Below are positions 1 to 64,000 of a stretch of DNA of 64,000 nucleotides, one piece after another. The stretch is taken from assembly GCA_965221125.1 (NCBI GenBank), contig CBDCRW010000003.1, forward strand, positions 320,001 through 384,000. Direction: 5' to 3'. Source of the DNA: Alphaproteobacteria bacterium. GTDB taxonomy: Bacteria > Pseudomonadota > Alphaproteobacteria > UBA828. Numbering within the stretch: the first letter of the stretch is position 1; the number at the start of each line of letters is the position of its first letter. The notes below the pieces were generated by a model. It was not told the origin of the DNA. It worked only from the letters and a program-made list of their open reading frames with translations, and made no database searches. A program made the position numbers and the translations under genes.

Positions 1-2345
1 AACAGCACCGGCAGCAGCGTCAAATCGGCGATGAACGCAAAGGCAATGATCATCGCGGTCAGGATCCCGACCTGCGCGGTGGGAACGAACGGAGAGAGCG
101 CGAATATCAGGAAGCCGGCCACCAGCACGATCGTCGTCGTGAACACGGCCCGGCCGGCCGTGTCGTAGGAATAACGCACCGCTTCTTCGGGACTCTGGCC
201 CAATTCCTGCCGCGCGCGCCGGTACTTGCTGAGAAAATGAACCGTGTCGTCCACGACAATGCCTACGGTCATGGCGACGACGACGGAGAGCGAAAGTCCC
301 ACCTGCCCGACCGCCAAACCCCACACGCCGAAGCCCAGCGCGGCGGGAATCAGATTGGGGACGATGCTGATCAGGCCGAGGCGAAGCGATCGGAAAGCGA
401 AAAGAAGAATGGCGGAAATGGCCAGGAGCACCACCATTGTCCCGATCAGCATGGCGCGGATGTTGCGCTGGCCGATGTAGGCGAACAGCGCGGCGGGGCC
501 GGTGCTGTTGACGCTCGCGACATGGGCTGCGTTTTCCTTCAGCCAGGCCTCGGCGTGCGCGTTCAGGTCGAGCACCTCCTGCGACGATAGCGTCTCCGCC
601 GATACCGACACGCGCGTGGCGGACCTGGACCTGTCGATCTGGTTGTTCACGCCCAGGCCCAGCGGAAGCGAAAGCTCGTAAAGCAGCAGGTACTGCGCCA
701 CCAGCTCCTGGCTCTCCGGAAGCCGGTACGCGGCCGGGTCGTCGCCGTGCATGCTCTTGTTGAGCTGGCGGAAGGTATCGGTGATGACCGCCACGTGACG
801 CACCGGCGCCTGCGCGCGGTACCACGCGGCGAAATTCGAGACGTCGGCGAGGAAAAGCGGATCGGTCGCGCCGCCCTCGGCATGCGCTTCCAGCGAGTAT
901 TCGAGCAGGGTATTGCCGCTCAGGTGCTCGTCCATGAAATCGGTGTCCTGGCGAAACTCGACGCCTTCGTCGAAGAAATGAACCAGGACATCGTTGAGCT
1001 CGTTGCGCGGAATGGCCGCAGCCATCGCCAGCACGAACACCGCCCAGCCCAGGAACAGCATCTTCCTGTGGCGGAGCACGGAATCCGCCAGCACGTTCGT
1101 ATGCGGCAGGCGGAGCCGGCGCTCCCTTGCGGCAGGAAACGGAAGGAGCGAGAGCACGGCCGGCACAAGCCGGCGGTCCCTCGGCGCGCGAAGCGGGAGA
1201 AGCGAGAGCACGGCCGGCATGAACGTGACGGAGAGAATGAAGGAGGCCGCGATACCGATGGCGACGAAGTTGCCGAGATCGCGGTAGGGCGGCACTTCGG
1301 AAAAGTTCATGCTCAGGAATCCGAGCGTGGTCGTGAGGCTCGCCAGAAACACCGGATGCAGGTTGAGCCTCACGGCTTCGACGATGGCATCGCGCTTGGA
1401 ATCCCCGGCGCGCAGACGCTGCTGCAACGCCACGAGCAAATGCACACAGTTCGCCACCACGATCATCAGCACGATGGTCGGCGCCGGGGCTACGGGCGGA
1501 GAGAACGGCAGACCGAGCCACACGCCCAGGCCGACCGAGACGAGAATGGAAAAGACGATGACGATCCCGGTCCCCACCACGCCCGTCCAGCTGCGGGTGA
1601 GGACGCCGAGGATCACGGCCATGAGCAGCAGGCTCGCGGGCAGAAACATCATCTGGCTGCTGACCGAGGCTTCCAGGAAGGTCTGGTTGACCATGACCGT
1701 GCCGACGACGCGGAGGTCCATGCCGGGGAATTGCTGTTCCGCCTCCGCCGCGAGCGCTCTGGCGAATTCCGCGACTTCGGCCACGGCCTCCAACAGGCCG
1801 TCTTCCGGCAGCTCGACGGTGACGTTGACGACGCTGACATCGCCGTTGAGCCCCAGAATGCTGCCGGCGATGCGCGGGTCGGACAGGGCGATGTCGCGGA
1901 GTCGCGCGCGCGCGTCCGCGTCCGCCAGCTCCTGCGGATCGACCAGGTCCCGCACGTACAGATCGTCGCCGTCGGCGGTCGTGTACTGAAAATTGGCGAG
2001 CGAATCGACGCGCCGCGAAAACGGCGTGTTCCAGGCGGCCTTGGTAAGCCAGGCAGCGGCCGTGAGCGCGTCTTCGGACGTGGCATCGCCATCGTCGGGA
2101 ACGATCAGGAAGACGACGTTCTCGTTCTTCCCATAGGTGTTCTCCAGCGCTTCCAGGCCCAGAAGCTGCGGATTGTCCTCGTCGAAGAAGATCCGGTAGT
2201 TGGCGGAGAACTTGAGTTGCGTGACGCCCATCGCCGCGACCGCAACCACGAGCACCGACGCCACGATGACGATCCAGCGGGCGCCGAGCACCCGCTTCGC
2301 AAATCGCGTTGCGAACGGCTCCCTTGCTATGTCGCGCGTGTCCAC
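1..2345 (-). CDS. MMPL/RND-family transporter permease (3' end runs just off the window edge)
   Basis: Missing from the ORF track because its stop lies outside the window. Translated by hand from GTG at 2345: MDTRDIAREPFATRFAKRVLGARWIVIVASVLVVAVAAMGVTQLKFSANYRIFFDEDNPQLLGLEALENTYG...; the same frame ends ...AFIADLTLLPVL at position 3. About 780 aa, with two periplasmic loop plus TM-bundle halves typical of MMPL. Confidence 0.88.
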   Translation of the reverse strand, partial: MDTRDIAREPFATRFAKRVLGARWIVIVASVLVVAVAAMGVTQLKFSANYRIFFDEDNPQLLGLEALENTYGKNENVVFLIVPDDGDATSEDALTAAAWLTKAAWNTPFSRRVDSLANFQYTTADGDDLYVRDLVDPQELADADARARLRDIALSDPRIAGSILGLNGDVSVVNVTVELPEDGLLEAVAEVAEFARALAAEAEQQFPGMDLRVVGTVMVNQTFLEASVSSQMMFLPASLLLMAVILGVLTRSWTGVVGTGIVIVFSILVSVGLGVWLGLPFSPPVAPAPTIVLMIVVANCVHLLVALQQRLRAGDSKRDAIVEAVRLNLHPVFLASLTTTLGFLSMNFSEVPPYRDLGNFVAIGIAASFILSVTFMPAVLSLLPLRAPRDRRLVPAVLSLLPFPAARERRLRLPHTNVLADSVLRHRKMLFLGWAVFVLAMAAAIPRNELNDVLVHFFDEGVEFRQDTDFMDEHLSGNTLLEYSLEAHAEGGATDPLFLADVSNFAAWYRAQAPVRHVAVITDTFRQLNKSMHGDDPAAYRLPESQELVAQYLLLYELSLPLGLGVNNQIDRSRSATRVSVSAETLSSQEVLDLNAHAEAWLKENAAHVASVNSTGPAALFAYIGQRNIRAMLIGTMVVLLAISAILLFAFRSLRLGLISIVPNLIPAALGFGVWGLAVGQVGLSLSVVVAMTVGIVVDDTVHFLSKYRRARQELGQSPEEAVRYSYDTAGRAVFTTTIVLVAGFLIFALSPFVPTAQVGILTAMIIAFAFIADLTLLPVL
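1113..1220 (-). repeat. In-frame 54-bp degenerate tandem duplication inside the MMPL gene
   Basis: agcgagagcacggccggca occurs at 1147 and 1201 (period 54); it encodes MPAVLSLLPLRAPRDRRL / VPAVLSLLPFPAARERRL. Confidence 0.85.
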
Positions 2346-2382
2346 AGGACCGAGGCCCCTAGTTGCGGGCGGCCTGCTCGCA

Positions 2383-5322
2383 TCATGCGACCTGCCTCCT
2401 GACCAGTTCCCTGAAGACTCCGTCGACCTCCATGAGTTCGTTGAACGAGCCGTCTTGCACGACTCGTCCGGCCTGCAGCACGTAGATGCGGTCGGCCTGC
2501 TGCAGCGTGGACAGCCGGTGGGCGATGACGATCCGGGTGGACGTGAGCAGGGCCAGGTTCTGCATGACCTCGGCCTGGCTCTCGTTGTCGAGCCAGTTGG
2601 TCGCCTCGTCGAGCAGCATGATTCGCGGGCTGCCGATCAGCGAGCGGGCGATGGTGACGCGCTGACTCTCGCCGCCCGACAGGACGGAGCCGCTGCCGCC
2701 TACCATCGTCATCATGCCCATGGGCATGGCCTTGATTTCCCGTTCGATCCCGGCCGCGCGGGCCGCCTGCCACACGTCCTCGGTGGTCGTCCCCTCGTGG
2801 TGGGCGACGATGTTGTCCCACAGATCCTGCGGATGGAGCCGCACCGACTGCGGGACCGCGCCGATCTTCCGGCGCACCTGCTTCAGGTTCAGGTGTCGCA
2901 GGTCGCGCCCGTCATAATACACCGCGCCGGCGGTCGGCCGGTCGATTCCGAGCGCGAGCCGGAAGAGCGTGCTCTTGCCGGCGCCGGATTCGCCCGCGAT
3001 CGCGACGAAGTCGCCGGGCTCCGCGCGGATCGTGACATCGTCGAGGATCAACGGGCCGTCGGGCTCGTAGCGGAAGGACACCCGGTCGAACAGGACCTCG
3101 CCGCCGAGCCGCTCGACCGGCTCTCCTTGCGCCTCGGTCTCGGGCACGGCGGCGAGCAGCGGGCGCATCTGGTCGAACGCCGGCAGCATGGCGGCAACGG
3201 TGCCGAAGGAGTCGCCGAGCCGGGCGATGGCGGCCTGGAAGGCGATGAAGACGGTGTAGACGACGAGAAAATCGCCGACCGGGCCGTTCCGCTCGCCCAC
3301 CGTGACCACTGCGCACAGCAGCACCCCGCCGGCGATAAAGGGGAGCGCGGCGCCGAATGCCCGCGAATGCCCCTCGAGCGCACCCAGCTCGAGCTCCGCG
3401 CGTTTCTGCTCGCGATAATCCTGCGCCCAGATGGCGAACGCCGAGCCTTCCGCGTTTTCCACGCGCAGCTTGGCGATCCCTCCCACGATCTGGAACAGCC
3501 GGCCGGCGACGCGGCGCACCGCGCCGATCATCCGCCCGTAGGGCGCAATCTGGCGCAGCCCGATGCCAACGGTGACCAGCAGCGAGCCGATGCTGAAGAC
3601 GAGAGCGATGCCGCCCAAGGTGGCATCGTAGAAGAAGATGACCCCGAAGACCGGAAGCAGGAAGACGACCGACAGCAGGCTGTCGGCGACGACCCCCTGC
3701 AGCCCGTCGCGGAGGTTCTGGAACGTCATGCCGGACATGGCCAGATCGCCGGCCGGGTGGCGGTGCAGCACGGCCGGCGGAAGGCGCATGAGGCGGTCCC
3801 AGAAGGCGGCTTCGACCCGCGACGCCGAGCGCCCCTCAAGCCGCATCATCGCCGTGCCCTGCAGCAGGTGAAGCATCGCGCCGAGCAGGCCGAACCCCGC
3901 CAGCGTCGCGGCCGCGGCATAGATCGCTCCGGCGCTTCCGCCCGCCACGATGTGGTTCGCGACGAAGCCGAGCGCGAGCGCCGGCAGCAGCTTGATGAGA
4001 CCGCCGGGAAGCCCGGCAAGCACCAGCCGGGCCATGTCCGGGCCCGAGCCCTGCAGGGCAAGCCGCAGCAGGTCGCTCGGCTTCACCTGCCCCGACGGCA
4101 GGGGGCGATAGAACATCCAGGCTTCGTTCTGCAGCGCGGCGGCGCGCTCCGCCGTGACGCGCACGCTGCGCCCGCTGACCGGGTCGATCTCCCGGTAGCG
4201 CCCGAACGTTCCCGGCAGCAGCGCGACCGGCTGGCCGTCCTCGGCGCGGAACGCCAGCAGGGCGTTGCTGTCGCCCCGCCACCACGTCCCCGCGTCCTTG
4301 AACCGCACGCGCCGGGCGCGCACGCCGGACGCATCGAGAATGTCGACGAGGCCGACAGGCGTATCGGAGTGCCCGGAGCGTGCCGGAATCCTGAAATCGA
4401 TTCCCCGGTGGCGGCCGATGATCTTCAGAGCATCCGCCAGAGCCGTGTCCTCGACATCGCTGTCCCGGTCGGTCGGCTGGTCGTAGATATTGAAGAGTCG
4501 CTGCCGGGCAGATCTCTCGGCCGTGCGGCGGCTGGCGACCCTGGCGCGCTCGAGATTCGCATCGTCGACCACGGCCAGCCGGCGGTTGAGGCGTTCCAGG
4601 GCGAAGGCCACCGCGTGAAAGGAGGCGAGAGTCGGCAGCAGCAGGCCTTGCCGCACCAGCGCCTCGGTCGACTTGCCGGATACCTCCGCCTCGTCCAGCA
4701 GGGTGAGCCAGCTCGTCCGCGTCAGCGGTATGGCCGCTTCGTGCGCGCCGCCCGCCCCGGCGAACTCCGCCTGGTCGATCATGTCCATGAACAGGCTCGC
4801 ACCACGCGAGGGTTCGGACACCCACACCACGCCGCGCCTCACGGACAGCGTGCAGGGGGCCAGCGTCTGGGTCACGCCGGGCTCGGCCAGCGCGGTCTTG
4901 CGCGGAAGGTAGCCGACGAAACGCGACAACTCGTCGGTGATGGCGACCAGCCACGTATCGACCTGCTCCGCCAGCTCTTCCGGATGAGCCTCGGAGAGCA
5001 GGGATGCCGGCAGGCGCTTGAGCATGGTGCCCGGCAATCCCTTGGCGATCAGGCCGAGCCGCGTTTCCTTGCCGTCGCCCTGCTCGTCCGGCGCGACACC
5101 CGGCAGCAATTGCCCCGCTTCGCGGCGCAGCAGGTGCTGCGGCGCCGCCTGCTCCACCCCGTCCTTGAATTCGACGAAGAACAGGTCGACGGCGCCCCGG
5201 TCGATGAACCAGACACTGTCCGGGTCGTCGAGCTTGACCGGCAGGTTGCCGGCGCAGGGCACGGACGTGCCGGAGCGCGCGGCGAGCGCGGCGATCGATT
5301 CGTGTTCCGGCCCGGCCTGCAT
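2383..5322 (-). CDS. NHLM/NHLP bacteriocin-system ABC transporter, permease/ATP-binding protein without peptidase (TIGR03797-like)
   Basis: Start ATG overlaps the upstream stop (TGATG at 5324-5320). N-terminal LDDPDSVWFIDRGAVDLF domain, then an ABC TM domain, Walker A GESGAGKS, LSGGESQR, LLDEAT and AHRLST. Confidence 0.9.
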   Translation of the reverse strand: MQAGPEHESIAALAARSGTSVPCAGNLPVKLDDPDSVWFIDRGAVDLFFVEFKDGVEQAAPQHLLRREAGQLLPGVAPDEQGDGKETRLGLIAKGLPGTMLKRLPASLLSEAHPEELAEQVDTWLVAITDELSRFVGYLPRKTALAEPGVTQTLAPCTLSVRRGVVWVSEPSRGASLFMDMIDQAEFAGAGGAHEAAIPLTRTSWLTLLDEAEVSGKSTEALVRQGLLLPTLASFHAVAFALERLNRRLAVVDDANLERARVASRRTAERSARQRLFNIYDQPTDRDSDVEDTALADALKIIGRHRGIDFRIPARSGHSDTPVGLVDILDASGVRARRVRFKDAGTWWRGDSNALLAFRAEDGQPVALLPGTFGRYREIDPVSGRSVRVTAERAAALQNEAWMFYRPLPSGQVKPSDLLRLALQGSGPDMARLVLAGLPGGLIKLLPALALGFVANHIVAGGSAGAIYAAAATLAGFGLLGAMLHLLQGTAMMRLEGRSASRVEAAFWDRLMRLPPAVLHRHPAGDLAMSGMTFQNLRDGLQGVVADSLLSVVFLLPVFGVIFFYDATLGGIALVFSIGSLLVTVGIGLRQIAPYGRMIGAVRRVAGRLFQIVGGIAKLRVENAEGSAFAIWAQDYREQKRAELELGALEGHSRAFGAALPFIAGGVLLCAVVTVGERNGPVGDFLVVYTVFIAFQAAIARLGDSFGTVAAMLPAFDQMRPLLAAVPETEAQGEPVERLGGEVLFDRVSFRYEPDGPLILDDVTIRAEPGDFVAIAGESGAGKSTLFRLALGIDRPTAGAVYYDGRDLRHLNLKQVRRKIGAVPQSVRLHPQDLWDNIVAHHEGTTTEDVWQAARAAGIEREIKAMPMGMMTMVGGSGSVLSGGESQRVTIARSLIGSPRIMLLDEATNWLDNESQAEVMQNLALLTSTRIVIAHRLSTLQQADRIYVLQAGRVVQDGSFNELMEVDGVFRELVRRQVA

Positions 5323-7526
5323 CAGCCCGACATGACCAGCTTGTAGTACGTGCCGTCCTCGTCCGCGATCAGCGCGTCGTGCGTTCCGCGCTGCACCTCC
5401 GCGCCCTTGTCGAGCACGATGATCTCGTCGCAATCCCGCACGGTGCTCAGCCGGTGCGCCACGATCAGGCAGGTGACGCCGCGCCGCCGCAAGGCATCGT
5501 CGACGTATTCCTCCGTCGCGGCGTCTAGAGCGCTGGTCGCCTCGTCCAGAACGATCACCGTCGGATGGCCGACCAGCGCACGGGCGATTTCCAGCCTCTG
5601 CCGCTGGCCGCCGCTGAAATTCACCCCGCCTTCCTCGACCGGGGTCGCGTAGCCTTGAGGCCTGAGCAGGATTTCGTCGTGGATCCGGGCATCCCGCGTC
5701 GCGGCGACGATGGCCTCGTCGGGAACGGCCGGGTTCCACAACGTGATGTTGTCGCGCAGCGAGGCGGAGAAGAGCACGACATCCTGATCCACCATGGAAA
5801 TGGACCGCCGCAGCACGTCCTCCGGAATCTCCTCCCGAAGATGGCCGTCGAACAGCACTTCGCCCGACCAGGGCTGACAGATGCCCGAAACCAGACGCGC
5901 GAGCGTCGACTTTCCGGAACCGCTGGGGCCGACGATGGCAACCCGCTGCCCCGGCTCCAGCACGAGATTGAAGTCCTTTATCAAGGGCGGCCGGCTCTTG
6001 TTGAAACCGAATGTGACGTTTCTGAGTTCGAGATGGCCGGCAAGCTGGAGCCGGCCGTTGAAGGTGGAGATCGACTCCGATTCCTGGCTGCGGCGGCTGA
6101 TGACCGGGTCTTGCGCGGCCTTGGAGATGTCGTCCAGCCGTTGCAGGTCGGTCTCCAGCGCCTTGCGCCTGTCAGCAAACTCCAGGAAGCGCCCGACAGG
6201 CGCGAGAAACATCTCCGCCAGGATGTAGAACCCAACCAGAGTGCCGAGCGTCATGTCTCCGGCCAGGACCATGCTGCCCCCGAGGCCCAGGATCGCCGCT
6301 GCGCGCAGCGCGGCGACGAGGCCCGGAAGCGCGGTGTTGACGGAGCCCAGCTCGGAATAAAGCTGGCGCGCATGCAACTCGCGCGCCTGCTGACCGCTCC
6401 AGCGCGAGAAGAAGCGGTCGTCCGCGCCCGTCATGCGCAGGTTCTCGGCATGGCTCAGCATCTGCATGCCAACGCCGATCAGCAGCCCCTGCTCGCGCCG
6501 CATCGCCTGGCTTCGCACGGCGCGGAGCGCGTTGAGACCATGCGCCAGCAATCCGTGCACGATCGCCAGCAACAGCACGATCAGCGTGAGCACGACGTCG
6601 TAGGCGAACATCGCGATGAGCAGCACGGCGCTCATTGCCATGTCTATGATGAGCACGAGGAACTGGTCCGTCAGGTTCTTCGCTATCCGGTCGACGGACG
6701 AGACCCGGTCGGTCAGGTCGCCGACCAGCCTGTGCTCGAAGAACTCCACGGGCAATCGCAGCAGACGCGACAAGCTCCGGCTGTAGCCGATCACCGAAAT
6801 CCGCACGGCAAGCCGCTTCAGGAAGCGGTGCCTGAGAAGGGACAGGATGTAGACCAGCGCTCCGCCGCCAAGCAGGGCCGCCACCAGTCCGCCCCAGCGC
6901 CCGTGGTTTTCCAGGACATCGTCCACGAACACGCTGAGAGACGCGGGAACGATGAGCGCCAGCAGCGTCAGCATGAATCCGCAGGCGACCACACCGGTGA
7001 GCATGCGCCACGAGTCGACGAGCGAGGCGCTCAGTTGCCGGAACAGGTCGGGCTGCTTGCCGCCGGGGCTGAAATCGGCGCCGCGCTTGAACCGCAGCGC
7101 GATACCGCTGTAGTCCTTCTCGAATTCTTCCGCCGTGAGCCTGCGCCGCCCCGTGGACGGGTCATTGAGATGGTGATGGCGGCCGTCGAACCCCTCGTAG
7201 ACGACGAAATGGCTGAACTGCCAGAACAGGATCAGAGGCAAGTCCAGCTTTTTCAGCTGCGCGGCGCGCACGCTGAGCCCGTTGCATTCGAGACCGTAGT
7301 GCCTGGATGCGCGCAGGATGCTCGCGGCGCTGCTGCCGTCCCGGCTCACCTCGCATTTCTCGCGCAGCTCGGTCAGCGGCACCCAGCGCCCGAAATAGGC
7401 CAGCACGCTGCCGAGGCAGGCGGCCCCGCATTCCGATGCATGCATCTGCAGCAGAATGGGCGTGGTTACCCGTCGCTTCGAGACGTCCGCCTGATCTCCG
7501 GTTTTCTTCGAGGCGCGTCGCAGCAT
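5322..7526 (-). CDS. NHLM/NHLP bacteriocin-system ABC transporter with C39 peptidase (TIGR03796-like)
   Basis: TPILLQMHASECGAACL (catalytic Cys), FWQFSHFVV (His), LNDP; TM domain; GPSGSGKS, FSGGQRQR, LDEAT. Confidence 0.93.
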   Translation of the reverse strand: MLRRASKKTGDQADVSKRRVTTPILLQMHASECGAACLGSVLAYFGRWVPLTELREKCEVSRDGSSAASILRASRHYGLECNGLSVRAAQLKKLDLPLILFWQFSHFVVYEGFDGRHHHLNDPSTGRRRLTAEEFEKDYSGIALRFKRGADFSPGGKQPDLFRQLSASLVDSWRMLTGVVACGFMLTLLALIVPASLSVFVDDVLENHGRWGGLVAALLGGGALVYILSLLRHRFLKRLAVRISVIGYSRSLSRLLRLPVEFFEHRLVGDLTDRVSSVDRIAKNLTDQFLVLIIDMAMSAVLLIAMFAYDVVLTLIVLLLAIVHGLLAHGLNALRAVRSQAMRREQGLLIGVGMQMLSHAENLRMTGADDRFFSRWSGQQARELHARQLYSELGSVNTALPGLVAALRAAAILGLGGSMVLAGDMTLGTLVGFYILAEMFLAPVGRFLEFADRRKALETDLQRLDDISKAAQDPVISRRSQESESISTFNGRLQLAGHLELRNVTFGFNKSRPPLIKDFNLVLEPGQRVAIVGPSGSGKSTLARLVSGICQPWSGEVLFDGHLREEIPEDVLRRSISMVDQDVVLFSASLRDNITLWNPAVPDEAIVAATRDARIHDEILLRPQGYATPVEEGGVNFSGGQRQRLEIARALVGHPTVIVLDEATSALDAATEEYVDDALRRRGVTCLIVAHRLSTVRDCDEIIVLDKGAEVQRGTHDALIADEDGTYYKLVMSG

Positions 7527-7538
7527 CTCTTGGCCGCC

Positions 7539-8078
7539 TCAATCGAAGAAGGCGACCGGAGCCTGGGTGCCCAGCTCAATGACGATCCGGCACTTGCCGC
7601 CCGCAAGCGACGCAAGATCAACGCTTTCGTCGAGCGCGATATCGACGCGGTGCACGGTCACCGGCGCCGTGGACGCAACTGCCGTCAACTCTTCGGACAC
7701 GGGCGCGGGCGACATCGTCTCGATCACGCCGTCGAGCGTGCCGGATGTTCCACCGGCCAGGTCCACCTCTATCGCCACGGAAACACCGGCCTCGATATCC
7801 TCCGCGACGTCGCCCTCGATCCAGACGAGTGCGTGCACGGACCGCTGGCCTTCGGGCGAGTCGATGCCCGGCTCGAGCAACACGCCGTCGACCGCAAGGC
7901 TGCGGGTCACGCTGCCGAAGAAGAGCCACGCCAGGAGGATGCACAGCAACAGGGCGACACCGACGACCAGCAGACGCTCCCGCGGCGTGGAAATCGTCAG
8001 CAGGCGGTCGAGCTGTTCTCGTTCGTCCTTCGCCTCGGCGACAGTATTATGAAACGAGTCGAATGGACTATTAAACAT
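7539..8078 (-). CDS. Miniature NHLM secretion protein (HlyD-like, TIGR03794-related), 179 aa
   Basis: EQLDRLLTISTPR + TM helix + WLFFGSVTRSLAVDGVLL resembles the NHLM adaptor N-terminus, and CRIVIELGTQAPVAFF its C-terminus; the central coiled coil is absent. GGAGG lies upstream. Confidence 0.78.
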   Translation of the reverse strand: MFNSPFDSFHNTVAEAKDEREQLDRLLTISTPRERLLVVGVALLLCILLAWLFFGSVTRSLAVDGVLLEPGIDSPEGQRSVHALVWIEGDVAEDIEAGVSVAIEVDLAGGTSGTLDGVIETMSPAPVSEELTAVASTAPVTVHRVDIALDESVDLASLAGGKCRIVIELGTQAPVAFFD

Positions 8079-8254
8079 AACCGTGCGTCGCCTCCCCGCG
8101 GAGAGCCAGCAGAGACAAAGAAAATCCGATTCGGTGCGGCAAAAACTGGGGAGGTCCTATACAATCTCGACCAAGTGATAACAAGTCCTCAGGTCCGGGA
8201 CGCCGGGACATCGAACGATTCCGGCAAACCAACGCACGATGCGGCACGTTCATC
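8079..8254. promoter_or_regulatory. Divergent promoter region between the export operon and the LolA-like/barrel/halogenase operon
   Basis: 176-bp, relatively A-rich intergenic region between divergent starts; no specific site identified. Confidence 0.45.
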
Positions 8255-9142
8255 ATGAGATCTGCGCGGATACTGCCTGACCGCATAACCGCCGAAAGGC
8301 GGTTCAGCAAGCAGGGCCGTACAAAGAGTTGCACGCGCCCCCGGCGGGCTTCGTTCGGTATCCTCATTCTTGCGCTGGCGTGCCTCGTCCTGCCGGGCGC
8401 ACACGCCCTTGCCCAGGAAGAAACGCCGGAGGACAAGGGTTTGCGGATCGCGCTGGAAGCAAGCGCGCGCAACGACGGCTTTCAGGACTTCACCGCCGGA
8501 ATGACGATGGTGCTGCGCGACCGGCACGGCCGCGAGAGCGTGCGCCAGATGCGCTTCAAGGTGCTGGAGGTGCCGGGAGACGGCGACAAGAGCCTGTTCG
8601 TGTTCGACGAGCCGCGGGACGTGCAGGGAACCGCCCTGCTCACTCACGCGCACGTCAACAGCCAGGACGACCAGTGGCTTTACCTGCCGGCCCTGAAAAG
8701 AGTGAAGCGCATCAACGCCGCGCGGCGTTCGGGATCGTTCATGGGAAGCGAGTTCTCGTACGAGGACATGAGCTCGCTGGAGGTGGAGGAATACACCTAC
8801 AAATACCTTCGCGACGAGCCCTGCGGCGACCTCACCTGCACGGTGATCGAGCAGGTTCCCCTGGATGAGGAGTCCGGCTACAGCCGCAGGGTCGTCTGGC
8901 AGGATGCGGTTGAGCTTCGAACCTGGAAGATGGAGCTTTACGACCGCAAGGGCTCGCACCTGAAGACGCTTACCTTCGCCGACTATCGGCAATACCTGGA
9001 CCAATATTGGCGGGCGGGCGAGCAGACGATGGTCAATCACCTGACCGGCGCGAGCACGGTGCTTGAATGGACCGATTTTCGCTTCCGCACCGATATCGCC
9101 GAAAGCGAGTTTACCCAAACGGCACTCCGACGCGTGCGCTGA
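8255..9142 (+). CDS. Outer-membrane lipoprotein-sorting protein (LolA-like periplasmic carrier)
   Basis: Signal peptide ...LPGAHALA; family motifs DKSLFVFDEPRDVQGTALLT, DDQWLYLPALKRVKRI, SFMGSEFSYEDM and YDRKGSHLKTL. Exact start uncertain. Confidence 0.88.
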   Translation: MRSARILPDRITAERRFSKQGRTKSCTRPRRASFGILILALACLVLPGAHALAQEETPEDKGLRIALEASARNDGFQDFTAGMTMVLRDRHGRESVRQMRFKVLEVPGDGDKSLFVFDEPRDVQGTALLTHAHVNSQDDQWLYLPALKRVKRINAARRSGSFMGSEFSYEDMSSLEVEEYTYKYLRDEPCGDLTCTVIEQVPLDEESGYSRRVVWQDAVELRTWKMELYDRKGSHLKTLTFADYRQYLDQYWRAGEQTMVNHLTGASTVLEWTDFRFRTDIAESEFTQTALRRVR

Positions 9143-10371
9143 TGCGGCCCGCCGGCGCACTTGCGGCCCTCGTGCTCCTGGCCGCCGCCGGTGCCGAGGC
9201 GCAGCCTCTCGATATTTCCGGCGACCTGAGCGCGCAGGCGCAGTGGTATCCGCAATCGCCGGCCTTCGCCGGTCAGCGTTCCGCCACCGGCGGGCTGGTC
9301 CTCGAGCCGACGCTCTACGGGGACGTCGCGAATAGAACCAGCGTCACCCTCACCGCCTTTTATCGCTACGACAGCGCCGATGCGGAGCGCACACATGCGG
9401 ACCTGCGCGAGGCCTACGTGTTGACCTATGGAGACTGGGACGAGAATTCCTGGGAGCTTCGGCTGGGCGTCGACCGCGTGTTCTGGGGCGTGGCCGAGCT
9501 GCACAACCTCGTCGATATCGTCAACCAATTGGACATCGTCGAGCACCCGCGCGACCGCCCCAAACTGGGTCAGCCCATGGCGCACCTGACGCTTTCCGGC
9601 GACTGGGGCATCGCCGAATCTTTTCTGCTGCCGTACCACCGCAAGCGCACGTTTCCGGGGCGTGCCGGGCGCAACCGTTCGGAGCACCCGATCGACGGGG
9701 ACGCCCAGTACGAGAGCGGTGCCGAAGAGCGCCATCTCGATGTTGCGTTTCGCTACAGCAATGCCGTGGACCTGCTCGATTTCGGCCTTACCGCCTTCGT
9801 CGGCACGAGCCGCGAACCTTCGTTTCTCGTTCGCCCCCGGTCGCAGCCGTCGGCAGAAACAGGCACGCGCCTGATCCCGTACTACGAGCAAATCCGACAG
9901 TTCGGGCTGGACGCGCAACTCACGACCGAGCCCTGGCTCTACAAGCTGGAAGCCATTCACCGTCGTGGCGCGCGCAATCTGCTGGGCGTGGTGGAGGATT
10001 ACAGCGCCTTGATCTTCGGCATGGAACGCACGTTCTACGCGGTGTTCGAGTCCCGCGAGGACCTGACCGTTCTCGCCGAGTGGCACTACGACGGCCGCGA
10101 ACGCCGCGCCACGAGCGCCTGGGCGAACGACCTGTTTGTCGCGGGCGCGCTCACGTTCAACGATGTTGACGGCACCGAGCTGGTGGCGGGCATTCTCGCC
10201 GACCTCCGCCACGACACGCGCTCGTTGAACCTGGAATTCAAACGGCGCCTCACGAACAGCTGGACGATGCGCCTGGAAGGGATCGCGTACCTGAGCGCCG
10301 ACCCGCAGGATTTGACCTACGGTGGGCGGCGCGACAGCTACCTGGGCACGGATTTCACCTACAGCTTCTGA
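9142..10371 (+). CDS. Outer-membrane beta-barrel protein of the type found with LolA-like/MMPL genes
   Basis: ATG overlaps the upstream TGA. Signal peptide MRPAGALAALVLLAAAGAEA; DLREAY, VFWGVAELHNLVDIVNQ; amphipathic strands ending in C-terminal Phe (TDFTYSF). Confidence 0.8.
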   Translation: MRPAGALAALVLLAAAGAEAQPLDISGDLSAQAQWYPQSPAFAGQRSATGGLVLEPTLYGDVANRTSVTLTAFYRYDSADAERTHADLREAYVLTYGDWDENSWELRLGVDRVFWGVAELHNLVDIVNQLDIVEHPRDRPKLGQPMAHLTLSGDWGIAESFLLPYHRKRTFPGRAGRNRSEHPIDGDAQYESGAEERHLDVAFRYSNAVDLLDFGLTAFVGTSREPSFLVRPRSQPSAETGTRLIPYYEQIRQFGLDAQLTTEPWLYKLEAIHRRGARNLLGVVEDYSALIFGMERTFYAVFESREDLTVLAEWHYDGRERRATSAWANDLFVAGALTFNDVDGTELVAGILADLRHDTRSLNLEFKRRLTNSWTMRLEGIAYLSADPQDLTYGGRRDSYLGTDFTYSF

Positions 10372-10386
10372 CGGCGGCAGCGCGCG

Positions 10387-11661
10387 ATGATACAGCCGGG
10401 CATTGAATCTCTACGGAAGATCGCGGTCGTCGGGCGGGGAACCGCAGGGTCGCTGGCGGCTGCCAGCGTGACGAGTCTTCTCCCCGACGGCGACCACGAG
10501 CTCCACCACATTTACGACTCGCGCATTCCGGTCATTGGCGTCGGCGAAGGCAGCTGGCCGAGCCTGGTTCAGGAGTTGCAGAAACTGACGAACCTGCCTC
10601 ACGAAACCGTCCAGCAGCGCCTGAAGGGAACGCGCAAGTACGGCGTCGCATTCGAGGGGTGGGGTCGGCGCAACCGAGACTTCACGCACTACTTCACGCC
10701 GCAGCAGGTCTCCTACGCCTACCACCTCTCCGCCGACCTGATGGGGGAGCTGCTGCACGAAAGCACGCGCGCGCAACACATCGACGCGAGAGTGCTCGAC
10801 ATCAGAAGGGTGGACGGCGGCGCGCTCGTGGAACTCGAAGGCATGGCGCCGGAACGCTACGACCTGGTCTTCGATGCCCGCGGTTTTCCCAAGCAGCTTC
10901 AGCCCGAGCGCCAAATCGACATTTCATTCATCCCAACCAATACGGCCATCATCCGCCGCTGCCCGGCAATCATCGAGGAAGAACCGGATCGGCCGGCTCT
11001 GCAGCATACCTATACCCGCGCGGTTGCCCGCCCACACGGCTGGGTCTTCGTCATTCCGCTGACGGTGCACACGTCCTACGGGTACATCTTCAACCGCGAC
11101 GTCTCCAGCCAAGCGGACGTCGAGTCGGACTTCGACGCGTTCCTCAAGGCCGATGGCGTGACCGAATACGAGCAGCGCGCCGTCATTCCGTTCCCCAATT
11201 TCGTCCACCGTCGAATCTTCGATGGCGCGGTGGCGCGCATCGGCAATGCCGCAGCCTTCATGGAGCCGCTCGAAGCGACGGCGATCGTCTCCGCTCAGTT
11301 GCAGATCGGGATGGTTCTCCACATCCGTCTGAATCGCTCGATAGAACATCTCGAGCGCGACGCGCCGGTGGTCAATCGCTTCCTCGTCAACAACATGCTT
11401 TGCTACGGCCTGTTCGTCGGCTGGCACTATTCCTGCGGCTCGACGTACGACAGCCCGTTCTGGCGCCACGCGCGCGAGGGCGCCTGGCCGCAACACCGCA
11501 AGGCCGCGGCACCCGAGATGGTGGATTGTGCCGCGCTCAGCAAGTTCGATGACATGATCGCGCTGCTGAATAGGCCCGTCATCGACAAGGCGGGCTGGAA
11601 CCGGATGTGCGCGGTCCCTCTCACCAGCTATGCCCAGATGTCTCAGGGCCTCGGCTGCTAG
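10387..11661 (+). CDS. Flavin-dependent tryptophan-halogenase family protein (short, 424 aa; candidate peptide halogenase)
   Basis: VVGRGTAG (FAD), IGVGEG, TRKYGVAFEGW (Lys at the PrnA K79-like position), GWVFVIPL (WxWxIP variant), IGNAAAFMEPLEATAI, YDSPFW. Confidence 0.85.
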   Translation: MIQPGIESLRKIAVVGRGTAGSLAAASVTSLLPDGDHELHHIYDSRIPVIGVGEGSWPSLVQELQKLTNLPHETVQQRLKGTRKYGVAFEGWGRRNRDFTHYFTPQQVSYAYHLSADLMGELLHESTRAQHIDARVLDIRRVDGGALVELEGMAPERYDLVFDARGFPKQLQPERQIDISFIPTNTAIIRRCPAIIEEEPDRPALQHTYTRAVARPHGWVFVIPLTVHTSYGYIFNRDVSSQADVESDFDAFLKADGVTEYEQRAVIPFPNFVHRRIFDGAVARIGNAAAFMEPLEATAIVSAQLQIGMVLHIRLNRSIEHLERDAPVVNRFLVNNMLCYGLFVGWHYSCGSTYDSPFWRHAREGAWPQHRKAAAPEMVDCAALSKFDDMIALLNRPVIDKAGWNRMCAVPLTSYAQMSQGLGC

Positions 11662-11702
11662 AGCGATTGCCGACCTTACGAGATCACTGCAGCACGAATG
11701 TT

Positions 11703-11814
11703 CCCACCTCCCCCTGTCCCCCTCCTCCCATTGGGAGGAGGGGGGACTCTGACGCCGATGGCGGAGTCTCCCTCTCCTCCCCTCGGGAGGAGAGGGCCGG
11801 GGAGAGGTGGGGGG
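11703..11814. repeat. Inverted pair of REP-like palindromic elements (multi-hairpin) between convergent genes
   Basis: Hairpins gtccccctcctccca/tgggaggaggggggac (11716-11747) and ccctctcctccc/gggaggagaggg (11770-11796); outer arms cccacctc/gaggtggg; a small central stem. Confidence 0.75.
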
Positions 11815-11836
11815 TTCTTTTCTGGCCGCCCGGCCC

Positions 11837-12877
11837 CTACTCCGCCGCCATCTTCTGCGGCTGGGGGATGCCGTCGACGGGGCAGCCCGTCACGCCGATG
11901 GAATCGCGGGTGATGGATTCGACCATCTGCTGCGCCCGGCGCGGGTCCTCCACCCAGGTGCGGTAGAAGTCGAACGGGCACTCGGCCACGCCCTTGTCGC
12001 CGTCGCCCGATGCGTACACGCCCGTGTAGCCCCGGTGCACCAGCTTGAAGAGGTGGTTCTGCGCCTGGTCGTTCTCGCGGGCGTCGCGGATCTGCGAGAC
12101 GGAGAGCTGGGCGTACTGGATGCCGTACTCCTCCTCGCCGCACTCGCCGAGAGTGCGGCCGTCGAAGCCGATGATCCCCGAGTGGCCGAAGTAGGTGTAG
12201 ACGCCGTCATTGCCGGCGGCGTTGGCGACCGCCACGTAGCAGCAGTTGGCCCAGGCCATCGCCTTCGCCATCATGATCTGCTGGTCCTTCGCCGGGTACA
12301 TGTAGCCCTGGCAGCGGACGATCAGCTCGGCGCCCTTGACCGCGCAGTCGCGCCAGATCTCGGGATAATTGCCGTCGTCGCAGATGATGAGGCTGACCTT
12401 GAGGCCCTTGGGCCCGGTGCTCACGTAGGTCTCGCTGCCGGGATACCAGCCCTCGATCGGGCACCAGGGCAGGATCTTGCGGTACTTCTGGACGATCTCG
12501 CCCTCGTTGTTCATCAGGATGAGGGTGTTGTACGGGTTCTTGTTGGGGTGATCCTCGTGCACCTCGCCGGTGAGCGAGAAGACGCCCCAGGTGTCGGCCT
12601 CGCGGCAGGCCTCGGCGAAGATGTCCGTCTCCGGGCCCGGAATCTCGGATGCCGTGTCGAACATCTCCTTGCGGTCGTACATGATTCCGTGCGTGCTGTA
12701 TTCCGGGAAGATCGCGAGATCCATTCCCGGCAGGCCGACCTTCGCGCCGACGATCATGTCGGCAATCTTCTTCGAGTTGTCGATGACGTCCTGGCGCGTG
12801 TGCAGGCGCGGCATCTTGTACTGAAAGACCGCGCAACCCACCGTGTCGGGACTGCTGACGATGTCACCGTGTCTCAT
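11837..12877 (-). CDS. amiE: Aliphatic amidase (nitrilase superfamily)
   Basis: [14 protein letters not shown]...YKMPRLH; IFPEYS (Glu), [16 protein letters not shown] (Lys), [15 protein letters not shown] (Cys). Confidence 0.95.
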
Positions 12878-13062
12878 GGCGTAGCCTCCCTAGCCATCCG
12901 TATCCTGCCGGGGGTTATACCGCGCCCCGTGACCGCGACCAACCATCTGCCGCTCGCGGCCCGGCGAGGCGCAGGAAGTAACGGGACGCTGGACCCTCCC
13001 CCGCCAACACGCTCATACTCCAAGGTCAGGAATAAGAATCAGCGAAAAGACGGGAGGGCAAG

Positions 13063-14427
13063 ATGGACCTGATCCTGGCGAACGGCACGGTCGTCACCGC
13101 GCACGAGAGCTACGACGCCGACATCGGCATCGAGGACGGCGTCATCAAGCAGATCGGCCACGGGCTCGGCCCGGCGGGACGCACGGTCGATTGCAGTGGC
13201 AAGCTCCTGTTCCCCGGCGGCGTCGACGTGCACACCCATGTCGAGTTCGAGCTGATGGGGCAAGAGACCGCCGATGACTTCCACTCGTCCACGGTGGCGG
13301 CGGCCTGCGGCGGCATCACCACGATCTGCGACTACGCGTTCCCCGAGCCCGGCCAGTCGCTGCAGGACTGCCTCGTCCGCTGGAACCAGCGGGGCGAGAA
13401 GTCGGTGATCGACTACGGCCTGCACCCGACCATCTTCCAGCCCGGCGAGCACACGCTGAGCGAGATGCGGGACTGTGTGGCCGACGGCTACACCAGCTTC
13501 AAGATCTTCATGATCGGCTTCGCCGAGTTCGACAAGTACGCGCCGCAGTACCTGCGCTGCATGGAGGAGGCCGGCAAGCTCGGCGCCATGGTCAACATCC
13601 ACTGCGAGGACCAGTGCTGCATCTCCTACATGACCCAGAAGCTGGAGGAGGAGAACAACTCCAACGTCCGCACCTTCCCCGATTCCAGGCCGCGCATCTC
13701 GGAGGGGCTGGCTGCGCGGCGCGCGCTCTGGATGGCGCACATGGCCGACGTGCCGGCCTATCTCGTCCACCTCTCCTGCCAGGAGGGGCTGGATGCGCTC
13801 AACGACGCGCGGGGCCGCGGCCAGACCTGCTACGGCGAGACCCGGCCGATCTACCTGCACCTCTCGCGCGAGCGCTTCAACGAGGAGGTGGACCCCGAGC
13901 GCTACGTCGGCTGGCCGCCGCTGCGCGAGGCCGACCAGATGGAGGTGATGTGGCAGGCTTTGGACAGCGGCGTGCTGCAGACCGTCGCCACCGACCACGT
14001 CGGCTGGAACATGAAGCAGAAGAAGGCCACCGTCACCGTCGACGAACTGCTGCCCGGCATGTCGAACCTGGAGACGGTGCTGCCCATGCTCTATTCCGAG
14101 GGCGTGCGCGGCGGCCGCCTTTCCATCAACCGCTTCGTCGACGTGAGCGCCACGAAGCCCGCCAAGCTCATGGGCATGTACCCGCAGAAGGGGACCATCG
14201 CGGTGGGCTCCGACGCCGACGTCACGGTGTTCGACACCGAGAAGCCGGTCACCATCCGCCAGAAGGACATGCACTCGAACCAGGACTGGGAGCTGCACGA
14301 GGGCTTCGAGGTCACCGGCTGGCCGACCATGACGATCTCCCGCGGCGACATCATCGTGGAGGACGGCAAGGTCAACGCCGAGCCCGGCCGCGGCCAGCTG
14401 GTCAAGCGCCGCACCTACACGACGTAG
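13063..14427 (+). CDS. hydA: Dihydropyrimidinase / D-hydantoinase family cyclic amidohydrolase
   Basis: PGGVDVHTH, SFKIFM (carboxy-Lys), IHCED, VHLS, ATDH, GTIAVGSDAD. Confidence 0.88.
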   Translation: MDLILANGTVVTAHESYDADIGIEDGVIKQIGHGLGPAGRTVDCSGKLLFPGGVDVHTHVEFELMGQETADDFHSSTVAAACGGITTICDYAFPEPGQSLQDCLVRWNQRGEKSVIDYGLHPTIFQPGEHTLSEMRDCVADGYTSFKIFMIGFAEFDKYAPQYLRCMEEAGKLGAMVNIHCEDQCCISYMTQKLEEENNSNVRTFPDSRPRISEGLAARRALWMAHMADVPAYLVHLSCQEGLDALNDARGRGQTCYGETRPIYLHLSRERFNEEVDPERYVGWPPLREADQMEVMWQALDSGVLQTVATDHVGWNMKQKKATVTVDELLPGMSNLETVLPMLYSEGVRGGRLSINRFVDVSATKPAKLMGMYPQKGTIAVGSDADVTVFDTEKPVTIRQKDMHSNQDWELHEGFEVTGWPTMTISRGDIIVEDGKVNAEPGRGQLVKRRTYTT

Positions 14428-14443
14428 CCGCGGGACGGGGCGG

Positions 14444-15271
14444 ATGGCGCAGGCGCTCGGAGCTGCCGCCCCGGCCGATAGCGAGCCGCGGGTGGAGCCC
14501 GGCGCCGCGCTCCAGGTCGCGGACCTCTACAAGCGCTTCGGCGACCTGGAGGTGCTGAAGGGCGTCTCGCTCACGGCCTGCGAGCACGACGTCATCGCCA
14601 TCCTGGGCGCGAGCGGCTCCGGCAAGAGCACCCTGCTCCGCTGCATCAACCTGCTGGAGGTGCCGGATGCCGGCGAGGTCCGCGTCGGCGGCGAGCTGAT
14701 CCGCATGCGGACCGGCCGGCACGGCCAGGCGATGCCGGCGGACCGCCGCCAGGTGGACCGCATCCGCGCCCGGCTCGGCATGGTCTTCCAGCAGTTCAAC
14801 CTGTGGTCGCATCTGACCGTGCTGCAGAACGTCATCGAGGCGCCCATCCACGTGCTCAGGCTGCCCCGGCGCGAGGCGGTGGAGCGGGCGCGGGCGCTGC
14901 TCGACAAGGTCGGCCTCGCGGACAAGCACGACTACTTCCCGGCCCACCTGTCCGGGGGGCAGGAGCAGCGGGCCGCCATCGCCCGCGCGCTCGCGATGGA
15001 GCCCGACGTCATGCTGTTCGACGAGCCCACGTCGGCGCTCGACCCGGAGCTGGTCGGCGAGGTGCTGAAGGTCATCCGCGACCTCGCCGAGGAAGGCCGG
15101 ACCATGCTGATCGTCACCCACGAGGTCGGCTTCGCCCGCGACGTGTCGTCGCGCACCGTGTTCCTGCACGAGGGTCAGATCGAGGAGGAAGGCGCGTCGA
15201 GGGCGGTGCTCGACGACCCGCAGTCGCCGCGATTCAGGCGGTTCCTCTCGGGCCAGCGCGGCGACGCCTAG
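14444..15271 (+). CDS. Polar amino-acid ABC transporter ATP-binding protein (HisP/AotP-like)
   Basis: GASGSGKS, MVFQQFNLWSHLTV, LSGGQEQR, LFDEPTSALDPELVGEV. Confidence 0.93.
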   Translation: MAQALGAAAPADSEPRVEPGAALQVADLYKRFGDLEVLKGVSLTACEHDVIAILGASGSGKSTLLRCINLLEVPDAGEVRVGGELIRMRTGRHGQAMPADRRQVDRIRARLGMVFQQFNLWSHLTVLQNVIEAPIHVLRLPRREAVERARALLDKVGLADKHDYFPAHLSGGQEQRAAIARALAMEPDVMLFDEPTSALDPELVGEVLKVIRDLAEEGRTMLIVTHEVGFARDVSSRTVFLHEGQIEEEGASRAVLDDPQSPRFRRFLSGQRGDA

Positions 15272-15312
15272 GCCATGCAAACCACCCACCACCGGCGAAG
15301 GAGAACGGAGAG

Positions 15313-16089
15313 ATGAGGAAATTCACATTCTTGGGCGTGCTAGCGGCGCTCGCGCTCGCGGCCGGCGCGGCGGCGGCCGACATGAAGAAGGTCACGCTCG
15401 GCACCGAGGGCGCCTACCCGCCCTTCAACTGGATCGACGAGAACGGCGACCTGCAGGGCTTCGACATCGAGATCGGCAACGCGCTCTGCGCTGCGGCGAA
15501 GCTCGACTGCACCTGGGAGGTGCAGGACTGGGACGGCATCATCCCCGGCCTGCTCGCCAAGAAGTACGACACCATCGTCGCCTCGATGTCGATCACCGAG
15601 GAGCGCAAGCAGAAGGTGGACTTCACCGGCAAGTACTACACCACGCCGGCCAAGTTCGTGCGCATGAAGGGCTCGGGCATCGAGATCAGCGACGAGGGCC
15701 TGGACGGCCTGGCCGTCGGCGTGCAGCGGGCGACCATCCACGAGAACTTCCTGCGCGACAACTACGGCGACATCGTCACCATCAAGGCCTACGCCACCCA
15801 GGACGAGGCCAACCTCGACTTCGTCGCCGGCCGCGTCGACCTGCTGCTGGCGGATTCCATGGCCCTGCAGGGCGGCTTCCTCGACACGCCCGACGGCGCG
15901 GATGCCGAGTTCGTCGGCCCCGACTTCACCGATCCGCAGTGGTTCGGCGACGGCGCCGGCATCGCGGTGCGCAAGGGCGAGGGCGAGCTGCTGGAAGCGC
16001 TCAACGGCGCCATCGCGGCGATCCGCGCCGACGGCACCTACAAGGCGATCAACGACAAGTACTTCGATTTCGACGTCTACGGCGACTGA
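15313..16089 (+). CDS. Polar amino-acid ABC substrate-binding protein (HisJ/ArgT-like)
   Basis: GGAGA RBS; signal peptide MRKFTFLGVLAALALAAGAAAA; GTEGAYPPFN, DWDGIIPGL, SMSITEER. Confidence 0.93.
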   Translation: MRKFTFLGVLAALALAAGAAAADMKKVTLGTEGAYPPFNWIDENGDLQGFDIEIGNALCAAAKLDCTWEVQDWDGIIPGLLAKKYDTIVASMSITEERKQKVDFTGKYYTTPAKFVRMKGSGIEISDEGLDGLAVGVQRATIHENFLRDNYGDIVTIKAYATQDEANLDFVAGRVDLLLADSMALQGGFLDTPDGADAEFVGPDFTDPQWFGDGAGIAVRKGEGELLEALNGAIAAIRADGTYKAINDKYFDFDVYGD

Positions 16090-16104
16090 CCGCCGCGCAC
16101 GCAT

Positions 16105-16134
16105 GGGCGGGCGGGCAATTCGAGCCGCCCGCCC
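16105..16134 (+). terminator. GC-rich stem-loop after the binding-protein gene (partial terminator or mRNA stabiliser)
   Basis: Perfect 10-bp stem gggcgggcgg/ccgcccgccc with a 10-nt loop and only a short U tail. Confidence 0.5.
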
Positions 16135-16159
16135 CCCGTTGAGCTAGCGGGTCGGGCCG

Positions 16160-16849
16160 ATGCTCGATCTCAGGGGCTACGGCTGGATGCTGTGGCAGGG
16201 CCTCGAGCTCACCATCCTGGTCGGGCTCGGGGCCATGGCGCTGGCTCTCGTCCTTGGCCTGCTCGGCGCCTGGGGCAAGCTGTCCCGCGCCCGCGCGGGC
16301 CGTTGGGCCGCAGGCACCTACACCACCGTCATCCGCGGCGTGCCGGAGCTGCTGCTGATCCTGCTCGTCTACTACGGCGTGCCGACGCTGATCCAGGACA
16401 TCGCCGAGGGCGCCGGCCATGACATCATCATCGACATCAACCCCTTCGTCGCCGGCGTCATCACCATCGGCTTCATCTACGGCGCGTTCGCGACCGAGGT
16501 GTTTCGCGGCGCCTTCCTCGCCGTGCCACGCGGGCAGATCGAAGCGGCGCGGGCTCACGGCATGGGGCGCGCGCTCACCTTCCGCCGCATCGTCATGCCG
16601 CAGATGTGGCGCTTCGCGCTGCCGGGCCTCGGCAACGTCTGGATGGTGCTGATCAAGGCCACGGCGCTGATCTCGGTGATCCAGCTGGAAGAGCTCATGC
16701 GCAACGCCGACGTCGCGGCGCGCGCGACCAAGCTGCCCTTCACCTTCTTCTTCGTGGCCTCGCTCTTCTACCTCGGCATCACCATCGTCTCGATGGTGGT
16801 GCAGCGCCGCGCCGAGGTGTGGGCGAACCGCGGCGTGCGCCGGGCCTGA
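16160..16849 (+). CDS. Polar amino-acid ABC permease (HisQ-like)
   Basis: YTTVIRGVPELL; EAA loop GQIEAARAHGM. Confidence 0.92.
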   Translation: MLDLRGYGWMLWQGLELTILVGLGAMALALVLGLLGAWGKLSRARAGRWAAGTYTTVIRGVPELLLILLVYYGVPTLIQDIAEGAGHDIIIDINPFVAGVITIGFIYGAFATEVFRGAFLAVPRGQIEAARAHGMGRALTFRRIVMPQMWRFALPGLGNVWMVLIKATALISVIQLEELMRNADVAARATKLPFTFFFVASLFYLGITIVSMVVQRRAEVWANRGVRRA

Positions 16850-16860
16850 GGCGGCGGGCG

Positions 16861-17583
16861 ATGGACCTCGCGATCATCTGGGAGAGCCTGCCCCGCCTGC
16901 TGGACGGCGCGGCGCTCACGCTGGAGATCACCCTCATCAGCGTCCTGATCGGTCTCGCGCTCGCGGTGCCGCTCGCGATCATGCGGCTCTCGTCCAACCC
17001 GTTTGTGTGGATGCCGGTCTACGGCTACATCCTCTACTTCCGTGGCACGCCGCTCTTGGTGCAGCTCTTCCTGGTCTACTACGGCTCAGGGCAGTTCCGG
17101 CCCTTCCTCGATTCCATCGGGCTCTGGGTGCTGTTCCGCGAGGCCTACTTCTGCGCCGTGCTCACGCTGACGCTGAACACCGCCGCGTATACCGCCGAGA
17201 TTCTGCGGGGCGCGATCCAGGGCGTGCCGCGCGGCGATATCGAGGCGGCGCGCGCGCTCGGCTATTCGGGCACCCTGCTCTACCGCCGCATCGTGCTGCC
17301 CAAGGCCTTCCGCATCGCGCTGCCGGCGTATACCAACGAGGTGGTGTTCCTGCTGCAGGCGACCTCGCTGGTCTCGATCATCACGCTGCTGGATCTCACC
17401 GGCGTCGCCCGCATCATCGTCGCCCGCAGCTTCGAGCCCTACAAGCTCTACATCACCGCCGGGCTGATGTACCTGGCGATGAGCTACTTCTTCATCCTGC
17501 TCTCGCGCTTCATCGAGCACCGCCTCTCCGGCCACATGCGCGAGCGCCCGGCGAGCGGTTGCGCCGTCTCCGACCCGCGCTAA
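16861..17583 (+). CDS. Polar amino-acid ABC permease (HisM-like)
   Basis: YFRGTPLLVQLFLVYYG, AYTAEILRG, IEAARALG. Confidence 0.92.
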   Translation: MDLAIIWESLPRLLDGAALTLEITLISVLIGLALAVPLAIMRLSSNPFVWMPVYGYILYFRGTPLLVQLFLVYYGSGQFRPFLDSIGLWVLFREAYFCAVLTLTLNTAAYTAEILRGAIQGVPRGDIEAARALGYSGTLLYRRIVLPKAFRIALPAYTNEVVFLLQATSLVSIITLLDLTGVARIIVARSFEPYKLYITAGLMYLAMSYFFILLSRFIEHRLSGHMRERPASGCAVSDPR

Positions 17584-18359
17584 TCCTGAAAAGCCTGGCG
17601 GTAGTCCTCGGCCGTCAGCACGCTCGCGCCGGTGAGGCGCAGCACGTCGCGGTGAGGCGCGAGCGACGGGTCGGCGATGGCGGCGCGGAGCCCGTCCCGC
17701 ATCTTGGCGATGTCGTCGTCCGATGTCGCGGCGCCTGTGACGTAAGGCATCCCCGGCGCCGTCGGGGACGAGGTCAGGATGCGGGTGCCGCGCAACGCGA
17801 CTGCGGCCTGGTCGGCGAGCAATGCGTGCGTGACGCAGTCGACCGCGCATGCGTCCGCCTCCCCGGCCGCGACGAGGCCGATGCTGGCACGATGGGAGCC
17901 GGATGCGACGATCTCTCCGAAGAAGGAGGGCGGGTCCTCGCCGGCGGGCAGCATGTGCCGCCAGACATGGTAGCCGGAATAGGAGCCGGTGCCGTTGGTC
18001 GCCAGGCGGCAGCCCCGAAGGTCGGCGACGGTCTGCGCGCCCGAACCCTCGGGCACGATGACGTGCGCGGCGTATGAAGCGGCGCCGCATCCCGGCGCGT
18101 CGTAGCTGGGAGTCGCGACGAGCCTCACCGCCGGCCCGAGGACGTTCACGAAGGGATAGCCGCAGGTCTGGCTGAAGAGCAGTCCGGGCGCGCGCCAGTG
18201 GCCGTGGTAGTCGTCCGGCCACGTCAGCGCGTCGGGAACGCCCGACACGCCATGGTCCCGCATGTGCCGGGCGAGGCCCGCCCACCAGCGCTCCGTGGCC
18301 GGGCGAGCCTCGGCCTCGCAGTACATCGGCAGGCTGGCGAGGCGGGTCTCGGCAGTCAT
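17580..18359 (-). CDS. PhnD/phosphonate-binding-fold protein without an obvious signal peptide
   Basis: LASLPMY, LLFSQTCGYP, SGSHRASIGLVAAGEADACAVDCVT. Confidence 0.75.
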   Translation of the reverse strand: MTAETRLASLPMYCEAEARPATERWWAGLARHMRDHGVSGVPDALTWPDDYHGHWRAPGLLFSQTCGYPFVNVLGPAVRLVATPSYDAPGCGAASYAAHVIVPEGSGAQTVADLRGCRLATNGTGSYSGYHVWRHMLPAGEDPPSFFGEIVASGSHRASIGLVAAGEADACAVDCVTHALLADQAAVALRGTRILTSSPTAPGMPYVTGAATSDDDIAKMRDGLRAAIADPSLAPHRDVLRLTGASVLTAEDYRQAFQD

Positions 18360-18545
18360 CGGGTATCGCGGGCGTAAGCCGGGCCGTTCCGCGTCAGTCG
18401 GTGACGATGGGGCTCCGGCCTGTGGCTGTCCAGCCCGCGGCTGTCCGGCCGGCGGCTGGACAACATGCCCGCGCTCGGTGAAACTCGCATCCGACAGCGA
18501 TCCGCGAAATTTTGGGCGGGCGCTCCGCGAGCGGGCGACGGGCGC

Positions 18546-18752
18546 ATGCAGTTCACCATAGAGGTCGAGCGGGAAGAGGACGGGCGCTGGATCGCCGAGA
18601 TCGCCGAGATCCCGGGTGCGATGACGTATGGAACGAGCCGGGGCGAGGCGGTCGCCAGGGTCGAGGCCCTCGCACTCCGGGTCCTGACCGAAAGGATCGA
18701 GGCGGGGGAGCAGCCTGTCGAGCCAATCAGGATCACCTTCGCCGCCGCATGA
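18546..18752 (+). CDS. hicB: HicB-family antitoxin (short)
   Basis: MQFTIEVEREEDGRWIAEIAEIPGAMTYGTSRGEA; ATGA overlap with the hicA remnant. Confidence 0.88.
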   Translation: MQFTIEVEREEDGRWIAEIAEIPGAMTYGTSRGEAVARVEALALRVLTERIEAGEQPVEPIRITFAAA

Positions 18753-18910
18753 GCCGATGGGGCAGCGCACGAGCGCGCCGCGTGCTCACCGCTTTAGAGC
18801 GCATCGGTTGGAAGATCAAGCGCACGTCGGGCTCTCACCGAACCCTGTCGCGAGACGGATATCCTGCGGCGGCCGTCAGCGCTCGGAATCGGTGCGTTCC
18901 TGCGCCGTGA
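18749..18910 (+). pseudogene. hicA: Truncated HicA toxin
   Basis: MSRWGSARARRVLTALERIGWKIKRTSGSHRTLSRDGYP is the HicA N-half with the GSH motif; similarity stops near 18866, and the C-terminal strand and helix are missing. Confidence 0.75.
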
Positions 18911-19271
18911 TCTTGCGCCAGAGCTTCGAGACCCAGCCCCCGCGCCCTTGCGCCGCCTCGCTCGCCTTGGCGCGGCATTCCTCCATCACGTGGGGCGGCG
19001 TGAGGCGATAGGCGAGCCAGAGTGCCACCGCCGCGACGACGAGGTCGTCGAGCATGCCGAGGACGGGAATGACGTCGGGAATCAGGTCGACGGGGCTCGC
19101 GAGGTAGGCCAGAAGGAGGATCAGCACCGCCTTGACGAACCAGGGCGTCTCGCGGTGGCGAAACACCAGCCAGAGGGTGTGGACCTCCAGCGCGAGCCGC
19201 CGCGCGAGGCGGTCGAGGAAGGCGATGAGCCCCTCCCCCGCGCCGGCGGATTTGGGCTCATCCGGCGCCAC
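18876..19271 (-). CDS. DUF1232/YkvA-family membrane protein
   Basis: TPWFVKAVLILLLAYLASPVDLIPDVIPVLGMLDDL. Confidence 0.9.
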   Translation of the reverse strand: MAPDEPKSAGAGEGLIAFLDRLARRLALEVHTLWLVFRHRETPWFVKAVLILLLAYLASPVDLIPDVIPVLGMLDDLVVAAVALWLAYRLTPPHVMEECRAKASEAAQGRGGWVSKLWRKITAQERTDSER

Positions 19272-19848
19272 GGACTGGGTCGAAGGGCTCCCGGCTCTTC
19301 AGCAGCACGTAGAGCGCGCCGGCGCCGCCGCTGCTCTCGGGCGCGTTGGTGATGGCGACGATGTGCCGCCGCAGCGCCGGCTCGTTGAGCCAGCGCGGCA
19401 CCATCTGGCGCAGCACGCCGCCGCGTCCGCTCGCGACCGAGCCCTTGCCGGTGATGACCAGCACGCAGCGCCGCCGCGCCATGCGGGACTCCTGGACGAA
19501 GTCTCGGAGCGCGTCGTGCGCCTGCTCCTGCGTCCTGCCGTGGAGGTCGAGCCGCGCCTCGACCGGGAGCTGCCCGCGCTTCAGCCGCCGCGCCGTGCGC
19601 CGGTCGAGCCCGGCGGGGGTGACGGGATCGAGGTCGGGGAGCGGCGGGCGGGGCGGCGCCGGGGCGGCCTTGGGCGCGGCACGGACGCGGGCCTTGAGCT
19701 TCTTCGGCGGTGGCGGGGGCGCCTCCTCCTCCGGCTCGGCCGTCTCTTCCAATGCCACGGCGCCGCGCGGCAGCGGCGTCACGTCGCGCGCGATGCGCTG
19801 CCACAGCGCGGCCTCTTCGTCCCGTATGCGCCGACCGCCCGCGCTCAC
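19258..19848 (-). CDS. Smr/MutS2 C-terminal domain protein
   Basis: GTGA overlap with the lutC stop; EEAALW, ARLDLHGRTQEQAH, VLVITGKG, GGAGALYVLL. Confidence 0.9.
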   Translation of the reverse strand: MSAGGRRIRDEEAALWQRIARDVTPLPRGAVALEETAEPEEEAPPPPPKKLKARVRAAPKAAPAPPRPPLPDLDPVTPAGLDRRTARRLKRGQLPVEARLDLHGRTQEQAHDALRDFVQESRMARRRCVLVITGKGSVASGRGGVLRQMVPRWLNEPALRRHIVAITNAPESSGGAGALYVLLKSREPFDPVRGAG

Positions 19849-20552
19849 GGCGCGACGCCTTCCACGATGACGATGTGCAGCCGGCGCGGCCCGTGGGCGC
19901 CGAGGGTGATGGTCTGCTCGATGTCGGCAGTGCGCGACGGACCGGTGACGAGGTTGACCGTGCGCGGCATGAAGTTGCCGCCCGTCCCGGCCGCCGCCGC
20001 TTCGGCCCGCAGCTTCGCCCAGCCCTCCTCGTAGGCGCCGCCGATGCGCTCCGCCGGCAGCACAACGACGTGGGTCTCGGGCAGGAAGTTGAGGGTGGAG
20101 GGATGGTTCGGGCCGGAGGCCATCATCAGCGTCCCGGTCTCGGCGAAGCCCATGAGGGCGCCTGTCACGGCGACCCGGTCGGCCTCTTCCGCCGCGCCCC
20201 TGCGGATGGCGAGCAGGGGGCGGTCCGCCCACGGGTAGTCGTCGAGCGCGGGATCGGGCGCCATCACCAGCGACGGCGGCAGGTTCTGGCCCGCCAGGTA
20301 ATCGGCGACCGCGCCCGGCACCGCATCCGCGCCGGAGACGCGCGCCACGGTCGCGAACACCGCCTCGGCCATGGACGTGAAGAGCGCGATCCTCTCGTCC
20401 TGCGAGATGTCGGAGCGCGCGGGCACGATGTTGGGCGCGGGCGCGGCGAGCTTCTCGTCGAGCGCGGCGCGCGCCGTCTCGCCCAAAGGCCCGCGGCCGA
20501 GCGAGCGGCGGATCGAGCCGAGGATGGCGTCACGTCTCTCCGCCCCGCTCAT
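19845..20552 (-). CDS. lutC: L-lactate utilisation protein C (LUD domain)
   Basis: AETGTL, LPETHVVVL, LVTGPSRTADIEQTITLGAHGPRRLH. Confidence 0.9.
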   Translation of the reverse strand: MSGAERRDAILGSIRRSLGRGPLGETARAALDEKLAAPAPNIVPARSDISQDERIALFTSMAEAVFATVARVSGADAVPGAVADYLAGQNLPPSLVMAPDPALDDYPWADRPLLAIRRGAAEEADRVAVTGALMGFAETGTLMMASGPNHPSTLNFLPETHVVVLPAERIGGAYEEGWAKLRAEAAAAGTGGNFMPRTVNLVTGPSRTADIEQTITLGAHGPRRLHIVIVEGVAP

Positions 20553-21967
20553 GCCCGCCGCCCCTTGCGCCAGAGCGCATGGAAGGTCGCCCCCTCGGGC
20601 GCCGGCAGGTCGCGCGCGGCGGTCCACCCGCCGGCCAGCGGAAGCTGCGTGAAGCGCCCGCGGCGCCGGCCAAGCAAGCCCAGCACGCGGATGCCGACGC
20701 CGGTGGCGAGACGGTAGAGCGCAGGCCGGCGGACGAGCCAGGCCCAGGCGCCGATTCCCGCGCGGACGCTGGCCGGCCCGATCCTGCTCCGGAACTCCTG
20801 CTCCCGAAGCGTGCGCATCAACGCCGGCAAGGGAATCCGCATGGGGCAGACCTCCTCGCAGCGGCCACAAAAGCTCGATGCGTTGGGCAGGTGCCGCGCC
20901 TCCTCCAGGCCGATCAGGTTGGGCGTCAGCACCGCGCCCACCGGCCCCGGATAGACCCAGCCGTAGGCGTGCCCGCCCACCGTGCCGTACACCGGGCAGT
21001 GGTTCATGCAGGCGCCGCACTTGATGCAGCGGAGCACGTCGCGGAACTCGGAGCCCAGCATCCGCGAGCGGCCGTTGTCGAGCAGCACGACGTGATAGGC
21101 CTCTGGCCCGTCGGCATCGCCGGGCCGGCGCGGGCCGGTCGAGACGGTCGTGTAGGTGGAGAACTCCTGCCCCGTCGCCGAGCGCGCGAGCACGCGCATG
21201 ATCGTGGTCGCGTCCTCCAGTGTCGGCACGACCTTCTCCAGCGTCGCGATCACGATGTGGACGCGCGGCAGGATCTGGGTAAGGTCGGCGTTGCCTTCGT
21301 TGGTCACGACCGCGCTGGACCCGGTCTCGGCGATGAGGAAGTTCGCGCCGGTGATCCCGACGTCGGCCGCGAGGTAGCGCGGGCGCAGCACGTGCCGCGC
21401 TTCCTCCACCAGCTCCTCGACCCGGTCGAGGCGGCGGGTGAGACCCAACGGCGTGTGCTTCTCGTGGAAGAGGTCGGCGACCTGATCCTTGGTCTTGTGC
21501 ACCGCCGGCGCGATGATGTGGCTCGGCCGCTCGTCAGCGAGCTGCACCACGTATTCGCCGAGATCGGTCTCGATCGGCTCGATGCCATGCTCCTCGAGGA
21601 AGGGATTGAGCTCCATTTCCTCGGCGATCATGGACTTGCTCTTGGTCACGGTCCTCGCGCCGGCCTCCTGGCAGAGCGAGAGGATCGCCTGGCGCGCATC
21701 GGCCGGCGTCCGGCACCAGTGCACGGTGCCGCCCGCCGCCGTCACCTGCGCCTCGTAGCGCTCCAGGTAATGGTCGAGATGGGCGAGCGCGTGGTCCTTG
21801 ATGGCCCGCGCCTGGTCGCGCAGCGCCTCGAACTCCGGCAGGCGCTCCGCAGCTTGCGCCCGCTTGACCTGAAAGCCGCCCTGGAAGCGGGCGAGCGAGC
21901 GCTGCAGGTCGGCGTCCTGCAGGCCGACGCGCGCGTTGGCGACGAAGGCCCGGCTGCTCGTCTCCAT
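20549..21967 (-). CDS. lutB: L-lactate utilisation Fe-S protein B
   Basis: ETDLGEY, PSHIIAPA, NEGNAD, CIKCGACMNHCPVY, CGRCEEVCP. Confidence 0.93.
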   Translation of the reverse strand: METSSRAFVANARVGLQDADLQRSLARFQGGFQVKRAQAAERLPEFEALRDQARAIKDHALAHLDHYLERYEAQVTAAGGTVHWCRTPADARQAILSLCQEAGARTVTKSKSMIAEEMELNPFLEEHGIEPIETDLGEYVVQLADERPSHIIAPAVHKTKDQVADLFHEKHTPLGLTRRLDRVEELVEEARHVLRPRYLAADVGITGANFLIAETGSSAVVTNEGNADLTQILPRVHIVIATLEKVVPTLEDATTIMRVLARSATGQEFSTYTTVSTGPRRPGDADGPEAYHVVLLDNGRSRMLGSEFRDVLRCIKCGACMNHCPVYGTVGGHAYGWVYPGPVGAVLTPNLIGLEEARHLPNASSFCGRCEEVCPMRIPLPALMRTLREQEFRSRIGPASVRAGIGAWAWLVRRPALYRLATGVGIRVLGLLGRRRGRFTQLPLAGGWTAARDLPAPEGATFHALWRKGRRA

Positions 21968-21989
21968 CGCTGGGCGCCCTCCCCGGCCC

Positions 21990-22763
21990 TCAGCGGCGCC
22001 CTGCCGGCTCGCCAATCGCCGGGCGGTCGTCCATGCCGGCCAGCACCTCGGCGACGTGGCGCGCCTTCACGTCCGAGCCCTCGCGGCTGAGCCGGCCCGC
22101 GATGTTGAGCAGGCAGCCCATGTCGCCGGCAAGCACCGTGTCCGCGCCGGTCGCCGCGATGTCCTTCGCCTTGTCCGCCACCATGCGGCCCGAGATATCG
22201 GGGTACTTGACGCAGAACGTGCCGCCGAAGCCGCAGCAGACATCGGGCGCCGAAAGCTCGGCCAGCGCCAGCCCGTCGACCGTGCCGAGCAGGCGGCGCG
22301 GCTGCGCCCGCACTCCCATCTCGCGCAGGCTCGAACATGAATCGTGGTAGGTGACCGTGCCCTCGTGGCGCGCCTCGACCGCGTCGACGCCGCACTCGTC
22401 GACGAGGAACGACAGCAGCTCGAAGGTGCGCACGGCGAGGCGCTCGGCGCGGGGCTCCCACTCCGAATCGCCCGCGAAGAGCGCCGGGTAGTGCCGCTTG
22501 ATCATGCCGGCGCAGGAGCCGGACGGCGCCACCGTCGCATCGAAGGGCTCGAAGGCGGCGATCACGTCACGCGCAATCGCCTTCGTATCGGCGCGGTCGC
22601 CCGAGTTGTAGGCCGGCTGGCCGCAGCAGACCTGCGCCGCCGGCACCACCACCTCGCACCCGGCGCGCTCCAGCAGCGCTGCCGCGGCGAAGCCCACGGT
22701 CGGCCGGAAGAGGTCGACGAGGCATGTCACGAAGAGGCCGACCCGGCGGCGTGCTGCGGGCAT
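21990..22763 (-). CDS. lutA: L-lactate utilisation protein A (CCG domains)
   Basis: LFVTCLVD, QVCCGQPAYNSG, YHDSC, CCGFGGTF, DMGCLLNI. Confidence 0.93.
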   Translation of the reverse strand: MPAARRRVGLFVTCLVDLFRPTVGFAAAALLERAGCEVVVPAAQVCCGQPAYNSGDRADTKAIARDVIAAFEPFDATVAPSGSCAGMIKRHYPALFAGDSEWEPRAERLAVRTFELLSFLVDECGVDAVEARHEGTVTYHDSCSSLREMGVRAQPRRLLGTVDGLALAELSAPDVCCGFGGTFCVKYPDISGRMVADKAKDIAATGADTVLAGDMGCLLNIAGRLSREGSDVKARHVAEVLAGMDDRPAIGEPAGRR

Positions 22764-22798
22764 GGACGGCTCGGGATCGTGGGAAACGGACCGGGAGG

Positions 22799-24010
22799 TT
22801 AGTCCAGGTGCGCCGCCACGTCGAGACCGCGCGGCAGGAGCAGCCAGTAGCGCCCCGCGTGCTTCATGCGGCCCGCGACCACGCCGGCCGCATCGCCGGT
22901 GCCCCAGTAGACGTCGCCGCGCACCGGGCCGCGGATCGCGCTGCCCGTGTCCTGCGCCACCATGAGGCGGCGGATCGGGCGATCCGCCTCGGCGGGATCG
23001 GGGTCGGGCGCAGCGGTCTCCAGCCAGATCGGCACGGTCATCGGCACGAAGCGGCGGTCCACGGCGAGCGAGCGCCCGGCGGTGAGCGTCACACCCTGGG
23101 CGCCGACGGGGCCGTCCGCCGCCTGCTCCTTCCCGAGCCAGCGGAAGAAGACATAGGACGCGTTCTCGCGCATGACCTCGGGCGCCTTCTCGGGGTTCGC
23201 CGCCAGCCAGTCGCGGATCGCCGGCATCGAGACATCCTCGGGGCCGAACGCGCCGAGCGCCACGAGCCGCCGGCCGATCGCGTAGTAGTTGTGGCCGTTG
23301 GTGGCGGCATAGGCGACGCGGCGCGCCGTTCCGTCCTCGAAGGCGATGCGGCCCGAGCCCTGGATGTGCAGGAAGAAGGCATCGACGGGATCGTCGACCC
23401 AGGCGAGCTCCAGCCCCTGCTCGGCCAGCGCGCCGGTGTCTATCTCCGCCCGCGTCGCATAGGGCTCCAGCGCGCCGCCCGCCACCCGCCCGGCGATCCG
23501 CTCGCCGGCAAGCTCGGACCGAAAGCGGCCGAGATCGACCGATACCAGGTCCGGCGGGCGAGCATAGAGGGGAACGCGGTAAGGCCCGCCTTGCCGCAGG
23601 GCGCCCCGCAGCTCGGGCTCGAAGTAGCCTGTGAACAGGCCCTCGGCGTCCGCGTTGTTGCGGACCGCGTAGGGTGTGAAGCGGGCCTCGAAGAAGGCGC
23701 GGGCAGCGGCATCGTCGGCCAGACCCGCCGCATCGGCGCAGACCGCGCGCCACTCGCCCACGCGCCCGCCGAGCGGTGCAATGTCGAGCGGCTCATCGTC
23801 GGCACGTTCTTCCAGACCGGCGCACGAGCGCTTCAGCGCCCGCAGAGCCGCCCCCTGGTCGTCGGCCTCCCAACCCGGCAGGTCCGCAAACGCGACCGCC
23901 CGCAGCACGAGCCGGTCCGGCTCCTCTGGTCCGGGTTGGGGGGCGCAGGCCTGCACGAGCATCACAGCAACCGCCAGCAGCCATGGCCAGCGGCGGATTG
24001 CGGCCCTCAA
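22799..24010 (-). CDS. mltA: Membrane-bound lytic murein transglycosylase A
   Basis: Lipobox VQAC; LFTGYFEP, FLHIQGSG, SYVFF, AQDTGSAIRGPVRGDVYWG. Confidence 0.93.
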   Translation of the reverse strand: MRAAIRRWPWLLAVAVMLVQACAPQPGPEEPDRLVLRAVAFADLPGWEADDQGAALRALKRSCAGLEERADDEPLDIAPLGGRVGEWRAVCADAAGLADDAAARAFFEARFTPYAVRNNADAEGLFTGYFEPELRGALRQGGPYRVPLYARPPDLVSVDLGRFRSELAGERIAGRVAGGALEPYATRAEIDTGALAEQGLELAWVDDPVDAFFLHIQGSGRIAFEDGTARRVAYAATNGHNYYAIGRRLVALGAFGPEDVSMPAIRDWLAANPEKAPEVMRENASYVFFRWLGKEQAADGPVGAQGVTLTAGRSLAVDRRFVPMTVPIWLETAAPDPDPAEADRPIRRLMVAQDTGSAIRGPVRGDVYWGTGDAAGVVAGRMKHAGRYWLLLPRGLDVAAHLD

Positions 24011-24786
24011 TTGGGGATGCTGGTCTCGATCAGCGCCCAGTTGGGATCCGACGAGCGGGTGTTGCGCGCGAAGGTCCAGATATCGGTGACCCGCTCGATC
24101 AGGCTGGAGTCGCCGCCGACCTCCTCGCCTTCCTTGTCGCGGACCACGTTGATCTGCTGGCTCACGAACTTCACCGTCACCCGGGCGGTGCTGGAGCGCA
24201 TCTCGGCGCTGATGATCTCGGCCGCATCGAGGGCGACGATGGTCGTCTCCTGCACGTGGCCGTCGGCCATGCGCTCGCGGATGGCGGCCGCGAACTCGTC
24301 ATAGACGTCGTCGCCAAGCAGGGGCCGGAGCGTCGCCGTGTCGCCCTTGGCGAAGGCGTCCACCACCATCTCGAAGGCCGCCTGCGCGCCCTGGGCGAAG
24401 CGGCGCGGCGAGAACTCGTGGTCCGCCCGCCTGATCTGCTCGAGGCCGGCCCTGAGGCCGCTCACCGCATCGTCCCGCTCGGACTCGGCCTCTCTCCGCT
24501 CGGCACGCATCGGCCGCGGCGCTGCCGGCTCCGTCGCCATGTCCTCCGGCGGCACGTCCTGCGGCGCCTCGGGCGCGGGCCTGGTGCGGTCCGGCAGATG
24601 AACGATCTCGCCCTGCGGCTGGGCCTGGCTCTCCTCGGGCGCCTTCTCCGTCCGCGCGAAGCGGTCGGCATGGCGCTGGCGCTGCTGGCCGGTCCTGCGC
24701 CCGAGCACGCCGCGCAAGCGCAGGATGATGAAGATCGCGATCAGCGCGAAGAAAATGATGTCGTAGAATTGAAATCCGTCGGACAT
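24007..24786 (-). CDS. Tim44/TimA family adaptor protein
   Basis: DIIFFALIAIFIILRLRGVLGRRTG; DIWTFARNTRSSDPNWALIET; usual neighbour of mltA and fxsA. Confidence 0.9.
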   Translation of the reverse strand: MSDGFQFYDIIFFALIAIFIILRLRGVLGRRTGQQRQRHADRFARTEKAPEESQAQPQGEIVHLPDRTRPAPEAPQDVPPEDMATEPAAPRPMRAERREAESERDDAVSGLRAGLEQIRRADHEFSPRRFAQGAQAAFEMVVDAFAKGDTATLRPLLGDDVYDEFAAAIRERMADGHVQETTIVALDAAEIISAEMRSSTARVTVKFVSQQINVVRDKEGEEVGGDSSLIERVTDIWTFARNTRSSDPNWALIETSIPN

Positions 24787-24988
24787 GTTCCGAACCTTGT
24801 GGGCAGGCGGCGTTCCGTCGCACAATGGCCACTGAATACGGCCACCGAATCCCAGGCCCTCCGTCTGCGGCGCTTGCCGGCAACCCCCGGCGCAGGCGCC
24901 GGTTCCGCCGAAGCCCGGCGCGGGGAGCCGACACGGCTCAACATAGGTAGAGCGCCGCGCGAGCGCAAGCACGGAGCACATCTCTTCG

Positions 24989-25477
24989 ATGCCCTTTGTC
25001 CTGCTCCTGTTGGCGGTTCCCGTCGGCGAGGTCTTCATCTTCCTCGAAGTCGGGGGCGTCATCGGCACATGGCCGACGATCGGGCTGATCGTCGGCACCG
25101 CCGTGATCGGCGGCGTGATCCTGCGCTGGCAGGGCCTGCAGACGCTCGCCCGCGCCCGCCGGCAGCTCGCCGCGAACCGGCTGCCGGTGGCGGAGATGGC
25201 GGAAGGCGCCGCGCTCGCGCTGGCCGCCGTGCTGTTGCTCACGCCCGGCTTCTTCACCGATGCGCTGGGAACGCTGCTGCTGTTCCCGCCGCTCCGCCGC
25301 AGTCTGCTGCGCCGGCTGATTGCCCGGCTCGCGCCCCATGCCCGCCAGGCCGGCCCCGGTGCCGGCCCTGCGTCGGGCGGCGACGGCTCGCGGGTCATCG
25401 ACGGCGAATACACAGTGCTCGACGACGCGCCCGAGCCCGGCCCCCCAAGCGCGCGGCCCCACGGAGGAAATCGATGA
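24989..25477 (+). CDS. fxsA: FxsA family membrane protein
   Basis: LLLTPGFFTDALG, VIDGEY. Confidence 0.9.
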   Translation: MPFVLLLLAVPVGEVFIFLEVGGVIGTWPTIGLIVGTAVIGGVILRWQGLQTLARARRQLAANRLPVAEMAEGAALALAAVLLLTPGFFTDALGTLLLFPPLRRSLLRRLIARLAPHARQAGPGAGPASGGDGSRVIDGEYTVLDDAPEPGPPSARPHGGNR

Positions 25478-26064
25478 CGGCTGACGAGACCGGCACGGAG
25501 ACACCACCCACACCGGTGCCTTCCGGCAACGGCGGCAACGGCGCGGACCAGGCCGCCCAAGGGGCCGCCCAGGGGGCTGCCGAGCAGGCGCAGGACACGC
25601 GCCCGCAGCTCGGCATCAGGACCCAGTACATCAAGGATCTCTCGTTCGAGAACCCGTCGGCCGCAGAGCGGCCCCCGGAAGCCGAGCGCTCGCCCGACAT
25701 CCAGGTCAACGTGCAGGTGGCCGTGCGCAGGCTGGAGGCGCCGAACTTCGAGGTCACGCTGCAGATCACGGCCAACGCGAAGTACCAGGAGAAGCCCGTC
25801 TTCCTGGTGGAGCTGACCTATGCCGGGGTCTTCACGCTCATCGGCATCCCGCAGGAGGCGCTGGAGCCGACGCTGCTGGTCGAATGCCCGCGCCTGCTCT
25901 TCCCCTTCGCCCGGCGCATCGTCGCCGACGTCACCCGCGACGGCGGCTTCCCGCCGCTGCTGCTGGGCCCGATCGACTTCCTCGCCCTCTATCGCAACGG
26001 CCAGGCGCAGGCCGCGCAGGCCCAGGCAGGACAGGGCCAGCCTCCCGGCGGAGGAGCAGCGTAA
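25474..26064 (+). CDS. secB: Protein-export chaperone SecB
   Basis: QYIKDLSFENP, LLVECPRLLFPFAR, GGFPPLLLGPIDFLALY; GGAGG RBS; ATGA overlap with fxsA. Confidence 0.96.
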   Translation: MTADETGTETPPTPVPSGNGGNGADQAAQGAAQGAAEQAQDTRPQLGIRTQYIKDLSFENPSAAERPPEAERSPDIQVNVQVAVRRLEAPNFEVTLQITANAKYQEKPVFLVELTYAGVFTLIGIPQEALEPTLLVECPRLLFPFARRIVADVTRDGGFPPLLLGPIDFLALYRNGQAQAAQAQAGQGQPPGGGAA

Positions 26065-26135
26065 GTCACGCGGCGCCGCATTCGCCGCGGGCCGCTATCG
26101 CGGCCTACCGCGCGTCCGTCTCACTCTGACGCGCG

Positions 26136-28736
26136 CTAGAACCGCGCGTTGAAGGTGAGGAAGAAGGTGCGTCCCCAGCCGGCTGCGGTCGGCCCGTCCG
26201 TGCTGCTGGGGTTGGAGGTGTCCGTCGTGAGCGGCGTGTCGGTGAGATTGAAAACGCCGGCCGAGAACCGCGCGCCGTCGAGCCCCAGCGGATCGGCCCA
26301 GTCCAGCACCACGTCGTGACCGGTCCAGGACTCGAAGGTTCCGGAGCGTGACGCGTTCTCGAAGCTGGAGCGGTAATTGGCGGTCCAGATCGCGCTCAGG
26401 TTGCCGCGCTTCACCAGGAAGCCGACGCGAAAGGCATTCCGGGCGATGACGTACGGGGCCTCCACGCCCGCGTAGCGCCGTTCGGCGTCGATGACGTAGC
26501 GCCAGGCCCCGCGCATGCCGACGATGCCCCAGTCCGTCCTGAAGCCCCCGCCGAAGCGCGTGTTGATGCCCGAGATCTCGGACTCGGCGATATTGTCGAA
26601 GCCCCGGCGAATGGTGATGTCACCGCCCTGGCGATCGATGCAGTTCTCCCTGGCGCCTCCTGCCGCGCATTCGGGCAGATTCAGCATGGCCCAGGTCGCG
26701 GTGTTCAGCCCTACCCCGTCGGAAACCGACAGCCGGTACCATTCCCCACTCAGGAAGAACGGCCCCTCGCGCGCCTCGGCGCCGAAGGAGAGCCTCTCCG
26801 CCTTCACGGGATCGAGACTCGTATTGCCTGAGAGCTCCTGCGTCACCTGCCGGGGGTTCGGCGCCGCGCAGGTGCGGGGTGGAGGACCGGCGCCCGGATC
26901 GCACAGCACGTAGGGATGGCCCTGCACCTCGGTGCTGTAGAGATACACCATTCCGGGCGACGACTCTCCCGTGCTCCAGGAGCCCCGCAGCGTAAAGATG
27001 TCGGTTGCCCGGTATTCGGTCCCAAGGCGCCAGGATGCCAGCCCGCCCACATCGTCGAGTTCGACGCCGCGCCCCGCGACCCTGAGGTCGAGCGCGTCGG
27101 CCACCGGAAGCAACGCTTCGCCGAATACCGCGGCGGATTGGCGCTCGCCGGCGTAGCTCACCCCGCCGGATCCAAGTACCTCGGTCACGTTGTAGATCGC
27201 GCCGTCCCGGCCGCGATATTGAAGGATTTGACGCGCTTCGGATCTGCCCAGCTCGATCCCCGTCGTCCACGCCGTATCGCCGCCGCCGATCGCGAAGCCG
27301 GATCCCTCCAGCGCCATCCGGGCGCCGAGGGACTCCGCGCCGGAATCCTCCTCCTGCCGCACCCGGCTGTCCCTTATGGCATCCAGATGCGCCGGATCGT
27401 CGGAAAACGGGTCTTCGAGGTCGTACGCCCCCGCTCTGATTCTCTCCCTCATCGTTTGCGCATGCACCAGATTAAAGCCGGTCTTGAGACTGTCCCACTG
27501 ATAGGCGCGGATGCGCGCATCGTAGCCCAGGCTCTCCGTCAGGCGACCCTCGATGCCCAGGGAGATGTCGTATTCCTCTCCCCTTGTCACCCACTCCCGG
27601 TTGCCGTGGCCTACCATGCGGTGCCCCACCGAGAAGCGGTCGTCCGCATCCGCTTGAAAGTCCGAGCCGGCCGATACGGCTGCAGCGTTGATCGCTTCCA
27701 GCAGGTCCGGTTCGCCGTCGTTGTCGCTATCCGTCTGGGGCAGAGGGAAGGAGAAAACATCGACCGACGGCGCATAGACGGACTTCGTCTCGTATTGCGA
27801 GAAGTTTGCGTCCAGACGCAGTTCGACATCGTCGCCGAGGGGATGATCGAGGTCCACGACGGCGGTCTGCTGCTCACGGCTCATGGTGTCCCACCAGATG
27901 TCGCCATAGGCGTAGCCGCAGCCCTCGTCATCGTTGTCCGGGTCGGTGCCGGGCGGGTTGCTGAGCCCGGGGACGTAGCCATGCGCCGGGTCGCAGTCCC
28001 CCAGCGCGACCGATCTTTTCGGCAAGGGCTCGTCGTTATTGTCCAGCTCCGGGTTGCCGTCTTGATCCAGCCGGACGACGAAAACGGTGTTGCCGCTGAC
28101 GCTGACATTCTTGGACTGACTGAACGTTCCGCCGTCCACCCATTCGGATCTACTGTGCACCCGGCTCCGGCCGGGGATTTCCTGGCGATCGATGACGTCC
28201 ACGCCGAGGGTCATGCGCCCCTCGCCGACCGAGCCGCCCCAGAAGACGCTGCCCTGCCGGCCGTCGCCGCCGTCGCGGCTCGGCATGCGCGTGCCCGCGC
28301 GCGTCTCGAAGCCGTCCAGGTCCTTACGGAGCACGACGTTGATCGCGCCGCGCAGCGTGCCGGCGCCGAGAGTGCCCAGGCTGTCGCCGCCGAGAATCTC
28401 GATGCGCTCGACCGCCGAAAGGGGCAGGGGTTCCAGATCGCCGCCTGTGGAGGAGTACGGCCTGCCATCGACCAGGACGAGCAGCGCCTGCCCCCCGGTG
28501 AGGAAGTAGCGGGTGATGCCGGTATTCAGCAGCTCTTCAAGCGTCTGCGCGCCCGAACGCTCGATAAAGCCGCGGTCGAATTCGGCGACAACGCGCGGTC
28601 CGGGCGCGAGGGAGCCGGCCTGTGCCGCGCCCGCCGCCAGCATGGCAAGAACGGCAAGCGAAGCCAGAAGGCTCCGTATCGGAATTCTGCATCCGTTTCG
28701 TGCTACGCCGGATGGATGCGCATGTGTCGCGTGCAT
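26136..28736 (-). CDS. TonB-dependent-receptor-like outer-membrane protein with abbreviated plug
   Basis: Signal peptide ...AAGAAQA; LVLVDGRP, PLSAVERIEILG, GAINVVLRKDLDG; barrel ending GRTFFLTFNARF. Start could be 28805, 28769 or 28736. Confidence 0.85.
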   Translation of the reverse strand: MHATHAHPSGVARNGCRIPIRSLLASLAVLAMLAAGAAQAGSLAPGPRVVAEFDRGFIERSGAQTLEELLNTGITRYFLTGGQALLVLVDGRPYSSTGGDLEPLPLSAVERIEILGGDSLGTLGAGTLRGAINVVLRKDLDGFETRAGTRMPSRDGGDGRQGSVFWGGSVGEGRMTLGVDVIDRQEIPGRSRVHSRSEWVDGGTFSQSKNVSVSGNTVFVVRLDQDGNPELDNNDEPLPKRSVALGDCDPAHGYVPGLSNPPGTDPDNDDEGCGYAYGDIWWDTMSREQQTAVVDLDHPLGDDVELRLDANFSQYETKSVYAPSVDVFSFPLPQTDSDNDGEPDLLEAINAAAVSAGSDFQADADDRFSVGHRMVGHGNREWVTRGEEYDISLGIEGRLTESLGYDARIRAYQWDSLKTGFNLVHAQTMRERIRAGAYDLEDPFSDDPAHLDAIRDSRVRQEEDSGAESLGARMALEGSGFAIGGGDTAWTTGIELGRSEARQILQYRGRDGAIYNVTEVLGSGGVSYAGERQSAAVFGEALLPVADALDLRVAGRGVELDDVGGLASWRLGTEYRATDIFTLRGSWSTGESSPGMVYLYSTEVQGHPYVLCDPGAGPPPRTCAAPNPRQVTQELSGNTSLDPVKAERLSFGAEAREGPFFLSGEWYRLSVSDGVGLNTATWAMLNLPECAAGGARENCIDRQGGDITIRRGFDNIAESEISGINTRFGGGFRTDWGIVGMRGAWRYVIDAERRYAGVEAPYVIARNAFRVGFLVKRGNLSAIWTANYRSSFENASRSGTFESWTGHDVVLDWADPLGLDGARFSAGVFNLTDTPLTTDTSNPSSTDGPTAAGWGRTFFLTFNARF

Positions 28737-28907
28737 GCTGCTGCCCTCCCCTTCGCCCCGGCACCTCATACAACATTCCGGCCGCCCGGACGACGCGCCG
28801 AGCATATTGGCAACCGCCCCGTCACCGAAGAACGATTTTCCGATGGCACCGAGAATTTTTGCAAATAGCCGGGAGGCTCGCCGCTCAAGCCGTATGCCGA
28901 GCCGGTC

Positions 28908-29765
28908 CTAGCGGCCGTAGTTAAAATCCGTCTCTTCGCTGTCCTCGTATTCCGCGAGGATCTCGTCCATCTCGGCGTAGGCGGCCTCTTCCTCCTCCTG
29001 CTTCTTGCGGCGCTTCTTCTCGACGAAGCCGACGGAGATGATCGAGATCTCGTAGAGCGCGATCAGCGGGATGCCGAGCCCGACCTGGCTGAAGAGGTCC
29101 GGCGGCGTGAGGATCGCCGCGGCGATGAACACGATGACGATGGCGTACTTGCGCTTGCGCTTGAGCCCGGCCGACGTGGCAAGGCCGGCACGGCCCATGA
29201 GCGTCAGCATCACCGGAAGCTGGAAGGCGATGCCGAAGGCGAAGATCAGCTTCATCACCAGCGACAGGTACTCGCCGATCTTGGGCAGCAGCTCGAGGCC
29301 GAGACGTTCGTCCGTGGGCGTGTCCTGGAACGAGACGAAGAAATTGAAGGCCTGTGGGAAGATGAAGTAGTAAACCAATGCGCCACCGGAGAAAAACAGG
29401 ACCGGCGTGATGAACAGGAAGGGCAGGACGGCCCTCTTCTCGTTCTTGTAGAGCCCCGGCGCCACGAACATCCAGAACTGCGTCGCGATCAGCGGGAAGG
29501 AGACGAAGAAGGCGCCCCAGAAGGCGATCTTCAGCTCGGTGAAGAACGCCTCCAGCAGGTGGGTGTAGATCAGGTTGGTGTCGTGCCCTTCTTCGGCCAG
29601 CACATCGCGCAGCGGCTCGACCAGGAAGGCGAAGATGTCCGAAGCCACGTACCAGCAGCCGAGAAAGGCGATGACGAGCCCGATGGCCGCAAAGGCGAGA
29701 CGGCGCCTGAGCTCGATCAGGTGGTCGATCAGCGGCGCGCGCGATTGTTCGATCTGGTCGACCAC
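28908..29765 (-). CDS. tatC: Twin-arginine translocase TatC
   Basis: PLIDHLIELRRRL, FVAPGLYKNEK, FGIAFQLP, AAILTPPD. Confidence 0.96.
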   Translation of the reverse strand: MVDQIEQSRAPLIDHLIELRRRLAFAAIGLVIAFLGCWYVASDIFAFLVEPLRDVLAEEGHDTNLIYTHLLEAFFTELKIAFWGAFFVSFPLIATQFWMFVAPGLYKNEKRAVLPFLFITPVLFFSGGALVYYFIFPQAFNFFVSFQDTPTDERLGLELLPKIGEYLSLVMKLIFAFGIAFQLPVMLTLMGRAGLATSAGLKRKRKYAIVIVFIAAAILTPPDLFSQVGLGIPLIALYEISIISVGFVEKKRRKKQEEEEAAYAEMDEILAEYEDSEETDFNYGR

Positions 29766-29904
29766 GGGCTAGGCACTCGCCTGGAGAGAGACCGGAAGGA
29801 CGGGAACGCCGGCGGGCGGGCGGGCCGCCCCTGAATCGACGTTATGCGACACTGGCGTGCCGGACCGGGGCTGCCGCGACATTCCGGAAAACGGGACCGG
29901 GCGC

Positions 29905-30432
29905 CTAGGCGCTCGCACCGCGCGCGGGCGAGCCGTCCGCGCCGTCGCCCTGCGTCTCCGCCGCCGGCGCCGCAGGTGCGGCCTGTGCGGCAGCCGGCGC
30001 GCTCTCGGCCGCCGATGCGGCGGTCTCGGCCTGGCCGCCGTCCGCCTCCGCCGGCTGGGCGCCCGGCGGCTCGCCACCGTTGGGCTTCGCGGCCGCGGCC
30101 CCGGAAGACGGCACGACGTCCTCGTTGAGCATCTTGTTCATCGAGTCCGTGCTCTCGGCCACGTCGCGCTTCACCGCGTCCGCGCCCTCGTTCACGTCGC
30201 GCTTGGCGGTGGAAAGCTCGCGGTTCGCCTCGTCGATCTCCTTCTTGATCGCATCGATCTCGGTCGCGTCCGCAGCCTCCTCGATGGTTCGCTGGAAGTC
30301 GCGGGCGTAGCCGCGCGCCTTGCCCATCCACTGGCCCGCCGTCTTCACGATGCGCGGCAGGTCTTTCGGCCCGACGACGATCAGGGCGATCAGCATCAGG
30401 ATGATGAGCTCTTGCCAACCGAGTTCGAACAT
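29905..30432 (-). CDS. tatB: Twin-arginine translocase TatB
   Basis: MFELGWQELIILMLIALIVVGPKDLP. Confidence 0.95.
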   Translation of the reverse strand: MFELGWQELIILMLIALIVVGPKDLPRIVKTAGQWMGKARGYARDFQRTIEEAADATEIDAIKKEIDEANRELSTAKRDVNEGADAVKRDVAESTDSMNKMLNEDVVPSSGAAAAKPNGGEPPGAQPAEADGGQAETAASAAESAPAAAQAAPAAPAAETQGDGADGSPARGASA

Positions 30433-30495
30433 TCTTGTTCCCGCTCAGGAAGCGGGCGATCTCCCTGTTTCTCTGCGGCCGTCCGGCGTCCGGGT

Positions 30496-30762
30496 CTAGC
30501 TCTTGGCGGCTTCGTCCTTCTTGACTGCGCCGGCCTCGATCGGGGCGGCTTCGCTCTCGATCACCTTGGGCTCCTGCGGAGCGTCGGCCGGCGCGGTTGC
30601 GCTCTGGGCCGGCGGCGGAGGCGCCTCGCCTTCGCGCATGCCGGTCTTGAAGCTCTTGATGCCCTTGGCGAAGTCCCCCATCAGGCGCGGCAGCTTGCCG
30701 GCGCCGAACAGCAGCACGATCACCAGGACGATCAGAAGGATTTGCCAGATAGAGATACCCAT
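30496..30762 (-). CDS. tatA: Twin-arginine translocase TatA
   Basis: MGISIWQILLIVLVIVLLFGAGKLPRLMGDFAKGIKSFK. Confidence 0.96.
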   Translation of the reverse strand: MGISIWQILLIVLVIVLLFGAGKLPRLMGDFAKGIKSFKTGMREGEAPPPPAQSATAPADAPQEPKVIESEAAPIEAGAVKKDEAAKS

Positions 30763-31088
30763 GACACGGCTCCAGTCTTACGACAGCGGCGGTCGCGACA
30801 GCCGGTCACGAGCGCACCGTCAGCCGCACGTTTCCGGTCCCGCAGCCTTGCCGCCTACAGGTCCTGTATCGCAGGGAACACAAAAGTTCGGCGTCGGTCA
30901 AGCCGAATGCGGGCAGGGCTCGCGACCGCCGGCGGCGGGCGGCGGGCGAATGCGCGCACGGATCGGTGCGTCCGGCCCGCTTTTCTCACCCAGGTCACGG
31001 CCCGTAATTCCGCCCGCACCCCGGCTTGAAGCGCCTCCGCAGTCCGACTACGGTGCCGACCCGTCACCGAGCCGCAAGGGGGGAGAGC

Positions 31089-32891
31089 ATGGAGCTTCAG
31101 CGGGAAGCGTTGATCGACGTGGCCATGGGCTACGAGCCCGCCGACGCGGTCATCAGGAACGGCAGCGTGGTCAACGTCCACACCGGCACCATCAAGGCCG
31201 AAGGGATCGCCATCAAGGGCGAGCGCATCGCCGCCGTCGGCGACGTGGACTACGCCGTCGGCGACGACACCGCCATCATCGATGCAGGCGGGCGCTTCCT
31301 GGTGCCGGGCCTCATCGACCCCCATTGCCACCAGTGGCACACCTACGCCAACTCGACCGTGTTCGCCGCCTGCCGGCTGCTGCACGGGTCGACGACGATC
31401 GTGGACGGCTTCTACGGCCACGCCATCGTCAACGGCATGCGCGCGTCGCGCTACTTCCTCGACGAGCTGCTGGCGACGCCGGTCAAGCCGATCTTCGTCA
31501 CCCCCACCATGTGCTACACGCAGAACCGCGGCATCGGCTTCCCCGCCTCGCCCAACGCGCCCAGCATCGAGGACCTCCGCGACTCGCTCACCTGGCCCGA
31601 GACCAAGGGCATCGAGGAGATCAGCCCGGAGCTGATGCTCTATCAGAACCAGCGCGACCGGGCGCTGCTCAGCCTGATGGAGGAGGCGCTCGACATGGGC
31701 AAGGTCATCCAGGGCCACTCCGCAGGGATGACCGACGAGAAGATCACCAATGCCTGGGTCGCCTCCGGGATCATGCACAACCACGAGATCGTCAACGCCT
31801 CGGAGACCCGCCGCCAGGCCGAGCTCGGCATCTGGATCGTCATCCGGGAAGGCAGCGCCTGCAAGGACATAGAGGCGTGTCTTCCGGTGATTACCGAGGA
31901 AGGCTACCACCCCCGCGCCTACCAGCTCTGCACCGACGTGATCACGCCGGACTGGATGCTGGAGCGCGGCCAGATGGACAACGCGATCCGCGTCGCCGTG
32001 CAGAACGGCATGGACCCGATGACCGCGATCCAGATGTCCACGATCCAGCCGGCCGAGTTCTACCGCGTCAACCACGACATGGGCATGATCGCCGCGGGCC
32101 GCTACGCCGACATCGTGTTCGTGGACACGCTCGAGGGGTTCGAGATCGACCGCGTCATGGCCAACGGCAAGCTCTGGGTCGAGGGCGGCAAGCTGGTCGC
32201 GCCGCTGGAGAACCCGGACTACCCGGACTGGCTCTACGGCACCATGAACATCGACCGGGTGCTGGAGCCCGAAGATTTCCGCATCGCCGCGCCGGCCGGC
32301 GCGGGCGATACCGTGCGGGTGCAGTGCATCAACACGCGGGACGGCTCGCTGGAGACGCCGGGCTCGGTGGAGACGCTGCCCGTCGTGGGCGGCTACGTGC
32401 AGGCGGACCCGGAGAACGGCATCAACAAGATCTGCATGATCGACCGCATCATGGGCACCGGCGAAGTCGGCGTCGCCTTCGTCAAGGGGTTCGGGATCAA
32501 GGAGGGCTGCATTGGCACCACCGCCAACGTCTTCAACCAGAACATCGTCCTGGTCGGCGCCTCGGACGAGGACATGGCGGCAGCGGCCAACGAGACCATC
32601 AAGATGGACGGCGGCTTCATCGCGCTGCGCAACGGCACGGTCGAGGCGGCGCTGCCTACGCCGCTGAACGGGCTCGCCTCGGACCTCCCCTTCGACCAGC
32701 TTTTCGAGCGCCAATACAAGCTGATAGACGCCTGGCGTGACATGGGATGCGAGCTGGAAACGCCGCAGATGAACCTCGAATTCGTCTCGCTCGTCACCAT
32801 CCCCTACTACCGCATCAGCACCAAGGGCCTCGCCTACATGACCCAGGACCGCTTCGAGCTGGCGGAGCTCTTCGTCGACGAAGCGGCCTGA
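31089..32891 (+). CDS. Adenine-deaminase (AdeC) family amidohydrolase with divergent active site
   Basis: PGLIDPHCH, GHS, NHE, IREGSA, LCTDV, GRYADI plus an AdeC C-terminal domain; GGAGAG RBS. Confidence 0.85.
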   Translation: MELQREALIDVAMGYEPADAVIRNGSVVNVHTGTIKAEGIAIKGERIAAVGDVDYAVGDDTAIIDAGGRFLVPGLIDPHCHQWHTYANSTVFAACRLLHGSTTIVDGFYGHAIVNGMRASRYFLDELLATPVKPIFVTPTMCYTQNRGIGFPASPNAPSIEDLRDSLTWPETKGIEEISPELMLYQNQRDRALLSLMEEALDMGKVIQGHSAGMTDEKITNAWVASGIMHNHEIVNASETRRQAELGIWIVIREGSACKDIEACLPVITEEGYHPRAYQLCTDVITPDWMLERGQMDNAIRVAVQNGMDPMTAIQMSTIQPAEFYRVNHDMGMIAAGRYADIVFVDTLEGFEIDRVMANGKLWVEGGKLVAPLENPDYPDWLYGTMNIDRVLEPEDFRIAAPAGAGDTVRVQCINTRDGSLETPGSVETLPVVGGYVQADPENGINKICMIDRIMGTGEVGVAFVKGFGIKEGCIGTTANVFNQNIVLVGASDEDMAAAANETIKMDGGFIALRNGTVEAALPTPLNGLASDLPFDQLFERQYKLIDAWRDMGCELETPQMNLEFVSLVTIPYYRISTKGLAYMTQDRFELAELFVDEAA

Positions 32892-32908
32892 GCCGCGCGG
32901 GCCCGGTC

Positions 32909-33910
32909 GTGACAGGCGCCGCAGGAGCGCGGGAGGGCGCCGAAGGCGAACTCAGGGTCGGCGTGGTGGGCGTCGGCCACTTCGGCCGCTATCACGCGGA
33001 GAAGATGGCGGCGCTCGCGGGCGCCCGCCTTGTCGCCGTCGCGGACCCCGACAGCGCACGGGCCAGCGAGATCGCGGCCCGGCTGGATACGGACGCCGTC
33101 GCCGATCACCGCGCGCTCATCGGCCGCATCGACGCCGCATCGGTCGCCGTGCCGGCCGCGGCGCACTACGCGGTCGTGAAGGACTTTTTGGACGCCGGCA
33201 TTCACGTGCTGGTGGAAAAACCCTTCACCGAGCGCGTCGCCACCGCTTCGGAACTCGCGGCCCTGGCCGAGGCCAGGGGGCTGGTGCTGCAGGTCGGCCT
33301 GATCGAGCGCTTCTCCGAGGCCTTCCGCACCGTCGCGCCCAGGATCACCCGGCCGGTCTACATGGAAGCGGTCCGAATTTCTCCCTTCTCGCCGCGCGGC
33401 ACGGACGTGAGCGTCGTCCTCGACATGATGATCCACGACATCGACATCGTTCTCGCGCTGGTGGACGCGCCGGTCGCCGAGATCGATGCCGTCGGCGCGC
33501 CCGTGTTCTCGGCGAGCGAGGACATCGCCAACGCGCGCCTGAAATTCGCCAACGGCTGCGTCGCCAACGTCACCGCGAGCCGGGTCAGCCTCAAGACCGA
33601 GCGCACGCTCCGCGTCTTCCAGCCCGACGTCTACGTCAAGGTGGACCACGGCGAGCGCAGCGTGCGCGTCGCGCGGCGGAAGGAGGGCGATGCACCGCCG
33701 ACGGGGCCGGAGGGCGTGGCGCTGGAGCACCTCCGCTTCGAGCAGGGCGACGCGCTCCGGCGCGAGATCGAATCGTTCGCGGAGACGGTGCGCAGCGGCG
33801 GCGTGCCGGTGGTGACCGGCGCCGACGGCGTGCGCTCGCTCGAAGTGGCGCACCGCATCACCGCCAGCATCGCCGAGAACCGGGCGAGGCTGGACCTCGC
33901 CGAAAATTAG
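32909..33910 (+). CDS. Gfo/Idh/MocA oxidoreductase (GnnA-like)
   Basis: VGVVGVGHFG, HVLVEKP, RGTDVSVVLDMMIHDID, ANVTASRVS. Start approximate. Confidence 0.85.
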   Translation: MTGAAGAREGAEGELRVGVVGVGHFGRYHAEKMAALAGARLVAVADPDSARASEIAARLDTDAVADHRALIGRIDAASVAVPAAAHYAVVKDFLDAGIHVLVEKPFTERVATASELAALAEARGLVLQVGLIERFSEAFRTVAPRITRPVYMEAVRISPFSPRGTDVSVVLDMMIHDIDIVLALVDAPVAEIDAVGAPVFSASEDIANARLKFANGCVANVTASRVSLKTERTLRVFQPDVYVKVDHGERSVRVARRKEGDAPPTGPEGVALEHLRFEQGDALRREIESFAETVRSGGVPVVTGADGVRSLEVAHRITASIAENRARLDLAEN

Positions 33911-33925
33911 CCCTCTCGGACGAGG

Positions 33926-34693
33926 CTACTCCGCCGCGTCGCGGGTGACGCCCGTGCCCGGCAGCGGCTCGTAGCCGACCACGGGCTTCGCGGGCGGCTG
34001 CTCGTAGGTGATCTTGCTGTGGCTGAGCCCCGCGTCCACCAGGCCCGCCGCCATCTTGATCGCCCACGGGATCGGATCGACCACGGGCACGTCGTAGCCC
34101 CGGGCGAGCAACCCCTGGCGCACGGCGTCCGCGCACCCCAGCATGCCGGTACAGCCGAAGATGATCGCGTCGGCTCCGTCGTCCTCCACCGCGCGGACCG
34201 CCTCTTCGGCGAGCGCTGCCTTGGTGCGCTCCAGGTCCTGCTCCAGCTCCAGCACCGGGATCGAGACGGAGCGGACCGACGCGAGCTTCTCGCGCACGCC
34301 GTAGATCTGCGCCTGATGCTCGAACTGCGCGCGCAGCCGCTTGAGCACGGTGACGACGCTGAAGGTGTGCCCCAGCATGGAGGCCACGTGCATCGCCGCC
34401 TCGCACGGCCCGATCACGGGGATGGAGACGCACTCACGCCCCGGCAGCATGCCGGGATCGCCCATGCAGTCGATCACCACCGCGTCGCAGCCCTCGCGCT
34501 CGGCCTCGACGATCTTGGCGATCGTGCCGGGCACGGCCAGCGCCTCGTCGTACTCGCACTCGATCGAAGCCGGCCCGGTCTCGATCTCGATATGGCTGAT
34601 CGTCAGGTCCGGGCGCTCCAGCGCGCGGAACTCGGACTTGTCGCGAAACCCCCAGGTCGTGATCGGGGTCACCACCCTCACGTCGGTTGCCAT
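33926..34693 (-). CDS. Hydantoin racemase (Asp/Glu/hydantoin racemase family)
   Basis: GPASIEC, IDCMGDPG and FGCTGM (two catalytic Cys), VPVVDP, GLSHSK. Confidence 0.88.
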   Translation of the reverse strand: MATDVRVVTPITTWGFRDKSEFRALERPDLTISHIEIETGPASIECEYDEALAVPGTIAKIVEAEREGCDAVVIDCMGDPGMLPGRECVSIPVIGPCEAAMHVASMLGHTFSVVTVLKRLRAQFEHQAQIYGVREKLASVRSVSIPVLELEQDLERTKAALAEEAVRAVEDDGADAIIFGCTGMLGCADAVRQGLLARGYDVPVVDPIPWAIKMAAGLVDAGLSHSKITYEQPPAKPVVGYEPLPGTGVTRDAAE

Positions 34694-34863
34694 CTTCGGT
34701 CCTCCCTCGGCCGTGCTCATCACCGGCTTACCGCCGCAGCCGCCTTCGTTCAAGGAAAGACGTGAGCCGGGCGGATGCTCGCGCGATTGATTCGGCCTTC
34801 CCGCGTGTGTTTCCATGCCGCCCGCTTCATCCGCCCGCGTCAATCCCTCGGCGAGACCCCCCA

Positions 34864-35553
34864 ATGAACGAGAAGCAGCTAGACACCGCGCTCCTGCCCT
34901 ACCCGCTGCCGCCCTGGAGGCACCGCTTCCGCACGCTCAGCGTCTTCTGCGAGGTCGACGAGGCGGCGCTCAGGCCCCGCGTGCCGGCGCCGCTGGAGCT
35001 CGCGTCCAACGTCGTGCAGATCACCGTCATGCACTTCGAGAGCACGGTGCCGGCGCGGCCCTACTACGACAGCGCCGTGATCGCGCAAGTGCGCTACGGC
35101 GGCGAGGTCGGCGGGCACTGGGTGCACGCCTTCACCAGCACCGACCAGGTGTGCGCCGGCACCCGCGAGCTCTGGGGCTTTCGCATGAAGCTCGCGTCCA
35201 TGGAGCTTCACGTGGACGCGAACAGGATATGGGGCTTCACCGAGCGCCTGGGCCGGCGCGTGATCGCAATCGACATGCGGCCCACGGGCCGGGAGTTCGA
35301 GCCGCTGAGAACCTTCCCCCGCCTGTTCGTCAAGGCGCTGCCGGAGGCCGACCGCGCGGACGCGATCAAGCGTCAGGTGGTGCAGCTGCCGGCGGAGACG
35401 GAGATCACCGGGACCGTCTGGGGCGAGGGCACGGTCGCCTTCGAGCCGAGCGAGGACGACCCCACGCACCTGCTCAGCCCGAAGCGCGTCCTCGGCGCGA
35501 GCCTCGTCTCCGGCAACCAGGTCCTGCCCTGGGGCGTGGTGCTCTCGGAATAG
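34864..35553 (+). CDS. Acetoacetate-decarboxylase-like (ADC superfamily) protein
   Basis: YPLPPW, PYYDSAV, AGTRELWGFRMKLA, WGEGTVAF. Confidence 0.78.
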   Translation: MNEKQLDTALLPYPLPPWRHRFRTLSVFCEVDEAALRPRVPAPLELASNVVQITVMHFESTVPARPYYDSAVIAQVRYGGEVGGHWVHAFTSTDQVCAGTRELWGFRMKLASMELHVDANRIWGFTERLGRRVIAIDMRPTGREFEPLRTFPRLFVKALPEADRADAIKRQVVQLPAETEITGTVWGEGTVAFEPSEDDPTHLLSPKRVLGASLVSGNQVLPWGVVLSE

Positions 35554-35565
35554 CGGCTGGCAGGG

Positions 35566-36771
35566 CTACACCCGCTCCAGGATCATGGCGATGCCCTGGC
35601 CGACGCCGATGCACATGGTGCAGAGCGCGTAGCGGCCGCCCCGGCGTTCCAGTTCGCGGACGGCGGTCAGCACCAGCCGCGCCCCGCTCATGCCGAGCGG
35701 ATGGCCGAAGGCGATGGCGCCGCCGTTGGGGTTCACGTGACCGGCGTCGTCCGGCAGCCCGAGCGCGCGGGTGACCGCCAGCACCTGCGCGGCGAAGGCC
35801 TCGTTCAGCTCGATCACGTCCATGCGGTCGAGATCGAGGCCGGCCTTCGCCAGCACCTTGCGGGACGCCGGCGCAGGCCCCACGCCCATGATGCGGGGCG
35901 CGACGCCCGCGCTCGCCATGGCGACGACGCGCGCGCGCGGCGTGAGGCCGTGGCGCCTGGCCGCATCCTCCGACGCCACCAGCAGCGCGCAGGCGCCGTC
36001 GTTGACGCCCGATGCGTTGCCGGCGGTCACCGTGCCGCCGTCCCGGAACGGCGTCGGCAGCTTGGCGAGCCCTTCCAACGTCGTCTGCGGCCTTGGGTGC
36101 TCGTCGTCGGCGACGACGACCGCATCGCCCTTGCGCTGCGGGATCGTAACCGGCGTGATCTCGCTCGCGAGCCGGCCGTCCTCGATGGCGGCCGCGGCGC
36201 GGCGCTGGCTGCGGTAGGCGTAGGCGTCCTGTTCCGGGCGCCCGACCTGGTATTCCTCGGCGACGTTCTCCGCCGTCTCCGGCATCGAATCGACGCCGTG
36301 CGCGGCCTTCATCAGCCTGTTGACGAAGCGCCAGCCGAGGGTGGTGTCGTGGACCGTGGCCTGGCGCGAGAACGCCGTCTCGGCCTTGGCCATGACGAAG
36401 GGCGCGCGGGTCATGCTCTCGACCCCGCCGGCAATCGCGAGCGCCCCCTCGCCCGCCTTGATCGCCCGCGCGGCGCTGCCCACGGCCTCCATGCCGGAGC
36501 CGCAGAGCCGGTTGACGGTGACGCCCGGCACGGTCTCCGGCAGGCCTGCGAGCAGCGACGCCATGCGGGCCACGTTGCGGTTGTCCTCGCCCGCCTGGTT
36601 GGCGCAGCCGAACACCACGTCGTCCACGGCCGCCCAGTCCACGCCCGCGTTGCGCGCCATCAGCGCCGCGATCGGCACGGCGCCGAGATCGTCGGGGCGG
36701 ACGGCGGAGAGCGCGCCGCCGAAACGGCCGATGGGGGTCCTCTGTCCATCGCAGATGAAGGCCTCGGTCAT
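35566..36771 (-). CDS. pcaF: 3-oxoadipyl-CoA thiolase (PcaF/PaaJ)
   Basis: [23 protein letters not shown] (Cys), [20 protein letters not shown]. Confidence 0.94.
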
Positions 36772-56125: not shown

Positions 56126-56920
56126 TTACCGCGGGAACGTCGCGCCGTTGATGTCGATCACGGTGCCGGTGGCGTGGCGGGCGGCGCCGGAGGCGAGGAA
56201 GGCCACGATGTTCGCCACTTCCTCGGGCGGGATCAGCGTACCCAGCGCGTTCTCCGCGAGCGGGCCGCGATCGCCGGTCTCGTTGATGTAGTCCCACGAC
56301 ATGTCGGTGCCGACCCAGCCGGGCGCCACCGCGTACGAGAGGATGCCCTCGCCGCCGTGGGTGCGGGCCAGCGTGTGGCTCAGCGCGTTGAGGGCGCCCT
56401 TGCTCGCCGCGTAGGAGCCGAGCAGCGGCTTCTCGCCGCGGTGCGCGGCCCGGCTCGAGAGGTGGATCAGGATGCCGCCGCCCCGCGCCTGGAAGTGCTC
56501 GACGGCATGGGTGGCGAGCGCGGCCGGCGCGAGAAGGTTGATCTGCAGCGTGCGCTGCCAGACGGCGCGCCAGGCGGCGGGCCAGCCCGCGTCGTCGCTG
56601 ATCGCGGGCTCGGCCTCGTAGACGGCCGCGTTGTTGACCAGCACGTCGATGCGCCCCTGCCAAGCGAGCGCCTGCCGCCAGAGCGCGTGCGGCGCCGCCT
56701 CGTCGCCCAGGTCGGCGCCCACGACGTGGCAGCGCTCGGGCGCGGCTTCGGCCAGCGCCTCGGCTGCGTCCCGCCGCGTGTTGTAGTGGATGACGACGGA
56801 CGCGCCGCCATCCAGCAGCGCACGCACGCAGCACGCGCCGATGCCCCGCGATGCGCCGGTGACCAGCACCACCTTGCCGTCGACGCCGACCGTGTGGTCC
56901 GCCCCGCGATCGTCAGCCAT
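56126..56920 (-). CDS. SDR-family oxidoreductase
   Basis: TGASRGIG, LVNNAA, YAASK, APGWVGTDM. Confidence 0.9.
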   Translation of the reverse strand: MADDRGADHTVGVDGKVVLVTGASRGIGACCVRALLDGGASVVIHYNTRRDAAEALAEAAPERCHVVGADLGDEAAPHALWRQALAWQGRIDVLVNNAAVYEAEPAISDDAGWPAAWRAVWQRTLQINLLAPAALATHAVEHFQARGGGILIHLSSRAAHRGEKPLLGSYAASKGALNALSHTLARTHGGEGILSYAVAPGWVGTDMSWDYINETGDRGPLAENALGTLIPPEEVANIVAFLASGAARHATGTVIDINGATFPR

Positions 56921-57062
56921 CGCCTCCCCCGTCGCTCTCGACAACGAAATTACGAGACCGACCATACAGAAGGCGGGAGCGCCGTGACACGTTCCGCACA
57001 TTTCACGGCCGGCGCGGGCGTGCCATGCTGGCGCGCGGCGGCGGCTAGATGGGCGGGCGCCG

Positions 57063-58415
57063 ATGGGCAAGCGCATCCACCTCAACGCGTTCTCGATGAA
57101 CTGCGTCTCCCACATCCAGCACGGCCTCTGGGTGCGGGACGACACGCGCCAGCGCGCGTTCAACCGCATCGAGCCCTGGATCGAGCTCGCCCGGCTGCTG
57201 GAACGCGGCGGCTTCGACGCGCTCTTCCTCGCGGACGTGATCGGCACCTACGACCTCTATCGCGGCGGGCCGGAGACCGCGATCGAGGAAGCCGTGCAGA
57301 TCCCGGCGAACGACCCGATGCTGCTCATCCCGGCCATGGCGACGGCGACCGAGCATCTCGGCTTCGCCTACACCAGCTCCGTGCTCCAGGTGCCGCCCTT
57401 CACCTTCGCCCGCCAGATCTCGACGCTGGACCACATCACGCAAGGCCGCATCGCCTGGAACATCGTGACCTCGTACCTGCCGAACGCGGGCACCAATCTC
57501 GGCTTCGGCGGGCTGCCGCCGCACGACGAGCGCTACGCCCGCGCCGAGGAATACTTGCAGGTCACCTACAAGCTCTGGGAAGGAAGCTGGGAGGAGGACG
57601 CGGTGCTCTGCGACACCGAGCGGGGCGTCTACGCCGACCCGGCCAGGATCCACCCCATCGACCATGCCGGCGACTACTACGAGGTCGCGGGGCCGCACCT
57701 CTCCGAGCCCTCGCCGCAGCGGACGCCGCTGCTCTTCCAGGCGGGCTCGTCGGACCGGGGGCGGGAGTTCGCCGCCACCCATGCTGAGTGCGTCTTCATG
57801 TTCGCCTCCATGCGGAGCCTCAAGGCGTCCACCGGGGTGGTGCAGGACGTGCGCGCCCGCGCCGCGCGGCGGGGCCGGGCGCCGGAGGACATCCTGTTCT
57901 TCCAGGGCGTCACCCCGGTGGTGGGAGGCACGGAAGCGGAGGCCGAAGCCAAGGCGGCCGGGTACGTGGAACAGTCGAGCGTGGAAGGCGGGCTCGCGCA
58001 CATGAGCGGCAGCGTCGGCGTGGACCTCGGCGCCATCGACCTCGACGCGCCGCTGGCGAGCCTTGAGACCGAGGCCATTCAGGGCGTCGTCCGGGGCGTG
58101 ATCGAGTCGGCGCCGGACAAGTCGCTCACCTTCCGCGACCTCGTGCGCTCGCGCGCCTCCGGCCAGTTCCTCACCGGCACGCCGGAGCAGATCGCCGACG
58201 CGTTTCAGGCCTGGCACGAGGCGGGCGTGGACGGCTTCAACATCGTCTACGCGGTGACGCCGGGCACCTTCGCGGACTTCATCGAGGGCGTGGTGCCGGA
58301 GCTGCGCCGCCGCGGGCTGGTGCAGGAGGACTATGCGCCGGGCGCGCTCCGCGAGAAGCTGTTCGGGCAGGCGCGGCTCTCGGCGCGACACCCCGCCGCC
58401 CAATACCGCCGCTGA
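57063..58415 (+). CDS. FMN-dependent monooxygenase, NtaA/DszA (luciferase-like) family
   Basis: ERGGFDALFLAD, TLDHITQGRIAWNIVTS, SPQRTPLLFQAGSS, DGFN, VVPELRRRG. Confidence 0.92.
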   Translation: MGKRIHLNAFSMNCVSHIQHGLWVRDDTRQRAFNRIEPWIELARLLERGGFDALFLADVIGTYDLYRGGPETAIEEAVQIPANDPMLLIPAMATATEHLGFAYTSSVLQVPPFTFARQISTLDHITQGRIAWNIVTSYLPNAGTNLGFGGLPPHDERYARAEEYLQVTYKLWEGSWEEDAVLCDTERGVYADPARIHPIDHAGDYYEVAGPHLSEPSPQRTPLLFQAGSSDRGREFAATHAECVFMFASMRSLKASTGVVQDVRARAARRGRAPEDILFFQGVTPVVGGTEAEAEAKAAGYVEQSSVEGGLAHMSGSVGVDLGAIDLDAPLASLETEAIQGVVRGVIESAPDKSLTFRDLVRSRASGQFLTGTPEQIADAFQAWHEAGVDGFNIVYAVTPGTFADFIEGVVPELRRRGLVQEDYAPGALREKLFGQARLSARHPAAQYRR

Positions 58416-58428
58416 GAAGGAGGACGCC

Positions 58429-58950
58429 ATGGACGCCGACGAACTCAGATCGCTGCAGGCGCCGCTCAAGGAGCGCTACCGCGAGGACGCGGACGCCGCG
58501 CTCATCGTGCTCAAGGCTTCGGGCGCGGTGGACGGGGCGGGCATCGCCTGCTCGGTCGATACCGGCAAGGCGCTGGTGGAGGCCGGACTGCACCCCTCGG
58601 GCGGCGGCACGGGGCTGCAGGCGTGCTCCGGCGACATGCTGCTGCAGGCGCTCGTCGCCTGCGCCGGCGTGACGCTCAAGGCGGTTGCGACCGCGCTCTC
58701 CATCGATATTCGCAACGCGCGGGTCAGCGCCGAGGGCGATCTCGACGTGCGGGGGACGCTCGGCGTCGACCGCGACGCGCCCGTGGGGTTTCGCGCGATT
58801 CGGCTCCACTTCGCGCTTGAGAGCGATGCCGCGCCCGAGGACATCGAGAGGCTCTACAAGCTCACCGAGCGCTACTGCGTCGTCTACCAGACGCTCACCG
58901 GCGGCGCGCCGGTGACCGTCAGCCGCAGCGGCGCAGCGGGCGGGAGCTGA
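58429..58950 (+). CDS. OsmC/Ohr family protein
   Basis: LQAPLKERYR, CSGDMLLQALVACAG, TERYCVV; AGGAGG RBS. Confidence 0.9.
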   Translation: MDADELRSLQAPLKERYREDADAALIVLKASGAVDGAGIACSVDTGKALVEAGLHPSGGGTGLQACSGDMLLQALVACAGVTLKAVATALSIDIRNARVSAEGDLDVRGTLGVDRDAPVGFRAIRLHFALESDAAPEDIERLYKLTERYCVVYQTLTGGAPVTVSRSGAAGGS

Positions 58951-59000
58951 GCGGACGGCAGCATGGCCAACACCCAGCGCGCGGGGTAGAAGGCGCGATC

Positions 59001-60584
59001 ATGGCCGGCAAGAGTGCATTCCGCCCCGTCGTCCTCTGCGTGCTGGATGGCTGGGGGCACCGGGAGGAGACGGCGCACAACGCCATCGCCCTCGCCGAGA
59101 CGCCGGTGTGGGATCGGCTGATAGCCCAGCGCGCGTGGGGACTGCTCGCCACCGCCGGCGCCGCCGTGGGGCTGCCCGAGGGCCAGATGGGAAACTCCGA
59201 GGTGGGGCACATGACTATCGGCGCGGGCCGGGTCGTGCTGCAGGACCTGCCCCGCATCGATGCCGCCGTGGCCGACGGCTCGTTGGCGCGCAACCCCGCC
59301 CTCCTCTCGCTGATCGAGCGGCTGCGGGAGAGCGGCGGCCGCTGCCATCTGATGGGCCTGGTCTCGCCGGGCGGCGTCCATTCCCACCAGAATCACATCT
59401 TGGAGATTGCGCGGACCGTGAGCGAGGCCAGCGTGCCCGTGCGGGTGCACGCCTTCCTCGACGGCCGCGACGTGCCGCCGCGCTCCGCCATCGAAGACCT
59501 GCCGCGCTTCGAGGCGGGACTTCGCGGTCTCGCCGACGTGCGGATCGCGACCGTCTGCGGCCGCTACTACGCCATGGACCGCGACCGGCGCTGGGAGCGG
59601 ACGGCGCGGGCCTACGACGCCCTGGTCTCCGCGCGCGGCCGGGCTGCGGAAAGCGCCGTGACGGCCGTCGCCGAGAGCTACGCGCAAGACGTGGGCGACG
59701 AGTTCGTTGAGCCCGCAGCGATCGCTGGCTACGCGGGCATGGCGGACGGCGACGGGCTGATCATGGCCAACTTCCGGGCCGACCGCGCCCGTCAGATCAT
59801 GGCGGCGCTGCTCGACCCCGCCTTCGACGGCTTCGCGCGCGAGCGGCGCGTGCGTTTCGCCGCTTCTGTCGGCATGTGCAGCTATTCCGAGAGCCTGGAT
59901 CGGCTGGCCGGGACGATGTTCCCGCCGCAGCAGGTGGCGGACGGCCTCGGCGCGGTCGTCTCACGCGCCGGGCTACGCCAGCTCCGCATCGCCGAGACCG
60001 AGAAGTACGCCCACGTTACGTTCTTCCTCAACGGCGGCGAGGAGCGCGAGATGCCGGGCGAGGAACGCGTGCTCGTGCCCTCGCCCAGGGTGGCGACCTA
60101 CGACCTGCAGCCCGAGATGTCGGCCGCGGAGGTCACGGACGGCGTGGCGGCGGCCATCGCGGGCGGCCGCTTCGATCTGATCGTCGTGAACTACGCCAAC
60201 CCGGACATGGTGGGCCACACGGGCGACCTGCAGGCGGCGATGGCGGCGGTCGCCGCCGTGGACCGCTGCCTCGGCCGGCTCGCGGATGCGGTGGAGGCTG
60301 CCGGCGGCGCGCTGCTCATCACCGCCGACCACGGCAACGCCGAGAAGATGCAGGACGGCGAGACGCCGCATACCGCGCACACGCACGGCGCCGTGCCTGC
60401 GGTGCTCGCGGGCGCGCCGGGCCTCGCGCTCCGCGACGGCGCGCTCGCCGATATCGCGCCGACGGTGCTCGACCTGATGGGCCTGCCCCAGCCGGCGGCG
60501 ATGACCGGGCGCTCGCTGGCGTTCGCCGCGCCGACCGAGGACGCGGCGCGGGCTACGCGCCCCCGGCAATCACGGGCTCGATAG
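59001..60584 (+). CDS. gpmI: 2,3-bisphosphoglycerate-independent phosphoglycerate mutase
   Basis: LDGWG, GQMGNSEVGH, GRYYAMDRD, AETEKYAHVTFF, NPDMVGHTG, ADHGNAE. Confidence 0.96.
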   Translation: MAGKSAFRPVVLCVLDGWGHREETAHNAIALAETPVWDRLIAQRAWGLLATAGAAVGLPEGQMGNSEVGHMTIGAGRVVLQDLPRIDAAVADGSLARNPALLSLIERLRESGGRCHLMGLVSPGGVHSHQNHILEIARTVSEASVPVRVHAFLDGRDVPPRSAIEDLPRFEAGLRGLADVRIATVCGRYYAMDRDRRWERTARAYDALVSARGRAAESAVTAVAESYAQDVGDEFVEPAAIAGYAGMADGDGLIMANFRADRARQIMAALLDPAFDGFARERRVRFAASVGMCSYSESLDRLAGTMFPPQQVADGLGAVVSRAGLRQLRIAETEKYAHVTFFLNGGEEREMPGEERVLVPSPRVATYDLQPEMSAAEVTDGVAAAIAGGRFDLIVVNYANPDMVGHTGDLQAAMAAVAAVDRCLGRLADAVEAAGGALLITADHGNAEKMQDGETPHTAHTHGAVPAVLAGAPGLALRDGALADIAPTVLDLMGLPQPAAMTGRSLAFAAPTEDAARATRPRQSRAR

Positions 60585-61944
60585 CGGCGCCCAGCCGCAA
60601 CAGCCGTTCCTCCTCGCCGGGCGGGGCCATCAGCATGAGGCCCACCGGAATGCCGTTCCCGTCCCGCCCGCAGGGTAGCGTCAGCGCGCAGCAATTCAGG
60701 TAGTTGCCGATGCGCGTGTTGCGGAGCGCCGCCGTGTTCGCGGTTCTGTAGACCTCGGCGTCGGCTTCGAGCGCGGCGATGGGCGGCGGGCTCTCTGCCG
60801 CCGTCGGCATGAGGAAGACGCCGTGCCGCCTGATCCGGGCGTGCAGTGCTGGGGCGAGCGCGGCCAGCCCCTGCTTCGCCCGCGCGGCATCGGTGGCGGA
60901 CATCTCCGCGCCCACGCGAATGCGCTCCCAGATCGGCGCGTAGATCAGGTCGGGATTCGCTTCGATCACGTCGTGCCAGAGCGCGTGGCACTCGGCGGCG
61001 TGATAGGCGCCGAAGCGGCCGACCAGGTCTTCGACCGCCTCGAACTCGGGCACCGGCGTCTCGTCGATGGCGCAGCCGGCGGCACGGAGCCGCTCGACCG
61101 CGCCCCGCGCCGCAGCGTCGACGCCGGGATCCAGGGCCTGCCACACCAGCGTCGTCGGCAGCGCGAAGCGGGCGCGGGAGAGAGAAGCGCCCGCGAGGTC
61201 CGGCGCGGGACGGTTGCCGGCGCCGACGCGCCCGTCGAGCACGGCGAAGAGCGCCGACGCATCGGCCACGTCGCGGGTGAGCGGGCCCACCGTATCCATG
61301 CTGGTGCTGAGCCCGAGCACGCCGTCGAGCGGCAGCAGCCCGACGCTGGTCTTGAGCCCGACGAGGCCGTTCCAGGCCGCCGGCACGCGGACGGAGCCGC
61401 CGGTGTCCGAGCCGATGGCGGCGGCGGCGAGGCCGCGCGAGATCGAGACCGCGGCGCCGGACGACGAGCCGCCCGGTATGCGCGGCACGGCCTCATCGAA
61501 GGGGTTGGGCGGCGTGCCCATCCTGGGGTTGAGGCCGAGGATGGAGAAGGCGAACTCGGTCTGGTTGGTCTTGCCGAGGCAGACCAGGCCGGCGCGGGTG
61601 GCGCGGGCGAGAACGGTCGCGTCGCGCTCCGCGATGCGCTCGGCCAGCGCCGGCGTGCCGTGGCTGGTGACGTCGCCCGCGCTGTCGTAGAGGTCCTTCC
61701 ACGAGATCGGCACGCCGTCGAGCGGCGACTGCCTGATGCCGGCTTTCGCGCGCCGGTGGGCGGCCTCGGCCTCGGCACGGGCGCGGACGGGCGTGAGGCG
61801 GAGATAGATCGTGCGGTTGCCGTCCACCGCCTCGATGCGCTCGAGGAAGTATTCGGTCAGCGCGCGCGGGTCGATGGCGCCGCTCCCGATGCCGGCGCCG
61901 AGCGCCAGCGCGCTCATCCGATGCCACTCGCCGCTCATCGCCAT
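60553..61944 (-). CDS. Amidase-signature family amidase
   Basis: DGVPISWKD (Lys), GGSSSG, GSDTGGSVRVPA. Confidence 0.9.
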   Translation of the reverse strand: MAMSGEWHRMSALALGAGIGSGAIDPRALTEYFLERIEAVDGNRTIYLRLTPVRARAEAEAAHRRAKAGIRQSPLDGVPISWKDLYDSAGDVTSHGTPALAERIAERDATVLARATRAGLVCLGKTNQTEFAFSILGLNPRMGTPPNPFDEAVPRIPGGSSSGAAVSISRGLAAAAIGSDTGGSVRVPAAWNGLVGLKTSVGLLPLDGVLGLSTSMDTVGPLTRDVADASALFAVLDGRVGAGNRPAPDLAGASLSRARFALPTTLVWQALDPGVDAAARGAVERLRAAGCAIDETPVPEFEAVEDLVGRFGAYHAAECHALWHDVIEANPDLIYAPIWERIRVGAEMSATDAARAKQGLAALAPALHARIRRHGVFLMPTAAESPPPIAALEADAEVYRTANTAALRNTRIGNYLNCCALTLPCGRDGNGIPVGLMLMAPPGEEERLLRLGAAIEPVIAGGA

Positions 61945-62112
61945 GCCCCTCCGGCCGCTCCCCTGCCCCCGACGGGCCTCCTTAGCGGACGGAGTCCGGG
62001 CGGCGCAAGGAGGGTGCGGTATGACGCGCGCGCGTGGTATAGATTCGCCCGCGGCAGTGCGCCGGCTCGACGGCACGGCCCATCGAATCGAAACCATGCC
62101 AGGGAGGCATCA

Positions 62113-63690
62113 ATGGCGATGAAGATTACGCGACGGCAAGCTCTCAAGGCCGGCGCCGCAGGCGTGGTGCTCACCTCGCCTATCGGTATTGCACCCCGGT
62201 TCATCCGGCCCGCGCGGGCAGAGGGCCTCGCGCCCGGCATGACCGGCGGCCCCACCGGCTTCGACGGGGCGGAGCGCTACCAGTACGACGAGACCATGTC
62301 CGAAGGCCGCGCGGTCGAGGGCATGCGCAAGTTGAAGGCGGAAGGCAAGGCGCCGGAAAAGCTCAACATCCTGATGACCGACGGCGCCATCGGCCACTTC
62401 ACCAATCCGTGGCCGCCGGACGGGCCGACGCTGCAGTCGATCTGGGAGGCGGAGACCGGGGTCAAGCTCGAGTTCATCCCCGTCTCGCCGGAGGAGCAGT
62501 TCAACAAGGTGATCCAGGACGTCACCACCGGCTCCGCCGCCTACGACGTCTACACCTTCGGCTACGCCGCCATGGGCGATCTCTCAGAGGCCAACGGCAT
62601 CGCGCCGCTCGGCGAGTGGATCGAGAAGCACGGCGCCGACTTCGCCGATCCTGAGCGCGGCATGCCGACGCCGGAATCCTACGACATGCTCTACAAGTAC
62701 GGCGGCGAGCCGCGCTCCGTCTGCTACGACGGCGACGCGCAGGTCTGGGTCTATCGCAGGGATCTCACCGAGGACCCGGCGAACCAGAAGGAGTTCGGCG
62801 ACAAGTACGGCTGGGAGATCGGGCCGCCCCGCACCTGGGGCGAGTGCGACCAGCTTGCCGAGTTCTTCACCTCGAAGGGCATGCTCGGCAACGGCAACAT
62901 GATGAGCCACTTCTGGGGCATCAGCACCTGGTACAACCGCTACGTCAGCAAGGACAACCCCAACCAGCACCTGTTCGACGACGAGGGCAACCCGCTCATC
63001 GACACCGACGCCGGCATCCAGGCCACCGAGGAGCACGTCAGGAGCCTCGACTGGTCGGACAAGGGCGGCCTCGGCTGGAGCTGGCCCGAGTATTACGGGA
63101 ACATGGCCAACGGCAACTCGTTCATGCTCGGCACCTTCTCCAACTGCCCGAAGTTCCTCGACAATTCGGAGACCGCGATCGGCGGCAAGATGGGCTCGTT
63201 CCTGCCGCCGGGTCATCAGTTCGGCAATGACCTGGTGCGCCGCTCGACCATCTACCTCGGCAACAACGGCGGCGTCTCGACCCAGAGCGAGCATCAGGAG
63301 GCCGCGTATCTCTGGCTGCAGTGGTCGGGGTCCACGCGGATCTTCAGCCTGCTGACCGGCAATCCGGGCGGGTTCTTCGATCCCTTCCAGCTCGCCAACT
63401 TCCAGGATCCGCTGGTGATCCAGTCCTACAAGCCCTACCACGTGCCGATCATCGAAGGCACCGTGGCGCGCGCGGTGCCCACCATCGCCATTCCCGGCCA
63501 GTTCGCGATGCACAACACGCTGAGCGAGAATCTCGTCGCCGCGCTCGCCGGCGAGATTTCGTCCCAGGAAGCGATGGAGAACACCGCCAAGTCGTGGCGC
63601 AAGCACCTTCGCAAGAAGGGCGAGGACAAGATGATCGAACTCATCAACGCCGCGAAGTCCGGCTGGTCCACGGTCATCGATCAGGCCTGA
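62113..63690 (+). CDS. Tat-exported extracellular solute-binding protein (carbohydrate ABC family)
   Basis: GGAGG RBS; TRRQALK Tat motif; WEAETGVKL, YRRDL, PPRTW, EAAYLWLQW. Confidence 0.88.
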   Translation: MAMKITRRQALKAGAAGVVLTSPIGIAPRFIRPARAEGLAPGMTGGPTGFDGAERYQYDETMSEGRAVEGMRKLKAEGKAPEKLNILMTDGAIGHFTNPWPPDGPTLQSIWEAETGVKLEFIPVSPEEQFNKVIQDVTTGSAAYDVYTFGYAAMGDLSEANGIAPLGEWIEKHGADFADPERGMPTPESYDMLYKYGGEPRSVCYDGDAQVWVYRRDLTEDPANQKEFGDKYGWEIGPPRTWGECDQLAEFFTSKGMLGNGNMMSHFWGISTWYNRYVSKDNPNQHLFDDEGNPLIDTDAGIQATEEHVRSLDWSDKGGLGWSWPEYYGNMANGNSFMLGTFSNCPKFLDNSETAIGGKMGSFLPPGHQFGNDLVRRSTIYLGNNGGVSTQSEHQEAAYLWLQWSGSTRIFSLLTGNPGGFFDPFQLANFQDPLVIQSYKPYHVPIIEGTVARAVPTIAIPGQFAMHNTLSENLVAALAGEISSQEAMENTAKSWRKHLRKKGEDKMIELINAAKSGWSTVIDQA

Positions 63691-63807
63691 TCCGGAACGC
63701 GCCGATTCGCTCCGTCGTGGGCGGTGCGCAGCGTCTGCGCGCCGCCCGCTCCTCTCCCGGCCGTGCGTGAGCACGGCAAGCGGCCCGGAACCGCGGCCTG
63801 ACTAGCG

Positions 63808-64000
63808 ATGCAACGAGTCTATTACTCCCACCTCTGGCGCTACGCGCTGATCCTCGTCGCCGTGGGCATCGCGCTGCTGCCGGTGGTGTGGATGGCCACC
63901 ATGGCCTTCAAGCCGCACACCGAGTGGGTGTCCACCGCAGGCGACCTGCACTGGCTGCCGCGCGAGCCCACCTTCGCCAACTTCGAGTACATCTTCACGG
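63808..64000 (+). CDS. Carbohydrate ABC permease (MalG-like), 5' part; truncated by the window edge
   Basis: MQRVYYSHLWRYALILVAVGIALLPVVWMATMAFKPHTEW...PREPTFANF. Confidence 0.8.
   Translation, partial: MQRVYYSHLWRYALILVAVGIALLPVVWMATMAFKPHTEWVSTAGDLHWLPREPTFANFEYIFT

Follow-up and report, generated by a model that had tools for sequence, protein, structure and literature searches.

Gene organization of the locus

The window is the whole 64,000-nt stretch of an alphaproteobacterial (UBA828) contig, CBDCRW010000003.1, positions 320,001 to 384,000. Seven genes at its left end form two divergent, tightly coupled operons (Table 1), and their coordinates, translations and family matches confirm the arrangement, order and strands first described in an earlier note on this DNA. 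The minus-strand operon runs from a mini-adaptor through a C39-ABC exporter (ABC1) and a second ABC transporter (ABC2) to an MMPL pump; the adaptor and ABC1 are 12 nt apart, one base is common to the ABC1 stop and the ABC2 ATG, and 37 nt separate ABC2 from MMPL. The plus-strand operon encodes a LolA-like protein, an outer-membrane barrel and a halogenase. Here the LolA-like stop and the barrel ATG have one base in common, if the barrel starts at the 9142 ATG that precedes its signal peptide (a longer reading frame from 9067 would give a 76-nt overlap), and the barrel-halogenase gap is 15 nt. No promoter was found in the divergent region: the consensus scan returned one promoter-like site overall, no excess over the shuffle mean of 0.8, and this single site falls inside the adaptor gene. 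As a separate observation, parts of this stretch are present in sponge and coral metagenome runs.

Table 1. Features of the locus; coordinates without prefix refer to the window, and L001 is contig C3:300001-320000, left of the window
Feature	Position	Strand	Basis
MMPL/HAE3-type RND pump	1-2345	-	Pfam MMPL E 2.7e-31
ABC2, NHLM-type, without peptidase domain, ~980 aa	2383-5322	-	TIGR03797
ABC1 (C39-ABC), NHLM-type, N-terminal C39 peptidase	5322-7526	-	TIGR03796, Peptidase_C39
Mini-adaptor, 179 aa	7539-8078	-	partial TIGR03794 match
Divergent intergenic region between the two operons, 176 nt	8079-8254	.	coordinates
LolA-like periplasmic protein, 295 aa	8255-9142	+	PF17131 E 5e-61
Outer-membrane beta-barrel, 409 aa including signal peptide, ~18-20 strands	9142-10371	+	distantly DUF1302-like
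Trp_halogenase (flavin-dependent tryptophan halogenase)	10387-11661	+	Trp_halogenase E 1.1e-44
NHLP-fused 433-aa protein	L001:7483-8784		
FA_desaturase-GlnE-like gene, two pieces	L001:8862-10487 and 15078-15914		split by insertion
YcaO	L001:15947-18265	plus	fused cyclodehydratase
372-aa conserved unknown	L001:18274-19392	plus	ORF, conserved
NHLP precursor	L001:19512-19763	minus	TIGR03793; LCCCW end

Identification of the locus as a srp cluster

That this is an NHLP/proteusin RiPP locus was borne out by the DNA left of position 1, which contains the precursor, the YcaO gene and further conserved genes; by these, the locus is identified as a further instance of the srp (sponge-derived RiPP proteusin) cluster previously reported from sponge bacteria. 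Such clusters, with the precursor SrpE, the YcaO enzyme SrpC and the brominase SrpI, were reportedly presented by Nguyen et al. (JACS 2021). The 83-aa precursor scores 70 bits on TIGR03793, above the cut-off of 50.9, and its leader carries the conserved NxTEEQL motif. It ends in ...AISAG|LCCCW, and the LCCCW core recurs in 34 of the 35 precursors recovered from related loci. The YcaO gene encodes a fused TOMM YcaO cyclodehydratase. The halogenase has a GxGxxG motif at residue 16 and a lysine at position 84, the catalytic residue named for SrpI in the available text of PMC10858898, and is, judged by its sequence, the counterpart of this brominase; halogenases of srp loci are 67-87% identical to it. 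The locus thus resembles the srp clusters in its LCCCW core, NxTEEQL leader motif, fused YcaO and Lys84 flavin halogenase, as well as in the spread of its relatives over many phylum labels of sponge-associated genomes, and no difference was found in the testable chemistry genes.

According to the accessible passages on srp chemistry (PMC10858898, PMC10286304, PMC12615548, bioRxiv 10.1101/2023.06.09.544420), the three cysteines of the core are converted to thiazolines by SrpC, and the C-terminal tryptophan is brominated to 6-bromo-Trp by SrpI with the leader still attached. By the precursor core and these passages on SrpC and SrpI, the RiPP itself belongs to a published cluster and is not new. 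The same passages yielded no description of the mature natural product and no discussion of the srp transport genes, the 180-aa adaptor or the MMPL, LolA-like and barrel genes, which the cluster figure or supplements of the original paper may show. Further conserved srp genes of unknown role may alter the exported compound. One of them, the FA_desaturase-GlnE-like gene, is interrupted in this genome by a mobile-element insertion of ~4.6 kb, which may leave the cluster only partly functional.

The NHLM export cassette and its short adaptor

The NHLM export cassette, as outlined in the available text of Haft et al. 2010 (PMC2887384), consists of a HlyD-like protein (TIGR03794), a C39-ABC (TIGR03796) and an ABC transporter (TIGR03797). 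The present locus shares with it several features: (i) two ABC transporters, one of them C39-bearing, each aligned end-to-end with its profile, (ii) an adjacent NHLP precursor, and (iii) an adaptor gene that is first in its operon. It differs in that both ABC transporters score slightly below the curated cut-offs, ABC2 carries 294 additional N-terminal residues, and the adaptor has 179 aa against 421 profile positions. ABC1 (839.6 bits, cut-off 853.3; Peptidase_C39 domain, E 3e-33) appears from these matches to be the expected leader-cleaving exporter. ABC2 reaches 679.3 bits over profile positions 2-686 (cut-off 709.4). Its N-terminal extension of ~294 aa gave no Pfam or NCBIfam match and is conserved across related loci, where ABC2 is 70-88% identical over the full length.

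Adaptor residues 21-71 match positions 6-56 of TIGR03794 (E 1e-4; 21.3 bits, cut-off 156.2), and nothing past the first 56 of the 421 positions is represented. Comparison with its relatives indicates that the short adaptor is a genuine and not a broken gene, being short in essentially all relatives found: the search among proteins of 98-314 aa retrieved 908 at E<=1e-3, nearly all of ~183 aa among the 120 listed of these 908, and the same search among longer proteins gave 2 matches only. Thirty alignment columns are invariant, and the gene adjoins the C39-ABC in all 80 related loci. The low-confidence AlphaFold model (pLDDT 62) has helices at residues 7-28 and 32-54 followed by seven strands, and on this model the protein is predicted to have a conserved helix in the cytoplasm, to span the membrane with a single helix and to carry a small beta domain of membrane-fusion-protein type in the periplasm. 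The adaptor lacks both an alpha-hairpin and a lipoyl domain, and past the membrane helix the model contains no further long helix. Foldseek returned no match at E<=1e-3 (the weak top ones were EmrA, BesA, MacA and HlyD, with the HlyB/D structure 7sgr among the weak matches), and the Atlas clusters closest to the adaptor consist of short proteins named 'HlyD family'. Profile coverage and the predicted structure therefore uphold the proposal that the adaptor lacks the TolC-docking hairpin. In type I secretion systems of the HlyBD-TolC and CvaAB-TolC kind and in the peptidase-containing ABC exporters of Gram-negative bacteria, a C39-ABC exporter is likewise paired with an adaptor that crosses the membrane once and has its N-terminus in the cytoplasm; the adaptor here differs in having one small periplasmic beta domain and no coiled-coil hairpin able to reach TolC.

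The absence of a TolC gene from the cluster, claimed in the earlier note, holds both here, where no TolC-family gene lies in the region, and in five other srp genomes, none of which has an OEP/TolC gene in its srp cluster. The single OEP gene of this genome lies on a different contig, and every genome checked has OEP genes outside the srp cluster, so that TolC may still be used.

The MMPL, LolA-like and barrel trio

The MMPL gene encodes 810 aa, its last 87 nt lying beyond the left window edge (the full gene was taken from the genome). It also matches Sterol-sensing and Patched SSD domains, and its best NCBIfam match is the HAE3 family TIGR00921 (144 bits, below the 351.9 cut-off). The LolA-like protein has a signal peptide, probably cleaved at AHA|LAQ, and no conserved lipobox cysteine, the signal-region cysteine being replaced in 3 srp-type alignment rows; its PDB relative is 3bk5 (E 2e-106). 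The barrel scores 21.6 bits on DUF1302, below the cut-off of 23.2, and has 2066 representatives among its relatives at E<=1e-3. Its AlphaFold model (pLDDT 94.2, pTM 0.89) gave 236 PDB matches at E<=1e-3 in Foldseek, with top TM-scores of 0.55-0.57 to AlgE.

A model of the LolA-like:barrel complex scored 0.90, whereas the best of 3 controls scored 0.02; contacts agreed at least 93% across runs and partner pLDDT was at least 87. In the tool calibration, whose counts are only roughly valid with own alignments, 58 of 80 solved complexes and 2 of 110 mismatched pairs attained this score mark. Since the barrel has no solved sequence relative, the pass does not reflect recall of a known complex. In this model the LolA-like protein is docked at the barrel's periplasmic rim, which weakens the earlier picture of a LolA-fold carrier acting as a free ferry.

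By analogy, the closest studied relative of this module appears to be AmeABCD of Castellaniella defragrans, a tetrapartite HAE3 RND system whose deletion, according to the available text (PMC6394551), makes cells less tolerant of monoterpenes and increases their accumulation of Nile Red. As presented there, both modules encode together a HAE3-type RND pump, a periplasmic LolA-superfamily protein and a barrel of the DUF1302 kind, both lack a classical membrane-fusion protein or TolC within the module, and in both the proposed efflux of hydrophobic compounds is tied to neighbouring metabolic genes. The module here differs in having no AmeC-like fourth protein, a short LolA-like protein of the PF17131 type (295 aa, against 451 aa for the DUF1329 protein AmeB in that text), a barrel of 409 aa that falls under the DUF1302 cut-off (against 605 aa), and a distribution over two operons together with a RiPP cluster, in contrast to a catabolic island.

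Distribution of the trio among srp loci

Trio genes were counted at >=60% identity within 10 kb of 80 related loci. At least one was found in 26 loci, whose labels are confined to Pseudomonadota, Binatia and "delta" groups, and none in the other 54; conservation of the trio beside NHLM transporters, as anticipated, thus holds in a subset of relatives and fails in 54 of the 80. Trio presence follows host phylum labels, so these counts are inflated by shared ancestry. All five trio-less genomes that were searched whole lack a srp-type LolA-like gene, their best matches being 59-66% identical and megabases away, 27% identical, or absent. All five 'MMPL-only' genomes have the LolA-like gene 0.6-5 kb past the locus edge, adjoining the precursor, and four of them also have the barrel beyond that edge.

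Several features tie the trio to srp. In all 8 metagenome loci with a LolA-like relative of at least 73% identity, this gene adjoins srp genes, and no srp gene accompanies any of the other seven relatives (full-length at 47-64%, plus one partial at 72%), which adjoin diverged MMPL or barrel genes or sit on short contigs. Across phylum labels, trio genes are 68-86% identical, the range of core srp genes. They are integrated in the srp operons (ABC2 > MMPL > precursor; LolA-like > barrel > halogenase) and interleaved with srp genes in at least three different orders. Judging from these comparisons, the trio is optional in srp clusters, yet tied to them as a srp-dedicated subclade.

As an independent parallel, srp loci of Gemmatimonadota carry a different LolA-like gene of the PF17131 type; it is accompanied by MacB/FtsX permeases and an ATPase, and this set is embedded between the precursor or a 371-aa gene on one side and the halogenase on the other. 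The Lol pathway (LolCDE-LolA-LolB) similarly has a LolA-fold periplasmic protein that receives hydrophobic cargo from an inner-membrane motor, and the Gemmatimonadota motor is even of the MacB/LolCDE ABC type. The present trio departs from that pathway in its motor, an RND pump, in its acceptor, a beta-barrel instead of LolB, and in its cargo, presumably a small peptide and not a lipoprotein.

Possible role of the trio

With moderate confidence, based on family matches, models and the AmeABCD analogy, we propose that the trio provides an accessory, second-stage efflux of the hydrophobic srp product. The family assignments suggest that ABC1 would cut after ...SAG and that ABC1, ABC2 and the hairpin-less mini-adaptor would move the product, a highly hydrophobic pentapeptide with a calculated mass of about 650 Da, out of the cytoplasm. 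Given an adaptor without a TolC-docking hairpin, the product probably emerges in the periplasm or in the inner membrane's outer leaflet. This lineage would additionally have recruited a dedicated copy of the widespread module of HAE3-RND pump, LolA-like protein and outer-membrane barrel. [quoted passage not shown]

A less probable alternative is that the trio carries other cargo: a lipid or lipidated (e.g. prenylated or acylated) derivative made by unstudied srp genes, or envelope lipids that protect the producer. Characterised HAE3 pumps, in the available text of PMC6394551, move lipids (HpnN) or solvents (AmeD) and none of them peptides, and the accessible part of bioRxiv 10.1101/2020.07.04.188060 gives fitness effects of Pseudomonas DUF1302/DUF1329 genes on fatty esters and proposes export of a cell-wall component for these genes. 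The candidate makers are the FA_desaturase-GlnE-like protein, the 372-aa protein and the NHLP-fused protein with its terpene-cyclase/prenyltransferase-like repeat; conserved in srp clusters are the gene for the FA_desaturase-like membrane protein and one whose product weakly matches SQHop_cyclase/Prenyltrans. However, these lipid-related genes also occur in trio-less clusters and hence do not predict the trio, and no report of a lipidated srp product was found in the available srp literature. For the 372-aa protein, the nearest Pfam-bearing Atlas cluster (rank 12, score 0.90) is a Trp_DMAT prenyltransferase, a lead of low recognition that a profile search of PDB sequences (0 matches) left unsupported.

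It is improbable that the trio forms an obligatory TolC-independent outer-membrane route that arose on loss of the adaptor hairpin, with the LolA-like protein shuttling freely between pump and barrel. The hairpin-less adaptor, the clusters devoid of OEP genes and the embedding of the trio in both operons would fit such a route. The same short adaptor, however, is present in 80/80 loci, 54 of them trio-less, so the trio does not compensate for it, and the link between short adaptor and trio suggested in the earlier note fails in these loci and in the five whole genomes. The trio-less loci and genomes rule the trio out both as the general export route and as a substitute for a missing TolC dock; OEP genes lie elsewhere in every genome checked, and the modelled LolA-like protein is docked on the barrel rim, not free. 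The trio is thus dispensable for making and exporting the product in trio-less hosts, and is an accessory stage, neither the core export route nor a stand-in for the missing hairpin.

Equally doubtful is a generic solvent or lipid efflux module hitch-hiking on the same mobile island in some Proteobacteria-like hosts with no tie to the RiPP: the trio does track host phylum labels rather than clean ABC1 tree clades (at least nine changes, four forced by supported branches), generic copies of 54-66% identity lie elsewhere in the same genomes, and the cluster sits in a lower-GC3 island adjoining transposition genes, but the srp neighbours of the close LolA-like relatives (8/8, against 0/7 of the others), an interleaving hard to keep by chance through rearrangements, the identity range matching that of core srp genes and the second, unrelated LolA-like module embedded in Gemmatimonadota srp clusters all speak against it.

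Organization of the locus and its assignment to the srp family

The seven genes at window 1-11661 form two divergent operons in the order described in the earlier note, with intergenic gaps of 12, -1, 37, -1, and 15 nt within both operons (see the table). That note had also proposed to look for the precursor and biosynthetic genes in the sequence left of position 1, and an NHLP precursor and a YcaO gene are found there. The precursor (P0001) is an 83-aa protein encoded on the same strand as the MMPL pump, 150 nt downstream of it, and scored 70 bits against TIGR03793 (cut-off 50.9) in a profile search. It ends in NITEEQLEAISAG LCCCW, the core being preceded by EEQLEAISAG and thus by a cleavage site of the Gly/Ala-Gly type. 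Facing the precursor is the gene of a 772-aa fused TOMM cyclodehydratase, which joins a leader-binding domain to a YcaO domain (TIGR03604, 268.6 bits, cut-off 219; TIGR03882, 132 bits) and whose YcaO counterparts in related loci are 65-85% identical.

The combination of an LCCCW core, a YcaO enzyme, and a tryptophan halogenase is the hallmark of the srp (sponge-derived RiPP proteusin) clusters already published; the locus is thus an srp cluster, and its RiPP chemistry is not new. According to the accessible text of the respective reports, the LCCCW core is named for srp precursors (PMC10858898; bioRxiv 10.1101/2023.06.09.544420), such precursors come from sponge bacteria of several phyla (bioRxiv 10.1101/2023.06.09.544420), the YcaO enzyme SrpC converts the three cysteines to thiazolines, and SrpI is an obligate, leader-dependent brominase of the C-terminal tryptophan with the catalytic residue Lys84 (PMC10858898, PMC10286304, PMC12615548). 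The halogenase of the window has a Trp_halogenase domain, a GxGxxG motif, and Lys84, as numbered in its own sequence and not by alignment to SrpI. Parts of this stretch were found in runs labelled sponge and coral metagenomes.

Since the chemistry is known, the locus matters for transport. The accessible text of bioRxiv 10.1101/2023.06.09.544420, PMC9426513, PMC10286304, and PMC12615548 does not mention srp transport genes; PMC12426817 and PMC9505594 do not mention srp, and the transporter passages in the accessible part of PMC12537861 concern a different cluster, dpr. A full-text search for literature linking RiPPs or proteusins with MMPL or LolA gave, among the matches listed, none except one genome description. 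The new elements here are a cluster-dedicated variant of an orphan envelope module, namely the MMPL pump, the LolA-like protein, and the outer-membrane barrel (the trio), and a universal mini-adaptor.

Features of the srp locus, its left flank (L001, the stretch directly left of the window), and related loci (other L numbers)
Feature	Location	Strand	Match or remark
MMPL/HAE3-type RND pump, 810 aa	window 1-2345, 87 nt past left edge	minus	
Second ABC exporter (ABC2)	window 2383-5322	minus	TIGR03797, 679.3 bits, below cut-off of 709.4
N-terminal extension of ABC2, 294 aa	window 4447-5328	minus	kept full-length in related loci
C39-peptidase ABC exporter (ABC1)	window 5322-7526	minus	TIGR03796, 839.6 bits, just below cut-off of 853.3
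Mini-adaptor, 179 aa	window 7539-8078	minus	
LolA_like protein	window 8255-9142	plus	PF17131, E 5e-61
Barrel	window, from ATG at 9142	plus	signal peptide; start one base into stop codon of LolA-like gene
Flavin-dependent tryptophan halogenase	window 10387-11661	plus	
Conserved protein, 372 aa	L001:18274-19392	plus	between YcaO and precursor
NHLP-fused protein, 433 aa	L001:7483-8784	plus	
NHLP-fused protein, related loci	L013:15659-16960; L005:15714-17084		433-456 aa over all three loci
FA_desaturase-GlnE-like gene, split	L001:8862-10487 and 15078-15914 (contig C3:308862-315914)		
FA_desaturase-GlnE-like gene, relative	L005:17167-19563		one 798-aa chain
LolA-like/MacB module, Gemmatimonadota type	L013:1856-7170		
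Locus with barrel missing at usual place (L100)	G008:C2:1683000-1694700		

ABC exporters and the mini-adaptor

For both ABC exporters, the full NHLM profile was aligned and was the best match by far. The N-terminal extension of ABC2 has no Pfam or NCBIfam match.

The third component departs from the known pattern: the NHLM export cassette has a HlyD-like adaptor of about 421 positions, whereas the srp adaptor has 179 residues. Its residues 21-71 aligned with positions 6-56 of the 421 in the NHLM HlyD profile (21.3 bits, cut-off 156.2), and no full-length NHLM HlyD adaptor exceeded the cut-off anywhere in the genome. A gene fragment was considered and ruled out, as the homologues are short throughout the family. 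A search limited to proteins of 98-314 aa gave 908 homologues at E<=1e-3, and nearly all of the 120 listed are about 183 aa long and 61-94% identical to the mini-adaptor; the search among longer proteins gave 2 matches.

In a low-confidence AlphaFold model (pLDDT 62), the mini-adaptor has one helix in the cytoplasm and one in the membrane, followed by seven strands, and no helix longer than 7 residues is predicted after the membrane helix. A profile search of PDB sequences returned chance-level matches (E 0.26 and 1.9), and Foldseek gave none at E<=1e-3, its weak leaders being EmrA, BesA, MacA, and HlyD of the HlyB/D complex. The Atlas neighbours are short 'HlyD family' clusters, one of them with Beta-barrel_AprE/LcnD_C domains. 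These fold hits, the secondary structure, and the Atlas neighbours weakly suggest a likeness to membrane-fusion proteins. The proposal that the adaptor lacks a TolC-docking hairpin is upheld by the short profile match and by a model, weak as it is, with no long helix after the membrane helix.

Tripartite type I secretion (ABC-HlyD-TolC) needs a coiled-coil hairpin and an outer-membrane factor, and neither was found at the srp locus. The genome of the window has one OEP gene, on a different contig; 5 other srp genomes each have several OEP matches, all of them outside the srp locus. Use of TolC by srp export is neither indicated nor excluded.

Adaptor and ABC1 genes were also seen under the labels Candidatus Synechococcus spongiarum (a 2.7-kb contig) and Bifidobacteriaceae (L035 and L067); these copies may reflect horizontal transfer or binning errors.

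Distribution of the trio among srp loci

One genome per species was scanned for the adaptor. A relative is encoded in 234 stretches; the analysis retained 80 loci, including at most 10 kb of flank on each side, and the ten cluster proteins of the window were compared to all of these loci. The loci are labelled Pseudomonadota, Binatia, Thermodesulfobacteriota/Myxococcota-type 'delta', Acidobacteriota, Gemmatimonadota, Nitrospinota, Latescibacterota, and others.

The C39-ABC gene follows the adaptor in every one of the 80 loci. With a threshold of 60% identity, the complete trio is within range in 11 loci, MMPL and LolA-like in 3, and MMPL and barrel in 1; a single trio gene is found in 11 loci (MMPL in 10, LolA-like in 1), and 54 loci have none. 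The corresponding numbers for the 47 loci with full flanks are 11, 2, 1, 6, 0, and 27. All srp clusters thus share the short adaptor, whereas the trio is an optional addition, so the trio cannot make up for the missing hairpin. The interpretation in the earlier note stands for the NHLP/proteusin nature of the locus and for the hairpin-less adaptor, and fails for the trio as compensation for the hairpin; the specific association of trio and short adaptor that it had put forward was not borne out across genomes.

The 10-kb flank undercounts complete trios, as LolA-like genes lie just past the locus edges. Among the 6 full-flank loci with MMPL alone, 5 genomes were searched whole, and all 5 have an srp-type LolA-like gene (74-80% identity) 0.6-5 kb past the edge; the precursor, the LolA-like gene, the barrel (4 of the 5), and the halogenase are found there. 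In 5 trio-less genomes searched whole, the srp-type LolA-like gene is absent from all 5; the best LolA-like match is either 59-66% identical and encoded megabases away from the srp locus, or 27% identical, or missing altogether.

All trio-bearing loci are labelled Pseudomonadota, Binatia, or 'delta', and none of the Acidobacteriota, Gemmatimonadota, Nitrospinota, and Latescibacterota loci among the 80 has the trio. On a tree of ABC1 with 67 rows, from which 13 of the 80 loci were excluded for an ABC1 match covering less than 95% of the query and in which relatives share labels, a minimum of 9 changes has to be assumed for the trio label, and supported branches force 4 of these; with shuffled labels, the mean is 20.4. 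As 26 of the 64 inner branches are open, the frequency of trio gain and loss is not readable from this tree. The ABC1 closest to that of the window (85% identity) is from a locus labelled Rhodospirillaceae, which for a mobile cluster tells little about the host.

Three loci (L100, L079, and L024) keep the MMPL and LolA-like genes and miss the barrel at its usual place; in L100, the halogenase directly follows the LolA-like gene. The barrel may have been lost or moved in these loci.

A dedicated variant of a generic envelope module

The relatives of the LolA-like protein split cleanly by identity. All 8 relatives at 73-90% are encoded beside srp genes (precursor, adaptor, ABCs, or halogenase) on metagenome contigs. 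The other 7, which are full-length at 47-64% identity apart from one partial match at 72%, have no srp gene nearby in any case; they neighbour a diverged MMPL (28-44%) or a diverged barrel (23-41%), or lie on short contigs. Generic LolA-like copies (54-66% identity) are found elsewhere in the same genomes. Across phylum labels, identity among the trio genes is 68-86%, as it is for the core srp genes, with which they are interleaved in several orders: ABC2 > MMPL > precursor, MMPL > adaptor, and precursor > LolA-like > barrel > halogenase. Taken together, the identity split, the generic copies, the identity range, and the interleaving argue for a trio linked to srp as a dedicated subclade of a generic module.

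MMPL + LolA-like + barrel modules are very common in bacteria, and to our knowledge none has a chemically identified cargo. As the dedicated subclade is tied to a product of known core structure, and bromine is an easy mass-spectrometric tag, the module is testable here.

Among studied systems, AmeABCD of Castellaniella defragrans comes closest. The accessible text of PMC6394551 describes it as a HAE3 pump with a DUF1302 outer-membrane protein, a LolA-superfamily protein, and a fourth protein, and reports that deletion of ameABCD lowers monoterpene tolerance. The likeness holds for the LolA-superfamily protein: 3bk5 (E 2e-106), 4z48, and 3buu are the PDB relatives of the srp LolA-like protein, and all three structures are also cited for AmeABCD (PMC6394551). 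The RND pump passed the threshold of Pfam MMPL with 109 bits, and its best NCBIfam match, HAE3 TIGR00921, reached 144 bits, below the cut-off of 351.9; the barrel scored 21.6 bits against DUF1302, below the cut-off of 23.2, over 61 residues only. AmeC, the COG4447-like fourth protein, is absent, and there is no further ORF in either operon.

As an independent parallel, srp loci of the Gemmatimonadota type have a different PF17131 LolA-like gene (E 3e-48) together with MacB_PCD/FtsX permeases and an ABC ATPase. This module sits between the precursor or a 371-aa gene and the halogenase in L013 and likewise in L019, L025, L030, L049, L054, L058, L059, and L073-L075; in some of the Gemmatimonadota loci, the precursor directly precedes the permease and so takes the position that the LolA-like gene otherwise has. 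Being 91-98% identical to each other, these loci are counted as one lineage.

Predicted docking of the LolA-like protein to the barrel

The barrel belongs to a family with 2066 representatives at E<=1e-3. Its model, based on 65 aligned representatives, has a pLDDT of 94.2, a pTM of 0.89, and about 18-20 strands, and by TM-score in Foldseek (0.55-0.57) is closest to the 18-stranded exporter AlgE; a PDB search found no solved sequence relative. The LolA-like protein scored 206 bits against PF17131 and 40.7 bits against DUF1329 (cut-off 23.1).

Complex models of the mature barrel with the mature LolA-like protein, each entered as an alignment, scored 0.90, 0.90, and 0.89, compared with 0.02 for the best of three controls; 93% or more of the contacts recur between runs, and the pLDDT of the partner does not fall below 87. 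When the docking tool was calibrated, 58 of 80 solved complexes attained this mark, as did 2 of 110 mismatched pairs; these figures apply roughly to our own alignments. The predicted contacts involve the ends of the N- and C-terminal strands and turn residues of the barrel, that is, its periplasmic rim (barrel residues 24-28, 94-98, 112-117, and 406-409; LolA-like residues 119-124 and 147-154). The models support binding of the LolA-like protein to the barrel and suggest a docked cap rather than a free shuttle. A Rosetta-stone test for fusions found no LolA domain in 9 long barrel relatives, 2 of which have AMIN domains and 1 a Legionella_OMP match.

Proposed mechanism of srp export

We propose the following pathway, which, taken as a whole, we consider somewhat better supported than not: (i) the precursor is cyclodehydrated and brominated in the cytoplasm, as others have shown for the srp family; (ii) judging from their families, the C39-ABC pair would cut after SAG and expel the five-residue product; (iii) the hairpin-less adaptor probably only organizes the ABC pair at the inner membrane; and (iv) in trio hosts, the RND pump would take the greasy product from the membrane or the periplasm and hand it over to the cap that the LolA-like protein forms on the barrel, from where it would leave the cell. 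Judged by the genomic linkage and the AmeABCD analogy, this last step would provide export and protection of the producer at once. The universal adaptor of about 180 aa, for which the usual hairpin reach to TolC is impossible, raises the question of how peptidase-ABC exporters work across two membranes. The srp locus also bears on how sponge symbionts of many phyla release one and the same small molecule.

The main rival, which we regard as rather unlikely, is that the trio carries a lipid or a lipidated derivative made by conserved, unstudied srp genes. One candidate is the 372-aa protein, for which no Pfam or NCBIfam match was found and whose counterparts in srp clusters of different phylum labels are 57-67% identical. 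Its nearest Pfam-bearing Atlas cluster is one of Trp_DMAT prenyltransferases (rank 12, score 0.90; low recognition), and a profile search of PDB sequences gave 0 hits; if the protein is an aromatic prenyltransferase, the srp product would be lipidated. Another is the NHLP-fused protein, whose gene comes next after ABC2 in most srp loci and whose identity among them is 70-84%. Its N-terminus is leader-like (43 bits on TIGR03793, below the cut-off), the rest has weak squalene-cyclase (terpene-cyclase)/prenyltransferase-repeat matches, and the protein in effect joins a leader-like domain to a possible enzyme. Less probable still is the obligatory route of the earlier note, in which the trio serves every export event; the optional occurrence of the trio beside an adaptor shared by all srp loci speaks against it. 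A trio that is a pure hitch-hiker, patchy as its distribution is, seems equally improbable beside its interleaving with the srp genes.

A further reading, which we hold to be less likely than not, is that srp clusters recruited LolA-fold envelope modules at least twice independently: a HAE3 RND pump with a docked LolA-like cap and a barrel in Pseudomonadota and Binatia, and a MacB-type ABC with a LolA-like protein in Gemmatimonadota. Each module would move the tiny, very lipophilic peptide, perhaps lipidated further, across the envelope after its release by a PCAT exporter with a hairpin-less adaptor. On this reading, an orphan MMPL + LolA-like + barrel machine would for the first time have a defined natural cargo, namely the brominated thiazoline peptide, and the route would be the first two-stage, TolC-independent export described for a RiPP.

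Genomic setting and transcripts

The cluster genes have a GC3 of 0.80-0.86, compared with 0.94-0.97 in the right-hand housekeeping genes (CN_hydrolase, dihydropyrimidinase), and by this lower GC3 the cluster looks like an acquired island. The FA_desaturase-GlnE-like gene, conserved in srp clusters, is interrupted around residue 535, where an insertion of some 4.6 kb encodes a rve/Mu-type transposase, a TniB-like AAA_22 ATPase, an AAA_25/MarR protein, and a 211-aa ORF; given this split, the srp cluster may be partly disabled in this organism. Sites found in a promoter and terminator scan of the region were no more frequent than in shuffles. In the X20 metatranscriptome, short contigs, mostly from relatives at 85-97% identity and possibly including DNA carry-over, fell on all 30 bins, including those of the MMPL, LolA-like, and barrel genes.
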